Shown piece by piece: positions 1 to 64,000 of a stretch of 64,000 nt of DNA. The notes under the pieces are model-generated. The model had not been told where the DNA came from. It saw only the letters and a program-made list of their open reading frames with translations, and did not search any database. The first letter of the stretch is position 1; every line of letters starts with the position of its first letter. Origin of the DNA: Candidatus Poribacteria bacterium (GTDB lineage: Bacteria; Poribacteria; WGA-4E; WGA-3G); NCBI GenBank assembly GCA_965205015.1, contig OZ242029.1:2848001-2912000 (forward strand), written 5' to 3'. A program made the translations under genes and the position numbers.

Positions 1-420
1 CTTCGGATTTACCGTCGGTCTACACATTGTGAACGCTGGCGAGATTTGATACTTCTCAGCGAGTAGGATTTTCAGCAATGCAACAGAGGTTCGGGAATTC
101 GTATCGAGCCCAATACGTTGAATCTCTGAAATCGGAACGCGACTGAAGAGTTGGATGCTTTTGACGCTTCCGTGAGACGCAATGGATATATCTGGTAAAA
201 TGCAGTAAGACGTATCCGACGGATTCGCCCGAAAATATTCAATAATCGGAATCAACCCAACATCAAGGGCACCTTTACTTAAAAGTGCGGCAACGCGGCT
301 TGGTACATCAACACTCAGCACAATATCCGTTTGGATTTCTTCGTTTAAAAGGGGATAAATAAGCGGTTTGGTATTCAGGAACGAGACTGCGCCAACCCTT
401 AAGCGGCTTTTCTGTACCAC
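1..420 (-). CDS. mqnA: Chorismate dehydratase MqnA (futalosine pathway), 3' end outside the window
   Basis: Not in the ORF track. Manual translation from GTG at 420 gives VVQKSRLRVGAVSFLNTKPLIY...SVDVPSRVAALLSKGALDVGLIPIIEY...IASHGSVKSI, matching the MqnA N-terminus. It overlaps the 3' end of mqnE. Confidence 0.85.
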   Translation of the reverse strand, partial: MVQKSRLRVGAVSFLNTKPLIYPLLNEEIQTDIVLSVDVPSRVAALLSKGALDVGLIPIIEYFRANPSDTSYCILPDISIASHGSVKSIQLFSRVPISEIQRIGLDTNSRTSVALLKILLAEKYQISPAFTMCRPTVNPK

Positions 421-1535
421 CGATTCCCCTCTCGAATGATCTCATTGTAAAGCGTATCACGCTCAACAGGCAGGAAGCCAGCCTCCTCAATGAGGTGTGT
501 GAGTGCTGAAACGGAAACAGCCTCGGGTGTGTCCGCTCCTGCCATGTGTGTGATTTTTTCCTCGGTTACCGTGCCATCGATATCATCAGCCCCGAAGCGA
601 AGTGCGACCTGTGCAGTTTTCAAGCCGGTCATAATCCAGTACACTTTAATGTGCGGTAAGTTATCGAGCATTAAACGGGCAACAGCGATGTTCCGAAGAT
701 CGGTCAAACCCGTCGTTGAGGGGAGATACGCCATGCGGGTGTTGGCGGGATGAAACGCAAGTGGGATGAACGTCACGAAACCACCGGATTTATCCTGTTG
801 CTCCCGCAACCGAATGAAATGATCCACTCTGTCCTCATTTGTCTCAAGGTGTCCGTAAAGCATCGTTGCGTTTGTGGAAATTCCGAGACGATGTGCAATG
901 TCGTGAACCTCCAGCCATCCTTCCGCACTCAGTTTGCCTGGGCAAATCTTCTCGCGTGTTTCTTCCGCAAATATTTCAGCACCCCCACCGGGCAACGAAT
1001 CCAAACCCGCATCCCGCAATTCTATCAAAATATCTTCTATTGACATTTTGAAGATACGTGAAAAGTGATGAATTTCGACAGCGGTGAAGAATTTGAGGTG
1101 TACCTGTGGCATCCGTTCCTTGAGTCCACGGATGATGTCCAGGTAGTAATTAAAAGGTAGTTTAGGATGTAACCCGCCAACACTATGAATCTCAGTGCAT
1201 CCGTTCTCTATAGAATACATCGCCTTGTCTAAAAATTCATCAACACTCATTTCCCATGCCCCTTCGGTTTGCATATTTTTTCGGGCAAAGGCACAAAAAT
1301 GGCACCGAGCGTGCAGGATACAAACATTTGAATAATCGATATGCTGGTTGATGTTATAGTAAGCGACGTTTCCATTTAGACGTTCACGGGCATGATTCGC
1401 GATAAATCCAACGCCTGTAATATCCGGGCTTTCATAAAGCGCGACCCCCTCCTCAAAGGAGAGGCGTTGTTCTGCCTTGACCTTCTCATAAATTTCGGGC
1501 AACTTGGGGTCCGTAAAACGACTGTAGTTCTCCAT
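399..1535 (-). CDS. mqnE: Aminofutalosine synthase MqnE (radical SAM, CofH/MqnC family)
   Basis: CxxxxxCxFC (NVCILHARCHFCAF), PGGGAEIF, NATMLYGH, FIPLAFHP, HIKVYW and GTVTEEKITHMAGA motifs; adjacent to mqnA. Confidence 0.88.
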   Translation of the reverse strand: MENYSRFTDPKLPEIYEKVKAEQRLSFEEGVALYESPDITGVGFIANHARERLNGNVAYYNINQHIDYSNVCILHARCHFCAFARKNMQTEGAWEMSVDEFLDKAMYSIENGCTEIHSVGGLHPKLPFNYYLDIIRGLKERMPQVHLKFFTAVEIHHFSRIFKMSIEDILIELRDAGLDSLPGGGAEIFAEETREKICPGKLSAEGWLEVHDIAHRLGISTNATMLYGHLETNEDRVDHFIRLREQQDKSGGFVTFIPLAFHPANTRMAYLPSTTGLTDLRNIAVARLMLDNLPHIKVYWIMTGLKTAQVALRFGADDIDGTVTEEKITHMAGADTPEAVSVSALTHLIEEAGFLPVERDTLYNEIIREGNRWYRKAA

Positions 1536-1614
1536 TATTTATTTATCCTAATTGGTTCTCCATTTTCCCGCGAAGTTTGCAAGCCAAAACTTGCTATAGA
1601 GAGTGAGAAATTGC

Positions 1615-1668
1615 TTGACACTCGTTTCTTAATAAAGGTATTATAGCATAGGGACGTTAAAAATGCAA
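1615..1668. promoter_or_regulatory. Overlapping divergent sigma70-type promoters
   Basis: Minus strand: TTGCAT(1668-1663)-17 nt-TATAAT(1645-1640) with extended TG. Plus strand: TTGACA(1615-1620)-18 nt-TATTAT(1639-1644). Confidence 0.55.
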
Positions 1669-1790
1669 GTCTTTTTTCGTTGTCAACAGTCGTAAACCAT
1701 CAACCGTCAGCAGTTGGCTGCACATGTTTAAGAGCGGTTTTTTAACTGCTCTTATGAAGTCCGGGGACTCAAAGAGGAGTAGAAAAATTT

Positions 1791-2591
1791 ATGCCAAAAT
1801 TAGGACTTATCCATTACAACTACGCAAGCAAATCACTTGACGATTTCCTGAAATTTACGAGTGAAACGGGGTTCCGCTACGTCGAACTCCAAATTGGCGA
1901 TGTCTGGAACTCGGAGGTCGCGAATCCTGAGCAGAACGCCGAAGCCGTGAGAGCACAGGTTGAAGGTTACGGTTTACAGGTCTCCGCACTGGCGGCAGGG
2001 AACGATTTCGTTGTGTTGGAAGAGGAGGCTATCCAGTCCCAAGTGGCTCGGATGGAACGCATTGCAGGACTTGCGAAACGCCTCGGTACTTCGGTTCTCC
2101 GCACTGAGGGGGGTGCCGCAAAAGATGCCGTTCCAGAAAGTCGATGGGTCGAAGCGATGGCTGGATGTCTGACCCGATGCCTTGAATTCGCCGAACGTGA
2201 TGAGGTCTACTTGGCAGTGGACAATCACGGCATCGTTACAAATGACGGTGATTTGCAAGTAGAGCTCTTTGAACGTGTCGGTTCCAAATATGTCGGTGCG
2301 AATATGGACACGATGAATTACCGTTGGGCGGGACACGATTTAGAAACCGTGGGCAGATATTATGAGATCGTCGCGCCTTATACATTGCACACGCACCTGA
2401 AAGACGGGACGGGTTCACGTGGGGATTACCGCGGCGAAGCCCTCGGTGAAGGTGAAATAGATCTGGCAAAAGCGATTCGCTGTCTGAGGGAAGCAGGCTA
2501 TGATGGCGTCTGGTGTTGTGAATATGAAGGTAGGGAAAACGACGGCACGGGTCAAAGAAAAAGTTTCACGTGGATGCAAGCAAATTTATAG
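1791..2591 (+). CDS. Sugar phosphate isomerase/epimerase (xylose isomerase-like TIM barrel)
   Basis: LAVDNHG, NMDTMNY, HTHLKD, LGEGEID and GYDGVWCCEYE motifs; GAGGAG SD. Confidence 0.8.
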   Translation: MPKLGLIHYNYASKSLDDFLKFTSETGFRYVELQIGDVWNSEVANPEQNAEAVRAQVEGYGLQVSALAAGNDFVVLEEEAIQSQVARMERIAGLAKRLGTSVLRTEGGAAKDAVPESRWVEAMAGCLTRCLEFAERDEVYLAVDNHGIVTNDGDLQVELFERVGSKYVGANMDTMNYRWAGHDLETVGRYYEIVAPYTLHTHLKDGTGSRGDYRGEALGEGEIDLAKAIRCLREAGYDGVWCCEYEGRENDGTGQRKSFTWMQANL

Positions 2592-2594
2592 CCA

Positions 2595-3425
2595 ATGAAT
2601 GAACCCTCTCGTATCATTACGTTAACAACCGATTTCGGCACGAGCGATGCTTATGTTGGTATCATGAAAGGGGTCATCCTCGGCATTAATCCGAATACAC
2701 AGATAGTTGACCTCACACACGCTATCCCACCCCAAGATATCTGCGAAGCGGCTTTCTCAATTTATGCTGCCTATCGTTACTTTCCGAAAGGAACGATTCA
2801 TATCATCGTAGTGGATCCGGGGGTAGGGAGCGGTCGACAAGCGATAGTTAGCCACGTAGACAATGCTTTCTTCGTCTGTCCTGACAATGGTGTGCTGAGT
2901 TACCTATTGCATAGCGTTGAGAATGAAGGGGGACACCCTGTAGATTCTGTGGCGATTCAAAACAGTGCGTATTGTTTGCCAGAGGTAAGCAACACATTCC
3001 ACGGTAGGGATATCTTCGCACCCGTCGCCGCGCATCTATCGCTCGGCGTGCCGCTTGATAACATCGGTCCGGCGGTGCCAACGCTCGTTCAACTCCCGAT
3101 TCACGTTCCGGCGCTCTCCGGTAATACACTGACGGGACAAATTGTTAAAATTGATAGATTCGGGAATGCAATAACAAATATACCGGAAACCGCAATTGCT
3201 CGTTTAGAAAGCGCGTCTACGGCAGACATGCCTGTTTATGAAATCAGAGTTGGAAGTGCGAGACTTAATCGACTGAACCGTGCTTATGCGGAATCTGGTA
3301 TCGGCGAACCTTTGGCGATCATTGGAAGTTACGGGTTGTTAGAAATTGCGATAAATGGTGGGAATGCCAAAGAGGGTTTGGCAATAAAACGGGGGGATCC
3401 CGTCGTAGTTCAGAGGTTTGATTGA
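2595..3425 (+). CDS. SAM hydroxide adenosyltransferase (DUF62; SAM-dependent halogenase superfamily)
   Basis: TLTTDFG, VVDPGVGSGR, PDNG, SNTFHGRDIFAP and IDRFGN motifs; the Asp-Arg-His triad typical of hydrolytic DUF62 enzymes is present. Confidence 0.88.
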   Translation: MNEPSRIITLTTDFGTSDAYVGIMKGVILGINPNTQIVDLTHAIPPQDICEAAFSIYAAYRYFPKGTIHIIVVDPGVGSGRQAIVSHVDNAFFVCPDNGVLSYLLHSVENEGGHPVDSVAIQNSAYCLPEVSNTFHGRDIFAPVAAHLSLGVPLDNIGPAVPTLVQLPIHVPALSGNTLTGQIVKIDRFGNAITNIPETAIARLESASTADMPVYEIRVGSARLNRLNRAYAESGIGEPLAIIGSYGLLEIAINGGNAKEGLAIKRGDPVVVQRFD

Positions 3426-3489
3426 AGGTATAAGCCCAAGTGGGTTATAATAAGATAAAATTAGATTCATCAAGGAGGATGGAACGGAA

Positions 3490-4485
3490 TTGAAACAGAT
3501 TACATTAACTGGAATCAAACCAACGGGGCAGCCGCATATCGGGAACTATCTCGGCATGATCAAACCGGCATTGGAGCTCGCGAAGGATTTTCAAGCACTC
3601 TACTTTATAGCGGATTATCACGCCCTCACGACTGTAAGGGATAAGAAGGAATTGGCGCATTTAACGTATCAAGCCACTGCGACGTGGTTAGCGTTGGGAT
3701 TAAATCCTGATGAGGCGATTTTCTACCGTCAGTCGGACATTCCGGAGGTGTTCGAATTGTCGTGGGTGTTGTCCTGTTTTACGGCAAAGGGTTTGCTCAA
3801 CCGTGCACACGCCTACAAAGCGATTGTTGATGACAATATCGCCGAGGGACGTGAAGAGGATAAGAACATTAACGCGGGGCTCTTCACCTATCCGGTTTTG
3901 ATGGCAGCAGATATTTTGCTCTTTGGAACACACATTGTGCCGGTCGGGCTTGACCAGCAGCAACACCTTGAAATTACCCGCGATGTTGCTTTGACGTTCA
4001 ACAAAAATTACGACAACGTCTTAACGATTCCGGAAGCCGTCATTCGGAAAGAGGTGATGACGATTCCGGGAATTGATGGCAGAAAGATGAGCAAAAGTTA
4101 TAACAACATCATCCCAATTTTCGCACCTTCTAACCAAGTGCGCAAACCTGTCATGCGCATTGTAACCGATTCCAAGCGTCCGGAAGATCCGAAGGACCCG
4201 GACGCATGTAACATCTTTGCGATCTACCGTCATCTCGCGGACGCAGATGCTGTCGCTGCGAAGCGACAACTCTATCTTGAGGGTGGGCTCGCCTACGGCG
4301 AGATGAAAAAAGAGTTGTTTGCGCTGCTGGAGGCCACTTTTTCCGAGCAACGTGATCGGTATAATGCGTTAATGGACAATCCTGAGGAGTTGGATAAAAT
4401 ACTTGAACAAGGGGCGGAGAAAGCACGCGATATCGCGGGCCCGATTCTGACGAAGGTTCGCAAAGCAGTCGGGGTGAGTTCTTAA
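3490..4485 (+). CDS. trpS: Tryptophan--tRNA ligase
   Basis: TGIKPTGQPHIGNY (HIGH), YPVLMAADIL, VPVGLDQQQH, KMSKS. Confidence 0.97.
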   Translation: MKQITLTGIKPTGQPHIGNYLGMIKPALELAKDFQALYFIADYHALTTVRDKKELAHLTYQATATWLALGLNPDEAIFYRQSDIPEVFELSWVLSCFTAKGLLNRAHAYKAIVDDNIAEGREEDKNINAGLFTYPVLMAADILLFGTHIVPVGLDQQQHLEITRDVALTFNKNYDNVLTIPEAVIRKEVMTIPGIDGRKMSKSYNNIIPIFAPSNQVRKPVMRIVTDSKRPEDPKDPDACNIFAIYRHLADADAVAAKRQLYLEGGLAYGEMKKELFALLEATFSEQRDRYNALMDNPEELDKILEQGAEKARDIAGPILTKVRKAVGVSS

Positions 4486-4731
4486 TCGGCATTAATTTTT
4501 TTGTTTGTAAATCTTTCTGGAGGTATGCTATAATGAGGAGATAGCGGGTTCAGAAAAAAAACTTGCATTTTAATGCAAAATATGTCAAAATATATTTAAC
4601 GCCTATTTTTACCGTTGCGCGGAACATCAGGCGATCAACATGCGTCGATAGTTTGATAGACAGTGGAGTAGTGCCACGAAACAGTCCGCGTTGCAACGCG
4701 GCAAATCTCTAAAGAAAGTGAGAGGATTCAA

Positions 4732-5523
4732 ATGAAATTTAACGCTTTAACATTTATCCTGTTTAGTTTAGGACTGATGGTGATCAGTCTCGTTGCGGTG
4801 AACAGTAGTAGTGCCGCAATTGACCAGAGCAGTGTTGTCGGTATTTGGCTGTTCGACGAAGGCGGCGGAAGTGAAGTGTGGGACTCCTCAGGAAACGCAG
4901 CCAGGTCAGGAAGGGCAGTCAAGCCAGACCATATTGTCAATGCCCCTATATGGGTGGAGGGACGATTCGGTAGTGCTTTAGCATTCGATGGCAGCTGTGT
5001 CCAGACAGGTCGAAAGCTTCTCAATGGTGTGCGTGAATTCACAATCGTTGCGTGGATAAAACCGGGAACGATCACCGAGAATCGGATCGGATTGATAGGG
5101 CAGAACGATTCTCCGGAATTCGGTTTTATTGACCCTGGCACCGTTTCGCTCTGGACGCCGGCAGCTGGCATTAATAATAATCCATACGAGCATCCACCGG
5201 GTGAGTGGCACCATGTCGCCGCTGTCGCTTCCCAAGAATTCACGAAGGTTTACATTGATGGCGATGCGACCACAAAAAATGGGAATTGGTCCAATCATGG
5301 CAGATCCGATTTCAACGTGAACATCGGTGGATGTGGTGTTTGGGATCCTAACGGCAATTGGTTCACAGGGGCAATGGACGAAGTCGGTATCTTCCACGCG
5401 CCTTTGACGGATGCCGATATTACTGATATTATGAATAATGGCTTGACTGCCTTAGGCGTTGCAGTAGAACCCGCAGGCAAACTTGCAGTGACTTGGGGCA
5501 CCCTCAAGCGGAAAGAATACTAA
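4732..5523 (+). CDS. Secreted LamG/concanavalin-like domain protein with C-terminal KLAxTWGxLK tail
   Basis: Signal peptide; WLFDEGGG, FTIVAWIK, WHHVAAV, GAMDEVGIF; ends AVEPAGKLAVTWGTLKRKEY. Confidence 0.85.
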   Translation: MKFNALTFILFSLGLMVISLVAVNSSSAAIDQSSVVGIWLFDEGGGSEVWDSSGNAARSGRAVKPDHIVNAPIWVEGRFGSALAFDGSCVQTGRKLLNGVREFTIVAWIKPGTITENRIGLIGQNDSPEFGFIDPGTVSLWTPAAGINNNPYEHPPGEWHHVAAVASQEFTKVYIDGDATTKNGNWSNHGRSDFNVNIGGCGVWDPNGNWFTGAMDEVGIFHAPLTDADITDIMNNGLTALGVAVEPAGKLAVTWGTLKRKEY

Positions 5524-5770
5524 GCAATTGTAGCATAGGACGGGCTGACGGAGCGGCGCGCATCGCTGTATCTGCAACTTGTCCTATGTCACTTTTAACG
5601 GATAGACCCCGGTCCAAGACTCGTTTGAAAAAACAAATCCCAAAACCGGGGCAAAATTTATCAGCGCAGCAGGACGCAGAAGAGTCGTTACCATCCTATC
5701 GCGACACTTTTTCAATCCAGTTCCAACTGCCTATGCGGGTGGGACTGTACTGAAACAGTTACAAAACAGA

Positions 5771-6061
5771 CTACATGTTCCTGTCCGCGTCGTCATACCG
5801 GCGCGGCTCGCGGCGTTGCTCGCGAGGGCGTGCGGGATTGACTTTCAACGGACGTCCCATCATTTCTTGGCCATCCAACGCTTCTATCGCTCGCTCGCCG
5901 TCCTCTTGGTTTTCCATCTCAACGAAGCCAAACCCTTTGGAGCGACCATCGTACCGGTCACGGATAATCGTAGCAGTAGCAACCGGACCATACTCACCAA
6001 AGAGTTCTTCGAGGTCGGTTTCCGTGGCCGCATAAGGCACGTTGCCAACGTAGATATTCAT
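5771..6061 (-). CDS. RRM (RNP) RNA-binding protein
   Basis: RNP2 IYVGNV and RNP1 KGFGFVEM; AAGGAG SD. Confidence 0.95.
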   Translation of the reverse strand: MNIYVGNVPYAATETDLEELFGEYGPVATATIIRDRYDGRSKGFGFVEMENQEDGERAIEALDGQEMMGRPLKVNPARPREQRREPRRYDDADRNM

Positions 6062-6427
6062 CTCGTTTCTCCTTTTAGAAATTATATGTACCCTAATCCA
6101 GCATCACGAAGACAACCGGGACATTCACGCGAACCGTGTCTCTCAAAAAGCCGGTATAGGGAATAGAAGTACGGGAAAATGAGAAAACTGAGCACTGTCA
6201 GCATTTTCAAAGGCAGAAATTTGGCAGCAAGCGTAGGTGGACATTGCACGCAATGCCCAAATTGCAAAGAAGATTGGGAAAAAGTAACTCTCATCAATCT
6301 CTTGTTGGAAGCCTCGTCACACTTACAATGAGCATGTTTCGGTTCCAAACCGTAAAACTGTCAAAACACTACTCGTAACTTTGCCAGCGGACACTATCCA
6401 CATTTCCCTTAAACAAATTTACATTCA

Positions 6428-6456
6428 ATTATATCACAATTTATATTACTTGTCAA
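6428..6456 (-). promoter_or_regulatory. Consensus sigma70 promoter for the RRM gene
   Basis: TTGACA(6456-6451)-17 nt-TATAAT(6433-6428) with extended -10 TG. Confidence 0.75.
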
Positions 6457-6528
6457 TATTAATTTTTTCTGTTGAATGATTTTATCAAATTTGTCTACTT
6501 CTAAAACCCCGAATTCATTCCGGCGGTA

Positions 6529-9411
6529 TCACTTTGCCGTCATCCAATTATCTCCGATGCCTGCCTCTGTTCGAAGCGGTACTCGAAGCGACATTGCGTT
6601 CTCCATCTCTTCACACACAATGGCGGCATGCTCCTCAGCGAGTGTCTCCGGCGTTTCGAGAACTAATTCGTCATGAATCTGTAGCAGCATTTTCAACGGA
6701 AGTTTGTCCTGATCAATACGACGCTGCACTTGCACCATTGCTGCTTTCATTAAGTCTGCAGCAGAACCCTGCACCACGGTATTGATTGCCAGCCGCTCTC
6801 CAAGGCTTCGCCGACTACGGTGGGTAGCATAGATTTCAGGAATGGCGCGTCGCCTGCCCGTGAGCGTGCTAACATATCCGTGATCCGATGCCTGCTGGAC
6901 ACACTGCTGTAGAAAACGATCTATCCCCGGAAAACGCGTTTTGTAATCATCAATAAGGGCAGCCGCCTCTTTCACACGCATCCCCTTAATCCGACGCGAG
7001 AGTCCTGTTGGCGAAACCCCGTAAATGATACCAAAATTGATGGTCTTCGCCTTATCACGAAGTTCACGCGTAACCGAGGCAGACGGCACCTCAAATACCT
7101 GCGAAGCAACTGCTGTGTGGATGTCTAAATCTTGGGTAAAGGTCTCGATTAAACTTTTATCTTTGCTAAAGTGTGCAAGGATGCGAAGTTCAATCTGTGA
7201 ATAATCCGCACAGATTAACTTATTTCCTTCTGGCGCCCGAAAGGCGCGCCGTAACTGTCTGCCAATCTCGGTTCGGACAGGAATGTTCTGTAGATTCGGG
7301 TGATCGGACTTCAAACGTCCTGTGGCTGTCGTTAACTGATAGAGATGTGTGTGGATACGCTGTGTTTTTGGGTCAACAGCGTTCTGGAGTTGCGCGAGGT
7401 ACGTACTCTGTAATTTACGGAATTGGCGGTACTCAATTATTAAACGTGGCACGCTCGTCTTCGGATTGTTGATATCCTCTCTCAGAGAGAGTGCCTCTAA
7501 AACAGTCACATCGGTGGAAACTTTGCCACCGCGTGTCCGTTTCACAGGTTTGAAACCGAGTTCATCGAACAGCACGTGGGCGAGTTGTCTCGGTGAATCA
7601 ATATTACACGGATGTCCGACGATTTCGTGAATCTCCTTTTGCCGAGCATCAACGAGTTCGCTAATCACAACGCTTTGGCGTTTGAGTTCTTCCTTATCGC
7701 AAACGATGCCGTTATACTCCATTTCAGCGAGCACAGGGGCGAGCGGTGACTCTATATCGCGCGCTAACGCTGTGATTCCTATCTCATCAAGTTTTGGCGT
7801 AAGGAAATGATAGAGTCGGAGGGTAATGTCAGCATCCTCTGCGGCGTAAATTGTGGCTTGTTCCAATGGCACTTCATCGATTGTTTTCTGTTGACCTGTC
7901 TCTGCGTCAAACAGTTCACCTAAGTCCGTCGTTTCGCCAGCAGGTGTTGCATCGCCTGAATCCGTCGTTAGTTCCTGAAAAGAGATCATCTTGTGCTCTA
8001 AGTGGAGCAACGCCAGTGTATCAAGGTTGTGGGAGGGGGTCTGTGCATCAACTAATTGACTCGCGAGCAGTGTATCGAAAACTGCCCCTTGGAGTTTAAC
8101 ACCGTTCCTGATAAGAACGCTGGCATCAAACTTCAGATTGTGCCCACATTTCGGTAGCGCGGGATTCTCCAAAATCGGCTTAAGTGCCGAAAGCACGGTG
8201 TCTTTATCCAAATGATCTTCAGGGTGTGGTGAACGAATGGGGACGTAAACGCCTTGCTTGGGTTTCCATGAGAAACTTAACCCACACAGCGTTGCATCAC
8301 GTTCCAAGCCATCCGTTTCGGTGTCAAAACTAATAATCTCTTGGGTTTCCGATAGCGTATCAACGAGATCTTGCAATTGGTCAGGTGTAATAATCGTCGA
8401 ATAGTCTCCTGTTTCAGCGGTGTCGTAGTCGCCTTTTTCCAAAATGGCATCTGTTTTCTGCGCTAACGCCGCAACCCGTTCCTTGCGCGTTGTTGGTGTA
8501 GGCGTAACAGCGGACGTAGCATCACCCCCTGCGAGTTCCGTCACAACTTGCTCGTAGCGTTTGAGTTCTAATTCTTGAAAGAGTGGGAGGATCTTCTGGA
8601 GGTTAAGCGGTTTGACGCGTGCTTGCTCTATGGAGAAGTCCAAAGTAGCATCTCGCTTCAAGGTTACGAGCCGCCTTGAAAGATCGAGTTGTGAACGTGC
8701 CTTCTCCAAATTTTCGCGACGTTTCCCTTTAATCTCATCAATGTTCTCAAAAATACCTTCAATGGAACCGTACTGCTGAATCAAGTGCGCTGCGGTTTTC
8801 AAGCCGATTTTCTTAACGCCTGGGACGTTATCTGAAGTATCTCCCATGAGGGCAAGCGCATCAACAACCTGGGACGGTTTTATGCCTTTCGTTTCCCACA
8901 GTGTCTGCTCGTCAATAATCTTATCGTTATGGAGGTCAAGCATTGTAACCCGATCACCGAGCAACTGTTCAAGGTCTTTGTCTTTGGAAATAATAGTGAC
9001 ATCGACATCACGTGCTTCTGGATCGTCAAGAATTGTCTGTGTGACAGAGGCGATGATGTCGTCTGCTTCCAATTCGGGTTTACCAAGCGTCAAGATACCA
9101 AACGCCTCAAGCAATTGGAGGATGCGGTGAATCTGAGTCACCAGATCATCAGGTGCCGGAGAACGATTCGCCTTGTATTGCGAATAAAGTTCATTGCGAA
9201 ACGTGTCCCCCGGTGTATCAATCGCAGCGACGATATATTTTGCCTGAAGTTGCGTCAATATCCGAATAAGTGTGCCAGCGACCCCGAATACAGCATGGGT
9301 TGCCTCGCCGGTGATGCTGCTCGTTAATCCGCTACGAATCGCATAATAAGCCCGAAATATTTCGGCGTGCGTGTCAATAATATAGACGGTATCTTTTTGC
9401 TCGTTTTGCAT
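6529..9411 (-). CDS. polA: DNA polymerase I
   Basis: 5'-3' exonuclease (EADDII, GDTSDNVPGV), 3'-5' exonuclease (FDTET) and polymerase motifs DYSQIELR, KTINFGIIYG, QIHDEL. Confidence 0.98.
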   Translation of the reverse strand: MQNEQKDTVYIIDTHAEIFRAYYAIRSGLTSSITGEATHAVFGVAGTLIRILTQLQAKYIVAAIDTPGDTFRNELYSQYKANRSPAPDDLVTQIHRILQLLEAFGILTLGKPELEADDIIASVTQTILDDPEARDVDVTIISKDKDLEQLLGDRVTMLDLHNDKIIDEQTLWETKGIKPSQVVDALALMGDTSDNVPGVKKIGLKTAAHLIQQYGSIEGIFENIDEIKGKRRENLEKARSQLDLSRRLVTLKRDATLDFSIEQARVKPLNLQKILPLFQELELKRYEQVVTELAGGDATSAVTPTPTTRKERVAALAQKTDAILEKGDYDTAETGDYSTIITPDQLQDLVDTLSETQEIISFDTETDGLERDATLCGLSFSWKPKQGVYVPIRSPHPEDHLDKDTVLSALKPILENPALPKCGHNLKFDASVLIRNGVKLQGAVFDTLLASQLVDAQTPSHNLDTLALLHLEHKMISFQELTTDSGDATPAGETTDLGELFDAETGQQKTIDEVPLEQATIYAAEDADITLRLYHFLTPKLDEIGITALARDIESPLAPVLAEMEYNGIVCDKEELKRQSVVISELVDARQKEIHEIVGHPCNIDSPRQLAHVLFDELGFKPVKRTRGGKVSTDVTVLEALSLREDINNPKTSVPRLIIEYRQFRKLQSTYLAQLQNAVDPKTQRIHTHLYQLTTATGRLKSDHPNLQNIPVRTEIGRQLRRAFRAPEGNKLICADYSQIELRILAHFSKDKSLIETFTQDLDIHTAVASQVFEVPSASVTRELRDKAKTINFGIIYGVSPTGLSRRIKGMRVKEAAALIDDYKTRFPGIDRFLQQCVQQASDHGYVSTLTGRRRAIPEIYATHRSRRSLGERLAINTVVQGSAADLMKAAMVQVQRRIDQDKLPLKMLLQIHDELVLETPETLAEEHAAIVCEEMENAMSLRVPLRTEAGIGDNWMTAK

Positions 9412-9429
9412 TGTTCTTGTGCCTGCCTC

Positions 9430-10500
9430 CTAATGGGGGAAATGCCATTGACGCAAGGAGTCTGATGCTGACAAACCCGCTTCTTGCCCGAGCGCGAACG
9501 CCGTTGCGATCAGGTTTCGCTCGCCGGATATGATGTCACCGGCGGCAAAGAGTCCGGGAATCGGTGCTCCACTGCTGTCCAACATTTGCATATCCTCGTT
9601 TGCGATAATCAACCCTTCCTCATCCTTTTGATAATCCCACCCCTCAAGAAACTTCGTATTCGGGATGAGTCCTTCATCGACGAGGAAACCGTGGAAAAAC
9701 AATTCGCTCCCATCAACCATCTCAAATCCTAAGAGATCCGTTTTTTCGCCAATATGCCGTTTAATCTTTGTCTCAATGATATTAATTTTACGGGCTTTTA
9801 CCTGCTCCAACACAGGCGGCGACATACCGTGAGGTCTGCCGTTTGTCAGAATTGTAATTTTATCCGTAAAATCTTGTGCCCCAATCGCTGCTTCATAGAT
9901 ATAGTCTCCAACCCCGAGGAGTGCAAGATGCTCATTAACATGGAGATGCCCATCGCAACGAATGCAGACGTGCCACCCTTTTCGATTGCCTGCATAGCGG
10001 AATACCGTAGCATACTGCTTATATAAACGCTCAGCATCGGGATCAAATTCAATATCGGGCCACTTATCATCAAACCCAGCGGCAACGACGACGGTGCGGG
10101 ATTTAAAAGATGCCATCTCCGGCAGTGCATTTTTTTTCAGCGTTTTTGTAGATGCTTCGAGTTCAAATAGGCCGTCATTCCGTGTGAGTTTCGCAACCAT
10201 GCCGTCGCGAATGTCAATGCCTGTCTTGCGTTTCTCCGAACCCAGCATAAAATCAACGACGGGTCGGCTCTCCATCCATTTCATGAGTTCTTTTGCAAAA
10301 TTGGGTCCGATGATACCCGGAAAGACCGGTGCGTCTTCAATTTCTACCGACTTTGACCAGTAAGCGCGACCCCGACTAAAACTCACCTTTCCTGAGTGTA
10401 ACACCAAAACGTGTCGCATTTGATGGCTCGCTGAAACCGCTGCTTGTGCGCCAGCAGGTCCCGCGCCAATCACTGCAACATCGTAAATCGTTTCTTGCAT
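9430..10500 (-). CDS. FAD-dependent thioredoxin-reductase-like oxidoreductase
   Basis: IGAGPAG, CIRCDG (CxxC) and GLFAAGD; start moved to ATG 10500 after a GAGGAG SD. Confidence 0.75.
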   Translation of the reverse strand: MQETIYDVAVIGAGPAGAQAAVSASHQMRHVLVLHSGKVSFSRGRAYWSKSVEIEDAPVFPGIIGPNFAKELMKWMESRPVVDFMLGSEKRKTGIDIRDGMVAKLTRNDGLFELEASTKTLKKNALPEMASFKSRTVVVAAGFDDKWPDIEFDPDAERLYKQYATVFRYAGNRKGWHVCIRCDGHLHVNEHLALLGVGDYIYEAAIGAQDFTDKITILTNGRPHGMSPPVLEQVKARKINIIETKIKRHIGEKTDLLGFEMVDGSELFFHGFLVDEGLIPNTKFLEGWDYQKDEEGLIIANEDMQMLDSSGAPIPGLFAAGDIISGERNLIATAFALGQEAGLSASDSLRQWHFPH

Positions 10501-10518
10501 GGTTTTTCTCCTCATTTC

Positions 10519-11964
10519 TCAAAAGCCGTATTTTTTCCACTTTTCATCGACCAGTGCAATTACCTCGTCAGACATTTGGATCTCCTGGGGCCACTCGCGT
10601 TCGTATCCTTCCTCCGCCCATTTCGTTGTTGCATCGATGCCCATCTTCGAGCCTGCGCCCATAAGCGGTGCTGCATGGTCCAGCACATCAACAGGTCCTT
10701 CTACAATTGTCACATCCCTTTTCGGATCGACATTGCTGCCGACGTAGAAAAGCACCTCTTCGAGATTCTGGACGTTAACCTCTTTATCCACAACGATGAT
10801 AATCTTGCTGAACATCAACTGTCCGAGTCCCCACAGGCTGTGCATGATCTTCTTTGCATGATATGGGTAGCGTTTGTCGATAGAGATCAGCGCAAAATTG
10901 TGAAATACACCGAACAAGGGTAGATTCATATCGACGAGTTCTGGCAACTGCGTTTTAATCAACGGCATGAAGATTCGCTCAGTCGCTTTGCCCATGTAGC
11001 AATCCTCCATCGGCGGTTTACCGACGATGATCGTCTGATAGATCGGATTTTTCCGATGCGTAATCGCCGTGATATGAAGGAGCGGATATTCATCTGCCAA
11101 GGAATAAAACCCGGTATGGTCGCCGAAGGGTCCCTCTATACAGGTTTCATTCGGCTCGATGTACCCTTCAATCACGATGTCCGCGTCCGCAGGCACGAGC
11201 ATGTCAATCGTTTTGGCGGGCACCATCTCCACATTCGATTTTCGAAGAAACCCAGCGAAGAGAAGTTCATCAATCCCAGACGGAAGGGGGGCTGTGCCGA
11301 TATAAGACATCACGGGATCTCCGCCGAGTGCAATTGCGACGGGCATCTGTTGTGCCGCTTGTTGATATTCACGATGATGGCCAGCACCATCGTGATGAAT
11401 TTGCCAGTGCATCGCTAAGGCGTACGGCGTTATTTTTTGTAAACGGTATGTCCCAACGTTACGTTGCCCCGTTTTAAGGCTATGCGTGAAAACCTGCGGC
11501 AAGGTGATGTATTTATCGGCATCAAGGGGCCAGCATTTAATGAGGGGCAGGACATCTAAGGAGGCGTCCTCACCCGTAAGGACGACCTCTTGACATGCCC
11601 CTTTTTTCACCGTTTTAGGGGGAAAGTTCGTCAATTGCGACAGCAGTCGAAGAATTTTCATCTTATCAAGGAGGGAATCCGGGGGTCCTAATTTAATCAT
11701 ACTCTCAATTTCCGACGCGATTTCCCCAAGATCGTCAACGCCCAGTGCCATTGCCATCCGTTGATAAGACCCATAGGTATTGATGAGCAGCGGCATCTGA
11801 CTCCCTTCAACTTTTTCAAAGAGAAGCGCAGGACCGCCTGATTTACTCACCCTGTCGGTGATTTCAGCGATTTCCAGCTCCGGTGATACAGTTGTTTTGA
11901 TTCGTTTGAGTTCACCTGCTCGATCCAAGGCTTTCACAAACGCTGTGAGACTGTTGTATGCCAT
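10519..11964 (-). CDS. UbiD-family decarboxylase (menaquinone/futalosine-type)
   Basis: GGPALLFE, EGPFGDHTGFY, GKPPMED, DVLDHA and KMGIDAT motifs. Confidence 0.9.
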   Translation of the reverse strand: MAYNSLTAFVKALDRAGELKRIKTTVSPELEIAEITDRVSKSGGPALLFEKVEGSQMPLLINTYGSYQRMAMALGVDDLGEIASEIESMIKLGPPDSLLDKMKILRLLSQLTNFPPKTVKKGACQEVVLTGEDASLDVLPLIKCWPLDADKYITLPQVFTHSLKTGQRNVGTYRLQKITPYALAMHWQIHHDGAGHHREYQQAAQQMPVAIALGGDPVMSYIGTAPLPSGIDELLFAGFLRKSNVEMVPAKTIDMLVPADADIVIEGYIEPNETCIEGPFGDHTGFYSLADEYPLLHITAITHRKNPIYQTIIVGKPPMEDCYMGKATERIFMPLIKTQLPELVDMNLPLFGVFHNFALISIDKRYPYHAKKIMHSLWGLGQLMFSKIIIVVDKEVNVQNLEEVLFYVGSNVDPKRDVTIVEGPVDVLDHAAPLMGAGSKMGIDATTKWAEEGYEREWPQEIQMSDEVIALVDEKWKKYGF

Positions 11965-12117
11965 TTTTTTAATTATTCAATCTGAGTACCGTTCCACTTT
12001 GTTTCACGGTGGTTTCTGGTTAAATCAGGTCCGCATTGGGGCAGCCGACGTTTTCATTGCAAGAAAATGTATTGATTTGGAACAAAGACACACGTCGGTT
12101 AGCATGTTTATTTCCCG

Positions 12118-13656
12118 CTACCGCCTCTCCAAAATCTGCTTTAACCCTTGTTGATAGTTCCTATTTTCCGGTTCAAGTTCCAACGCCTTTCGGATCGTTG
12201 TCTCTGCCTGTAGAGAATCACCGCGCCGGAAATCAATGAGTGCGAGCGTGTTGTAATAACTTGCGACGTTTGGATCTAAGCGAACGGCTTCTTGAGCATG
12301 ATGCCGAGCGGTTTCTAAATCCGCTTTCGCTTGACGTGCGTAACATATACCCAAGTTATGGTGTATCTCGGCATTGTCAGGGACTAACGCCGCGCTCGCC
12401 TTATATGCCGCCACTGCCTCTGCATAACGCTGCTGCTTCAGCAGAATCATGCCAATCTTTAGGTGTGCCTCTAAAAGTTGGGGTTCCAACGCGGCGGCGC
12501 GCTGATAATGTTTCAGTGCAGATTCGGTTTCATTTTCGCTGAGATACGCCAAACCGAGTCCCGCATAAGCTTTGGCAAAATTCGGTTGGAGTTCCAACGC
12601 GTTCTGCTGTGCAGTAACGGCTTCCGAGTGTTTTCCAAGCATCGTATAAGCGATACCCAAACCGTTATAAGCAGGCACAAGTTCAGGGTCCATGCCGAGT
12701 GCTTTTTGGTATTCGCGTATCGCTTTCTCGTAAAACCCGTTTTTGAGATAGAGCCTCGCGATGTTGGTGAGAATCTGGGCACGTTCAGCTATATCTTGCG
12801 TCCGCTGCAACGCGCCTCGCAGTTGGTGCAGAGGTGTCAGTGCCGCTTTACGTGCCTCAAACAGTGTCATCTGCTCACGCGCTGCTGATGTATCCCCGGC
12901 GCGGAGATATGCTTGTGCGAGATTGTAGAGGACCTCAACTAACGTCTCATCGTACCTGTATGCGGTCCGATAAGATGCAATCGCATCAGCCCACCGCTTT
13001 TCTTGGGCATAAAGCAGCCCTAACTGGTAGTGTGCCGCTGCGAATTCCGGTGCGATGGCGATTGCGCGCTGTTGATGCCGCATCGCTGTGGAACGTTCGC
13101 CACGTTTGCTATAGACATTCCCGAGTTGATGATGAATCATCTTATCGTTCGGATCCAGAGCAACTGCTACTTTGTAAGCCTCGAGTGCTTCAGCGTAACG
13201 GTGCATGTTCGCGTAAGCACTCGCCAAGGCTGCGTGAGTATATGCCCAATCGGGGACGACTGCAATCGCGCGCTGATATACCGCAACGGCATCCTCAAAT
13301 TTCTCGAGTCCGGTATATGCCAACCCCAAACCGTAGTAGGCAGTGGAAATATCTGAATTGTGCTTAGGGCTCTCGTTTTCTGGGACTGCCTTCGCTTCCA
13401 TTGCGGCAATTATTCGATGATACTCGTCAACTGCTTCCGTGTAAGCCTCAATTTGGAGGTACGCTTTTGCGAGCTGCAGCCGAGTCTCAACCCGTGTGCC
13501 ATCAACCGCCAGTTCTGCTTTGTAAGCACGAATCCGCGCTGTGATGTCCGCAGCGTCTGTTTCTTGACAGAATGCGACTGGGATCTGCCAGAGAGTCAGG
13601 TGGTACCCGACGAGTGCCCCTAACACGACTGTGTAATAGGAAAGTTTCCGGACCAC
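12118..13656 (-). CDS. Exported tetratricopeptide-repeat protein
   Basis: N-terminal hydrophobic segment followed by many TPR units (AYYGLGLAY, AHYQLGLLY, AYNGLGIAY). Confidence 0.88.
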   Translation of the reverse strand: MVRKLSYYTVVLGALVGYHLTLWQIPVAFCQETDAADITARIRAYKAELAVDGTRVETRLQLAKAYLQIEAYTEAVDEYHRIIAAMEAKAVPENESPKHNSDISTAYYGLGLAYTGLEKFEDAVAVYQRAIAVVPDWAYTHAALASAYANMHRYAEALEAYKVAVALDPNDKMIHHQLGNVYSKRGERSTAMRHQQRAIAIAPEFAAAHYQLGLLYAQEKRWADAIASYRTAYRYDETLVEVLYNLAQAYLRAGDTSAAREQMTLFEARKAALTPLHQLRGALQRTQDIAERAQILTNIARLYLKNGFYEKAIREYQKALGMDPELVPAYNGLGIAYTMLGKHSEAVTAQQNALELQPNFAKAYAGLGLAYLSENETESALKHYQRAAALEPQLLEAHLKIGMILLKQQRYAEAVAAYKASAALVPDNAEIHHNLGICYARQAKADLETARHHAQEAVRLDPNVASYYNTLALIDFRRGDSLQAETTIRKALELEPENRNYQQGLKQILERR

Positions 13657-13690
13657 TTGCTACCGCTCCAGTGGTGAAATGGAACACCAC

Positions 13691-14353
13691 CTAAAAACGT
13701 TGTTTGAGTCGTCCCCACGTAGTAGCCAATTTATCCAGGGGTTCCACCGGTGTAAGACCAGCGATAGCATCCCCCGAGACTTGGACATCATCAAAACTCG
13801 CGGCTGTTTCCCATGCCCACACCCCAGCTTGCCCAGCGGGGTATCCAGCCCCGGTTTCATCCTTAAGTTCTCCCTGCTCTTCACCGTTAATCCAGAGTTT
13901 CATTGAATTGCCTTCCACGACGACCCGCATGTCAAACCATTCGCCGTTCGCGATGGTGACGTTGGATCCGGGAAGTTCACCGATCTTGTCGCGTGCATCC
14001 CATGCGCCTGTCTTATGTCGCCAAAGTTCTGTTTTGTTATTCGGGACGTTGAGATAGTAGACATAGTATTCCATCTCACTTTGGGCGCGATAAACAACAC
14101 CCGCCCAGTTGCCTTCATCAAGTCGAACTTTCGCCTCAACAGTGTAATCTTCCCATGCAGCATCACCGACGAGGGAGTGCTCGGCTCTACCGCCCTTAGC
14201 GAGTTTATATATGCCGTCCTCAACACTCCAAGAGCCGTTGGCAGGTTTCCAATCGGCTGCGTCTGATTCAAAGGACCAAGTCTGTTCACCCGCAAAAGCG
14301 AAGGAGGCTGTGAGTAAACAGCAACTGACAACAATTAAAAAAAGAGACTTCAT
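13691..14353 (-). CDS. Secreted DUF1080/3-keto-disaccharide-hydrolase-like beta-sandwich protein with KLATTWGRLK tail
   Basis: Signal peptide from ATG 14353 (AGGAG SD); WEDYTVEAKV, AGVVYR, ASFDDV; ends PVEPLDKLATTWGRLKQRF. Confidence 0.75.
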   Translation of the reverse strand: MKSLFLIVVSCCLLTASFAFAGEQTWSFESDAADWKPANGSWSVEDGIYKLAKGGRAEHSLVGDAAWEDYTVEAKVRLDEGNWAGVVYRAQSEMEYYVYYLNVPNNKTELWRHKTGAWDARDKIGELPGSNVTIANGEWFDMRVVVEGNSMKLWINGEEQGELKDETGAGYPAGQAGVWAWETAASFDDVQVSGDAIAGLTPVEPLDKLATTWGRLKQRF

Positions 14354-14371
14354 AAAATCACTCCTATTATA

Positions 14372-14501
14372 GTAATGCGTGGGCAGGTACAAGACCTGCC
14401 CCTACAGTCGTTTTTTGGGATAGGATTACCGATTAATTCGGTAATGCGTGGGCAGGCACAAGACCTGCCCCTACAGTCGTTTTTTGGGATAGGATTACCG
14501 A
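14372..14501. repeat. Tandem 61-bp direct repeat (period 69) containing a GTAG-type REP-like hairpin
   Basis: Copies at 14372-14432 and 14441-14501 differ at 1 nt; the minus strand reads GTAG-GGGCAGG-TCTTGT[A/G]-CCTGCCC. Confidence 0.9.
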
Positions 14502-14586
14502 AATATTTTCTTAAACTTCATGAAACCCCGCCAGCGAGAATGGACGATTCTGCCCCTAAAACTTCTGAGGTCAAATCACCCAAAAA

Positions 14587-15270
14587 TTAGTAGACCCGTT
14601 TGAGACGTCCCCATGTCGTTGCGAGTTTATGATTCGCATCAACGGCAAGGGTATCTATGACATTATCACCGGTAATCATGACATCGTCAAAACTCGCGGC
14701 TGTTTCCCAGCCCCAAACACCGATCTTGCCGGTTTTGTAGGTGTCGTCTTTCTGTTCACTCTGAAGTTCACCGTTGATATGCAGTTGGAAGATACCGCCT
14801 TCAGCGATGACTTTAACGTCATACCACTCTTCGTTCTCTATCTTCACTTTTTTAGTGGCGGGAATATTACTGGTAATCGCGACACGCGAATCCCACGCCC
14901 CCTTGTTATGCCTCCAAAGCTCAGACTTGTTATTTGGAACGTTCAGGTAATAGACGTAATACTCATGCTCACTTTGGGCTCGAAAGATTAAACCTGCCCA
15001 ATTATGCTCATCCATTCGGATTTTTGCTTCGACGGTGTAGTCGTCCCAATCCTCTTCACCGACAAGGGAATGTTCAGCTCTACCGCCTCTCTCGAGTTGG
15101 TAGATACCGCCCTTGATTTCCCAATTGCCGTTCGCGACTTTCCAATCCTTATGCTTTTCCTCAAAGTCCCACAATTGGGTACCTGCGAATGTTGGTAACG
15201 AAAACGCGACCCCCAAAAGTATAATAAGACTCAAGGTAACGAACTTTGAGAATCCAATAGCCGTTCTCAT
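14587..15270 (-). CDS. Secreted DUF1080-like protein, paralog of 13691-14353
   Basis: Shares GGRAEHSLVG, YYVYYLNVPNNK and WETAASFDDV with its neighbour; ends AVDANHKLATTWGRLKRVY; start at ATG 15270. Confidence 0.75.
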   Translation of the reverse strand: MRTAIGFSKFVTLSLIILLGVAFSLPTFAGTQLWDFEEKHKDWKVANGNWEIKGGIYQLERGGRAEHSLVGEEDWDDYTVEAKIRMDEHNWAGLIFRAQSEHEYYVYYLNVPNNKSELWRHNKGAWDSRVAITSNIPATKKVKIENEEWYDVKVIAEGGIFQLHINGELQSEQKDDTYKTGKIGVWGWETAASFDDVMITGDNVIDTLAVDANHKLATTWGRLKRVY

Positions 15271-15424
15271 GCCTTCTTCTCCTATTTTTCGTGAATACAA
15301 TTTAGAACTTGTCACCACATTTCTGCCGTTGTAGTGTCGCCAGAGATCCCACAAGTAGAATAACGTTAAAAATCGAAAAAGTCAACATTAACTTCAAAAA
15401 TGTTCAAGGTTCTTTCGTTCTTCT

Positions 15425-15525
15425 GTAGGCGGAAACTCCGATTTCCGACTTTTCGTTGTAGGAGGGACCTCTCAGTCGCGATTTATCACACAGAACCGAC
15501 AGAAATCCGAAAACTGAATAACCCT
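15425..15525 (+). repeat. REP/MITE-like element (GTAG hairpins plus conserved 3' arm), related to 29206-29275
   Basis: GTAGGCGGAAACTCCGATTTCCGACTTT vs GTAGGAGGGAACTCCGATTCCCGACTTT; ACCGACAGAAATCCGAAAACTGAATAACCCT vs ACCAATAGGAAACCGAAAGCTAAATAGTCCT. Confidence 0.6.
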
Positions 15526-15651
15526 GTAAGAATGTTAGGGGCAGTCAGTTTTAAAACTTGCATCTAACCCTGTTATCGTGTATCCTAAAAGTATTCAGAT
15601 ACGCTTAGACGCTATCCATTATGAAATCACAGAATTAGAAAGGAAAACATT

Positions 15652-16629
15652 TTGCGTGTAAGGATTTTAATCACACTTTTAATCGCCTGTTTTGCTGTGA
15701 TAGAGGCAGCTCCCGCGGCACTGAAAGTCGGTCTCATCTATGATGTCACCGGGCGCGGCGATCTCTCATTCTGCGATGCCGCCTACGCAGGCGCGAAAAA
15801 AGCAGAAGACGAATGGGGCTTCAAACTCACAGAGGTCACGCCGAGTCTCAGCACAGATAACGAATTGACGCTCCGCAGGCTGGCGAAACTGAAATATGAT
15901 CTTATCATCGGGGTCGGTTTCCTTTTTCAAGAACCGATGAACCGGGTCGCAAGCGATTTCCCGGATGTCAAGTTTGCGCTTATTGACGCAATCATAGAAC
16001 AACCGAACGTCGCGTCGCTGACCTATCGAGCCCACGAAGGGACGTTCCTCGCGGGTGTCATCTCAGCGTTGAAAACAGAGACAAAGCGGATAGGTTTCAT
16101 CGGAGGGATGAAGGTGCCGCTGGTTGAGGCTTTTGAAATCGGTTATCGCGCCGGTATTAAGGCAACAAACCCCGATCTTGAACTGGTGGCGGATTACGTG
16201 GGTGTTACGCCGCAAGCCTTCAACGATCCAGCGAAAGCCAAAGAACTCGCCCTCTCGCAATATAACCGCGGGATAGATATTATCCTTGCCGCTGCCGGTG
16301 CGAGCGGCTTGGGTGTTCTTGAGGCGGCGAAGGCGACAGAAAAATCAATCATCTGGGTGGATTCCAACGGTAACAATCTCGCTCCCGGTTTAGTGCTTAC
16401 GAGTGTCATCAAGGGCGTGGAAATATCGGTTTATGAGACGATAAAGAGCGTCCAAGAAGGGAATTTTTCTGGGGGTCTGAAAGATTATGGGCTTAAAGAG
16501 GGAGGCGTTGAGTACATCGTTGATGATGTCAATCGCGACCTTCTCTCGGACGAGATTCTGGAACAGGTCGAGGCATTTAAAGCAAAAATTATCGCGGGCG
16601 ATATCGTCGTTCCGTACGAACGGCAGTAG
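15652..16629 (+). CDS. BMP-family (nucleoside) ABC transporter substrate-binding protein
   Basis: GRGDLSF, IGVGF, IGFIGGM, FNDPAKAKE and WVDSN motifs. Confidence 0.9.
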   Translation: MRVRILITLLIACFAVIEAAPAALKVGLIYDVTGRGDLSFCDAAYAGAKKAEDEWGFKLTEVTPSLSTDNELTLRRLAKLKYDLIIGVGFLFQEPMNRVASDFPDVKFALIDAIIEQPNVASLTYRAHEGTFLAGVISALKTETKRIGFIGGMKVPLVEAFEIGYRAGIKATNPDLELVADYVGVTPQAFNDPAKAKELALSQYNRGIDIILAAAGASGLGVLEAAKATEKSIIWVDSNGNNLAPGLVLTSVIKGVEISVYETIKSVQEGNFSGGLKDYGLKEGGVEYIVDDVNRDLLSDEILEQVEAFKAKIIAGDIVVPYERQ

Positions 16630-16631
16630 AG

Positions 16632-18161
16632 ATGGCACATACACCGATCATTGAGATGCATGACATCCGCAAGCGGTTTGGACAGGTGCAGGCGAACGAC
16701 GCTGTAGATTTCACGCTCCATCGGGGTGAGATCCACGCCATTGTTGGTGAAAACGGGGCAGGTAAGTCTACACTGATGAAAATTCTCTACGGTCTGTATC
16801 AGCCCGATGCAGGCGAGATTTTCGTTGATGGACACGCTGTGAATATTTCCTCGCCACGGCGCGCCATGCAGCTCGGTTTGGGGATGGTCCAACAGCACTT
16901 TACGCTGATTCCCGTCTTCACGGCGCTTCAGAACATCGTCCTTGCCAAAGAGCCGCGCAAATTCGGCGCACTTCTCGATGAGCAACAGGCAGAGGAACAG
17001 ATTACTGCCCTCGCGGCGCAGCTCGGTTTCGATGTACCGCTGAACATCCCTGTCGAATCCCTACCGATCGGTAGACAACAACACACCGAAATCCTGAAAG
17101 TTCTCTACCACGGTGCAGACATCCTCATCATGGATGAACCGACAGCCGTGCTCGCACCCCAAGAGGTCGAAGGACTTTTTAAGTGTATGCGTAGCCTCAA
17201 AAGCGAGGGAAAAAGCCTCATTATCATCACACATAAACTCGATGAAGTCATGGCAATCGCTGACCGTGTCACAGTAATGCGACGCGGGCAAGCCGTCGCC
17301 TCCTGTCCGATTGAAGACACTGATCCGCCAACGTTAGCAGAGACGATGCTCGGTGAACCTGTTATCCCTACCGCTGTCACGCGAGAGCAGGCGATAGGTA
17401 CAACACCTCTGCTCCGTTTGGAAAACGTCACACTTTCAGAAAATGCTGATACCACAAAGAGGCACAAATGGAAAAAGGTACTGACAAATAGCGCATCCAA
17501 CAAACGACATCTCAACGAAGTGAACCTTGAAGTCTTCCCGGGTGAAATCGTCGGTATCGCAGGTGTGGAAGGGAACGGGCAGTCGGAACTCGTTCAGGTC
17601 CTGACGGGGTTACGACAGATTGATAGTGGCACGCTCACGCTTAACGGAGAACGGATCGCGCACGTCCCTGCCGATAGACATCGACACGGTATTAGTCTGA
17701 ATGACCGAATTGACGATAACTTCATCATCGGACATCATAAACACAGCCGATTCTGCCGCTATGAACTGCTTCAACGAAAATCGATTCAACGGTATGCCCT
17801 GAATGCTCTCGATAAATACCAGATTCGTGTCGGAAATATCACGGATCCGATTCGGACCCTTTCCGGTGGAAATCAGCAGAAGGTCGTTGTCGCGCGTGAG
17901 TTAGAGGCGCGTCCTGAAGTTATCATTGCCGCACACCCAACACGGGGTTTGGACATCCATGCAGCGGAATTCGTCCACACACGGCTTATTCATGCCCGTA
18001 ACCGCGCCAAAGCTATTTTACTCGTCTCCTCTGAATTGGATGAACTCCTTCACCTTAGCGACAGGATCGCAGTGATGTATGATGGCAAAATTGTCGGTAT
18101 TGTAAAGCCTGCAGAAACCAACAAACAAGAGTTGGGTGCCCTGATGCTCGGTTTGACGTAG
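16632..18161 (+). CDS. Nucleoside/sugar ABC transporter ATP-binding protein (duplicated NBD)
   Basis: GENGAGKST, MDEPTAVL, GVEGNGQSEL, LSGGNQQK, PTRGLD. Confidence 0.92.
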   Translation: MAHTPIIEMHDIRKRFGQVQANDAVDFTLHRGEIHAIVGENGAGKSTLMKILYGLYQPDAGEIFVDGHAVNISSPRRAMQLGLGMVQQHFTLIPVFTALQNIVLAKEPRKFGALLDEQQAEEQITALAAQLGFDVPLNIPVESLPIGRQQHTEILKVLYHGADILIMDEPTAVLAPQEVEGLFKCMRSLKSEGKSLIIITHKLDEVMAIADRVTVMRRGQAVASCPIEDTDPPTLAETMLGEPVIPTAVTREQAIGTTPLLRLENVTLSENADTTKRHKWKKVLTNSASNKRHLNEVNLEVFPGEIVGIAGVEGNGQSELVQVLTGLRQIDSGTLTLNGERIAHVPADRHRHGISLNDRIDDNFIIGHHKHSRFCRYELLQRKSIQRYALNALDKYQIRVGNITDPIRTLSGGNQQKVVVARELEARPEVIIAAHPTRGLDIHAAEFVHTRLIHARNRAKAILLVSSELDELLHLSDRIAVMYDGKIVGIVKPAETNKQELGALMLGLT

Positions 18162-18174
18162 TGCTCACGTTAGA

Positions 18175-18203
18175 TTGACAAATGCTACAGGACACGCTAT
18201 ACT
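18175..18203 (+). promoter_or_regulatory. sigma70-type promoter
   Basis: TTGACA-17 nt-TATACT, followed by a GGAGG SD and ATG at 18224. Confidence 0.65.
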
Positions 18204-18223
18204 ATACAATGGAGGAAGGCACT

Positions 18224-18685
18224 ATGAAATATACTTTATTTTTCTTTGCTGCGTTTTTTGTGATTATATCACCTACCTTTGGCGAATTAACGTCTCAGGA
18301 CCTTGACAAAATCCGTCTAATTGTCAAAGAGGAGGTTTCTGAAGTGGAGACACGACTCAGAGCAGAAATCGCTGAATCCGAAAAGCGGCTGAGAACCGAA
18401 ATCGCTGAATCCGAGTCGAATATGAGAAGATATGTTGATCTCAAATTTGAGGGGGTTGACACCAAATTTGAGGGGGTTGATGCCAGCTTTGAGAGTGTTC
18501 ACAAACAACTTCTTTTAGTTGTAGGATTCGTATCTGGGCTCATAATTCTCATCGTTGTAACCATAGGCATCCCACAGATTATCATGGCGTGGCGGGGGAA
18601 AAACGAGCGGTCACAAGATAGAAGAATAGAAGAATTGTCACGAGAAATAGAAGCCCTTAAGCAAAAGCACATTGTAAGCCCTTAG
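18224..18685 (+). CDS. Hypothetical membrane-anchored coiled-coil protein with short internal repeats
   Basis: Signal peptide; RLR[AT]EIAESE x2, KFEGVD x2; one TM helix and a coiled-coil tail. Confidence 0.75.
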   Translation: MKYTLFFFAAFFVIISPTFGELTSQDLDKIRLIVKEEVSEVETRLRAEIAESEKRLRTEIAESESNMRRYVDLKFEGVDTKFEGVDASFESVHKQLLLVVGFVSGLIILIVVTIGIPQIIMAWRGKNERSQDRRIEELSREIEALKQKHIVSP

Positions 18686-18709
18686 AAGTCTGAGCAGCGT
18701 TTACGCCCA

Positions 18710-18743
18710 AACCCACCTGACCGAACCGCAAGGTATAATTAAA
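18710..18743 (+). repeat. Dispersed 24-bp repeat, copy 1
   Basis: AACCCACCTGACCGAACCGCAAGG followed by TATAATTAAA; 23/24 identical to 43885-43908. Confidence 0.7.
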
Positions 18744-18745
18744 AA

Positions 18746-19594
18746 ATGATAATTGATTCACATACACACGCATGGCCCCGGTGGCCCTATCAACCGCCCG
18801 TTCCTGATGACGAAAGTCGCGGCAAAGTTGAACAACTCCTCCACGAAATGGATCTGCACGATGTCGACAAAGCCGTGCTTATCTGCGCACGCATCGATCG
18901 AAACCCCGAAAACAACGATTACGTTGCCGCGTGTGTCGAACGCTATCCTGAGCGGCTCATCCAGTTTGCCGATGTGGACTGCTCATGGACAGAGACGTAT
19001 CACACGGATGGTGCCGCCGATCGGTTGAAAACTGCAGCAGAAGCGTATTCCCTCAAAGGCTATACGCACTATCTCAGAGGTAATGACGATGGGAGTTGGT
19101 TCTTTTCAGCGGAGGGACAACGTTTCTTCCAGACAACAGCCGACCTCGGACTCATCGCCAGCATCGCGATGGGAAGCCATCAGCACGAGGCACTCCGAAA
19201 ACTCGCCGCGCAGTTCCCGACTGTGCCATTTCTGTGCCATCACATGGGCGGTGCGCGCGCCGGTGAGGCACCTCCGTATCCGCAGCTCAAGCAGGTGCTG
19301 GCATCAGGGGACGTGTCGAACATTCATATCAAGATGTCGGGTTTCGCGTATGTCTCACAGGTCCCATGGGATTATCCTCAGTCAGACACACATTGGATTG
19401 TGCGTGCCCTCTACGAACACTTCGGGCCTGCTCGGCTCTGTTGGGGGTCTGACTACCCAGTTGTTCGGAACTTTATGACCTATCAGCACGCACTTGAGGC
19501 GTTCCGAACGCACTGTCCATTTATCCCAGAGGCAGACAAAACAGCGATTTTAGGCGGAACGCTTGGGCGTCTACTTGGGAACGCAGGCAAATAG
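18746..19594 (+). CDS. Amidohydrolase_2-family metal-dependent hydrolase
   Basis: IIDSHTH, LCHHMG, IKMSG and WGSDYP motifs. Confidence 0.88.
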   Translation: MIIDSHTHAWPRWPYQPPVPDDESRGKVEQLLHEMDLHDVDKAVLICARIDRNPENNDYVAACVERYPERLIQFADVDCSWTETYHTDGAADRLKTAAEAYSLKGYTHYLRGNDDGSWFFSAEGQRFFQTTADLGLIASIAMGSHQHEALRKLAAQFPTVPFLCHHMGGARAGEAPPYPQLKQVLASGDVSNIHIKMSGFAYVSQVPWDYPQSDTHWIVRALYEHFGPARLCWGSDYPVVRNFMTYQHALEAFRTHCPFIPEADKTAILGGTLGRLLGNAGK

Positions 19595-19814
19595 CACTTC
19601 CTTTCTTCTGTGGCATCACGGCACTATTAACTTTCCTGTTCACAAAAAGATGGATGACTGAAAAATCCCAAGTCAACCAGAGACGGCATTTGAGCGTTTG
19701 ACAAAAAAGTTGCTTTTTTAATGAGTTTAAGGTATAATAAGAGTTAAGGTTAAAATGGTATAGTGTTACTATTGCGTTTCGTAAGGTAAATCCCAAAAAA
19801 ATGGAGAAATCAAG

Positions 19815-20468
19815 ATGAGAAATATCTTTGTTTTGACGGTACTCGCGCTGACTTTCATAGCGGGTTTCGCTTTTGCCACCGACTCATCGACTGTGCAAGG
19901 CGAATACATTGAAGCCCGTTCCGCGAGTGTCTATGTCGGGGCATGCCACTACGGTTCCGAATTCGTGGAAGGTGGCAGAGAGGCAACCGCCGTCTGGAAC
20001 ATCCAGAGTGGAACGTGGAACGATGTTTCACTGGAGAACCTAACCGTCGTCGCTGTTATTAGTGCGAAAAACAATTTGGCAATCGAGACCAAGACCCGTA
20101 AGAGCGTGTTATACATGGATCCGAGTACTACGACAGAACAGCGCGCCGCACTCAGCGACCTGCTCACGACGAAATATGCTGATGTTTTGGGTGAAGTCGT
20201 CGCAACCCAAACCACTTCCGTTGAATTTACGAAGGAAGGCACCAAATATGATGTAACCGTTGGTGAAGTTCTCAAACTTTCTGCCAACCGTTATCCGTGT
20301 GCCGGATGCACACAGCCCCATCAGATCTGGTACAAACCGCTGACAACGATTCAGAACGCCATTGTCGGTAAATCCGAAGTTTATCGTTATAAGGATGCTC
20401 ACCTCCCGGTGACATGGCAGCAAAGTGGCACAGAGAACAACGTCTTTGTCGGCACCTTCTCGCTTTAA
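19815..20468 (+). CDS. Secreted DUF1326-like protein
   Basis: Signal peptide; GEYIEARSASVYVGACH and CAGC motifs. Confidence 0.6.
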   Translation: MRNIFVLTVLALTFIAGFAFATDSSTVQGEYIEARSASVYVGACHYGSEFVEGGREATAVWNIQSGTWNDVSLENLTVVAVISAKNNLAIETKTRKSVLYMDPSTTTEQRAALSDLLTTKYADVLGEVVATQTTSVEFTKEGTKYDVTVGEVLKLSANRYPCAGCTQPHQIWYKPLTTIQNAIVGKSEVYRYKDAHLPVTWQQSGTENNVFVGTFSL

Positions 20469-20478
20469 GGCAGTGAAT

Positions 20479-20508
20479 GTCTGTAGTTACCTCTGGGTAG
20501 CTACAGAC
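20479..20508. terminator. Hairpin downstream of convergent genes
   Basis: GTCTGTAGTTACC-TCTG-GGTAGCTACAGAC, a 13-bp stem with one G-U pair; no clear U-tract. Confidence 0.4.
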
Positions 20509-20788
20509 CCCCCTTACAAACTCATCTTTCTCAGTCTCCCCTTGGGGTTGTCCTAAGATCTCCTTTTCACAAAAGATCATAGAAATCAGCACCGCCCTTA
20601 AATAGGGTGCTTTTGGTGCTGTATAGTTACCTGAGTTTCCACTTCTTATATAACTCTAAAATATACTAATAGCGTAACACATACACAACCCCATTTTCAA
20701 GGAGCTGAACAGAATCTTTCAAGGCATCGCACACCAAACACCGTTCAGTCGAGACATGCTGATCATTGATGAAAATTAGTAGACCAAT

Positions 20789-22615
20789 TCATTTTCCGAC
20801 TACATTCATATTTCCTCTCCACACCCCTTGCATCTCCTCGCACGTTTCCAAAAGCACTTCTAACGTTCCCTCCGCTTCTATTTTTCCGCCCTTGAGGACG
20901 ACAATATTATCGGCGTGCCGTAGGGCAATAGGACGATGTGACACGACAAGATACGTGCTTGTGGGTAAACTATTCGAAGTCGACTCGCGTCGTTCAAATA
21001 TCCGACGCCATAACTTCTGCTCTGTTTCCACATCAAGAGCACTGGAAAGATCGTCAAACACCAGTAATTCAGGCTCACGCACCAGCATCCGCGCCGCTGC
21101 TGTGCGCTGTAGTTGTCCACCGGAGAGTCTAACACCTCTGGGACCAATCACCGTATCCAATCCACTTTCAAATGTTTTGAGATCGTCCTCCATCACTCCT
21201 GCCCAGATCGCTGCAGGAAGATTGACGTTATCTTCCGATAGTCCCATCAGGATATTGTCTCGAAGGGTATCGCTGAAAAGTCGTGGGACTTGAGGAGTGT
21301 ATGCACAGCGTGGTGGTACGAGGAACGATGCCGTATCCACGATGGGTTTACCATTCCAGTAGACGTTTCCGGTGTCTCGAGGTAGATGCCCCAATAGTAC
21401 CTCCAAGAGCGTTGTTTTACCGGAACCGACGCGTCCGGTGATGACAGTAACGGTCCCGGCTTCCAGGCTGAGATTGATATTTTCAATCCCGCGTCCCGTA
21501 TCCCGGAAGTGATAGGTCAACCCTTCGACTTCAAGGCGGCTTAGATGATGACTTCTGTTTTTGACGATGAAGGGAACGCTTGGAAAGTTACCGCGTAGGT
21601 ATACCGGTCCAAGTCTGAGTAGCTTCTCTTGTGCATCATCGGTTGTCAGTTCAGAGAGTCGTTTCAGAGAAACATTGGCTTGTTTGAATGCTGCTAACAA
21701 ACGCCCCAGCCAATTGGCAAACCCTAACACCGAAACCTGCCCGAGTGCGATGTAATTAACGAACAGTGCGAAATCACCTACGGTAAAAACGCCACCTCTC
21801 ATCATCTCGCCAGCCAATATCAAACTTACGCCCATCGCTAAGTTGATTGTTGTCGAATTCATTGAAGATAGTAATTGGTTGAAAAGGTTCTCTTTGACAA
21901 CAGCCTTGCGTCTTACCTCGCTGAGACCATCAAAATGATGAACGGCATTTGCCTCGGTATTTGCCACCTTGATCGCTTGTGCTGCACCGAAGAGTTCACC
22001 GAGAAAGCCGGTGACACGACCTGTGGCTTCGCGGTTTATACGTCGATACGTTTGAATGCGCTGACCCAACCCGTTTGTCAGGGCTACAATTGCTATCATC
22101 GGTAGAAAGGCGAAAAGTGTAATGAAAGCATCGACACGCAATAGCACAACCAACGCAATAAGAGCAGATAGTGCGTGTCCGCTTAATTCAATAACGATTG
22201 TGATTGGGGCGACTGCCCCTTGTGTATCATCGTCAAAACGATTGATTATCTCGCCGGGATTTTGCCCAGAATAGATCTCTGCGTCTTGCAGGAGGGATTT
22301 GAACAAATTCCTGCGAATTAGTGTTTGAAGTTTACCTTCAAAGTAGGCATAGGTTGCAGCATAGCTCTGTTCAAATATTTGGATAGTCAACCGTGTGACC
22401 AAGAAGAGGATCACCAAGGTCCACAGATCAAAACGGACAGGTGTTTCACCTGTCAAGGCGTTAAAGAACTCACGTAGGATTACCCCAATGAGAAGTGGTA
22501 GACCATAATAAGCCAAGGAAAAGATGAAACTTAGACCATACAACAACGGGCTAAAGCGTATCAGTCGCCAGAAATAGTGTCGTTTCTTTTTATTGTTCAG
22601 AGATAGTGTTTTCAC
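20789..22615 (-). CDS. ABC exporter, fused permease/ATPase (heterodimer subunit 2)
   Basis: Multi-TM N-terminus, GRVGSGKT, LSGGQLQR, FDDLSSALD. Confidence 0.92.
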   Translation of the reverse strand: MKTLSLNNKKKRHYFWRLIRFSPLLYGLSFIFSLAYYGLPLLIGVILREFFNALTGETPVRFDLWTLVILFLVTRLTIQIFEQSYAATYAYFEGKLQTLIRRNLFKSLLQDAEIYSGQNPGEIINRFDDDTQGAVAPITIVIELSGHALSALIALVVLLRVDAFITLFAFLPMIAIVALTNGLGQRIQTYRRINREATGRVTGFLGELFGAAQAIKVANTEANAVHHFDGLSEVRRKAVVKENLFNQLLSSMNSTTINLAMGVSLILAGEMMRGGVFTVGDFALFVNYIALGQVSVLGFANWLGRLLAAFKQANVSLKRLSELTTDDAQEKLLRLGPVYLRGNFPSVPFIVKNRSHHLSRLEVEGLTYHFRDTGRGIENINLSLEAGTVTVITGRVGSGKTTLLEVLLGHLPRDTGNVYWNGKPIVDTASFLVPPRCAYTPQVPRLFSDTLRDNILMGLSEDNVNLPAAIWAGVMEDDLKTFESGLDTVIGPRGVRLSGGQLQRTAAARMLVREPELLVFDDLSSALDVETEQKLWRRIFERRESTSNSLPTSTYLVVSHRPIALRHADNIVVLKGGKIEAEGTLEVLLETCEEMQGVWRGNMNVVGK

Positions 22616-24357
22616 GCCAGAAACTCCTCTAATCCCGTTTGCAAGAGACCGAAAAGAATGGAATTGGGATTCGCTGCCAAATTTTCATATTCTCCATATT
22701 CTCTGATGCGTCCTTCTTCGAGAATCATAATTTCGTCTGCTCGCTGCACAGTCGAAAGGCGATGGGCAATTATAATTGCAGTCCGATTTCTCAGGAGTGT
22801 GTCTATTGCTCGTTCAAGGTGTCTTTCAGTGGCAGGATCCAGACGGGATGAGGCTTCATCCAGGATTATCAATCTGGGATTCCTGAGGAAAACTCGCGTG
22901 AATGCCAACAGCTGCGCTTCGCCAGCGGAAACTCCACCCCCACCTGAAGGAAGTTCTGTATCAAGTCCATCAGGCAGCATATCGTACCAAGCACCTAATC
23001 CCAAGGCTTGGAGCCCCGCAAGGACTTGCTCATCCTCAATTGTTCGATCAAACAAGGTTAAGTTATCTCGAACAGATGCCTGAAAGAGTTGGACATCTTG
23101 TGTGACGATACCGATGTGCCGACGAAGGTCAGACAGTTGTAGGTTACTTATGTCTGTGCCGCCTAAGTAAATCGTGCCATCATTGGGATCGTAGAGCCGA
23201 AACAGGAGACGAGAAAGCGTGGTTTTTCCGCTCCCGGTGCGTCCGAGCAGCCCGAGAACTTTACCCGGACTCAGATGAAATGACAGGTTTTTCAGAATTG
23301 GTTGTTCTGGCTGGTAGGAAAAGGAAATATTTTGGCATTCAACTGACAATGCCCCTGGAGGAAGAACCGCTCCTGGACCATCTTGGATTTTGGGTTTGGT
23401 TTGCATAAGTTCCCTAACACGCCTGATGCTAACCTTAACCATTTGGAAGTCCTCTATCTGGCGTTGAATCCTATTCAGCGGAGCATGCAACATCTGGAGA
23501 TAATGGAGAACGAGATAGACTGTCCCGATAGTAATAACGTTGACTTGGAATAGGTATGCGCTAAGCCCCATCACACTCGTGAAACCGATAGCAAATACAA
23601 TGTTTGATATAGTCCATCCTATATCGGTGATAATGTCGGCTTTGAACTTTGATAGGACTGTTCGTCTCATGACCTCATGAAAACGGCGCATCACGTAAGC
23701 GATTGCGCCATTAGCCCGAATGTCTCGGAGTCCGGAAAGACGTTCCTCAAGAAAACTCGACAGATCGGCACTCGCCTGTCTCTCAGCGTCCCAGTAAGGC
23801 TCAGAGATGAGCTGAGAGCGAATGTGAACCATCAAATAGACCGTCACAAGGACTGCGAGAATCGCACTCAGTCGCCAGTCTTCGTAAAAGAGGACAATCA
23901 ATGTGCCGACTGACAACAGAACGCCGCCCAATATCTCCATTACAAATTGCGAGAAAAAGTTGGCAAGCCTATCTACATCGCCGTCAACGCGTTCAATCAA
24001 TTCGCCGGGTGTATGGGTGCTATGGAAAGAAATATCTAATCCTAAGATATGAAGGGTCAAATTTGCCCGTAGGCGGTTGGTTGCCCGCCAACTCACATCA
24101 CTGCTGACGTATACTGAAAGGGCAGATACAGCCTGATGAATCAATCCCACACCAATGAAAAGCAGTCCAGCTTGGATCAATTTCTGGAGTGCCTCGGTTG
24201 ATCTCGCAGTATCAATGAAATGACGCACAATTAGCGGGTTGATGAGTTGTAGACCGATGCTGCTAAACAAAAGCAGGGTTATCAGCAAAACTCTTGGCCA
24301 CTGCGGTTTTAGGTAGTCAATAAGTAAGCCCCAATATTGGCTGTGTGGTATTTTCAT
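22612..24357 (-). CDS. ABC exporter, fused permease/ATPase (heterodimer subunit 1)
   Basis: Multi-TM N-terminus, GRTGSGKT, VSAGEAQ, LDEASSRLD; 4-bp overlap with the partner gene. Confidence 0.92.
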   Translation of the reverse strand: MKIPHSQYWGLLIDYLKPQWPRVLLITLLLFSSIGLQLINPLIVRHFIDTARSTEALQKLIQAGLLFIGVGLIHQAVSALSVYVSSDVSWRATNRLRANLTLHILGLDISFHSTHTPGELIERVDGDVDRLANFFSQFVMEILGGVLLSVGTLIVLFYEDWRLSAILAVLVTVYLMVHIRSQLISEPYWDAERQASADLSSFLEERLSGLRDIRANGAIAYVMRRFHEVMRRTVLSKFKADIITDIGWTISNIVFAIGFTSVMGLSAYLFQVNVITIGTVYLVLHYLQMLHAPLNRIQRQIEDFQMVKVSIRRVRELMQTKPKIQDGPGAVLPPGALSVECQNISFSYQPEQPILKNLSFHLSPGKVLGLLGRTGSGKTTLSRLLFRLYDPNDGTIYLGGTDISNLQLSDLRRHIGIVTQDVQLFQASVRDNLTLFDRTIEDEQVLAGLQALGLGAWYDMLPDGLDTELPSGGGGVSAGEAQLLAFTRVFLRNPRLIILDEASSRLDPATERHLERAIDTLLRNRTAIIIAHRLSTVQRADEIMILEEGRIREYGEYENLAANPNSILFGLLQTGLEEFLA

Positions 24358-24768
24358 ATGTTATATCTAATGAAGTAGTAACCCGTCCTTTTGTTTTCCG
24401 GAGTTTTTCATATCTGGGTTCTCGCGGCACACACTAATACAGAACGCATCCTCATTGTATATAACCCTAACTTCAGTGTTTAATTCAGCAGAATGTGTGA
24501 TACTTTTCTTTGCTCATAACAAGTTGGGCGCACTTTCGCGCGTTTCCAGACCGGTGCGAAAGCCTGCTTAGCACACTACCTACATAGAGACGTTACCAGG
24601 GAAGAAATTGTTTGGATACATAGAGTATTCTATTGTATAATAAGTGGTGTCTACCGAGTATATAACGCAACCGACAATCAAGAAAACTATAGACATGTGG
24701 GTGCATATAATGAATAGACAACTAAAGGGAAAATATAGAAGAAAACACGTATATTATAAGGAGAATGA

Positions 24769-25620
24769 ATGGACACAAAGACAACACCCGAAAAACGGAA
24801 ATTTAAATTGACTTCTGAAGAACGATCCGCTTGGGAAGAGAAAGGATACTTCATCCGCTATAACGTTTTTACAAAAAAAGAAAACGACTTTTTAGCGCAA
24901 ATCGCGGATGACATTGCTCTCGGAAAACGCTCCTTCCCGGACTATCATATCTTTCAAAACGCTTTAGTCAGAGACGGTAAAATCGAAGCACAAGGCATCT
25001 ATGCGATGCACAATATCCAATATGTGAGTTGTAATTGTTCAGAATTCCTCACACGCACCCGTGATCCGCGCCTCACTGATCCCGTTGTTGACATACTCGG
25101 ACCAGATCTCCTCGGTCTCAACAATCTTTACATTTGGAAACCGCCAAAAATCGGTCTCGGCTTTCCATGGCACCAGGATAAATGGTATTTTAACCATCAG
25201 TATAAAACCGGAACGACAGTCGCAACATGGACTGCGATGGATGCATCAGATGAAAGCAACGGGTGTTTATACGTTATCCCCGGTAGCCACAAGTGTGGCG
25301 TTCGTGCGCACATTGAGCTTGAAGGTTCACAACAAGGAGAGTTTAAACAGGCAGAAGGGGCTCGTGATGAAGATGGTGTTGCGGTAGAAGTCCCTGCTGG
25401 AGCGGTCATCTATTTTAACAGCCAAGTCCTCCATAAAAGCACGGATAACCACAGTGAGCGTTTCAGACGCGCAAACATCGCACATTATATCAGTGCCAAA
25501 GCAGAATGGACACGTCCGGAGGCTGTGAATAAAAAACGACCTCCCATGTGGATTCGTGGTGAAACCTATCCCGGTATGGCAGCTGAAGTTCAATGGGACG
25601 TTATACCAATTTTAGAATAG
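24769..25620 (+). CDS. PhyH-family Fe(II)/2-oxoglutarate dioxygenase
   Basis: WHQD...GCLYVIPGSH...LHKS...R (HxD...H triad). Confidence 0.9.
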   Translation: MDTKTTPEKRKFKLTSEERSAWEEKGYFIRYNVFTKKENDFLAQIADDIALGKRSFPDYHIFQNALVRDGKIEAQGIYAMHNIQYVSCNCSEFLTRTRDPRLTDPVVDILGPDLLGLNNLYIWKPPKIGLGFPWHQDKWYFNHQYKTGTTVATWTAMDASDESNGCLYVIPGSHKCGVRAHIELEGSQQGEFKQAEGARDEDGVAVEVPAGAVIYFNSQVLHKSTDNHSERFRRANIAHYISAKAEWTRPEAVNKKRPPMWIRGETYPGMAAEVQWDVIPILE

Positions 25621-25668
25621 TACATCGTAATGGATCATGCCATATAGAAGTTATGGAAAAGAGCATTT

Positions 25669-26526
25669 ATGGACAGAAATACGACCCTCCAAGAACGCAA
25701 GTTTAGACTGACACCTGAAGAACGATTTTCTTGGGACGAAAACGGATACTTTGTCCGATTCAACGTTTTCACCAAAGCGGAAAACGACGTGCTACGTCAA
25801 ATCGCGGACGACATTGCCGTGGGAAAACGACCTTTCCCAAGAGGGAATATCGATCAAAACGCATTGGTCAGGGACGAAAAAGTTGAAGCCTCTGGTATCC
25901 ACGCGATGCACAAAATCCATCATGTGAGCTGTTATTGTCCTGAATTCCTTGACCGTGTCCGTGACCCGCGTCTCACAGATCCAATTGTTGAGCTACTCGG
26001 TCCAGATATTCTCGGTCTCAATAATCTGTATATCTGGAAAGCACCCAAGATTGGTTTAGGGTTCCCGTGGCATCAAGATAAATGGTATTTTAACCACCAG
26101 TATAAAACTGAGATGACAGTCGGAACGTGGACGGCGATTGATGCGGCAGATATAGATAATGGGTGTCTCTACGTTATCCCGGGTAGCCACAAATATGGCA
26201 TTCTTAAACATGAGGACTTGGAAGGTTCACAACAGAATGAGTTTAAAATAGCACGCGATGCCAAGGACGAAGATGGGGTCGCCGTTGAAGTGCCGCCTGG
26301 AGCCGTTGTTTGGTTCAACAACCAACTCCTCCATAAAAGCACGGATAACCACAGTTTACGGTTTCGACGGTGTAATGTGGCACATTATATCAGTACAAAT
26401 GCGGAACGTATCCCTAAAAAAGATGGCAAAAATATCCGTCCTGTCATGTGGGTTCGCGGTGATACATACTCAGAGAAGATGGAACCCGTCTATCGGGATG
26501 TTTTACCCATCCCAGAATCCGATTGA
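25669..26526 (+). CDS. PhyH-family Fe(II)/2OG dioxygenase, tandem paralog
   Basis: Same motifs; long identical stretches with the upstream gene (KIGLGFPWHQDKWYFNHQYKT). Confidence 0.9.
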   Translation: MDRNTTLQERKFRLTPEERFSWDENGYFVRFNVFTKAENDVLRQIADDIAVGKRPFPRGNIDQNALVRDEKVEASGIHAMHKIHHVSCYCPEFLDRVRDPRLTDPIVELLGPDILGLNNLYIWKAPKIGLGFPWHQDKWYFNHQYKTEMTVGTWTAIDAADIDNGCLYVIPGSHKYGILKHEDLEGSQQNEFKIARDAKDEDGVAVEVPPGAVVWFNNQLLHKSTDNHSLRFRRCNVAHYISTNAERIPKKDGKNIRPVMWVRGDTYSEKMEPVYRDVLPIPESD

Positions 26527-26586
26527 AAAAACAGAGTTTGTGTGCTATACTGACAAACAATAGGATTATTCGCAAGGAAGAGGGTT

Positions 26587-27372
26587 ATGTCTTACCTTAA
26601 TTTCGAACGCCACCGAGATTGGAAAACGAACGGTTATCTGCGGATTCCCGCCTTCTTCTCCACCGAAGAGGTGAACGATCTACAGGCATGGGTCTCTGAA
26701 ATCTCAGGCTGGGAACCGACGCCGGACAAGTGGATGCATCACTACGAATCCACGCCAGCCGGACCGCGGCTCTCCCGTTCGGAAAATTTCGTGCCGTATC
26801 ACATCGGTATGAAAACCACCGTGACACGTGGCAAAGTGTTAGATGTCGTTTCCGAGTTAATGGAGGAACCTGCTGTCCTCTACAAAGAGAAAATCAATTA
26901 CAAGTACCCCGGTGGCGGTGGTTACGCAGCGCACCAAGATGCCCCCGCTTATGAGTTCATCAAATTCCATATCACCTGTTTAATTTCTGTTGATGCAGCG
27001 ACTCCTGAAAGCGGATGCCTCTATTTCGCGCCCGGTAGGCACAACGAAGGATTCATCGCGTTGGACGAGAAGGGGTGCGTCGCCCCTGAAACCGCTGCAA
27101 CGATGGCGTGGGTCGCTGTGCCGACGGAGCCGGGAGACATTCTTCTCTTCGGCTCTTACATTCCACATAAGAGTCCGAGCAACCGCGCGGATCGACCGAG
27201 ACGCATTATCTATCTCACCTATAATGCCAGTTCCCAAGGCGACTGGCGCGAACAGTATTACGCAGACAAACGGCAGGCTTTCTCGCAGTACGCAGCCGAT
27301 GGCTCAAACCGAGACAAACAAATTAGTAAGATCGCACATTTTCAAGGGAAATCCGTGAATCATGACTTATGA
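26587..27372 (+). CDS. PhnY-like phosphonate alpha-hydroxylase (PhyH fold)
   Basis: KEKINYKYPGGGGYAAHQD, HKSPSN, RRIIYLTYN and YYADKR motifs; overlaps a phnZ-like gene. Confidence 0.7.
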   Translation: MSYLNFERHRDWKTNGYLRIPAFFSTEEVNDLQAWVSEISGWEPTPDKWMHHYESTPAGPRLSRSENFVPYHIGMKTTVTRGKVLDVVSELMEEPAVLYKEKINYKYPGGGGYAAHQDAPAYEFIKFHITCLISVDAATPESGCLYFAPGRHNEGFIALDEKGCVAPETAATMAWVAVPTEPGDILLFGSYIPHKSPSNRADRPRRIIYLTYNASSQGDWREQYYADKRQAFSQYAADGSNRDKQISKIAHFQGKSVNHDL

Positions 27373-28000
27373 TAGAAAATTTCAGCTTTCGAGCGACATT
27401 GAAAAGTACATTGATCCAAGTCTGGCGCAGGAAATGAAAAGCGGAACAGCAGAACAAAAGGTTGTCGCTCTGTTTCGTTATATGGAAAAACGTGGGCAGT
27501 CGTTCTACGATGAAGTCGTGACACAACTGGAGCACGCCCTCCAATGTGCTGCCCTTGCACAGCAGAACGGCGCAAGTGCCACGCTGATTACAGGCGCATT
27601 ACTCCACGACGTCGGACATATCATTTTAGATGAACACAATGCCGATAGAGCGTTCCTTGATACCGACCTGACGCACGAAGAGGTCGGCGCGCAGTATATG
27701 GAACCCTTTTTCCCAGAAGCCGTTACAACGCCGATCCGATTGCATGTTCCCGCAAAAAGGTATCTCTGTACAACGGATGCCTCTTACCATGACGGACTAT
27801 CCGAAGCATCAAAAAGGAGTTTCATAGTTCAGGGAGGGGTCATGTCCGACGAGGAGCGAAACGCTTTTGAACGGATCCCTCATTTTCAGGACGCGCTCAC
27901 TTTACGGCGATGGGACGATCTCGCAAAGGTGAAAGGGTTGGAGACTGCTGAATTAGAAACCTACCGAGACATCGTCCAGCAGTGCTTGAGGGACGGATAA
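27362..28000 (+). CDS. PhnZ-like HD-domain diiron oxygenase (C-P bond cleavage)
   Basis: YDEVVTQLEHALQ, LLHDVGH, HEEVGA, LHVPAKRY, QGG and RRWDD motifs. Confidence 0.8.
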   Translation: MTYDRKFQLSSDIEKYIDPSLAQEMKSGTAEQKVVALFRYMEKRGQSFYDEVVTQLEHALQCAALAQQNGASATLITGALLHDVGHIILDEHNADRAFLDTDLTHEEVGAQYMEPFFPEAVTTPIRLHVPAKRYLCTTDASYHDGLSEASKRSFIVQGGVMSDEERNAFERIPHFQDALTLRRWDDLAKVKGLETAELETYRDIVQQCLRDG

Positions 28001-28063
28001 AAACCGCTCTAAAAATTTGCATTGTAGAGACCTACAAGCCAAGTCTAACATGGAGATATAATA

Positions 28064-28354
28064 ATGGCTGTAAAAGATCCCAATGTTCCGCTACCTCGTC
28101 CTTATGTAGACGCATACTGGGAACTGGTACGTAGATGCTTGACAGACTTTTTTTCTGAACCGACAGATGAGGCGGATGCCTTACAGCAGCAGATTGAAAA
28201 CTTGCCCTATGCCCGACAAGATGTTTTTTATCATGGGGATCCTTTGGATCTTGCAGCAGGACTTGCGGGCAAACAGGCAACCGAAAGTCAACACGCTCAG
28301 TTCCTACAAATGGTGAGAGCATATCGTCTTCCTGGATTTGGATGGTTAGATTGA
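28064..28354 (+). CDS. Hypothetical protein (96 aa)
   Basis: GGAG SD; ATGA-coupled to the downstream hydrolase; no recognised motif. Confidence 0.6.
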   Translation: MAVKDPNVPLPRPYVDAYWELVRRCLTDFFSEPTDEADALQQQIENLPYARQDVFYHGDPLDLAAGLAGKQATESQHAQFLQMVRAYRLPGFGWLD

Positions 28355-29034
28355 TGAGTTACGAAACAATTGAATCAAAATTTACTGCAACACCAGAGAA
28401 AGGCGAGGTGTCCTCAATACTCATACGTCCGGACAACGCCAAATGGTTGCTCGTTCTGGGACATGGTGCAGGCACAAATATGCGCCACTCAACACTCCAG
28501 ACGATTGCCGAACGATTAGCAGATATAGGAATTGCTACCTTCCGTTATCAGTTTCCTTACATGGAGCGCGGCGGCGGTGGGAGAGAAGCGCAAGCCGTGG
28601 CACTGGCAACTGTGCGATCCGCGGTCGCAGCTGCACACGAGGCTGCGGGGGATGTCTCAATTCTCGTTGGTGGGCATTCTTATAGCGGACGTATGTCGTC
28701 GCTCACGGCGGCAGAAGCACCGATCGAACATGTCCGCGGTCTCGTATTCTTCGCGTTTCCATTGCATCCTTCTGGAAAGGAAGGAACAGAACGTGCCGAG
28801 CACCTTGCTGATGTTACTGTGCCAATGCTATTTTTATCTGGCACCCGCGATAAGTTAGCGGTCCTCGACCTATTGGAACCGGTTTGCGAAAACCTCGGGG
28901 ACAAGGCGACTTTGCATCTATTGGATACGGCAGATCACGGGTTCAAAGTGCTTAAACGTTCGCGTAAATCTGATGAGGATGTCTTTGTAGAGATGGCACG
29001 AGTCCTCAGTGAATGGATTGAAACACTGGATTGA
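28354..29034 (+). CDS. Alpha/beta hydrolase (KANL3-like)
   Basis: HGAG, GGHSYSGR nucleophile elbow, FPLHP, GTRD, ADHGF. Confidence 0.88.
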   Translation: MSYETIESKFTATPEKGEVSSILIRPDNAKWLLVLGHGAGTNMRHSTLQTIAERLADIGIATFRYQFPYMERGGGGREAQAVALATVRSAVAAAHEAAGDVSILVGGHSYSGRMSSLTAAEAPIEHVRGLVFFAFPLHPSGKEGTERAEHLADVTVPMLFLSGTRDKLAVLDLLEPVCENLGDKATLHLLDTADHGFKVLKRSRKSDEDVFVEMARVLSEWIETLD

Positions 29035-29060
29035 AACCTCTGTAATTGGCCTCCCAAACC

Positions 29061-29088
29061 CGGTAGGTGCGGTTTCTAACCGCACCGG
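29061..29088 (+). repeat. GTAG-footed REP-like hairpin
   Basis: CGGTAGGTGCGGTTTCTAACCGCACCGG. Confidence 0.6.
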
Positions 29089-29205
29089 ATTCCTTCCAAA
29101 CACCATCCCCCACTTCCCAGTCTTGTCAAGGCAGCATCCGATAACTAATAGGGGCTGTTTCCCAACCTCGTTGGTTCTCTATCTCAATCACACTCTCTAT
29201 CTCTT

Positions 29206-29275
29206 GTAGGAGGGAACTCCGATTCCCGACTTTGATTTCCTCAAACCAATAGGAAACCGAAAGCTAAATAGTCCT
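29206..29275 (+). repeat. REP/MITE-like element related to 15425-15525
   Basis: GTAGGAGGGAACTCCGATTCCCGACTTT plus 3' arm ACCAATAGGAAACCGAAAGCTAAATAGTCCT. Confidence 0.6.
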
Positions 29276-29294
29276 AATTTGTTTGATTTCCTTC

Positions 29295-29323
29295 TTGATT
29301 CTCCTCGCGAGATGTGTTACACT
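29295..29323 (+). promoter_or_regulatory. Putative promoter of the defence operon
   Basis: TTGATT-17 nt-TACACT with extended TG. Confidence 0.45.
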
Positions 29324-29435
29324 TTAACCAATCAATCGAGGCACATGGACGATTGAAAAAGCCTACCGTTCACAGCAGAATGCTGCGTAATCAACCTTTA
29401 ATTTAACCATCTTTCAGCGTTAGGTTCAAAGGAAA

Positions 29436-32400
29436 ATGGCAAAGAAAAAACGAAAAAGAAACCCCTTAAAGGCAAATGCTAAGCGTCAGGCACATGCGTC
29501 GCTAAAGGGATACCTCTATCAAATCTGGCATAGTGTGAATGCTTGGCTGGATCTTGCCGATGATGAAATTCTCTATCTGGAAGGTGCGGAGGACTTTGAT
29601 GTCCTATCAGATAGCGGTGATACAGCGACACAAGTCAAACACACGCGACGAAGGATAACACTCAGGTCTCAAGAGGTGATTGACGCGATTAACCACTATT
29701 GGGAATTGCGAACTAACAACCCGGATCGACGTGTGAAATTCCGTTTTCTCACGCGCTCCAAAATAGGTATGGAGCGGGGAAACCCATTTGGAAAGGATAA
29801 ACTTGGGCTCGAGTTGTGGCAACGTTGTTCGGATGATGAGGCAGCTATCACAAAAATTTCCGAGTTCTTACAAGCCGAAGGTAAAATATCGCAGGAAGTA
29901 AGAGACTTTCTCAAACAAGCAGAGAACCAAGAAATCTATGAAAAACTCATTGAGCCTATCACTTGGGAAACGGATAGTAAACCCGCCATTTACATTGAGA
30001 AAACCATAAATGATAAGCTGGTTCTCCACGGCAATCGGCAGTCTATCCCAATTCCACCTTCTGCTGCCAAAGAAACGCTTAATCGTCTTCTCAAGGAAGC
30101 CTTAGTGGTTGCGACACAAGAGGAAAACCGTGCGCTTACCAAAGTCCGCTTCCTTGAAATTTTCGAGGCGCAAACAACGCAAAGAGTCTCAACTCAACAT
30201 TTACAGCGCTTGCAGATGCAGGCAATAAAGATGGGTGATGTTGATCCGACATTACTTAAAGATCCATCTGATATTACAATTCAATCTCAGGTCGCTATAC
30301 AAAGTGAAATACCACAGATCTATCATGAATTTGCCCCGAGAACAGATATGGTTGCAAACATTCAACTTAAACTTCAATCAGACGGTATAGTTATAATCCA
30401 CGGAGGCGTGGACAAAGGGAAAACAACCCTTGCAAAATTGACTGCCAATGATATAGAGGGTGATTGGTTCTGGTTGAATTTTACCAATAAAGATCCGTTT
30501 TTGATTGACCAATATCTGCAGCAACTTGCTATTGCCGTAAGTAATCGATCCGCGCAGGTCAACATAGTCCTTGATGATCTGAACCTGCAACCTCAACAGT
30601 TGCGGACGTATGAAGAAGTTTTTGGGGGGACGGTTTACAGCGTACTGGAACGTGGTGCAAAATTATTGATCACAAGTCAACATAAGCCTCCTAATAATCT
30701 CATTCATCGTTTCGGTGTATCAAAGGCAATAGCAATTGATGTTCCGAACTTTACTGAATCTGAAATAAAGCAATTTGCTGAAGAAATGGGATGCCCTACT
30801 GATGACATAGACACTTGGGGGACATTAATTCAAGCACATACAGGTGGACATCCGAGGCTTGTACACGCGTGGCTCGTCCGATTGCAGGAGAAAGGTTGGG
30901 CAGAACAAAATATACTCACAAGTATCTTACAACCCCCGGAAGAGGTGATAGAAGAGCGTGAAGCAGCGCGCCAATTACTTACAGATTTACCAGAAAAGCA
31001 ACGGGAATTTCTTTATAGGCTTAGCCTGATGGTCACTGGATTCAGGAGAGAGCATGCTCTTAACATTGGCGAGATACCAGACCGTATAACTCATCCTGGA
31101 CATATTCTTAATCAACTGGTAGGTCCTTGGATAGATCAAGTTGATGAGAGATATTACACAATTTCACCTTTGTTGACGAACGCGGCTAAGGAAGATTTGT
31201 CCGCGAGGAGGATAAAGTTTCTTCATGCTCACATTGCAAACGCAATCCACAAAACAAAGAATCTGACCACAACGGAAGCATGGACTGTGTTCACACATAG
31301 TATGGCTGGAGAAAACAAAGAAGGGATTATCGCTTTCATTTATTCATTGATGAACGCTTCACAGAATGATTGGGAAAATCTTTGTCAAGAGTTCTCATTG
31401 TTAGCACACATTAAAATTGATCCTCCCGAAGAATTATTTCCTGGTGATGCCTTTCTAAATCAAATGTTTCGGTCATTGCAATATCGTATTGCGGTTGAAG
31501 TGAAACCAGAAATTGCCCCGAAGATACTTGAATTGTGGGATAAAGAAACTAAGCCATACAAACCGCGTCAGTCATATCTACTATCTCGCCTAATGCTGGC
31601 CACGGAAGTATTGAGATATAACCAAGTGTTGCTTCCAGCCAAGAAGATGGTGGGTTATCTTAGAGAAATGATTGACATCAAGAATAGGGATAAAAAAGTC
31701 TGGGCGATTTTCTACAATTCCGTGGGACAATTAGAAAAATATAAAACTGATAAATCTAACTATTTCAGTATCCTATTTGGTTTTATCTATGCGCGCCGCC
31801 CTATGTACGCGCCGTTTCTCACGGAGCTTATTGATGCACTGGACGAACTTGAACCAGAAACCCGGACATTATTATTGGCTGATTTTGAAGATGATACCGT
31901 TGACCCTCGCGTTCTGATAGATGGCATCTGGGGATCAGAAGCGAACCTTGAAAATCCAGATTGGACAAGGTGTCTACATGCATTTGACAAAGTAATTGAA
32001 AGAACTATTGCTTGGGGTTATCCTCATTTTGCTGCGGCAGCAGCAAGGGGTAAAGCAATGATCTACGATGAATGCTTAGATGAACCTGAACCTGAAACTG
32101 CCTACACAGTTCTTCAAGATTTTGTGTCAAAAGTGGGTCCTTCACCGATAATCGAGGAAGAACAAGCAGTCATATATTTACATCAGGAACGCTACAGAGA
32201 AGCACTCAGTATTTACGAACGTATTCTTTCCCATTGGCATCCACCGTCAGGACAATTAGATGTGATGCCTGCAGAGGCATGTCGCCGAGCTGCTATGTGT
32301 GCTGCACATTTGGATGATTGGAAGAAGGCATCTGTCTTTTTTGAAGATGCTGCTAAAAGAACTGAAAATATTGAGAATACCGAAAGACATATTAGTTTTT

Positions 32401-33725
32401 ATGTGGATGCAGGATTTGCTCACTTTAAAGCAGGCAATATGTTCAATTGTATAAAACTGCTGCATCTGGCGTTGCAAAATTTTGAAAGACTGCCTCAAGA
32501 CAATACAAATGTCAAATATTTTACTTTAAAGAAACGTTTAGAGCACACCATAAAATGGATAAAAACGATATGGTGTGAGTCGGAAGATAATTCTCCAAAA
32601 CTTTTTGAACCCCCTGTAGGTTTTTGTAGCGACCCGGCGACAAAAGAAGAGATTCTAACTCTTCCTGACTGTCCAACAGGATACGCTTGGCTCCATCTAT
32701 CACAAATTGAGTACAGATTTGGGCATGAGACGACAGTTTTCCAACACGCTCTGCAAACCACAGACCGAAAAGAATATCCGATATTGAATTTCTTCCTTTC
32801 TTTCCTTGAAGCACAATATGAATTTAGAAACAAAACTTTTGATAATCTGCCACAACGTATTTATCAGTTAGCATTAGTATATAGGGCGAGCAAAAAGCAT
32901 CAGCAAAGTGGAAGAAGTGCTGCAGAAAAAGGATCTTATTCTATATCTGACTCCGATCTCTCCGGCTTCGCTTCTGTTGATAACATCATTGCAATTTTTG
33001 TTGCAGCACTTGTTGTTAAAATGCGGACAAACAGAAATGAACAGGATATTTTGGCTAAATGGCGCACAAATTCGTCTGAACTACCTATTAAAGAGAATAT
33101 CTACTCCGCCCTTGATTTAATTGAATCCATATTGTTGGGGGATTATAATAATGCTCTTATAGTGATGAAAGCACAAGATTCTAAACCTGAAGAATGTCTT
33201 GCAGCAGCATTAAAGATTATTCATAATACCGAAACGAGCTCAGAAAATCTCTTTCATGCACATGCGCTCATTGCCCCTTATTTGGTTAGTAGTCTAATAT
33301 GGTTAGATTCCTTTGAAACAGGTTTAGCAAAACTTCTTTCTGTCCAATGGCTTAAAAAAATAAAATTTCGGGCGACGTTGAAAACACCTATGATTACAGT
33401 ACCCCAAATAGAACAAGCCTGTAACAGCAGTGAGACAGGCAAGAAAAAAATTGGACAGATTCTGCTTGCAGTACATCAAGCTGTCTCAGTCAGAGTCGCA
33501 CCCGAAACTCTACAGCAGCTGCGCAGTTGGGCAGAATTGGAATCAAAGCAGAGACAGGAACCCGAAAGAAGAAAAAATCCCGCTGCACAACGCCTCATCA
33601 AAGCGATGGAAAAACCACCCCATCTCACCGATGAAGACATTGATGCCCTGAACCAATCAATAAAAGAGGGGGAAATACCGATAAAGTTTGATTCACCCTT
33701 TGATTCGGATGAAAGTGATAAATAA
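29436..33725 (+). CDS. Avs-like defence protein: N-terminal PD-(D/E)xK-type nuclease, STAND NTPase, TPR/helical repeats and a VapB-like C-terminal tail
   Basis: SLKGYLYQ...EGAEDFD...QVKH nuclease motifs; Walker A GGVDKGKT, Walker B IVLDD, LLITS, GHP (STAND GxP); TPR-like helices; tail PAAQRLIKAMEKPPHLTDEDIDALNQSIKEGEIP. Confidence 0.75.
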   Translation: MAKKKRKRNPLKANAKRQAHASLKGYLYQIWHSVNAWLDLADDEILYLEGAEDFDVLSDSGDTATQVKHTRRRITLRSQEVIDAINHYWELRTNNPDRRVKFRFLTRSKIGMERGNPFGKDKLGLELWQRCSDDEAAITKISEFLQAEGKISQEVRDFLKQAENQEIYEKLIEPITWETDSKPAIYIEKTINDKLVLHGNRQSIPIPPSAAKETLNRLLKEALVVATQEENRALTKVRFLEIFEAQTTQRVSTQHLQRLQMQAIKMGDVDPTLLKDPSDITIQSQVAIQSEIPQIYHEFAPRTDMVANIQLKLQSDGIVIIHGGVDKGKTTLAKLTANDIEGDWFWLNFTNKDPFLIDQYLQQLAIAVSNRSAQVNIVLDDLNLQPQQLRTYEEVFGGTVYSVLERGAKLLITSQHKPPNNLIHRFGVSKAIAIDVPNFTESEIKQFAEEMGCPTDDIDTWGTLIQAHTGGHPRLVHAWLVRLQEKGWAEQNILTSILQPPEEVIEEREAARQLLTDLPEKQREFLYRLSLMVTGFRREHALNIGEIPDRITHPGHILNQLVGPWIDQVDERYYTISPLLTNAAKEDLSARRIKFLHAHIANAIHKTKNLTTTEAWTVFTHSMAGENKEGIIAFIYSLMNASQNDWENLCQEFSLLAHIKIDPPEELFPGDAFLNQMFRSLQYRIAVEVKPEIAPKILELWDKETKPYKPRQSYLLSRLMLATEVLRYNQVLLPAKKMVGYLREMIDIKNRDKKVWAIFYNSVGQLEKYKTDKSNYFSILFGFIYARRPMYAPFLTELIDALDELEPETRTLLLADFEDDTVDPRVLIDGIWGSEANLENPDWTRCLHAFDKVIERTIAWGYPHFAAAAARGKAMIYDECLDEPEPETAYTVLQDFVSKVGPSPIIEEEQAVIYLHQERYREALSIYERILSHWHPPSGQLDVMPAEACRRAAMCAAHLDDWKKASVFFEDAAKRTENIENTERHISFYVDAGFAHFKAGNMFNCIKLLHLALQNFERLPQDNTNVKYFTLKKRLEHTIKWIKTIWCESEDNSPKLFEPPVGFCSDPATKEEILTLPDCPTGYAWLHLSQIEYRFGHETTVFQHALQTTDRKEYPILNFFLSFLEAQYEFRNKTFDNLPQRIYQLALVYRASKKHQQSGRSAAEKGSYSISDSDLSGFASVDNIIAIFVAALVVKMRTNRNEQDILAKWRTNSSELPIKENIYSALDLIESILLGDYNNALIVMKAQDSKPEECLAAALKIIHNTETSSENLFHAHALIAPYLVSSLIWLDSFETGLAKLLSVQWLKKIKFRATLKTPMITVPQIEQACNSSETGKKKIGQILLAVHQAVSVRVAPETLQQLRSWAELESKQRQEPERRKNPAAQRLIKAMEKPPHLTDEDIDALNQSIKEGEIPIKFDSPFDSDESDK

Positions 33726-34141
33726 TGAATAAGTATCTCTTGGATACATCAACATGCAGTTTGTTGATGCAGGATATTCCCGGAGTAAAAAAGCGTTTGA
33801 ATTCGCTAACTGAGTCGGACTACCATTTTACTTGTCCCATCGTTAAGGGAGAAATTCTATTCGGAATTGGTCGGCTACCTTCCGGGAAAAGACGACAAGA
33901 TCTCGAACAAAGGGCAAATGAACTATTTGCTACGGTCCCATGCGACCCAATTCCAGAGAGGGTTGGCAATGTCTATGCACAGATAAAAATTGCGGCGCAA
34001 GAACAAGGAACATCTTTAAGTGAATGCGACCTTTGGATTGCTGCGACAGCTTTAGCTCTTGATGCAATTCTGGTTGCTTCCGATTCTGATTATGAAAGAA
34101 TAGTTAGATTAGGGCTTCGTTTGGAAGATTGGAAAAATTAA
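33725..34141 (+). CDS. VapC/PIN-domain ribonuclease toxin
   Basis: YLLDTS, VKGEILFG, CDLWIAATA, VASDSDY (four acidic PIN residues); TAATG overlap with the upstream stop. Confidence 0.92.
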   Translation: MNKYLLDTSTCSLLMQDIPGVKKRLNSLTESDYHFTCPIVKGEILFGIGRLPSGKRRQDLEQRANELFATVPCDPIPERVGNVYAQIKIAAQEQGTSLSECDLWIAATALALDAILVASDSDYERIVRLGLRLEDWKN

Positions 34142-34192
34142 CGAAAGAGATGTTTCATTTTAATAGCACAGATAAACTGAAAGGAAACGCGC

Positions 34193-35836
34193 ATGCCCAC
34201 ACTCGAATTTAAAGGAAAACAACACATCTACGCCCACCACCTCACCGTCCCCTACCGACCCCTCGAACCCGACGAAACCCGCTCCTGCAACCCGACCGAC
34301 ACAGACGACAATCTCATCATCCACGGCGACAATCTACACGCCCTCAAAGCATTACTTCCACGCTACGCAAACCGTATCAAGTGCATCTACATTGATCCAC
34401 CCTACAACACCGGCAACGAAGGCTGGGTCTACAATGACAACGTAAACAGTCCAGTGATGCAGCAATGGCTTACAGAGAACGCACCCATTGATAACGAAGA
34501 TTTAGAACGGCATGACAAATGGCTCTGTATGATGTGGCCGAGGTTACATCTTTTCAAAGAACTGCTTTCGGACGATGGTGTAATCTTCATCTCCATTGAT
34601 GATAACGAACAACATCACCTGCGGATGCTGATGAATGAGATTTTTAAAGAGGGAAACTTTAGAAATGTAATCAGTGTTCGCCGCGGTATCAAAAATGTTC
34701 AAGCCCAATTTGAGTATGTAGATCGCCTTAATGTGGGTTCGGAATATATACTTTTTTTCAGCAAATCCGCTGATATGAGGTTTCCGCATTTGACCGTTGA
34801 TATCGATGAAGATAAAGCTGGAAGTTGGAATAATCATTGGCGCGGCACCGATAGACCGACAATGCGATATGAGTTAATGGGAATAATCCCCGAAACAGGT
34901 CAGTGGAGATGGGAGAGACAAAGAAGTCTGAATGCCATAGAAAATTATAAACGTCTACTTGACGAATGTGGACCCAATCCTACTCAAGCCGAAATTGATG
35001 AATGGTGGTTTGCGCAATCACCTCAGAAGCCTGATTTATTGCGAAGGTCAACGACAAATCGACCCGAACACTTCGTTCCTCCATCAGATAAACGAATATT
35101 GAGTTCGCTCTGGACTGATTTGATTGTTAATGAGTCTTCCTCCTTAATGAGAGCATTAGATATTGAATTTCCAAATCCAAAGCGTACAGATCTAATAAAA
35201 CGAATTATTGATTACGCAACCGTGAGTGATGAAAACGCTATTGTTCTTGACTCATTCGCTGGTAGCGGCACGACTGCCCACGCTGTCCTATCCCTCAACA
35301 AAGAAGATAACGGCAATCGAAAGTTTATTCTCATTGAGTGCGAAGATTATGCCGACACTATCACTACAGAACGCGTTCGTCGTGTTATCAACGGTGTTCC
35401 CGAAGCACGTGACGAGGCACTGCGCGAAGGTTTAGGAGGCTCTTTTACCTACTGCACCTTGGGTGAACCGATTGAGGTAGAGACGATGCTCACCGGAGAG
35501 GCATTGCCCTCGTATGCAGCACTTGCCGCCAATCTGTTGTATACCACTTCTGGTGTTTCCGTCGGATCAGATAAATTAGAGTCGGAAAATGAGGATGGAC
35601 TTTTTCATAGCGATGACAAAAATGATTACTATCTGCTCTATGAACCCGACCTTGAATATCTACGCAGCAACAAAGCGATACTCAATCTGGAGCGCGCGGA
35701 ACGTATTCGCAATGCCAGTCATGAAAACGGTAGAAAAGCAATCGTCTACGCAGCAGGAAATTACATCGGTCAGCGTGAGCTCACAAAAATGGGTATTATG
35801 TTTTGTCAACTCCCCGATGCCCTGCATGAAAGATAA
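34193..35836 (+). CDS. mod: Type III restriction-modification methyltransferase (Mod)
   Basis: HGDNLHALK, IYIDPPYNTG, IFISIDDNE, FPNPK, LDSFAGSGTT (beta-class N6-MTase). Confidence 0.92.
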   Translation: MPTLEFKGKQHIYAHHLTVPYRPLEPDETRSCNPTDTDDNLIIHGDNLHALKALLPRYANRIKCIYIDPPYNTGNEGWVYNDNVNSPVMQQWLTENAPIDNEDLERHDKWLCMMWPRLHLFKELLSDDGVIFISIDDNEQHHLRMLMNEIFKEGNFRNVISVRRGIKNVQAQFEYVDRLNVGSEYILFFSKSADMRFPHLTVDIDEDKAGSWNNHWRGTDRPTMRYELMGIIPETGQWRWERQRSLNAIENYKRLLDECGPNPTQAEIDEWWFAQSPQKPDLLRRSTTNRPEHFVPPSDKRILSSLWTDLIVNESSSLMRALDIEFPNPKRTDLIKRIIDYATVSDENAIVLDSFAGSGTTAHAVLSLNKEDNGNRKFILIECEDYADTITTERVRRVINGVPEARDEALREGLGGSFTYCTLGEPIEVETMLTGEALPSYAALAANLLYTTSGVSVGSDKLESENEDGLFHSDDKNDYYLLYEPDLEYLRSNKAILNLERAERIRNASHENGRKAIVYAAGNYIGQRELTKMGIMFCQLPDALHER

Positions 35837-35882
35837 AGTAGTAGGCACACTCCGTGTGCCGTGAACATAAGGTAATAGAAAC

Positions 35883-38465
35883 ATGTTAGAATTAAAGGAG
35901 TATCAGCGCGGTGCCCTTGACGCTTTGGTTCGTTGGTTAGAGGCGCTTGAAGACGCACAGCATGATTTAGATACTATGATTGAGGCGTTGGAACGGACAC
36001 CGGTTGATATTCCAATTCCTGATGAGCTGCGCAATTATCCCAAGGCTGCATGGCAAAGATTAAGAGAAACCGGCGGTGTCGCGGCAACTGCAGGCGAACA
36101 CGTTGACCGCACCGACGATGCAAACCGCTCCATTCCACATATCTGTTTCAAAGTGCCAACAGGGGGCGGTAAGACCCTACTCGCTGCCGCTGCATTGGAA
36201 CGTCTCCCTTGGCACCGTGGTTTAGTGCTGTGGGTTGTCCCAAGCAAGGCGATCTATGCACAGACGAGAGCCGCCTTGTGGGATAAGCAACACCCCTACC
36301 GTAAAATGTTGAACCGGGCGAGTGCAGGTCGCGTCAAGATGTTGGAAAAGGAGGATACCTTCAACAGAGACGATATCGCCAATTACCTCTGTGTCATGCT
36401 GCTCATGCTCCCAGCAACGAACCGACAAAGAGGCAGGGAGTTTCTCCGTATGTTCCGAGATTCCGGACGTTATCCCAGTTTTTACCCCGACAGCGATGAT
36501 ATCTTCGGCAATACCCGTCTGCTAAATGAATATCCTGATCTGGAGTGCCACACAGAAGGCGGACTCGTCAAACAGAGTCTATTCAACGTGTTTAAAATGC
36601 TACGTCCCGTCGTCATTCTGGACGAGGCGCATAAGGCATACGGCGCGCGAAATCGGCAAACAAACGAAGAATTCGCCAAATCCATCAACCGCCTTGATCC
36701 ACGAATGGTGATTGAACTCTCTGCCACACCCAACCGTGGCATCAGCAATCTACTTGTCGATATTGAGGGACCCGACCTGAAAAGAGAGGAGATGATTAAG
36801 TTACCGGTGCAGGTGACATCGTTTCCGAATGCCGAGTGGCAACTAACCCTCAGCCAAGCTGCTGACGAACTGGAACGCCTTGACACCGAGGCGCAATCGT
36901 ATGAGAACAGCACGGGGCGGTATATCCGTCCCATCGCCGTTGTGCGTGTTGAGCGGACTGGCAGGGATCAACGGGATAATGATCATGTCCATGCAGAGGA
37001 TGTCCGAGAGTATCTTACACAGAATTTGCGTGTGCCTTCGGATGCGGTTCGCGTCAAATCCGCCGAAAACGACGAACTCGGACGAGAAAATCTACTCTCG
37101 GAATATTCGCACGTGCGCTGGATAATCACGAAATCCGCCCTGATGGAAGGGTGGGATTGCCCATTCGCCTATCTCTTGGTAATGCTGGACAATACCCAAG
37201 CACAGCGGGCAATTACGCAGCTCGTCGGACGCGTGATGCGGCAACCGCATGCCCAACTCACCGGTAGAGAAGTGCTGGATCAGTGCTACGTCTATTGCAA
37301 TAATGTTGATGTCGGCACGGTCGTCACTCAAGTTAAAAATGGATTGGAGTCGGAAGGATTAACGGGCTTGGGTGATGAAGTGATGGGCGCGTCGGATGCA
37401 CAACAAGGAAGGGAGCCGCAAGAAATCCAACAACAGACCGTCCAACGCCGTGAGCAATTCCGAGATCAGGATATCTACTTGCCCGTGGTCCGCCATAGAG
37501 ATGGCGATAGATGGGTTCAACTCAATTATCAGGCACATATCTTGCCGTATATAGATTGGTCAACGATAGAACCACCCGATCCGAGAGCATCCGCACCTGA
37601 GAATGTCCGACGGCAATCTGCCACGGTTGATGTTGATGAAGTTCTACCTGTTTTTCATACCGAACAAGAACCGTTCATTGAAAAGAAGATTAGCATTTCC
37701 GATTTTGCGCGGCGATTGTCCGACATTATGCCGAATCTCTGGGAAGCGGCTCGTATTGCAGTGCAGATGCACGAACGCCTTAAAGCGGATGGTGAAACTG
37801 AAGCGGACATCTACGATAGGCGTTCTTACCTTGCACACGTTCTGCGGGAACATGTAAAGAGTGAGGTAGAAAAGCAGGCAGAGCAGGTCTTTCGTAGAAA
37901 ACTTGATCAGGATGAAATTCGCTTTGACTTGGAGACACGAGAACCCAACTATCGGATGGTAGATAGTTACAAGGTACAGGTTGGCTCTGATGATAGACCT
38001 CTATTAGGAAGAGATTATGAACCTGTGCAGTTAAGCCTATTTGAGCCAGTTTTTGAGCAACAATTCGATAGTGAATTGGAAAGGAAATTTGCCTACTACC
38101 TTGACGAAGAAAGAGCACTACAATGGTGGCATCGGGTCGCGGCGCGTCAACGGGGTGAGTATTACCTACAAGGCTGGAAACGCGGGCGCATCTATCCTGA
38201 TTTCGTTGCAATGGCAAACGAAATTGACGGCGTGACACACGTCCTAATTTTTGATACAAAAGGTGAACACCTTGCAGGCAACCTTGACACCGAGTACAAG
38301 CGAAAAGTGTTAGAAACGCTTGAAGGGGCATTCAACACTGCCGGTAGGATGGTGGTGCGGGAGGGACCGAGGCGGCAAGGCATCTTTCAATTGGTGTTCA
38401 GCGATCAGGAATTTCTGGAGATAACCGCCCGATTGGATATTCAGGCGTATGCTACGAGTCGGTAG
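35883..38465 (+). CDS. res: Type III restriction endonuclease/helicase subunit (Res)
   Basis: LKEYQ, PTGGGKT, DEAH, SATP, EGWD, QLVGRVMRQP; C-terminal YPDFV...DTKG nuclease. Confidence 0.88.
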   Translation: MLELKEYQRGALDALVRWLEALEDAQHDLDTMIEALERTPVDIPIPDELRNYPKAAWQRLRETGGVAATAGEHVDRTDDANRSIPHICFKVPTGGGKTLLAAAALERLPWHRGLVLWVVPSKAIYAQTRAALWDKQHPYRKMLNRASAGRVKMLEKEDTFNRDDIANYLCVMLLMLPATNRQRGREFLRMFRDSGRYPSFYPDSDDIFGNTRLLNEYPDLECHTEGGLVKQSLFNVFKMLRPVVILDEAHKAYGARNRQTNEEFAKSINRLDPRMVIELSATPNRGISNLLVDIEGPDLKREEMIKLPVQVTSFPNAEWQLTLSQAADELERLDTEAQSYENSTGRYIRPIAVVRVERTGRDQRDNDHVHAEDVREYLTQNLRVPSDAVRVKSAENDELGRENLLSEYSHVRWIITKSALMEGWDCPFAYLLVMLDNTQAQRAITQLVGRVMRQPHAQLTGREVLDQCYVYCNNVDVGTVVTQVKNGLESEGLTGLGDEVMGASDAQQGREPQEIQQQTVQRREQFRDQDIYLPVVRHRDGDRWVQLNYQAHILPYIDWSTIEPPDPRASAPENVRRQSATVDVDEVLPVFHTEQEPFIEKKISISDFARRLSDIMPNLWEAARIAVQMHERLKADGETEADIYDRRSYLAHVLREHVKSEVEKQAEQVFRRKLDQDEIRFDLETREPNYRMVDSYKVQVGSDDRPLLGRDYEPVQLSLFEPVFEQQFDSELERKFAYYLDEERALQWWHRVAARQRGEYYLQGWKRGRIYPDFVAMANEIDGVTHVLIFDTKGEHLAGNLDTEYKRKVLETLEGAFNTAGRMVVREGPRRQGIFQLVFSDQEFLEITARLDIQAYATSR

Positions 38466-38481
38466 TCAGGGCGTTGTGTAT

Positions 38482-38542
38482 TTGTAGCGTAAACTGTTAG
38501 TCTGCGTGCTTAAGAGGCACAATCTAACAGATTATGCTACAA
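38482..38542. repeat. Inverted pair of GTAG-type REP-like units forming a long hairpin
   Basis: TTGTAGCGTAAACTGTTAGTCTGCG ... CACAATCTAACAGATTATGCTACAA. Confidence 0.7.
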
Positions 38543-38757
38543 CTGGCAATTTGCGTTAATTATTGATATTTTTAACACTTTTTTTGGCTTAATTGTGAAA
38601 AAAGGGTTATAATAGTCACAGGAAATAGGGGATGCCTATGGGTAGAGACACTCTATGAAGCATTTGACATACTCCGCCGAATGAATTCACGGATTTAGAC
38701 TCGGAAAATTGATAATGTGAATTCAATAGAGGTTGAACTCATATCAAGGAGACAAAA

Positions 38758-38916
38758 ATGGAACGGAAAATCAATAAATGGACCGTTCGCTGTTTGGCAG
38801 GTTTTGCGATTGCCAGCATAGTCTTTCTACTGGTTACATTTTTGGGTTTTAATGCAATGGTGCTTTCTGTCGTGGGTGTGATGCTCTTTACATCTATCGC
38901 TAAGCGTTACGCTTGA
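38758..38916 (+). CDS. Small hydrophobic membrane protein (52 aa)
   Basis: Below the ORF-track cutoff; AAGGAG SD; MERKINKWTVRCLAGFAIASIVFLLVTFLGFNAMVLSVVGVMLFTSIAKRYA. Confidence 0.6.
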   Translation: MERKINKWTVRCLAGFAIASIVFLLVTFLGFNAMVLSVVGVMLFTSIAKRYA

Positions 38917-39000
38917 CGTATTTCAACCATCTCGCGACGCTAAAGCCATTGAATCCACTTGATGCATTTTTTATGTCAAAGGGTTACGATAGCAATCCGA

Positions 39001-39186
39001 TTATTTTCCTCTGGAAAGTGCGCTGATGACATACCATAGAAGCGTAGCGACGCTACTGTGTCGATGATTTGCCGACTTTGAACGTTTAGAGTGAATGCTA
39101 CCGTGCCGACGTCCCGCCGCGTTGTAGAGTGCAGTCCTTCTCACGCTGATCAGTTTTGCCACACTTTTCTTTGTCAGTTTCGACAT
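39001..39186 (-). CDS. Possible small basic protein (61 aa)
   Basis: AGAGGT SD-like sequence upstream of ATG; K/R/S-rich; no recognised motif. Confidence 0.3.
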   Translation of the reverse strand: MSKLTKKSVAKLISVRRTALYNAAGRRHGSIHSKRSKSANHRHSSVATLLWYVISALSRGK

Positions 39187-39284
39187 TCCAAATACCTCTA
39201 AACATTTCCAATTTGCAGAAGTTTAACGAAAAAAACGCTTGCTCGGTACAAATAATAAATCCTTAGACTGATTTTCTATGTCCG

Positions 39285-39601
39285 AAACTACTAATTGCGA
39301 AATTGTGGTCTGAATAAACGGTGGCACTTCAAAGATACCTATTACACCTGCCATTCTGTGATATTTTTGTTTCAGATGATGACGACTTAAGAACAATATG
39401 TAAAAGTATAAACTATGCATATTTTGACAGGTTAAATCTTAAACCAGAAGGGTTTCAAAAATTTCACCCAAAAATAATGACAGCAAAAGAATTATTGGCA
39501 CAGATAAACTAAATGTCGGAGGCTGATTATACTTCGGAAAAATAACCTAATACAAAATGTTATATCAGATTTAACCCATCCCAAAACTACTAATTGCGAA
39601 A
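39285..39601 (+). repeat. 18-bp perfect direct repeat pair
   Basis: AAACTACTAATTGCGAAA at 39285-39302 and 39584-39601. Confidence 0.8.
39321..39512 (+). pseudogene. AT-rich 3' remnant of a PIN-like gene
   Basis: HLPFCDIFVSDDDDL resembles the C-terminal strand of PIN-like domains; in-frame stop just upstream; flanked by an 18-bp direct repeat. Confidence 0.4.
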
Positions 39602-39610
39602 AAATTAGCG

Positions 39611-40831
39611 ATGTTTGACAGTTTAACTGAACTCATTGAGAAGATATATCTCGGCGAGGATGCAACGATTGAATTTAAAAGGGAGTTGCCCCACAGAAAT
39701 AGCCTTGCCGACGAGATCGCCGCTTTTGCCAACGCTAAAGGCGGTGTGATCCTCATCGGAATTGGTGACAATAGTGAGATCGTTGGAATAGACCGGCAGG
39801 CACTCAATGAAGCGGAAAAAACGGTCGTCGAAATATGCCAAGACAGCATTGATCCAATAGTTCTCATCTTTACAGAAAAACTGCGGATTACTGACAAAAA
39901 TCTGTTAAAAATAGAGGTGCCGAGGAGTCTGTTTGTCCACAAAACCTCTAACGGCTACTTCATTCGTCAAGGAAGTAGCAAAAGGGAAATGCCCACCGAG
40001 CAGTTAGCGCGCTTATTCCAAACCCATTCGCAGGCACGTGTTGTCGCTTTCGATGAACAGTTCGTGCCGAATACGCATAAAGACACGTTAAGAAAAGACC
40101 TCTATCAACGATTTATCACAGAAGGTGCGGTTGAGGAGGACGAGATAGAAGACCTCCTGCTTAAAAGGCGTTTACTGGTCAAGGAAGGCGAGCAGAACCG
40201 CGCCTCTGTAGCCGGAGTCTTGATGTGTCATGAGAGACCGGACGATTACCTCTATAATAGTTTTATTCAGGCTGTTTATTACAACAGTAAGGAAAAAGAT
40301 GCGAACTACCAACTTGATGCCAAGGATTTCAAAGGACCACTCGATCAACAAATCATGCAAACCATGAAATTTGTTGAAAGATACAACGCAGTAGCGGCAC
40401 GGAAGGATATCGGCAGAATAGACCTTCCAGAATATAGCATGCGAGCCGTTTTTGAGGCAGTGGTTAACGCTGTTGTGCATAGAGATTATTCGAAAACAGG
40501 TTCCAAAATTCGCCTGTTTATGTTCGCCGATCGATTGGAACTTTATTCGCCAGGGGCATTGGCAAATACAGTGACGGTAGACAATTTACGCTACAGCCAA
40601 TCTACACGGAATGAACTCCTCGCTCGGTTACTCTCGGAAATTACGCTCGACGATGACATAGGCAAACAAGTCGTACGCCGACATTTTTTAGAACGCCGCG
40701 GGGAAGGGGTCGGCATCATCTTGAACGAAAGCGAAACTCTCAGTGGAAAAATACCTATATACGAACTGTTTGACGAGGAATTGCGTTTGACAATTTTCGC
40801 CGCAAAACCGCCACCAGTAACGGAGGGATAG
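39611..40831 (+). CDS. AlbA_2 (Schlafen-like) domain + HATPase_c_4/RecG-C domain protein
   Basis: GEDATIEFK, IAAFANAKGGVILIG, EAVVNAVVHRDY, YSPG, RN, ERRGEG. Confidence 0.85.
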   Translation: MFDSLTELIEKIYLGEDATIEFKRELPHRNSLADEIAAFANAKGGVILIGIGDNSEIVGIDRQALNEAEKTVVEICQDSIDPIVLIFTEKLRITDKNLLKIEVPRSLFVHKTSNGYFIRQGSSKREMPTEQLARLFQTHSQARVVAFDEQFVPNTHKDTLRKDLYQRFITEGAVEEDEIEDLLLKRRLLVKEGEQNRASVAGVLMCHERPDDYLYNSFIQAVYYNSKEKDANYQLDAKDFKGPLDQQIMQTMKFVERYNAVAARKDIGRIDLPEYSMRAVFEAVVNAVVHRDYSKTGSKIRLFMFADRLELYSPGALANTVTVDNLRYSQSTRNELLARLLSEITLDDDIGKQVVRRHFLERRGEGVGIILNESETLSGKIPIYELFDEELRLTIFAAKPPPVTEG

Positions 40832-40840
40832 TAAAAGATA

Positions 40841-41983
40841 ATGCCTATAGGTCTGTTCAAAATCACAGCCGTTGAAAGTCAACTCTACGAATGGGACAAG
40901 CCACCGATTTGGAACGGTATGCACGTCTATGATAAAGGCAGACTCCATCTGGTTAAAGTTACCGCCCAAAATGGTAATGACACATTCGTTGGATACGGCT
41001 TCAATGGCGGAACCGCCGCGACGCGTCCTCTCCACCTGTTTCCAATGTTTGTAGATCTGTTCCGTCCCACCCTGATTGGGCGAGATGTAACGGATACCGC
41101 TTACGTCTCTCGGTTAGCCGAGAACTACAAAATCTACGGACCCGGTGGCTATCATACGCAGGTTTTGGCGGCGATAAACCAAGCGTGTTGGGATATCCGC
41201 GGGAAGATAGAAGAAAAATCCGTTCACGCGCTGCTTGGCGGCACGCAAGAACGGATCCGTACATACATTGCTGGTGGCTATTACGGTAGAGGTAAGGGAT
41301 TTGATGAACTTCGTGAGGAGATGACCCGCAACATAAACGAATTCAATGCCACCGCAGTCAAGATGAAGATTGGAGATCCAGCCGCTGGACTTGAGACGGA
41401 CATCAAACGGATTGAGGCAGTCCGCGAGACCGTCGGGCCCGATACAACCCTAATGGTGGACGCGAATTGTGCATGGTCGGTTGAGAAGGCATGTGAATGT
41501 CTTCCGGCGCTTCAAGCAAACGACATTTTCTGGTTTGAAGAACCAATCCACAGCCATGACTACAGGGGACATAAGGCACTTCGCGAGATCGCACAAGATT
41601 ATGGGATACAAATTGCCACCGGCGAAAATGGATACGGGTTACACCATTTCCAAACGCTCATTGATTATGAAGGCGCGGACGTTTTCAATCTGGATGTCGC
41701 TATCCTTCCCGGCTATGAACCAGCGGTGCAGGTAGTAGAGGCGGCATTAACAACTGAAAAGTTAATTGCCCCCCACGGGGCACAAGAATTGCAAATCCAT
41801 ATCGCTGCGAGCCGGGATAACGGCTTAATGTTAGAGTATTACCCACCTGCTGTCGATCCATTACGAGGTGAAATGTTTCTCCCAACGATGGTGTTAGAAC
41901 CCGATGGACATGTCACCGTTCCAACTCGACCCGGTATCGGTTTTGTTCCGAACTGGGAACTGCTCAAGCCTCACCGTCTGTAA
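40841..41983 (+). CDS. Mandelate racemase/muconate lactonizing enzyme family (enolase superfamily)
   Basis: KMKIG, MVDAN, WFEEP, ATGEN, APHG, PGIG motifs. Confidence 0.9.
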   Translation: MPIGLFKITAVESQLYEWDKPPIWNGMHVYDKGRLHLVKVTAQNGNDTFVGYGFNGGTAATRPLHLFPMFVDLFRPTLIGRDVTDTAYVSRLAENYKIYGPGGYHTQVLAAINQACWDIRGKIEEKSVHALLGGTQERIRTYIAGGYYGRGKGFDELREEMTRNINEFNATAVKMKIGDPAAGLETDIKRIEAVRETVGPDTTLMVDANCAWSVEKACECLPALQANDIFWFEEPIHSHDYRGHKALREIAQDYGIQIATGENGYGLHHFQTLIDYEGADVFNLDVAILPGYEPAVQVVEAALTTEKLIAPHGAQELQIHIAASRDNGLMLEYYPPAVDPLRGEMFLPTMVLEPDGHVTVPTRPGIGFVPNWELLKPHRL

Positions 41984-42092
41984 CCGTATTCCCAATCCTT
42001 TCGTTACCTAATAATATTATGAAACCTATGTGATTCCACACAAGGTACCTACGACTGTTAACGGAATGCATTCCCGAAAGGAGGTCCATATA

Positions 42093-42623
42093 ATGGACAG
42101 GACAGCTACAGACTATCAGAAAGACCTTCTCTGGCAGACAACACTTGAAACCTTTTACCGTGTCGCTTACACCGAAAGCCTCATGACTTCAGCACTTCAA
42201 ATGTGGAGACCCGTAGATGGTGCGGTCAAAAGCACCGTGACGATCGCCACGATCGCATCAGTCATGGTCGGATGGATGGCATGGGGTACACCCGCTGGAA
42301 AAGTAGCGTGGCTCCTTATCGCAGGGGGCGCTGCATTTTTAGCCCTTCTACATGTTATCCTTAAGATTTCAGACCGCGTTGCAGATTTGAGTCACAATGA
42401 GCAGTATTTCAAGAGTTTACGCCTCAATCTGGAGCGGTTTGTTTACGAAATGGAAGCCAATCCCGACTTCCCGTTAGAGCAATTCAAAATCACATTTGAA
42501 CAGTACCGAGAATGGTTATTGGTGGGTTCGCAAATGCTCAAGGACGATTTTCTTTTAACGCGTAAACACCGCCAGAAAGTTCAAGAGAAGTTGAACCAAC
42601 AGATGGGAGATATGATTGTATGA
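42093..42623 (+). CDS. Two-TM protein, SLATT-like
   Basis: AAGGAGG SD; N-terminal helix, two TM helices, then a helical cytoplasmic tail. Confidence 0.55.
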   Translation: MDRTATDYQKDLLWQTTLETFYRVAYTESLMTSALQMWRPVDGAVKSTVTIATIASVMVGWMAWGTPAGKVAWLLIAGGAAFLALLHVILKISDRVADLSHNEQYFKSLRLNLERFVYEMEANPDFPLEQFKITFEQYREWLLVGSQMLKDDFLLTRKHRQKVQEKLNQQMGDMIV

Positions 42624-42877
42624 AAGAGCAACTTATTGAAGACAGAGAGGATGTCTTTGGGCATTCAATAGGTCAACGCCCGATACATACGACTTACGAG
42701 CCACCGGGACCGCTGCCCCAGTTTCGGGCTCGGCCGAAAGTCGGTCCAGCATCACCCCAACCCCAACCCGTTCCGAGGCGACTGCTACACGTGGCATCGG
42801 CTGTGAAAGCAACCCAGAAGGCTTCACCAGAGATATCTGCTGAAAGAGAAATTACGCCGCCTCAGACAAGTAGTTGA
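42620..42877 (+). CDS. Proline-rich hypothetical protein (85 aa)
   Basis: ATGA overlap with the upstream gene; GGAG SD; low complexity. Confidence 0.45.
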   Translation: MKEQLIEDREDVFGHSIGQRPIHTTYEPPGPLPQFRARPKVGPASPQPQPVPRRLLHVASAVKATQKASPEISAEREITPPQTSS

Positions 42878-42938
42878 CTTAATTTTTGATTTCTGCTAAA
42901 ATCCTCTCATAATTTGAACATTGGGAGGTTAAGAAGTC

Positions 42939-43733
42939 ATGAGACAAGTTTACTGGGTTCTGCTTATTAGCGTATTTGTTGTAAGTTCTGTCTTTGCTGG
43001 AATCCCTAAGGATGCGGATCTACTCATGTGGATTGGTGAGGGCAGTGGAAACAAAGCCGTTGACGGCACCGGAAACGGAAACGATGGCACCTTTCACGGG
43101 AATGCCAAATGGGTCGGCGACGGCAAATATCAAGCCGGGATTTCCCTCAAAGGTGCAGAAACCTATATGGAAGTTCCCAACGTTATCGCTGAAGCAGGAA
43201 GTTTGCTATTCTGGTTCAAACCCGATTGGAACGGCAAGGATGGTGACGATTACCGGATTTTTGATGCCAGTTTCGGACCCATTTATTTCTTCATCTCCAA
43301 GGGGGCAAATCACGCTGACATCAACCCGGAAGACTTCGGGTTCTATTTTGAAGCCGCTGATGATGCCGATTGGCAAGATGTTGAATTTGATCCGGGGGGA
43401 ATCATAACAAAGGATAAATGGTTTCATGTCGCAGCAACATGGGATTTCGATGGTGGAAACCCATTCCTGTACATTGACGGTAAGGAAGCGGCAACCAGCG
43501 GTAAAAAAATTACTGGCGGTTTCCCAAAGTTGCATGAGAAACCAAGATTCGGATGGGAAACTATTCCCTATATCCCGCTGCAGAACGGCGCGGAGGGTGT
43601 CATTGATGAAATCTCTTTTTGGCAACGCGCACTCGAGGAAAAAGAGATTCAAGAAATGATGGATACCAGTCTGGATGTTGAAGCGGCGGGAAAACTCGCT
43701 GTTACATGGGGTGGACTGAAAGCAAGGCAATAA
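42939..43733 (+). CDS. Secreted LamG-domain protein with KLAVTWGGLK tail
   Basis: Signal peptide; DGTGNGNDG, WFHVAATWD, GVIDEI; ends DVEAAGKLAVTWGGLKARQ. Confidence 0.85.
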   Translation: MRQVYWVLLISVFVVSSVFAGIPKDADLLMWIGEGSGNKAVDGTGNGNDGTFHGNAKWVGDGKYQAGISLKGAETYMEVPNVIAEAGSLLFWFKPDWNGKDGDDYRIFDASFGPIYFFISKGANHADINPEDFGFYFEAADDADWQDVEFDPGGIITKDKWFHVAATWDFDGGNPFLYIDGKEAATSGKKITGGFPKLHEKPRFGWETIPYIPLQNGAEGVIDEISFWQRALEEKEIQEMMDTSLDVEAAGKLAVTWGGLKARQ

Positions 43734-43801
43734 TAGGGCAGCTGAATCAGCCCTACGCTTGAATATTAGTGTTCATATCTATGTCACAAAGCCCATTTAT
43801 C

Positions 43802-43840
43802 AAATAAGTCTGGCGAGAGTATCGCCAGACTTATTTATTT
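43802..43840. terminator. Bidirectional intrinsic terminator between convergent genes
   Basis: AAATAAGTCTGGCGA-GAGTA-TCGCCAGACTTATTT, perfect 15-bp stem with A/T flanks. Confidence 0.75.
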
Positions 43841-43884
43841 ATAGAGGCATTCAATCACCTTACGGAAAGGTGTATCAAATATCT

Positions 43885-43917
43885 AACCCACCTGACTGAA
43901 CCGCAAGGAAAATTAAA
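43885..43917 (+). repeat. Dispersed 24-bp repeat, copy 2
   Basis: AACCCACCTGACTGAACCGCAAGG followed by AAAATTAAA, abutting the dctM stop codon. Confidence 0.7.
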
Positions 43918-45199
43918 GAAGCGGCTGTGGCGTTTTTCCAAGGGCTCGCGGCAGCCAGAGGCTCAACTCTGGGACATACGTCACCAACACAAGTGCTATC
44001 AGCAACAACGCAATAAATAATAGCACAGAGCGGTAAAGCAACAGCACAGATCGATCGAACTTCATGCTTGAGATGAACAGGTTCATTCCCACCGGCGGTG
44101 TCAAATAACCGATTTCAAGGTTCGTTAAGACAATAATACCGAGATGCGCCTTGTCAATTCCAAATTCCTCAGCGATAGGCAGCAGCAACGGTACAACAAT
44201 AATCACCGCTGAAAAGATGTCCATCAGACATCCAACAATCAGTAGGAAAATATTCAACCCAATAAGTGTGATGATGCGGCTTTCCGTTGTTGACTGAATC
44301 CAGTCAAGGACAGTCATAGGCACATCAAGCGTGATCAGGTAGTTTGTCAATCCTAAAGCGACACCGAGAATAATAAGGATCGCGCCGACAAGCAACGTGC
44401 TTTCTTTGACAATACGCGGCAACACTCTCAACGAAATAGAACGGTGGATACCAATCTCTACGATACAGGCATAGAGGGCTGTTAGCGCCGCCGCTTCGTC
44501 CAGCGTAACGATACCCGATAAGATGCCGCCTAACACAATAAACGGCAGCAGTAGCTCCCACTTGGCTTCCCAGAGGGTTCGCAGGAAAACTCTCCAATCA
44601 AACGGAGTAGTCTCCGTCCGTTTGAACAGACTCCACCCGCAACTATAGAAGCTCAGTATGGCGAGAATCAAAATCCCGGGAAGAATACCCGCAAGGAACA
44701 TCCTGTCGATCCGGACTTGGGCGATAATCGCGTAAAGGATAAGTGGGACGCTCGGAGGAAACAATAACCCGATACTCCCCGAAGCCGTCACCAAGCCCAG
44801 TGAAAACCTTTCGTTATACGTCTGCTGCAGAATCGGATAGAGCAATCCGCCGAGCGCAATAATCGTGATACCCGATGCCCCTGTGAAAGTTGTAAAGAAC
44901 GCGCAGGTAAAGAGCACGACGACAGCAATACCGCCCGGTAACCAACCCACACTCGCGCGGGCAAACGCAACCAAGCGTTGGGGTGCCTTTCCTTCAGCGA
45001 CTATATATCCCGCAAAAGTGAAGAGCGGGATAATCAGAATCGTTGAATTCCGTGTGAGTCGATTGAAGTCTATCAGAATTGTTGAAATCGGTTCGCCTGC
45101 TGTCGCGTATCCGATAATCGAGGCACCACCAAGTAAGACGAACAGGGCACCGCCGAAAAGGGCGAACCCCACCAACCCAATGCCGATTATTAATCCCAT
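43913..45199 (-). CDS. dctM: TRAP transporter large permease DctM
   Basis: IPLFTFAG, GSIGLLFPPS, FLAGILPG, EIGYLTPPVGMNLF. Confidence 0.92.
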   Translation of the reverse strand: MGLIIGIGLVGFALFGGALFVLLGGASIIGYATAGEPISTILIDFNRLTRNSTILIIPLFTFAGYIVAEGKAPQRLVAFARASVGWLPGGIAVVVLFTCAFFTTFTGASGITIIALGGLLYPILQQTYNERFSLGLVTASGSIGLLFPPSVPLILYAIIAQVRIDRMFLAGILPGILILAILSFYSCGWSLFKRTETTPFDWRVFLRTLWEAKWELLLPFIVLGGILSGIVTLDEAAALTALYACIVEIGIHRSISLRVLPRIVKESTLLVGAILIILGVALGLTNYLITLDVPMTVLDWIQSTTESRIITLIGLNIFLLIVGCLMDIFSAVIIVVPLLLPIAEEFGIDKAHLGIIVLTNLEIGYLTPPVGMNLFISSMKFDRSVLLLYRSVLLFIALLLIALVLVTYVPELSLWLPRALGKTPQPLL

Positions 45200-45735
45200 G
45201 AATCCGATTCTCCTTTGACAGGACTGGGTGTATGTTCACCCCCCATTAAATGGATGCCAATTTGGAGGAATAGATGGATGCCGATGAGGACAAAACCGTA
45301 GGGGATAATAGCCTTCGCCCACCACAGCGGAACACTTCCAATTAATACAGCCTCGCTCAATTGTTCATCATTTAGAAAGATAAAGCCGTAATATGCCAGA
45401 ATCCCAACGACAACCAAAGCGAGGCAATCGATAATAAAATTGCTCCATTGCGTGATTTTTTGGGGTAATATCCGACTGAGGACATCAATGCTGATGTGCC
45501 TTCTTTCGCAAGTTGCCAGGGCAGCACCCAAGAGGCACAGCCAAAGGGTTAAGTGCTGAAGCATGATATCGCTCCACAAGAGACTCGCGCTGAACACGTA
45601 GCGCATGACGATTTTGAGAATCGCGAGTCCTAACATCATTGCGATAATAAGACACAGCAAACCCGTTTCAATTTTACCCAGAAGCGTGTTAATGTTCTGG
45701 AGCAAGGATTTTCCAGTTGGACTTTCTTTAAGCAT
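45190..45735 (-). CDS. dctQ: TRAP transporter small permease DctQ
   Basis: Four TM helices; LW...GA...RHISID motif. Confidence 0.88.
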   Translation of the reverse strand: MLKESPTGKSLLQNINTLLGKIETGLLCLIIAMMLGLAILKIVMRYVFSASLLWSDIMLQHLTLWLCLLGAALATCERRHISIDVLSRILPQKITQWSNFIIDCLALVVVGILAYYGFIFLNDEQLSEAVLIGSVPLWWAKAIIPYGFVLIGIHLFLQIGIHLMGGEHTPSPVKGESDSWD

Positions 45736-45741
45736 CTGCTT

Positions 45742-47001
45742 TTATTTCTCCGAGGCTAACACCTGAATCCCAGCGGCTGGCAGCACAGCAACCTTGGCTT
45801 GTGCGGGAAGTCTTTCTGCAAACAGAGCGATCAACTGCTCCAGATCTCGGAAAAGGAGCGCGCCCGGATGTTTCTTGTAAAAATCGTCTACCAAAAAGTG
45901 TTCTGACCAAACGTGCAGCTGATCTTGGGTTCCGAGTTGTGGGGCGGGCAGTTCAGCGTGTGTCCGTTCCTCTCTCTGTTGTAGGAAGCGGGCATAATCA
46001 ATCTGTTCAAACAACCCGTGGTAGCAGATGCCATCACTGGCTGGGTTAAGTGCCATACTGTACGCCTTCTCAAAATGGGAGAGTGCCCACATTGCTTTGC
46101 CCGTTTGAATTGGATCGCTATCAAGCGGGTAACAGTTAAGGACAACCAGATCGGTCTCTTTTCGACTCGTTTCTGGTATCTCTGTGCCGTAAGTGTCTAA
46201 AGCGAAGTAGGCTCCTTTGCGGTGCGCCTGCACAAAATCACCGACAAACAGCCCACAAATTTCGCGACGACTATTAAGTGCAACGTTAGCGATGACGTCA
46301 AGACCGAGAACCCCCGCTACGGCTTCCGAGAAATCGCGATGATCGGGTTCACTCCCTTTTCTTTCAATCACAGCGTGTCCACGTCCCGGCGAAAAGGTAT
46401 GGAAATAGAACATCGTCGCGAAACCGGCAACTCCCGGCACAACCAATTTCGCACCCCCACCAAAGCCAACGGAACCGTGTGGATAGATGCCCCCCAGACA
46501 CACTTTGAAATCCGCATCAGCAACAACGCGATTGAGATAGATCGGCATACCGTTATCAAGGTTTCCCAAGGCGCGTAGATCACCACTCATAAAGTCGTGG
46601 CTCGTCGCTTCATATTCAGCCGCAATATCCGCTCCGATCTTTTTCGCAACCTCTTCCTCGGTGAGTGGACGATGTGAACCGCCGCCGACAACAAATCGAA
46701 TCTCAGATTTCGGAACATCTGCCGCAGCTAACTCACGCAGGAGAAATGGAATAACGCTCGCAGCAGGTGTCGGACGGCTCAAGTCATCCACGACAATAGC
46801 GGCACTCTTCTTACCTTTTGCCAATTCCGAGATTCGGGGGGTACCGATCGGTTCAGCAAATGCCCGTTCAATTTGGGCGTCAGAAAGCGCCGGAGCATCT
46901 TTCGGACCCAATACCTCTACTTCCCAGCCGGTCGGAAAATTCAGTGTCAGTTCCTCGTCTCCGTACCAAGCACGGGAGTACACTGTAGCAGTGTTGTTCA
47001 T
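45742..47001 (-). CDS. LarA-family (lactate racemase domain) nickel-pincer enzyme, paralog B
   Basis: DDLSRPTP, GSHR, PHGSVGFGGGAK, FH, QTGKA; start ATG 47001 after a GGAGG SD. Confidence 0.82.
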   Translation of the reverse strand: MNNTATVYSRAWYGDEELTLNFPTGWEVEVLGPKDAPALSDAQIERAFAEPIGTPRISELAKGKKSAAIVVDDLSRPTPAASVIPFLLRELAAADVPKSEIRFVVGGGSHRPLTEEEVAKKIGADIAAEYEATSHDFMSGDLRALGNLDNGMPIYLNRVVADADFKVCLGGIYPHGSVGFGGGAKLVVPGVAGFATMFYFHTFSPGRGHAVIERKGSEPDHRDFSEAVAGVLGLDVIANVALNSRREICGLFVGDFVQAHRKGAYFALDTYGTEIPETSRKETDLVVLNCYPLDSDPIQTGKAMWALSHFEKAYSMALNPASDGICYHGLFEQIDYARFLQQREERTHAELPAPQLGTQDQLHVWSEHFLVDDFYKKHPGALLFRDLEQLIALFAERLPAQAKVAVLPAAGIQVLASEK

Positions 47002-47091
47002 AATTGCCCTCCATTTGTGGATCACAGAATGCGTGAAAGAGCAGATGTGTCCTGTCCAGTTGCGGGAACATCAGTGTTCTCGCAAGGGTGT

Positions 47092-47212
47092 TTATGGTAG
47101 ATCCTACAATTAAATGAACACCGAAGAGTTGGCGAGGTTACAAACCTCGCCAGCGGCGGCGCGGGGTTTTGTGTTTTAGAGAGTGTTCACTTATTTCTGG
47201 GTTTTACTATAA
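47092..47212. mobile_element. MITE-like element with imperfect 30-bp terminal inverted repeats and an internal GGCGAGG/CCTCGCC hairpin
   Basis: Left arm TTATGGTAGATCCTACAATTAAATGAACAC vs reverse complement of right arm TTATAGTAAAACCCAGAAATAAGTGAACAC (23/30); related copy at 63891. Confidence 0.65.
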
Positions 47213-47268
47213 TATCTCACACTCGATAGTTGAACGGATTACATGCCAAGTGCTTTACCGCCGAGAGT

Positions 47269-48519
47269 TTACGTCAGTACCTGTATTCCTCCTACAGGTA
47301 AAATAGCGACGCTGGCGTGTGCTGGAAGTTTCTCGGCGAACAGTTGGATCAGGTCTTCAAGGTTTCGGAAAAGGAGCGATGCCGGATACTCCTTATAGAA
47401 GTCATCCGCCAAAAAATGCTCAGACCAAACATGGAGTTGTCCACGCCGTCCGATCTGCTGCGTAGGGGCTTCAGGCGGTGTCTGTTCAGCCCGTTGTTGG
47501 AGATAGCGTGGGTAATCGATTCGGTCGAATAACCCGTGGTAGCAGCTGCTATCGCTTGCGGGATAGAGTGCTATCGTGTAAGCATTTTCAAAATAACTTA
47601 AAGCCGCCAATGCCTTATCCAGCTGAATCGCATCGGCGTCAAGCGGATAGCAATTAATCACCACCAGATCTGTCTCTTTTCGAGTTGTTTCTGGTATCAC
47701 TGTCCCATAGGTATCCATCGCGAAATGCGCCCCTTTACGATGCGCTTTGATAAAATCACCGACAAACAATCCGCAAATTTCACGACGGCTATTAAGCACA
47801 ACGTTGGCGATCATATCAAGACCGAGAACACCTGCTGCCAATTCGGCGGTGTCCCGACGGTCAGGTTCACTACTCTGTCCCTCAATCACCGCGGGTCCGC
47901 GCCCCGGTGGAAAAGTGTGGAAATAGTACATTGTGGTAAAACCTGAGATACCGGGGACAATGAGTTTCGCGCCGCCGCTAAAGCCAACGGAACTGTGAGG
48001 ATAGATGCCGCCCAGACAGATTTTAAAATCCGCGTCGGCGACGATACGGTTAAGATACACCGGCGTGCCGTTCTCAAGATTGCCAAACGCACGTAGGTCT
48101 CCACTCATAAAGTTATGATTGGTTACTTCGTATTCAGCAGCAATATCTGCGCCAACCTTTTTTACAATATCTTCATCGGTGAGAGGTCGATGGGCACCGA
48201 TGCCTGCAACAAACCGAATTTGTGATTTCGGGACCCCTGCTGATGCCAACTCACGTAAGAGAAATGGAATAACTTTCGCAGCGGGTGTTGGACGGCTCAG
48301 ATCATCTACAATAATAGCGGCACTTTTTTTTCCTCTCGCCAACTCTGAAATTCGGGGGGTGCCGATCGGTTCAGCGAAGGCACGTTCAAGTTGGGTATCA
48401 GAAAGCGCGGGTGCATCTTTCGGGTCCAATACCTCTACTTCCCAACTGGTCGGAAAATTCAACGTCAGGTCCTCGTCTCCGTACCAGGCGCCGGTGCGTA
48501 CTGTCGCAGTATTCTTCAT
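47269..48519 (-). CDS. LarA-family nickel-pincer enzyme, paralog A
   Basis: DDLSRPTP, GAHR, PHSSVGFSGGAK, FH, QLDKA; very similar to paralog B; overlaps the pyrG stop. Confidence 0.82.
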   Translation of the reverse strand: MKNTATVRTGAWYGDEDLTLNFPTSWEVEVLDPKDAPALSDTQLERAFAEPIGTPRISELARGKKSAAIIVDDLSRPTPAAKVIPFLLRELASAGVPKSQIRFVAGIGAHRPLTDEDIVKKVGADIAAEYEVTNHNFMSGDLRAFGNLENGTPVYLNRIVADADFKICLGGIYPHSSVGFSGGAKLIVPGISGFTTMYYFHTFPPGRGPAVIEGQSSEPDRRDTAELAAGVLGLDMIANVVLNSRREICGLFVGDFIKAHRKGAHFAMDTYGTVIPETTRKETDLVVINCYPLDADAIQLDKALAALSYFENAYTIALYPASDSSCYHGLFDRIDYPRYLQQRAEQTPPEAPTQQIGRRGQLHVWSEHFLADDFYKEYPASLLFRNLEDLIQLFAEKLPAHASVAILPVGGIQVLT

Positions 48520-50150
48520 GGCTCCAGTTCCTCTTTAGAGGGATGAGCGTTGCCTTGCTCAGAGAGTACCGCCGCGATAAAATCTCGGAAAAGCGGATGC
48601 GGGGCAAGGGGTTTCGATTGAAATTCAGGGTGAAATTGTGAACCTACCATCCACGGATGTTCGGTCACTTCAGCAATTTCGACGAGGCTCTCATCTGGCG
48701 ACAGGCCACTAAAACAGAGACCCGCTGATTCTAATTGTGAGCGGTACTGGTTATTTAACTCGTAGCGATGCCGGTGCCGTTCTACAATGATGGGTTGTTG
48801 ATAGGCGGCGTAGCTTCTGGTATTCTCTTTGAGGACGCACGGGTAATGTCCAAGTCGCATTGTGGCACCGAGGTCAGCGACCGCGCGCTGGTCATGCATT
48901 AAATCTATAACAGGATAAGGTGTTTCTTCATCTACTTCCGTGCTGTTCGCGTTTTTCAGTTTTGCAACGTGTCGAGAAAACTCAATCACCAGACACTGCA
49001 TTCCGAGGCACAGTCCCAAATACGGTATCTTATTTTCACGGGCGTATCGTGCGGCTACCAACATCCCTTCAATCCCGCGATAGCCGAATCCGCCTGGAAC
49101 CAGTATTCCATCGGCGTTCTGAAAAATACTATCAAGATTTGGATGTTCTGTGAGCGATTCAGCTTCTATCCATTCAATTTCGACAGAGGCTTCGTTAGCG
49201 ATCCCACCGTGTTTGAGTGCTTCTTGGACGCTAATGTACGCATCGCTGCCGGTTGTGTATTTACCAACAATGGCGATCCTGGCTTGTCGATTTGGATGTT
49301 TGAGTTTTTCAACCATTGCGACCCATTCAGCATCCATCGGTGGGCGTGCTTCGAGTCCAAGTCTCTTTAGAACGAGATGCCCCATGCCTTGTCGTTCAAA
49401 ATTGAGGGGGATTTCATCTACGCATTTTGTGTCCAATCCTTCAAAGATATAGTTTTCGCTAATACCGCAGAGCAGTGCAATTTTCTGCCGAAATGCCTCA
49501 TCCAGCGATTGGCTGGTGCGACATAACAATAAATCTGGCTGGACACCGAGTTCTTGAAGTTTTCGGATGCTATGTTGCGTCGGTTTGCTTTTGCTTTCGC
49601 CATTGGGTAAGGTATAAATAAGAGAGACATGGAGGAACATTGTATTCTCACGTCCCACCTCAACTGCCATCTGACGGATGGCTTCAACGAAAGGTGGCAT
49701 CTCAAAGTCCCCAATCGTTCCACCTATCTCTGTAATGACGATTTCCGCGTCGTTATCCTTGCCAATCTGATAGATACGGCGTTTGATTTCGTCGGTAATA
49801 TGTGGGATCAGTTGCACGGTTTGACCGAGATAGTCCCCTCGACGCTCTTTTGCGATCACTTCACTATAGACCGAACCTGTCGTAAAGTTAGAATACTGAT
49901 TCAAGTCGATGCCAAGAAACCGCTCATAGTTCCCTATGTCCAGATCGGTTTCTGCGCCATCATGGGTAACGAAAACCTCGCCATGTTGGAACGGATTCAT
50001 CACACCTGCATCTACGTTGAGATATGGATCGATTTTGACAACGATCACCTTAAACCCGCGGTTGATGAGTAATCTACCCAGAGACGCGGTTGTGATCCCT
50101 TTACCGATACCTGAGATAACTCCGCCCGTTACAAAAATATATTTCGTCAT
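48516..50150 (-). CDS. pyrG: CTP synthase
   Basis: TKYIFVTGGVISGIGKG, KIDPYLN, VPGGFG, CLGMQ, ERHRHRYE, QFHPE. Confidence 0.98.
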   Translation of the reverse strand: MTKYIFVTGGVISGIGKGITTASLGRLLINRGFKVIVVKIDPYLNVDAGVMNPFQHGEVFVTHDGAETDLDIGNYERFLGIDLNQYSNFTTGSVYSEVIAKERRGDYLGQTVQLIPHITDEIKRRIYQIGKDNDAEIVITEIGGTIGDFEMPPFVEAIRQMAVEVGRENTMFLHVSLIYTLPNGESKSKPTQHSIRKLQELGVQPDLLLCRTSQSLDEAFRQKIALLCGISENYIFEGLDTKCVDEIPLNFERQGMGHLVLKRLGLEARPPMDAEWVAMVEKLKHPNRQARIAIVGKYTTGSDAYISVQEALKHGGIANEASVEIEWIEAESLTEHPNLDSIFQNADGILVPGGFGYRGIEGMLVAARYARENKIPYLGLCLGMQCLVIEFSRHVAKLKNANSTEVDEETPYPVIDLMHDQRAVADLGATMRLGHYPCVLKENTRSYAAYQQPIIVERHRHRYELNNQYRSQLESAGLCFSGLSPDESLVEIAEVTEHPWMVGSQFHPEFQSKPLAPHPLFRDFIAAVLSEQGNAHPSKEELEP

Positions 50151-50159
50151 AGAATTTCC

Positions 50160-50891
50160 TTATAAAACCTCCAAAATTTGTTTCACCCGCTCCAAATCGG
50201 CAGGAACATCGACCCCAATAAGGGGTATATCCGTTTCGACAACATGAATAGGGACACCATGCTCTAAAAAACGCAATTGTTCTAACCCTTCTGCGAGTTC
50301 GTAAGGGGTACTGCGCCACCTTGTGAACGCCAGAAGCTGCTCGCGACGGTAAGCGTACAAGCCGACATGTCGATACACTGGGGACTTATGTAACTCTGTT
50401 TCACCGACCTGTCCGGGCATGGGCGCACGCGAAAAGTACAACGCATCGCCCTGAAGATCTGTAACGACTTTAACGACGTTAACGTCTTGATAATCAGCAG
50501 CGGTTTCAACCCGCTGTTTTAGCGTGCAAACTTGCACCTCCGGTCTGTCGGTAAAAGGCTGCAGCATCATGTCTATCTGGACAGGTTCAAGCAACGGTTC
50601 ATCACCCTGTATATTGGCGACAATATCACACGTTAAACGCTCGGCAACGACAGCGACGCGTTCGGTACCCGTTGCACATTGACCCGTCATCTCCACATTT
50701 CCGCCGAAGCGTGTTACAGCATCATAAATCCGTTGGTCGTCCGTAGCGATAATGACTTCGTCTAATGTTTTCGCGCGGCACGCGCTTTCGTAAACATGCT
50801 GCACCATCGGCTTCCCGAGCAGATCTGCCAACGGCTTGCCTTCAAAACGGCTTGAGGCATAGCGTGCTGGAATAATTCCTACACTTTGCAA
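50160..50891 (-). CDS. kdsB: 3-deoxy-manno-octulosonate cytidylyltransferase
   Basis: IPARYASSRFEGKPL, NIQGDEP, ALYFSR, EGLEQLR. Confidence 0.95.
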   Translation of the reverse strand: MQSVGIIPARYASSRFEGKPLADLLGKPMVQHVYESACRAKTLDEVIIATDDQRIYDAVTRFGGNVEMTGQCATGTERVAVVAERLTCDIVANIQGDEPLLEPVQIDMMLQPFTDRPEVQVCTLKQRVETAADYQDVNVVKVVTDLQGDALYFSRAPMPGQVGETELHKSPVYRHVGLYAYRREQLLAFTRWRSTPYELAEGLEQLRFLEHGVPIHVVETDIPLIGVDVPADLERVKQILEVL

Positions 50892-51091
50892 CCTTACGCT
50901 CCCTCGTAACGTTCTATTTTTTTACGCATTTTTTTGTTCGTTTCTCAAATCAGTTTAACGCAAAGTGAAGTTAAAATCAAGACTTTTTGGTTTTCGGTTG
51001 CAACCCGGAATCGAAAAGTGGTAAACTTTAACATAAATACCCGTTTTGTAAAAAGTGAAGGAATGGTTCATCTAAAGGAGGACCCAAAAAA

Positions 51092-51928
51092 ATGAAATGG
51101 AATCTAAGATTTACAATATCGACTTGTAAATTAACCCCTTATCTAATGTGCGTACTTCTGATAGGAATGCTCTGTGTGCCTGCGGTAGAAGTTTTTTCGG
51201 CTGACGTTTTAGACCCGGATTTGGTGCTGTACTTCGATTATGAAGATTTTAAAGGCGGCACTGTTGTTGAAAAATCTGGACGTGGTTACGACGGTGAGAT
51301 TAATGGAAAGGTCACACAATCCAATGACGGGAAATTCGGCAAAGCCGCCCACTTCGTGACTGGAAGTTTTCTCGACTTAGATGGGCCTAATATTAAGCCT
51401 GAAGATATTCCGACTGAAGGTATGAGTATCGTCGCGTGGATTAACGTTGAAGCCGTCGCAGATATGGCAGTTTTTAATGCGCGTGCAGGTGATAATACAT
51501 GGCTCGTACATCCCGAGGCACGTGGGAGTGGCAAGTATCGCTGGCTGAATCGGAGTCCCGGTGGCGCGACGATCTTTGACATTCGCGCTGGGGATAACAA
51601 GGCGAATGAATGGCAGCATTACGCTGGCACGTTCAGCCGCGCCGATGGGAAAGCTATACTCTACATCAATGGAAGAAATGTCGGTGAAGAGAAAGCCCGC
51701 GTCGGCACGCCTATTGCTCCAGACTGGGACAACGGGGCGCGCGTCGGTTATAACATTGACAACAACCGCCCCTTCGCCGGACTCATGGACGATCTCAACG
51801 TCTGGAAACGGGGGTTGACAGAGGAGGAAGTCAATGGTATTATGAACGATGGTGTTGAGGCGTTTCTTGCCGTGGAAGCACACGGTAAACTGGCAACGAC
51901 TTGGGGCAGACTTAAGGCATCACAGTAA
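51092..51928 (+). CDS. Secreted LamG-domain protein with KLATTWGRLK tail
   Basis: Signal peptide; LVLYFDYE, SIVAWIN, WQHYAGTF, GLMDDL; ends AVEAHGKLATTWGRLKASQ. Confidence 0.85.
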   Translation: MKWNLRFTISTCKLTPYLMCVLLIGMLCVPAVEVFSADVLDPDLVLYFDYEDFKGGTVVEKSGRGYDGEINGKVTQSNDGKFGKAAHFVTGSFLDLDGPNIKPEDIPTEGMSIVAWINVEAVADMAVFNARAGDNTWLVHPEARGSGKYRWLNRSPGGATIFDIRAGDNKANEWQHYAGTFSRADGKAILYINGRNVGEEKARVGTPIAPDWDNGARVGYNIDNNRPFAGLMDDLNVWKRGLTEEEVNGIMNDGVEAFLAVEAHGKLATTWGRLKASQ

Positions 51929-52001
51929 GGCAAACCCGTGAAAATGGCTACATGTTGTAAAAATGTAAGAGAAGCGTTCAGCTAAAGGAGGATTTTGAAA
52001 G

Positions 52002-52823
52002 ATGAGACGGAACTTTATATTAACCCCCTATCTGGTGTGTCTGTTTTTGATAAGTGCTGCCTGTGTGTTTATGGCGGAGATTCAGGATGCATCCGCGGAT
52101 GTTTTAGACCCGGATTTGGTGATTTACTTCGACTATGAAGATTTCAATGCGGATACTGTTGTTGAAAAATCCGGATATGGTTACGATGGCAAGATTGATG
52201 GCGATGTCACACAATCCGATGACGGGAAGTTCGGCAAAGCCGCCCATTTCGCATCTGGTAGTTTCCTGGATTTAGATGGACCCAATGTTAAAGCTGAAGA
52301 CATCCCTACCGAAGGCATGAGTATTGTGGCGTGGATCAACGTTGAATCCGTCACAGATATGGCGATTTTCAATGCCCGTGCCGGTGATAATACATGGCTG
52401 GTGCACCCCGAAGCACGTGGCGATGGAAATTATCGGTGGCTCAATCGGAGTCCGGGTGGCACAACGATATTTGACATCCGGGGTGGCGAAAACAAAGCGA
52501 ATGAATGGATACATTATGCCGGGACCTTCAGCCGCGCGGAAGGATTGGCTGTCCTTTATATCAATGGTGAAAATGTTGGTGAAGAAAAAGCGCGGGTCGG
52601 CACGCCTATCGCAGGAGACTGGGACAATGGGGCACGTGTTGGACGTAACATCGACGACAACCGCCCTTTCACCGGATTGATGGATGACCTCAACATTTGG
52701 AAACGGGGTTTGACAGAGGAAGAGGTCAATGATATTATGAACAATGGTCTTGGTGTAACGCTCACCGCAGTGGAAGCACAAGGTAAACTCGCAACCACTT
52801 GGGGACGGCTTAAAGCAAACTAA
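52002..52823 (+). CDS. Secreted LamG-domain protein, tandem paralog
   Basis: Mature region very similar to 51092-51928; ends AVEAQGKLATTWGRLKAN. Confidence 0.85.
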   Translation: MRRNFILTPYLVCLFLISAACVFMAEIQDASADVLDPDLVIYFDYEDFNADTVVEKSGYGYDGKIDGDVTQSDDGKFGKAAHFASGSFLDLDGPNVKAEDIPTEGMSIVAWINVESVTDMAIFNARAGDNTWLVHPEARGDGNYRWLNRSPGGTTIFDIRGGENKANEWIHYAGTFSRAEGLAVLYINGENVGEEKARVGTPIAGDWDNGARVGRNIDDNRPFTGLMDDLNIWKRGLTEEEVNDIMNNGLGVTLTAVEAQGKLATTWGRLKAN

Positions 52824-52955
52824 CGAGGCTGATAAGGGCTTAAATCATTTTTTCCTAGGCGCGCTTCCGCAGCGCGTCTACTCAATTTGCGCAAGCCTTG
52901 AAGAGCAAAGGACCCTTGGAAAATTGACCGATTAAATTGGAAATGCAGGAACAGG

Positions 52956-53246
52956 TTATGGATCGGATGACGTGGACGGTGGATCCGCTTCCGATGCGTC
53001 AGGCTCCGTGGGATCCTCTGGAGATGAGCACGTGCTTAGCACTTTAGTGAGATAGTTCTCCTGCGAAAGCATATCTTGATTGGCGCGGAGGCTCGCCTCA
53101 TGAAACCGATAATCATCTTCACCGAGTCGGTAGTAATACTGGAGATGTCCGGCACTGACTGCTTGTTTGAGGTCTGCGGGTGAGATATTCAGCAGTGCTG
53201 CTGCCTCTTTTAGGTCATACTCAACCACGGCATTGCGTATTCGCAT
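52956..53246 (-). CDS. Helix-turn-helix (HTH_17/excisionase-like) protein
   Basis: YDLKEAAALLNISPADLKQAVSAGHL...YRF; GGAG SD. Confidence 0.65.
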   Translation of the reverse strand: MRIRNAVVEYDLKEAAALLNISPADLKQAVSAGHLQYYYRLGEDDYRFHEASLRANQDMLSQENYLTKVLSTCSSPEDPTEPDASEADPPSTSSDP

Positions 53247-53332
53247 CTTTTTATCTCCATTTTGGTGTTGTAACGCGAATGTGCGTGCCTTTTAAAACTG
53301 TAGCGTATATGACGCAAACGGAGTCCAGTTTC

Positions 53333-53953
53333 ATGGCGCAGTATCGGTGTACAAGTTATGCCTTCGTAAAGTCTCTTAAATCATGGGTTTTCTGTGCATT
53401 GGTTTTCTGCACTATTCTAACAGGATTAGAAGCAAATGCCGAGAACTTTTTATCGAGATGGGATCAAACCCTCTTTGATCGTATCTATGATGCGCCGCCA
53501 CACCGAGAGCCGGTGTGGACACTCATGGAGGGAATAACAGAATTTGGGCATTATCGGGCAGTTATGGGGCTTTCTGTGCTCCTCATGGCTTATGGTGATG
53601 AAGCACATCAGGAAACTGGCAGGCTTTTATCTTCCGCGTTCCTCGGGACTGGGTTGGTAACGTTTGGTATGAAGCGGTTGATTCGTCGGAAACGCCCCCT
53701 TGATGAGAGTTTGGGGAATCCAGCTTTTCCGTCCGGACATACATCCTTGGCGTTCAGTTCAGCAACGATTTTGGGGTATCGGTATCCGAAATGGCGAATT
53801 CCGCTCTATATTGGAGCGGGGCTTGTCGGTTTTTCGCGTATCTATCTCGGACGACATTATACGTCAGATGTGATAGCTGGGGCAGCAATTGGCACAGCGA
53901 TGGGAATGCTGGTCTGGCATCAGCGCGTCACATTGCTGAAATGGGAATTTTAA
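53333..53953 (+). CDS. PAP2-family phosphatase
   Basis: KRLIRRKRP, FPSGH, SRIYLGRHYTSDV; start codon uncertain. Confidence 0.88.
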   Translation: MAQYRCTSYAFVKSLKSWVFCALVFCTILTGLEANAENFLSRWDQTLFDRIYDAPPHREPVWTLMEGITEFGHYRAVMGLSVLLMAYGDEAHQETGRLLSSAFLGTGLVTFGMKRLIRRKRPLDESLGNPAFPSGHTSLAFSSATILGYRYPKWRIPLYIGAGLVGFSRIYLGRHYTSDVIAGAAIGTAMGMLVWHQRVTLLKWEF

Positions 53954-53961
53954 TTTTACCT

Positions 53962-53990
53962 TTGACAATAAAACGGACACGACGTAAAAT
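53962..53990 (+). promoter_or_regulatory. sigma70-type promoter
   Basis: TTGACA-17 nt-TAAAAT upstream of an AGGAGG SD. Confidence 0.6.
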
Positions 53991-54015
53991 ATAATCACAT
54001 AGGAGGGTGAGACTG

Positions 54016-54807
54016 ATGAACCGTACGAAAGATCGCATCCACTTCCGGTATCTGATGATGGGCAGCGTCGGTATGCTTCTCTTAACGGGAACGTTATTCG
54101 TGGGGTGTGCTGTTCCACCACAACCCTCAGTCGATGTCTATATGGAGCCTGTTGCCGGACGCTTTAACGCCCAGGTTAATCCAGAGACGGGTGCAGCAAC
54201 TGTTGAAAAAAGGGGAATTGCCGTTACTCTTAAGCCGTTTGATGAGATAGAACTGTTCGCACTCACCGAAGATCCGAAAGTGAATCCTTATCTCTTAGTT
54301 GGGAAGAATGGTGCCGTTGAGCCTATCTACACAGTGTTCGATATTACAGTCCATAACCAAGATAACCGACGCGTCTTAGTTGATGACACAGCTATCCTCA
54401 TTGATAGAAACGGCGGGCAATACGTCAATCTATCTAACGATTATTTCGACTCGCTCTATGACAATGTCGATCTTTCGCAGCATAACTCTTGGGAAGCGGG
54501 GTCCCCTTACATGCCTGTACGGGCTGGGTTACCCAGCCCGTACGGCTACTATCCTTACTATGGGTACTACCAATCTTACATAGATGCCGAAGCACTTGAG
54601 TTGGGACGGATTGTGTTAGAGGACCACATCTTTGAGGGAGCGAAGTTGTTCTCTGGCGCGAAACGGAGCGGTTTCTTAATTTTCGATCGGCTTGAGAGTG
54701 CCGCTACAGATATTCGCGTCGTTATCCCTCAGGTTCGGATTGTTCATCCAAACGGTAAAGAGGATACATTGGAATTTAAAATTGACTTTAGGCAGGTCCT
54801 GCCGTAA
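54016..54807 (+). CDS. Hypothetical lipoprotein with a Tyr/Pro/Gly-rich loop
   Basis: Lipobox FVGC; PSPYGYYPYYGYY segment. Confidence 0.7.
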   Translation: MNRTKDRIHFRYLMMGSVGMLLLTGTLFVGCAVPPQPSVDVYMEPVAGRFNAQVNPETGAATVEKRGIAVTLKPFDEIELFALTEDPKVNPYLLVGKNGAVEPIYTVFDITVHNQDNRRVLVDDTAILIDRNGGQYVNLSNDYFDSLYDNVDLSQHNSWEAGSPYMPVRAGLPSPYGYYPYYGYYQSYIDAEALELGRIVLEDHIFEGAKLFSGAKRSGFLIFDRLESAATDIRVVIPQVRIVHPNGKEDTLEFKIDFRQVLP

Positions 54808-54885
54808 AATAACGATAACCGCAATGGCTTAATACAGGTTAACAACACAGGACTCGCCATTATAAAGAAGGGAGTACATAATAAA

Positions 54886-56076
54886 ATGCGAAATTCGCTT
54901 ATTATATTCTTGATAGTGGGGCTTATATCTATTTGGGGGTGTCAACCTGCCGGTAAGGACAAACAGGAGTCTCAGCGAGAACTCAAAGTTGCTGTAGCAG
55001 CGCCGTTTACGGGCAACGCAGCGGCATTTGGGGAAATGATCAAACGCGGGGCTGAGCTCCGAGAAAAAGAGATTAATGAAGCGGGTGGCATCAATGGTAT
55101 GAAATTGACGCTGATTTTTGAAGATGATGCCGGCAAAGATGCAGAGGCGAGCCTCGTAGCAGAACGTGTTGCCAGTAACTTGCAGATTCTCGCGGTTGTT
55201 GGACACTTTAACAGTTCCTGCTCGCTGGCGGGCAAACCCATTTACCAACGGGCGGGTATTGTCGAACTGTCGCCCGGTTCCACGAATGTGACCGTTTGCG
55301 AGGGAAGCGATTGGACGTTCCGCAACTTGTATCGGGACGATTTCCAAGGGAAATTCATTGCCCGATACATTGATGAAGTCCTAACAGACCTTCAATCTGT
55401 CGCTGTCTTTTTTGATAACGATGATTATGGTCGAGGTTTAAGAAACGCATTCGTCGCGGAAGCCGAAAAAGTTGGGCTGAACCTCGTTGCCGATGAAGCG
55501 TATGAGCGGGATAGCACTAACTTTAAGGCACAACTCACCAGTATCAAAGCCAAAAATCCCGACGCTATTTTTATCTCTGGCCTCTATCAGGAAGCCGGTT
55601 TGATCGTCAAACAGGGACGTGAAGCTGGAATCACCGCACAGTTTTTCGGGGCGGATGGTGTGGATTCCCCCGATTTTCTCACGATCGCAGGTTCCGCCGC
55701 GGAAGGTGCTTACTTAACAACGCCTTTTACCTTCGGGGCGGCAGGAGAAGATGCGCTCCAGATGGCAGCTCAGTTTAAGGCACTTCACGACGGTGTGGCT
55801 CCCGATACATGGGCGGCATTGACGTATGATGCCGTTGGGATGATTGCGGAGGCGCTTGAGAAAACCTATAATTCGGAAGCATCTGTGGCGGATAATCGGA
55901 AGGCTATTCGCGACCATTTGGCATCCTTGGACACCCCTGAAGAAGGTTACAAAGGGGTTACAGGACTTACCTATTTTGATATAAATGGTGATACAGTGAA
56001 TAAACCGGCTTACGTAAAAATTGTGAAAGATGGGCAGTTTATTGCAGCCGATCAGCAACTCCTTGACTTAAATTGA
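54886..56076 (+). CDS. Branched-chain amino acid ABC transporter substrate-binding lipoprotein (LivK/LivJ-like)
   Basis: IWGC lipobox; APFTG, INEAGGING, VGHFNSSCS, DDYGRGL. Confidence 0.9.
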   Translation: MRNSLIIFLIVGLISIWGCQPAGKDKQESQRELKVAVAAPFTGNAAAFGEMIKRGAELREKEINEAGGINGMKLTLIFEDDAGKDAEASLVAERVASNLQILAVVGHFNSSCSLAGKPIYQRAGIVELSPGSTNVTVCEGSDWTFRNLYRDDFQGKFIARYIDEVLTDLQSVAVFFDNDDYGRGLRNAFVAEAEKVGLNLVADEAYERDSTNFKAQLTSIKAKNPDAIFISGLYQEAGLIVKQGREAGITAQFFGADGVDSPDFLTIAGSAAEGAYLTTPFTFGAAGEDALQMAAQFKALHDGVAPDTWAALTYDAVGMIAEALEKTYNSEASVADNRKAIRDHLASLDTPEEGYKGVTGLTYFDINGDTVNKPAYVKIVKDGQFIAADQQLLDLN

Positions 56077-56164
56077 TTTTAAAATAGGTTTTCCGCTTAT
56101 AGCATTAGAAGAGGATGAAACATCAGCGTCCTCTTTAAAGCACGAGCCCCTGAAAAAAAGAATT

Positions 56165-57061
56165 ATGGCGCAATTTTTAGAGCAAATTATTAACGGATTG
56201 GTGTTAGGCGGCATCTATGCGCTCATCGCTGTCGGCTATACGATGGTTTACGGCATTATTCAACTGATAAACTTCGCACACGGCGAAATTTTCATGTTCG
56301 GTGCCTACATCGCTCTCATGCTGGTAACCGTTTTCGGTATACCGTTTTGGATAGCGTTGCCGCTGAGTATGGTTCTATGTGCAATATTAGGCGTGCTGAT
56401 GGATTTGGTCGCCTATCGTCCGCTTCGGAACGCCCCTCGTTTATCGGCGCTGATTACGGCAATAGGGATGTCGCTCGCCCTACAAAACCTTGCTCGGATG
56501 ATTTGGTCAGCCCGTCCTCGTCAATTTCCCGCTGAAATTCTTCCAACAGTCTTCCAAGGTCAAAATGCAATTTCACTCCCCGGCGGTGCAGCGCTACCGT
56601 ATCGGGACGTGTTTATCATCCTATTGGCACTCGTTTTAATGATTGCCCTGAATAGGTTAATTCACCTGACCAAAATAGGCAAAGCGATGCGAGCTTGTGC
56701 CCAAAACCAGGTTGCTGCAAATCTGATGGGAATTAAAACAAATCGCGTGATTGCTATAACGTTTGCTATCGGTTCTGCTTTAGGGGCGATAGCAGGCATA
56801 ATGGTAGGGTTGAGCGAAAGTGTTACGCCGACGATGGGATACTATAAAGGGGTCGCAGCGTTTGCCGCGGCTGTCCTCGGTGGCATCGGTAATGTCACCG
56901 GTGCGATGCTCGGGGGCATTATAATAGGCGTCGCCGAAGTTTTTGGAGCCGGGTACATCTCCTCAGGGTACCGGTTAGCGATTGCTTACATTATCATGAT
57001 TGCAGTCATCGTTGTTCGTCCGTCCGGTTTACTTGGAAAATCAACAGGGGACCGTGCTTAG
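56165..57061 (+). CDS. livH: Branched-chain amino acid ABC permease LivH
   Basis: YALIAVGYTMVYGIIQLINFAHGE and AAVLGGIG motifs. Confidence 0.92.
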   Translation: MAQFLEQIINGLVLGGIYALIAVGYTMVYGIIQLINFAHGEIFMFGAYIALMLVTVFGIPFWIALPLSMVLCAILGVLMDLVAYRPLRNAPRLSALITAIGMSLALQNLARMIWSARPRQFPAEILPTVFQGQNAISLPGGAALPYRDVFIILLALVLMIALNRLIHLTKIGKAMRACAQNQVAANLMGIKTNRVIAITFAIGSALGAIAGIMVGLSESVTPTMGYYKGVAAFAAAVLGGIGNVTGAMLGGIIIGVAEVFGAGYISSGYRLAIAYIIMIAVIVVRPSGLLGKSTGDRA

Positions 57062-57062
57062 C

Positions 57063-58061
57063 ATGAAAAATAAACTCACACCGAAAAATATCATCCTTGG
57101 CTTATTCGTCTGTTTTCTACCGCTCTTAATGTATGGGATAGATACCATATCCCTCTTCCTGTCAAGATACGATATTTACCTGGGCCTGCCGAGTGGAGAT
57201 TACATGTTGCGGATTATTGTTCGCGCCTATCTCTACATGCTCCTGGCAATTGGATTGAACATTGTGTGTGGGTTCACAGGCCAACTCGATCTCGGCTATG
57301 TTGGCTTTTACCTGATCGGTGGCTATACAGCAGGGCTCTTGATGGCGCGGCTTGGAATGACTTACTGGATTGCCCTGCCCCTCGCTGTCGTCAATGGTGC
57401 GTTGTGGGGATTGTTGCGTGGAGCCCCTACGTTGCGACTCACAGGTGATTATTTCGCAATCGTCACCTTCGGGTTTGCCGAGTTGCTCTTCCGGATCGTG
57501 AAAAATGAAGAGTGGTTGATTGGCGGTCCGAATGGATTGGTTCGGGACATTCCACCTCCTGCTATTTTTGGCGTAATGTTCAATCAGAATTGGCACAATT
57601 ACTACCATATTCTGATCCTACTGACGCTGGTCATCTTTATCACCTATCGACTGCAGCATTCTCGCGTCGGAAGAGCATGGGTCGCGATTCGAGAAGATGA
57701 ACAGGCAGCAGAAAGTATGGGAATTAATGTAAGTCGTTATAAAGCATTGGCGTTTACGGTGAGTGCTGCGATCGGGGGGTTAGGCGGGGGTTTCATCGCA
57801 CAATTCCAAGTGAACATTAGTGCGCCATTCTTTGAATTTTGGGAGTCGATTTTCATTCTCTGTATGGTCGTCCTTGGCGGGATGGGAAGTATAAGGGGCG
57901 CAATGATAGGGGCAGCGATCCTTGGATCATTGGGTGAGGTGCTGAGACCTGGTTTCATTATCCCATATCAATTTGGCAATGCCCGCTATCTTATTTTTGG
58001 GATCATCCTTATCCTCTTAATGCGTTTCCGTCCAGGTGGATTGACGCTCAAAAAGGCTTAA
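57063..58061 (+). CDS. livM: Branched-chain amino acid ABC permease LivM
   Basis: GLNIVCGFTGQLDLGY, LRLTGDYFAIVT, GRAWVAIREDE, VLGGMGS. Confidence 0.92.
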   Translation: MKNKLTPKNIILGLFVCFLPLLMYGIDTISLFLSRYDIYLGLPSGDYMLRIIVRAYLYMLLAIGLNIVCGFTGQLDLGYVGFYLIGGYTAGLLMARLGMTYWIALPLAVVNGALWGLLRGAPTLRLTGDYFAIVTFGFAELLFRIVKNEEWLIGGPNGLVRDIPPPAIFGVMFNQNWHNYYHILILLTLVIFITYRLQHSRVGRAWVAIREDEQAAESMGINVSRYKALAFTVSAAIGGLGGGFIAQFQVNISAPFFEFWESIFILCMVVLGGMGSIRGAMIGAAILGSLGEVLRPGFIIPYQFGNARYLIFGIILILLMRFRPGGLTLKKA

Positions 58062-58135
58062 TGGCTATCGGAAACCTTCAGTCGTCAGCAATCAGTATGT
58101 TGCAGCGTCAGAATCACCGTCGACAACAGTTATCC

Positions 58136-59200
58136 TCATCGCGAGGACTTAAACCGTCGGCGCAGGTACCTGATACCCCACCGCCAAGGGCTGATTGCCG
58201 TTCCTGCTGACAGCCATCTTTCACAGATAAGAAGAATTAACGCCCCAAAGATAAATAATTGAAATCGTTCCTGATATTCACCCTCCGAGCGAATCCTGAA
58301 CTTCTGTTTTTCGAGTCGTGCTAAATCCCCTGTTAGTTGGGCAATTCCCGTATTGGCATGATAATAACTGCCGTTTCCAGCATTTGCAATTTCTTGGAGA
58401 TGGGTTTCATCCAACGCTGTTAGCACAAGTTGTCCGTTGGTGTCGCGCTTGTACGGAGCAGTTTCTGTAGCAGTGTCCCGCGGGAGCGGAATCGGCACAG
58501 ATTTACCAGCATTGCCAATACCGATACAATAGATATACACACCCTCCTGAGTCGCCATTTTTGCCGCTTCAATCGCCGCTTCACCGTGGTCCTCCCCATC
58601 CGTAAACAGAATCAGGACCTTTTGTCCGCCGAAGTCGGCATTTATCGCTGGTGTATCGTTCTGATTTAAGCTGAGTCGAGCGGTCGCTGTTTCAATAGCG
58701 TTTCCGATACGGGTCCCGCTGTGCGTAAGTGTTTCGACAGTTACCGCCTCCAAGAATTCTCTGAGGGTCGCGGTATCGCTCGTCAAAGGACATACCACGA
58801 AACTGGCTTCAGCAAAGTAGAGCAATCCCACCCGGTCGCCTTTCAGTGCCTCTAATAGTGAGAACATAACCTCTTTCGCGTGGGTTAATCGTCGAAGGGA
58901 TTCTTCATCTTCTGCGAGCATACTGGTCGAAATATCCAATCCGAGCATGACATCTAATCGTTCTGCAACCGGTTCAGGCTTGGCACCCCACTGCGGGCGG
59001 GCGATTGCAAGCGTCAAGAGGGAATAACTCAGTAGCAACAATCCTGCTTGAATTCTGTGTCGCTGTAGGTGTGTTGGGTCCACATTGCTGTAGAATCGCA
59101 GCAAGGCTTTCTGTTTCTGCTGCAATCCAAAGAGAAGCAACAGTACCAAGGGGGGCACTGCCCATAAAAAATGGAGAAATTCAGGATGGGCAAAACGCAT
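58136..59200 (-). CDS. VWA-domain membrane protein (BatB-like)
   Basis: MRFAHPEFL N-terminus, ARPQWG, DISTSM (MIDAS), PLTSD, TDGEDH, ERFQ. Confidence 0.85.
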   Translation of the reverse strand: MRFAHPEFLHFLWAVPPLVLLLLFGLQQKQKALLRFYSNVDPTHLQRHRIQAGLLLLSYSLLTLAIARPQWGAKPEPVAERLDVMLGLDISTSMLAEDEESLRRLTHAKEVMFSLLEALKGDRVGLLYFAEASFVVCPLTSDTATLREFLEAVTVETLTHSGTRIGNAIETATARLSLNQNDTPAINADFGGQKVLILFTDGEDHGEAAIEAAKMATQEGVYIYCIGIGNAGKSVPIPLPRDTATETAPYKRDTNGQLVLTALDETHLQEIANAGNGSYYHANTGIAQLTGDLARLEKQKFRIRSEGEYQERFQLFIFGALILLICERWLSAGTAISPWRWGIRYLRRRFKSSR

Positions 59201-59240
59201 TTTTAATTATTTGCAAGGCGTTAAATCAGGCAGTCGTCAG

Positions 59241-60233
59241 TTAAGAGGAGAGGATAGAGTTACGGACGCGTTCAAAAATCTCAATGGCATAGTCAAGATG
59301 GGCTTTAGAGGCGATGTTAAAAGAAATCCCGAAATTCTTGACTGTTACATTGGGCAAATTGGCTCTGCACTCAACAATATGGAGCGGCGTGAAGTCGCCG
59401 TGGACATCAACCCGGAAGTGAGTCGCTCTTCTTGAAGGATATGTATCGAGCCACCAGTGTCCCCCAAAAGTCATCCGGAGTTTTGCAATGCGAGGTCGCA
59501 GTGTTGCCCCGCACGCCTCGATGTATTCCACAAATTCATGGGCAATTTGCGAGAGTTCCTCGTTTTCCTGTAGCCTCTCAATGAACAATTCAAGGGTCAT
59601 AAATTGCTGTGTGGTGTGCCCATAACTCCGTTCTTCCTCCTTGACCAGCGTTCCACCAAGAACGGTCTCAGTCGCGACCAAGATTTCATCAGGGGCGTGG
59701 TAGGAAAAATAAGAGATATAGGTGAGATCAAGTCCCAAAGCCCGTAGATATTCAGCGACCTCTAAGACGCGCGTGTCTACTCCCTCGGAAACAAGCACTA
59801 ACCGCTGTTTTTGATTAAATGCCGATTTCCGAATATCGCCGGGTTCATATCCAAAGAATTCACTGTGTAGTGCAGTGAGGGATGAAAACTCTTTCCCCTG
59901 TTGTTGGCACCAGCGATACGCGAGCGTCTCCAATTCTATAAAGGAAAGTTGGGAAACCCCAGCGGCATACTCTAAAATCTGCGTGATTGCTGTCCGAGAG
60001 GGTTTTCCTCGCTTGAGTTCAATAATCACACAATTGCCTTGTCGGTCAAGGGCGAGCAAATCGATTTTCTGTTTTGATGTACTTAACGGCGGTTGCCTAC
60101 TGATAACGCAAAGCGGTTCACCGAGGACCAGCGTCGCATCCTTTTCGAGCAGATCTTCGAAGTCGCGTTCCTCACCAAAACGCAAGGGTTCGAGCTTCCC
60201 AAATTTCCGATCTTCCCAACGATAAACTTCCAT
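59241..60233 (-). CDS. NucS/DUF91-like PD-(D/E)xK endonuclease
   Basis: EERDFEDLL...KIDLLALDRQGNCVIIELKRG...QILEYA; start placed at ATG 60233. Confidence 0.75.
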   Translation of the reverse strand: MEVYRWEDRKFGKLEPLRFGEERDFEDLLEKDATLVLGEPLCVISRQPPLSTSKQKIDLLALDRQGNCVIIELKRGKPSRTAITQILEYAAGVSQLSFIELETLAYRWCQQQGKEFSSLTALHSEFFGYEPGDIRKSAFNQKQRLVLVSEGVDTRVLEVAEYLRALGLDLTYISYFSYHAPDEILVATETVLGGTLVKEEERSYGHTTQQFMTLELFIERLQENEELSQIAHEFVEYIEACGATLRPRIAKLRMTFGGHWWLDTYPSRRATHFRVDVHGDFTPLHIVECRANLPNVTVKNFGISFNIASKAHLDYAIEIFERVRNSILSS

Positions 60234-60371
60234 TTTTGACCATTGTCCCGCAAGTCTATAGAAGCTTGCGCTATTGTAATTTATGTGATTTACGCTGATG
60301 ATGAAATCTCCAATAATCAGGGAAACCACAATTCTGATTTCTTCATGAAAATGAAGATATGCGTGGTTATT

Positions 60372-62036
60372 CTACAAATTATAGTTTAACCAGCGAATGC
60401 GTTCACGATATGCCTTGACCTCTGCTGTGATTCTGGTATCATTCCAATTGTTTTTCTCGCCCAAAAATTGCGCTATTTGGGGGGCTATATCGACCCCTTG
60501 ACCCGGCGTCCAGCCGATCCGTGTCCGTCGCCAGAGAAGATCCTCAAGCGTAATCGCCATTTCACCCCAATAGGCATAGAGAAGTTCAGCTTTTGTGAAT
60601 GGAAGGGATGGTATTACTAACTCCCCAAGCGTCGCATCTTCGGTGATGAAGTTTTGAATCGTGCGATACCCTTCGCCATATCGTTTAACGAGACGCTCTG
60701 CATCCGCACCCGGTGCCTCACCCGCTGCATTCGGCAGTGGATACGCGGCAGTTTTGCAGGCGCGTGGGACCTCTAAAAATGCGGCAAGATGGTTCACGGT
60801 CTCTTCCGCCATCTGACGGTGTGTGGTGAGTTTTCCACCATAGAGATACATTATCCCGCTTGGGCTTTCTGTGATTAAGTGTTCTCTCGAAACAAAACCG
60901 GTTCTCGCGAACCCTTGCAAATGTCGATTTGATGCGATGAGCGGACGGGTCCCGGCATAGGCAGCGATAATGGTGTCCCGATTGAGCGTTTTTTCTGGGA
61001 AAATTCGCTGTGCTTCCGAAAGCAGATACGCCACCTCGTTCGCTGATGGGCGGACGGATGCCAATTCCTCTTCGGGTGTTGTTTCAGTGGTGCCAACAAT
61101 GGAAGTGTTGTGGGCACCGGGTAAAATAAAGATAACTCGCGGATTACGTTTTTGCTGTTTATCCGCCTGTGTGAAAGTTATCAGGCCGTACGTATCGTCT
61201 TCCTCTTTTCCACAGCGCGGCAAAAGGATATGGATACCTTTCGCGTTTTTTGTCAACAAGCGGAGTGTGCCGTCGTAACTCGGATCTTTACGCCATACAT
61301 GGTCGCTCCAAGGTCCCGTTGCGGATACTATTTTCCGTGCTGCAATCTCAAAACGTTGTCCGGAAACAACATCTTCAGCGGCTATCCGGTACATCCGATT
61401 CTTGGTATTGGCAGTCTCCGGTTGCCCGACAAAATCAAGAAAACGGACGTAGTTTGCGACAACAGCCCCGTGTTGGTGGGCATCCTTGAGGGTTGCGAGT
61501 GTCAACCGTGCATCGTCAACAGTACTGTCCCATAACAGGACGCACCCCTTTAAGGAATTTGTGGCAATAGGTCCGACGAGGTGCCGTATCTTTTGGACAT
61601 CCCGAATCGCTATTGACTTCTCCATTTCATCCGTTTTAGAGAGGCAATTGTAGTAATGTGCGGCAAGTTGCATCCCCATCAACGGATACGGATCGCCTTT
61701 GTAGCAAAGAAGTGCTAACGGGATTGGCTTGACAAGGTTCGGCGCGATCCGGCGTAGAATTTCACGCTCCTTGCGTGCATTTTTGACGAGTTCAATATCC
61801 CGCTTAAGCAGATAACGAAATCCGCCATGGACGAGTTGGGACGTGGCACTACTCGTTCCGTTTGCGAAATCGCCTTGTTCAATCAAGCCCGCTTTGATAC
61901 CCCCGTTGAGCGCAAGGTCCCGGATTAGACCTGCCCCGACGATACCACCCCCGATAACTAAAACATCTAACGGTTCAGTCTTGAAGATTTCTATATTCTG
62001 GGCGCGAGTCCGAGCTGAAAATTCCGTTTTTTTGAT
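60372..62036 (-). CDS. glpD: Glycerol-3-phosphate dehydrogenase/oxidase (FAD), apparent ATC start
   Basis: The frame extends 50 codons beyond the track's TTG to include DVLVIGGGIVGAG; GTSSATSQLVHGGFRYL, DDARL, GGKLTTHR, RRTR motifs; AGGAGG lies 6 nt before ATC 62036. Confidence 0.88.
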   Translation of the reverse strand: MKKTEFSARTRAQNIEIFKTEPLDVLVIGGGIVGAGLIRDLALNGGIKAGLIEQGDFANGTSSATSQLVHGGFRYLLKRDIELVKNARKEREILRRIAPNLVKPIPLALLCYKGDPYPLMGMQLAAHYYNCLSKTDEMEKSIAIRDVQKIRHLVGPIATNSLKGCVLLWDSTVDDARLTLATLKDAHQHGAVVANYVRFLDFVGQPETANTKNRMYRIAAEDVVSGQRFEIAARKIVSATGPWSDHVWRKDPSYDGTLRLLTKNAKGIHILLPRCGKEEDDTYGLITFTQADKQQKRNPRVIFILPGAHNTSIVGTTETTPEEELASVRPSANEVAYLLSEAQRIFPEKTLNRDTIIAAYAGTRPLIASNRHLQGFARTGFVSREHLITESPSGIMYLYGGKLTTHRQMAEETVNHLAAFLEVPRACKTAAYPLPNAAGEAPGADAERLVKRYGEGYRTIQNFITEDATLGELVIPSLPFTKAELLYAYWGEMAITLEDLLWRRTRIGWTPGQGVDIAPQIAQFLGEKNNWNDTRITAEVKAYRERIRWLNYNL

Positions 62037-62138
62037 TAGGGGCCTCCTGGATTTCCACAGTTAGAAAATCGTTTCACGAGGGATATAGTTGATTCCAAAA
62101 CGACTGGACAGAATAGCAATCAGTTAAGAGGCGTTCGT

Positions 62139-63572
62139 TTAGCAAGACGCTCTTGTGCTGACGGCTATAAGATGACTGTGTAAAGAGACTTTGCGAATAG
62201 CCTCCAAAATTCCGGACACGGCACCTGTTATGGGTTCTGTCAACAACGGTAAAAATATAAGTTGCGAACAGGTCCTTTCAGTCACAGGCAAATCCCCTGG
62301 CGCATAGGTTTTAAATTCCCCGCCCATATCGTTGGTACAGAGGACCCCCCGGCCGTCCATGTACATATCAAGTCCGTGTGTGAAGAGCGGTAAGGTATGC
62401 AGGAGCGGGTACGGATTGCTATTCGTCGGAAACCTACTCCCTGAGAATACAGGCACACCATCGCCAACAATGAGTGGGTACGGGTTATTATTTGCCAAAA
62501 CGCCTTCTTTTCGAAGGGCATCGGCGAACACGGGTGCTGGTAGCCCATGCATCTCTTCCTCGTGATAGTGGATAGGAAATCCAAAGAACCCGGCTGGCTC
62601 AGTCCCTTCATAGGTTTCAATAGGAGAAACCCCCGAAATTTCTCGCAACCCGTCGGAGATTTCTTGGATATAGGCACGGCGGTTTGCGTTGAGTTTATCG
62701 AGTTTCTTCAGCTGCACGGAAGCAATCCCGATTGCGAGTGGATGTGCGCGAAATTTTACGCCAAGTCCCATGGGTGGGAGATGTGTATAGCGCAGTCCTT
62801 CTATTGTTTCTCCTACAACCCCAGCAGGACGATTAACTTGCCCGAGCAGACAAGCCCTCTCAAAAATTGCGACATCGTTGGTCGCAAGCATTCCACCTTC
62901 GCCGCCGCTAATGGGTTTACTCCCTTGCAAACTCCACGCCCCTGCCTGTCCGATACTGCCACACGGTACACCTTTATAGGAGGCACCATGTGCGTGAGAA
63001 CAATCCTCTATGACCGGTACGCCTGTCTCTGCGCTGAGTGCCATGAGCGCATCCATGTCACACACATTGCCCCACAGATGTACCGCCACAATTGCCTTCG
63101 TTCGGGGTGTAATGCGCCGTCGAACATCAGCCACATCGATTAACAGGGTCCTCGGATCTATTTCACAGAAAACCGGCTTTGCCATCAGCGTCAAGGCTGG
63201 TGTGATTGATCCCATCCACGTATAGGTTGGACAGATAACTTCATCACCCGGACCGACGCCCAGTCCGAACATTGCGCTGTGTAGTGCGGCTGTGCCATTG
63301 GTAAGACTCAATGCAAATCGGGTCTGATGGCGTTCACGCCAGGTTCGCTCAAATTCTTGAACAGTCGCGGATACGCCGGAGAGTTCGTTCCGAAGCGTCA
63401 TCTCGTAAACAACCTGAGCCTCTTCTTCTGTCGTCTGGTGCCACTGCTCCAGTTTCGGATAGGAGGCATCAGGCGGTTTTTCAAACACTGGTGTTCCACC
63501 CAAAACAGTAGGAAGCTCGGGGGCGGTGGGCTCATTTTCAGGTTGGAGGTGCTTTGCTCTGTGTTTCTCCAT
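62139..63572 (-). CDS. DegT/DnrJ/EryC1/StrS-family PLP-dependent aminotransferase
   Basis: NGTAALH, VHLWG, IEDCSHAHGA, SLQGSKPISGGEGG. Confidence 0.9.
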   Translation of the reverse strand: MEKHRAKHLQPENEPTAPELPTVLGGTPVFEKPPDASYPKLEQWHQTTEEEAQVVYEMTLRNELSGVSATVQEFERTWRERHQTRFALSLTNGTAALHSAMFGLGVGPGDEVICPTYTWMGSITPALTLMAKPVFCEIDPRTLLIDVADVRRRITPRTKAIVAVHLWGNVCDMDALMALSAETGVPVIEDCSHAHGASYKGVPCGSIGQAGAWSLQGSKPISGGEGGMLATNDVAIFERACLLGQVNRPAGVVGETIEGLRYTHLPPMGLGVKFRAHPLAIGIASVQLKKLDKLNANRRAYIQEISDGLREISGVSPIETYEGTEPAGFFGFPIHYHEEEMHGLPAPVFADALRKEGVLANNNPYPLIVGDGVPVFSGSRFPTNSNPYPLLHTLPLFTHGLDMYMDGRGVLCTNDMGGEFKTYAPGDLPVTERTCSQLIFLPLLTEPITGAVSGILEAIRKVSLHSHLIAVSTRASC

Positions 63573-63719
63573 GGTGAATTATTGCTGCCTTTTTCTTAAC
63601 CGATGCATTGTTTTAATCCCACACTTGTGTTATGCTAATAGATATAGTGCTCGTAAACCTAATATCACGTATAATAACACGTTTTTAGGCTTTTGTCAAA
63701 TTTCAGCAGAGACATTGAC

Positions 63720-63810
63720 AGGACTTACGCAATTTGCGGGTGATACGCGACAGTTCACACGCCGCTGGCGAGGTTTGAAACCTCACCAGCATAAGGGCGG
63801 CGTAAGTCCT
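63720..63810. mobile_element. MITE-like element with 11-bp perfect TIRs and an internal GCTGGCGAGG hairpin
   Basis: AGGACTTACGC(63720-63730) ... GCGTAAGTCCT(63800-63810); core GCTGGCGAGGTTTGAAACCTCACCAGC. Confidence 0.65.
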
Positions 63811-63890
63811 AATTGAGAAAACCTTGAATATCGAAAAAGTGTTCGCCTCTGTGTTTCGGAACAGAGCATCCCAAGCCAAACATTTATTTC

Positions 63891-64000
63891 TTATAGTAAA
63901 ACCCGTAATTACTTATACACTAACACAAGGGCGAGGATACAATCCTCGCCAGCGGTGGCGGGGTGTTTGTTCCCTGACGAACTGTAAACATATTTTTGGA
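63891..64000. mobile_element. MITE-like element of the 47092 family, truncated by the window edge
   Basis: Starts TTATAGTAAAACCC (14/14 match to the reverse complement of the right arm ending at 47212); core GGCGAGGATACAATCCTCGCCAGCGG. Confidence 0.6.

Follow-up and report, generated by a model that had tools for sequence, protein, structure and literature searches.

The locus described here combines known kinds of components, an Avs-like STAND protein and a VapBC-type toxin-antitoxin pair. Avs3 and Avs4 (8dgc and 8dgf) have the same domain order as the protein under study, with an N-terminal nuclease, a STAND NTPase, and a C-terminal helical-repeat sensor, but they share only about 11% identity with it in the fold alignment. 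To our knowledge, neither an antitoxin tail nor a dependent toxin gene has been reported for any Avs protein. With VapBC modules (6nkl, FitAB 2h1o, and 3zvk) the locus shares a PIN toxin with conserved acidic residues, an antitoxin sequence directly upstream with overlapping stop and start codons, and a C-terminal peptide that is modelled over the active site. In contrast to VapBC, it has no antitoxin DNA-binding domain, in whose place stands a defence protein of 1380 aa, and its tail family has neither a Pfam or NCBIfam model nor a solved relative. A large defence protein that keeps an RNA-directed nuclease latent until disturbed is known from PARIS (AriA-AriB) and PrrC-EcoprrI. These are non-covalent assemblies of unrelated proteins, whereas here a putative antitoxin peptide is fused to a STAND sensor.

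Toxin-antitoxin parts also occur within larger defence architectures. The available text of one survey describes 195 toxin-antitoxin gene fusions and an operon encoding a PtuA-like ATPase, an REase, and RelE (Gerdes 2025, PMC11980606). In the systems presented in that text, toxin and antitoxin are fused together or the toxin is a third gene, whereas here the antitoxin alone would be fused and the toxin is separate. For the toxin-antitoxin-chaperone (TAC) systems, the accessible part of the report states that antitoxin function depends on a third, phage-sensing protein (bioRxiv 10.1101/2024.02.24.581848). As described there, this dependence lies in a non-covalent chaperone-addiction element, while in our case the antitoxin would be part of the presumed sensor itself. 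In a literature search that did not extend to subscription journals and supplements, we found no description of an antitoxin fused to a STAND or Avs protein.

The window, i.e., the whole stretch of DNA that was analyzed, comprises 64,000 nucleotides from a bacterium of the Poribacteria, which are sponge symbionts. The locus has the following features (strand given after the coordinates).

29436..33725, +: nuclease-STAND-TPR protein with a fused putative antitoxin tail, 1429 aa (open ORF)
29478..30185, +: nuclease domain of the Cap4/DUF4297 type (PD-(D/E)xK), aa ~15-250 (PADLOC, Pfam, conservation)
30336..31205, +: STAND NTPase core with helical/winged-helix part, aa ~301-590 (conservation, AF2, Foldseek); motifs are Walker A at aa 323-330, Walker B at aa 377-381, and GHP at aa 471-473
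31206..33533, +: all-alpha TPR-like solenoid, the presumed sensor, aa ~591-1366 (TPR_12, AF2, Foldseek)
33534..33575, +: charged, variable linker, aa ~1367-1380 (low identity, pLDDT <50)
33576..33704, +: putative antitoxin tail, aa 1381-1423, NPAAQRLIKAMEKPPHLTDEDIDALNQSIKEGEIPIKFDSPFD (antitoxin profile, complex model, conservation)
33721..33727, +: TAATG stop/start overlap of the sensor gene and the PIN gene (sequence)
33725..34141, +: VapC-like PIN toxin gene, 138 aa (Pfam PIN; open ORF)
34193-35836, +: type III restriction-modification Mod (PADLOC MTase_III, 5.8e-152)
35883-38465, +: type III restriction-modification Res (PADLOC REase_III, 5e-188)

The neighbors of the sensor gene are the PIN gene, the type III Mod and Res genes, and genes for an alpha/beta hydrolase and a Schlafen-like protein. 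Mod and Res are conserved neighbors of the sensor-PIN pair, which does not imply that they belong to the same system; in relatives, the identical Mod start follows either the tail or the PIN gene. No direct repeats of note were detected around the cassette in the window. A promoter and terminator scan of 28900-34400 yielded no more sites than shuffled sequences and no + strand terminator in the tail-PIN interval. Two RNA-library runs contained contigs from relatives only (5% of sampled words), one of which covers the tail end, the PIN gene, and the Mod start and is no proof of transcription.

An earlier note, made from the letters of this DNA, had described the long ORF as a nuclease-STAND-TPR protein. 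Indeed, the motifs were found on invariant or nearly invariant columns, and the predicted fold matches Avs3 and TPR solenoids. In the nuclease domain, this holds for E49, E52, D53, D55, Q66, and K68 among 51 homologues; E52, D53, and Q66 are strictly invariant and K68 nearly so in the 51-row alignment. In the STAND part, G328, K329, D380, and H472 are invariant, and G471 and P473 are invariant or nearly so (51 homologues). PADLOC detected the Cap4-type LmuA profile at aa 16-245 (E 7.5e-12) and DUF4297 (E 8.6e-07), and the Pfam model Cap4_nuclease exceeds its cutoff in the orthologue L001. The Pfam STAND models nSTAND3 and NACHT stayed below threshold in the sensor, and TPR_12 scored 28.6 bits at aa 909-975, slightly below its cutoff of 30.1. 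Foldseek with the AF2 model of aa 1-720 (pLDDT 89.8) gave Avs3 (8dgc_A, E 1.7e-10) as the top PDB match, followed by Apaf-1, MalT, CED-4, and plant NLRs, with Avs4 at rank 47. The model of aa 721-1429 (pLDDT 87.5) retrieved TPR solenoids (Ctr9, Ski3, and consensus TPR).

The designation "Avs-like" in the earlier note therefore stands for fold and architecture and fails for profiles, because PADLOC 2.0.0 found no match to an Avs profile in the window sensor or in 10 distant homologues. Nine of these 10 matched LmuA and/or DUF4297 (one of them also, weakly, PDC/mad8) and one matched nothing. We conclude that the sensor, as modelled, is an Avs-like STAND NTPase by fold and architecture only. Assignment to Lamassu was rejected because the LmuA match is at the level of a domain, being confined to aa 16-245, and an SMC-like LmuB neighbor is missing.

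The gene downstream encodes a PIN protein (Pfam PF01850, 45.5 bits at a cutoff of 23.6), for which every NCBIfam VapC equivalog model remained below its cutoff. Its profile finds the solved VapC 6nkl (5e-12), FitB, and 3zvk. Among 34 orthologues, E43, D102, and D122 are invariant and D120 is nearly so; position 7 is mostly D, and E or Q in some. The description of the gene boundary given in the earlier note was also correct: both ORFs are open, the sensor stop overlaps the start of an intact PIN gene as TAATG, and there is no separate vapB, since no + strand ORF of at least 40 aa other than the sensor ORF ends at the PIN start. Relatives have overlaps of -1, -4, or -8, and the sensor and PIN genes are probably translationally coupled.

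The last part of the sensor had been proposed to serve as the antitoxin. To this question the stand-alone relatives of the PIN were most informative. At 68 of 80 metagenome loci with PIN homologues (28-61% identity), a gene ends at the PIN start. Mostly it is an ORF of 65-115 aa with a tail-like C-terminus and one of various N-termini, which resemble AF2212, RHH/ParD, or DUF2281 in weak and mostly subthreshold matches. From 47 such stand-alone antitoxins, all located upstream of PIN homologues in unrelated metagenomes, we took the C-terminal 55 aa as the basis of a profile, which matched sensor aa 1384-1426 with an E value of 2.6e-13. This was the sole match among the 1147 six-frame ORFs of the window, the second-best ORF having an E value of 0.82. 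Judged by this homology, the last ~45 aa of the sensor are an antitoxin module related to the toxin-binding C-termini found in stand-alone antitoxins that belong to this PIN subfamily. A 74-aa stretch containing the tail had no match in Pfam or NCBIfam, the antitoxin profile had none among PDB sequences at E ≤ 1, and PADLOC run on the whole sensor matched the N-terminus and nothing in the tail. A profile search for other long antitoxin-bearing proteins (180-2000 aa) gave none at E ≤ 0.001, which is weak evidence.

Structure prediction was in line with the homology. The complex of a 60-aa tail with PIN scored 0.80 (0.79, 0.82, and 0.80 in individual runs) versus 0.02 for the best control, with a partner pLDDT of 71-72 and a contact agreement of at least 94%. 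For such models, 58 of 80 solved complexes attain the pass mark, compared to 2 of 110 mismatched pairs. The score may partly reflect a learned binding mode, because VapBC complexes have already been solved. The modelled interface comprises PIN residues 8-9, 12-17, 43-51, and 99-101 and adjoins D7, E43, and D102, which supports binding of the tail over the active-site face of PIN. In the AF2 model of aa 721-1429, the tail consists of two short helices of low confidence, which leave the end of the solenoid directly via the flexible linker and are not packed against it.

Furthermore, no other 43-aa window of the protein is as conserved as the tail, which has a mean pairwise identity of 0.857 versus 0.648 overall in 45 orthologues, and all ten best windows of this length overlap it. 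In contrast, the value for the linker (aa 1366-1380; pLDDT <50) is 0.515. In the tail, 58% of the changed codons are synonymous, compared to 14-18% in the flanks (18% in the linker). Since most codon changes in the tail are thus silent, its conservation acts on the peptide and not on the DNA; a DNA-level constraint such as an embedded promoter was ruled out. We consider it likely that the sensor tail is the antitoxin of the adjoining PIN, as the earlier note had suspected. Against this reading, the tail has no counterpart of the N-terminal domain with which a classical VapB binds DNA, and D7 of PIN is replaced by E or Q in a few orthologues. The tail family appears to be a widespread and unannotated, putatively PIN-neutralizing module with at least six different N-terminal partners.

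The distribution of tail and PIN was surveyed in 175 Poribacteria genomes, which contain 106 PIN matches, 100 of which were examined. Intact PINs of at least 52% identity are preceded in 83 of 84 cases by a tail-like segment that extends up to the PIN start. At the sole exception (L179), only the last ~22 residues of the tail are left, and a DUF4926-tail gene is present elsewhere in the genome (L042). The tail was found in 118 and the PIN in 83 of the 175 genomes, an asymmetry that is expected if an antitoxin can outlive its toxin and not the reverse. The tail also occurs behind DUF4926, AF2212-like, TPR-repeat, and AAA_21 ATPase proteins, in each case before a PIN, and the upstream ORF of an unknown 440-aa protein reads through into such an antitoxin as well. 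Paralogous intact PINs of the same genomes (52-61% identity) have antitoxin frames shorter than 200 aa in 30 of 31 cases.

The fusion to the sensor is not an isolated event. At 24 of the 100 PIN places, the tail in front of the PIN is part of a full-length sensor. Wherever a full-length sensor is accompanied by PIN, the tail is in frame (20/20), and homologues keep both the tail and the adjoining PIN gene; the full-length sensors without PIN comprise two fused and three that are split by a frameshift in the linker. The sensor has 428 homologues at E ≤ 0.001, and among the best 120 of the 428, which are 61-77% identical and include the window's own, 106 carry the full tail. No tail was detected in representatives of the distant full-length homologues (27-42% identity). 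A one-off fusion, which the earlier note had offered as its alternative, is excluded by the conserved in-frame tail-sensor junction in 20 assemblies. Judged from these sequences, the fusion arose long ago and has been conserved within a single phylum, whereas distant homologues lack it. The counts do not represent independent events, because all relatives belong to that phylum.

In the mechanism we propose, the gene pair would be a type II toxin-antitoxin module, the antitoxin of which is the flexible C-terminal tail of an Avs-like defence protein. By wrapping around the VapC-like PIN RNase on its active-site face, the tail would keep the enzyme inactive, and each sensor molecule would then carry one masked RNase. 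Since the tail is located on the sensor, the presumably toxic PIN would probably be kept in check, and thus do no harm, only as long as the cell makes full-length sensor whose tail is free. The cue for the presumed freeing of the toxin could be phage sensing, sensor loss, or nothing.

Provided that the tail is the antitoxin, the most likely reading, which we favor tentatively, is that the pair safeguards the sensor, acting as lock and failsafe. The RNase would be unmasked when the sensor is lost, truncated, or shut off, or when a phage destroys or inhibits it. Such a lock would put a penalty on losing the costly gene of 4.3 kb and would provide a backup for the DNase arm. At nine loci, however, a broken sensor gene is accompanied by an intact PIN, and in one of these genomes (G002) the only copy of the tail is at that locus. 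This implies either internal translation starts that still yield the tail or a toxin that the cells can tolerate, and it weakens the case for a strict lock.

It is possible, if somewhat doubtful, that release is instead triggered by sensing. The TPR sensor would then bind a phage protein, ATP-driven oligomerization would displace or hide the tail, and PIN would be freed beside the Cap4 DNase. Precedents for triggered release are PARIS and PrrC, whose nucleases stay masked by a defence ATPase or a restriction enzyme until a phage signal arrives. It would suit such a mechanism that the modelled tail is attached directly to the end of the sensor solenoid by a flexible linker, and that the covalent link is kept at each of the 20 loci with sensor and PIN. 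In addition, long forms of the sensor exist. About 40% of the best 120 of 428 relatives have a second putative antitoxin or immunity domain, DUF4926 (PF16277), at the N-terminus, and a DUF6883 gene lies just upstream at four of nine long-form loci examined (74-79 bits for DUF4926 and 67-104 bits for DUF6883 in the relatives). The DUF6883 RNase, held by DUF4926, would be freed likewise. In the accessible text of the respective report, DUF6883 (BECR-Tox3) and DUF4926 are proposed as a toxin-immunity pair from gene neighborhood only (bioRxiv 10.64898/2026.08.28.747851), a pairing that is consistent with such release. The difference from that pair is that DUF4926 is part of the sensor in the relatives, some of which have DUF6883 upstream, while the window copy lacks the pair and its protein begins directly with the nuclease.

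Still, triggered release is a step that we infer, and at least one other explanation, an addiction or integrity lock, is equally good. The sensor seems to have its own effector already, because distant homologues work without tail or PIN. Control of PIN appears to be independent of the sensor, because short DUF4926-tail and AF2212-tail proteins precede the same PIN. More broadly, we can envisage a "toxin-loaded" bacterial NLR, an idea we regard as speculative: antitoxins fused to its ends would keep one or two RNases tethered and silent, the C-terminal tail holding PIN and, in long forms, the N-terminal DUF4926 holding the DUF6883 RNase. Recognition of a phage, or sabotage by it, would free them, and any truncating mutation of the 4.3-kb gene would be self-punishing.

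Rather unlikely, in our view, is a passive fusion, in which a vapBC-like module came to lie behind the sensor and the intergenic stop was lost. The tail would still neutralize PIN, but apart from providing promoter and start codon, its link to the sensor would have no role. Toxin-antitoxin genes are abundant at the locus, and fusions and deletions, many of which were seen, arise there readily, which fits a passive origin. So do the stand-alone versions of the module in the same genomes (the 30 of 31 paralogous PINs) and the ORFs of the TPR protein, the AAA_21 ATPase, and the 440-aa protein, which likewise read into antitoxins. However, the 24 full-length fusions persist although the orthologues (best 120 of 428) are only 61-77% identical, and not a single locus with sensor and PIN was re-separated, compared to three of five sensor loci without PIN. 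Moreover, once established, the fusion would in effect lock the sensor ORF, regardless of whether selection had favored it for this effect.

In a further alternative, which we consider highly improbable, the tail would not inhibit PIN but serve as a docking peptide by which PIN is recruited in its active state, for instance to target RNA in the vicinity of the sensor complex. Adaptor-coupled effectors, including PIN RNases and co-opted toxin-antitoxin parts, are described for STAND conflict systems in the available text of one analysis (PMC7159879). Against such a role, the modelled interface covers the catalytic face (PIN residues 8-9, 43-51, and 99-101), and outside the sensors the tail family occurs in small proteins of the antitoxin type whose genes directly precede those of PINs. 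A false fusion caused by a frameshift or misjoin near 33530, which the earlier note had allowed for, has practically no likelihood, given short-read contigs from two runs (possibly of the source sample) that match 32800-33608, 33590-33747, and 33727-34118 with zero differences, the identical in-frame junction in 20 independent assemblies, and the full tail in 106 of the best 120 homologues.

Two questions are open: in what way toxin-antitoxin modules are integrated into phage defence, and what protects costly defence genes from decay. In these sponge symbionts, what appears to be an antitoxin peptide is now part of an Avs-like sensor and has been retained in evolution wherever the toxin occurs. 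Should the tail mask the RNase, the locus would represent either a pattern-recognition receptor that controls a separate toxin by a covalent antidote or a toxin that polices the integrity of a long neighboring gene. If the idea of a toxin-loaded NLR is true, it would mean a general coupling of type II toxins to pattern-recognition receptors.

The genes of the large sensor protein (nuclease, STAND NTPase and TPR-like region) and of the VapC-like PIN protein directly follow each other in a block of defense genes, which contains the following features:

29436-33725, + strand, sensor ORF, 1429 aa (ORF scan)
33725-34141, + strand, PIN ORF, 138 aa (ORF scan)
34193-35836, + strand, type III restriction-modification gene Mod (PADLOC, E 5.8e-152)
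35883-38465, + strand, type III restriction-modification gene Res (PADLOC, E 5e-188)
39611-40831, Schlafen gene with AlbA_2 and HATPase_c_4, located after the type III restriction genes and lengthening the defense island

The TAA stop codon of the sensor gene overlaps the PIN start codon (TAATG), and translation of the two is probably coupled. No small separate ORF ending at the PIN start was found in the ORF scan of the window. The block is bordered by metabolic genes, and its G+C content is 0.38 to 0.45 vs about 0.47 to 0.52 in the flanks. Upstream of the island, three tandem PhyH (phytanoyl-CoA dioxygenase) paralogues are located at 24769-27372. Directly after an alpha/beta-hydrolase gene, a perfect G+C-rich palindrome (29060-29092; 9-bp arms, 4-bp loop) was detected, which may be a dispersed REP-like element, since similar translated motifs recur in the intergenic DNA of several Poribacteria loci. 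The earlier note had considered a frameshift or misassembly at the fusion; the sensor-PIN junction was reproduced exactly by contigs of two runs, possibly from the source sample. Furthermore, in two RNA libraries, the tail-PIN-Mod region is covered by contigs from relatives, which does not demonstrate that it is transcribed.

The 138-aa protein consists of a PIN domain (Pfam, 45.5 bits; cutoff 23.6). Among 34 orthologues, E43, D102, and D122 are invariant, D120 is nearly so, and position 7 is mostly D, with E or Q in some. The PIN profile found the solved VapC proteins 6nkl (5e-12), FitB, 3zvk, and tRNA(fMet)-specific VapCs, while all NCBIfam VapC equivalog models scored under their cutoffs.

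The C-terminal tail of the sensor (aa 1381-1423) was then compared with proteins encoded upstream of other PIN genes. Scanning of metagenome contigs with the PIN alignment revealed 80 loci from non-sponge settings (28 to 61% identity), 68 of which were used; in the other 12, the PIN match started well inside the protein or at the contig end. A 65- to 115-aa ORF precedes PIN in most of the loci used, ending no more than a few bases away from its start (at L087, where it is absent, the contig ends). These small proteins differ in their N-termini (AF2212-like, RHH/ParD-like, or DUF2281-like), are mostly matched weakly in Pfam, and have in common a C-terminal segment of ~45 aa that aligns with the tail. 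A profile was made of the last 55 aa of the upstream ORFs of ≤125 aa from loci up to L144, leaving out three apparently unrelated ORFs located 67 to 72 nt from PIN (L109, L116, and L124). Its sole match among 1147 six-frame ORFs of the window was the large ORF (E 9e-17). Without the closest locus, L080, the profile (47 sequences) matched aa 1384-1426 with an E value of 2.6e-13 and 45 bits (runner-up, 0.82). The tail is thus homologous to the C-termini of stand-alone proteins encoded upstream of PINs. PINs at about 30% identity are accompanied by an antitoxin C-terminus of another type. Pfam and NCBIfam hold no model of the tail, and no relatives were found among PDB sequences.

Binding of the tail to PIN was supported by modeling PIN (34 alignment rows) with the last 60 aa of the sensor (22 rows). 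The complex scored 0.80 (three runs, 0.79, 0.82, and 0.80) vs 0.02 for the best control, a value perhaps partly learned, since VapBC complexes have already been solved; of 80 solved complexes, 58 reach the pass mark, as do 2 of 110 mismatched pairs. The partner pLDDT was 71 to 72, and ≥94% of the contacts were common to the runs. Residues 9 to 44 of the 60-aa tail segment contact PIN residues 8-9, 12-17, 25-34, 43-51, 56-72, and 99-101, that is, the face with D7, E43, and D102. The model thus supports a predicted binding of the tail over the PIN catalytic face.

Residues 16 to 245 of the large protein match the Cap4-type nuclease profiles LmuA (E 7.5e-12) and DUF4297 (PADLOC), and one orthologue meets the Pfam Cap4_nuclease cutoff; Pfam STAND models match below threshold only. 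The nuclease and STAND motifs read from the sequence lie at invariant or nearly invariant columns (E52, D53, Q66, K68, G328, K329, D380, and H472) in 51 homologues with identity down to 28%. The AF2 model of aa 1-720 (pLDDT 89.8) has Avs3 (8dgc_A; E 1.7e-10) as its best solved fold match, followed by Apaf-1, MalT, CED-4, and plant NLRs, with Avs4 at rank 47. Residues 721 to 1429 (pLDDT 87.5; pTM 0.84) were modeled as an all-alpha solenoid resembling TPR proteins, the body of which finishes near aa 1366; beyond it, the chain continues with a linker of low confidence and a pair of short helices, unpacked against the body. No Avs profile of PADLOC 2.0.0 matched the large protein or ten distant homologues. 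Therefore, the description "Avs-like" holds for fold and architecture but not for family membership.

Among the candidates scored, 428 homologues of the large protein were found at E ≤0.001, and the 120 listed are 61 to 77% identical to it. The full tail is present in 106 of these 120 (the window's own protein included), and 14 end before or inside it. The tail-alignment scan of one genome per species gave 79 loci, 75 titled Poribacteria and 4 "uncultured bacterium." When aa 1-1200 were compared with 1.84 billion representatives, 2657 relatives were obtained (862 at E ≤1e-30). Apart from the query, 149 are listed, most of them about 1330 to 1390 aa long and 27 to 42% identical; the tail profile matched only two of these, both fragments of close relatives. 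The C-terminus of the distant relatives coincides with the end of the body. The tail is therefore an acquisition of the Poribacteria lineage, added to a sensor family that is widespread and unnamed; one of its clusters is annotated just as "tetratricopeptide repeat protein."

Mean pairwise identity among 45 full-length orthologues is 0.857 in the tail vs 0.648 overall, 0.656 in the nuclease, and 0.666 in the NTPase, and the ten best 43-aa windows of the protein all overlap the tail. In a comparison with 19 loci, 46% of the codons in the tail core deviated from those of the window. Because 58% of these changes are synonymous vs 18% in the linker (aa ~1367-1380) and 14% in the last six codons, the constraint acts on the peptide and not on the DNA.

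Of the phylum's 175 genomes, 83 had a PIN match, and the tail, which is commoner, occurred in 118. Among the best 100 of 106 PIN places listed, a tail-like segment ends at the PIN start in 83 of 84 cases with an intact PIN of ≥52% identity; the frames bearing it are ≥1400 aa (24), 200 to 1399 aa (13), or <200 aa (46) long. The sole exception, L179, has only the last ~22 tail residues left, and its genome carries a DUF4926-tail gene elsewhere (L042). Among PINs of ≥52% identity that are partial or broken, 6 of 12 have no tail next to them; a tail is also missing at three PINs of 36% identity. No sensor was found within 5 kb upstream of the short-tail and PIN loci. The earlier note had asked whether full-length homologues keep both tail and PIN gene; at all 20 of the 79 tail loci with a full-length sensor and PIN, the tail is in frame. 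Of the five full-length sensors lacking PIN, two (L010 and L050) are fused, and a linker frameshift splits the other three (L037, L071, and L073). The hand-calculated chance of all three splits falling among these five is 10/2300, about 0.004, uncorrected for relatedness, and those at L071 and L073 may be one event. With this architecture, homology, conservation, and co-occurrence observed, we consider it quite probable that the tail is the antitoxin of PIN, which would be toxic and neutralized by the tail.

Nine loci with an intact PIN behind a broken sensor gene (three frameshifts, four 5' deletions, two of them with a common breakpoint, one insertion, and one internal deletion) weigh against strict dependence. 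In all nine, the frame is open from the break to the tail, and in genome G002 no tail copy other than this one was found. Thus, the tail is made from internal starts, or else the toxin can be tolerated.

Roughly 40% of the homologues listed are longer by 75 aa and start with DUF4926. Nine such loci were examined, and in four of them (L010, L013, L015, and L019), a DUF6883 gene (PF21814; 100 to 104 bits) ends at the sensor start; these BECR-Tox3-type frames are about 120 to 145 aa long. A DUF6883 gene likewise precedes short DUF4926-tail genes (L025, L042, and L045). In a 2026 preprint (bioRxiv 10.64898/2026.08.28.747851), DUF6883 (BECR-Tox3) and DUF4926 are proposed as a toxin-immunity pair. 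Some sensors therefore carry a putative antidote at each end and lie between two toxin genes; the copy in the window has the C-terminal pair only. At L009, L016, L030, L034, and L035, small toxin-antitoxin-like genes are clustered upstream of the sensor or DUF4926-tail gene (HicA-like, HicB-like, and AF2212-like antitoxins with another C-terminus).

PIN is also preceded by short proteins in which DUF4926 or an AF2212-like part is joined to the tail. Moreover, three unrelated larger frames in the phylum run into the tail: a 614-aa TPR-repeat protein (12 repeats; L214, genome G061), a 510-aa AAA_21/AAA_15 ATPase (L220, G028), both followed by a PIN of 60 to 63% identity, and a protein of about 440 aa with Cys-rich motifs (L260, G035). 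At L220 and L260, the antitoxin retains its own Met and DUF2281-like N-terminus. The same genomes also contain a paralogous module of the conventional kind, in which a PIN of 52 to 61% identity is paired with a small antitoxin whose C-terminus is tail-like (e.g., L234, in the genome of L160, and L216-L243); cross-neutralization among copies is possible. In some relatives, a second short tail remnant and Mod 5'-end fragments lie upstream of the sensor (L002, 2275-2397; L018, 1496-1621 and 2461-2727; L030, 2579-2758), and the tail/PIN/Mod junction was apparently duplicated on arrival of the sensor gene; no such repeat was found in the window. At L262 (G081, C149), two deletions left a single in-frame product of DUF4926, the C-terminal solenoid half, the tail, and the last ~14 PIN residues, and PIN is lost; the locus is markedly deletion-prone.

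Both components, the Avs-like STAND sensor and the VapBC-like module, belong to known types. A STAND sensor with a fused antitoxin peptide and a separate toxin was not found in the openly accessible full texts searched. PARIS and PrrC-EcoprrI are among the nearest systems in concept. Toxin-antitoxin-chaperone systems (bioRxiv 10.1101/2024.02.24.581848), the fused toxin-antitoxin genes and ATPase+RelE operons of Gerdes (PMC11980606), and the adaptor-coupled effectors of STAND conflict systems (PMC7159879) are also near.

If the tail is the antitoxin, the reading we tentatively place first is that of a lock and failsafe on the sensor, whose loss, truncation, shutoff, or sabotage would unmask the toxin. 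Somewhat less probable is that phage sensing triggers toxin release. Distant homologues do without PIN, and sensor-less tail proteins appear to control the same PIN, which argues that the RNase is not the primary output of the sensor. A passive fusion, without any role beyond tail expression, is less probable still. No reversal of the fusion is seen where PIN is present, and a second putative antidote is found at the opposite end in some relatives; both argue that the link between sensor and tail matters.
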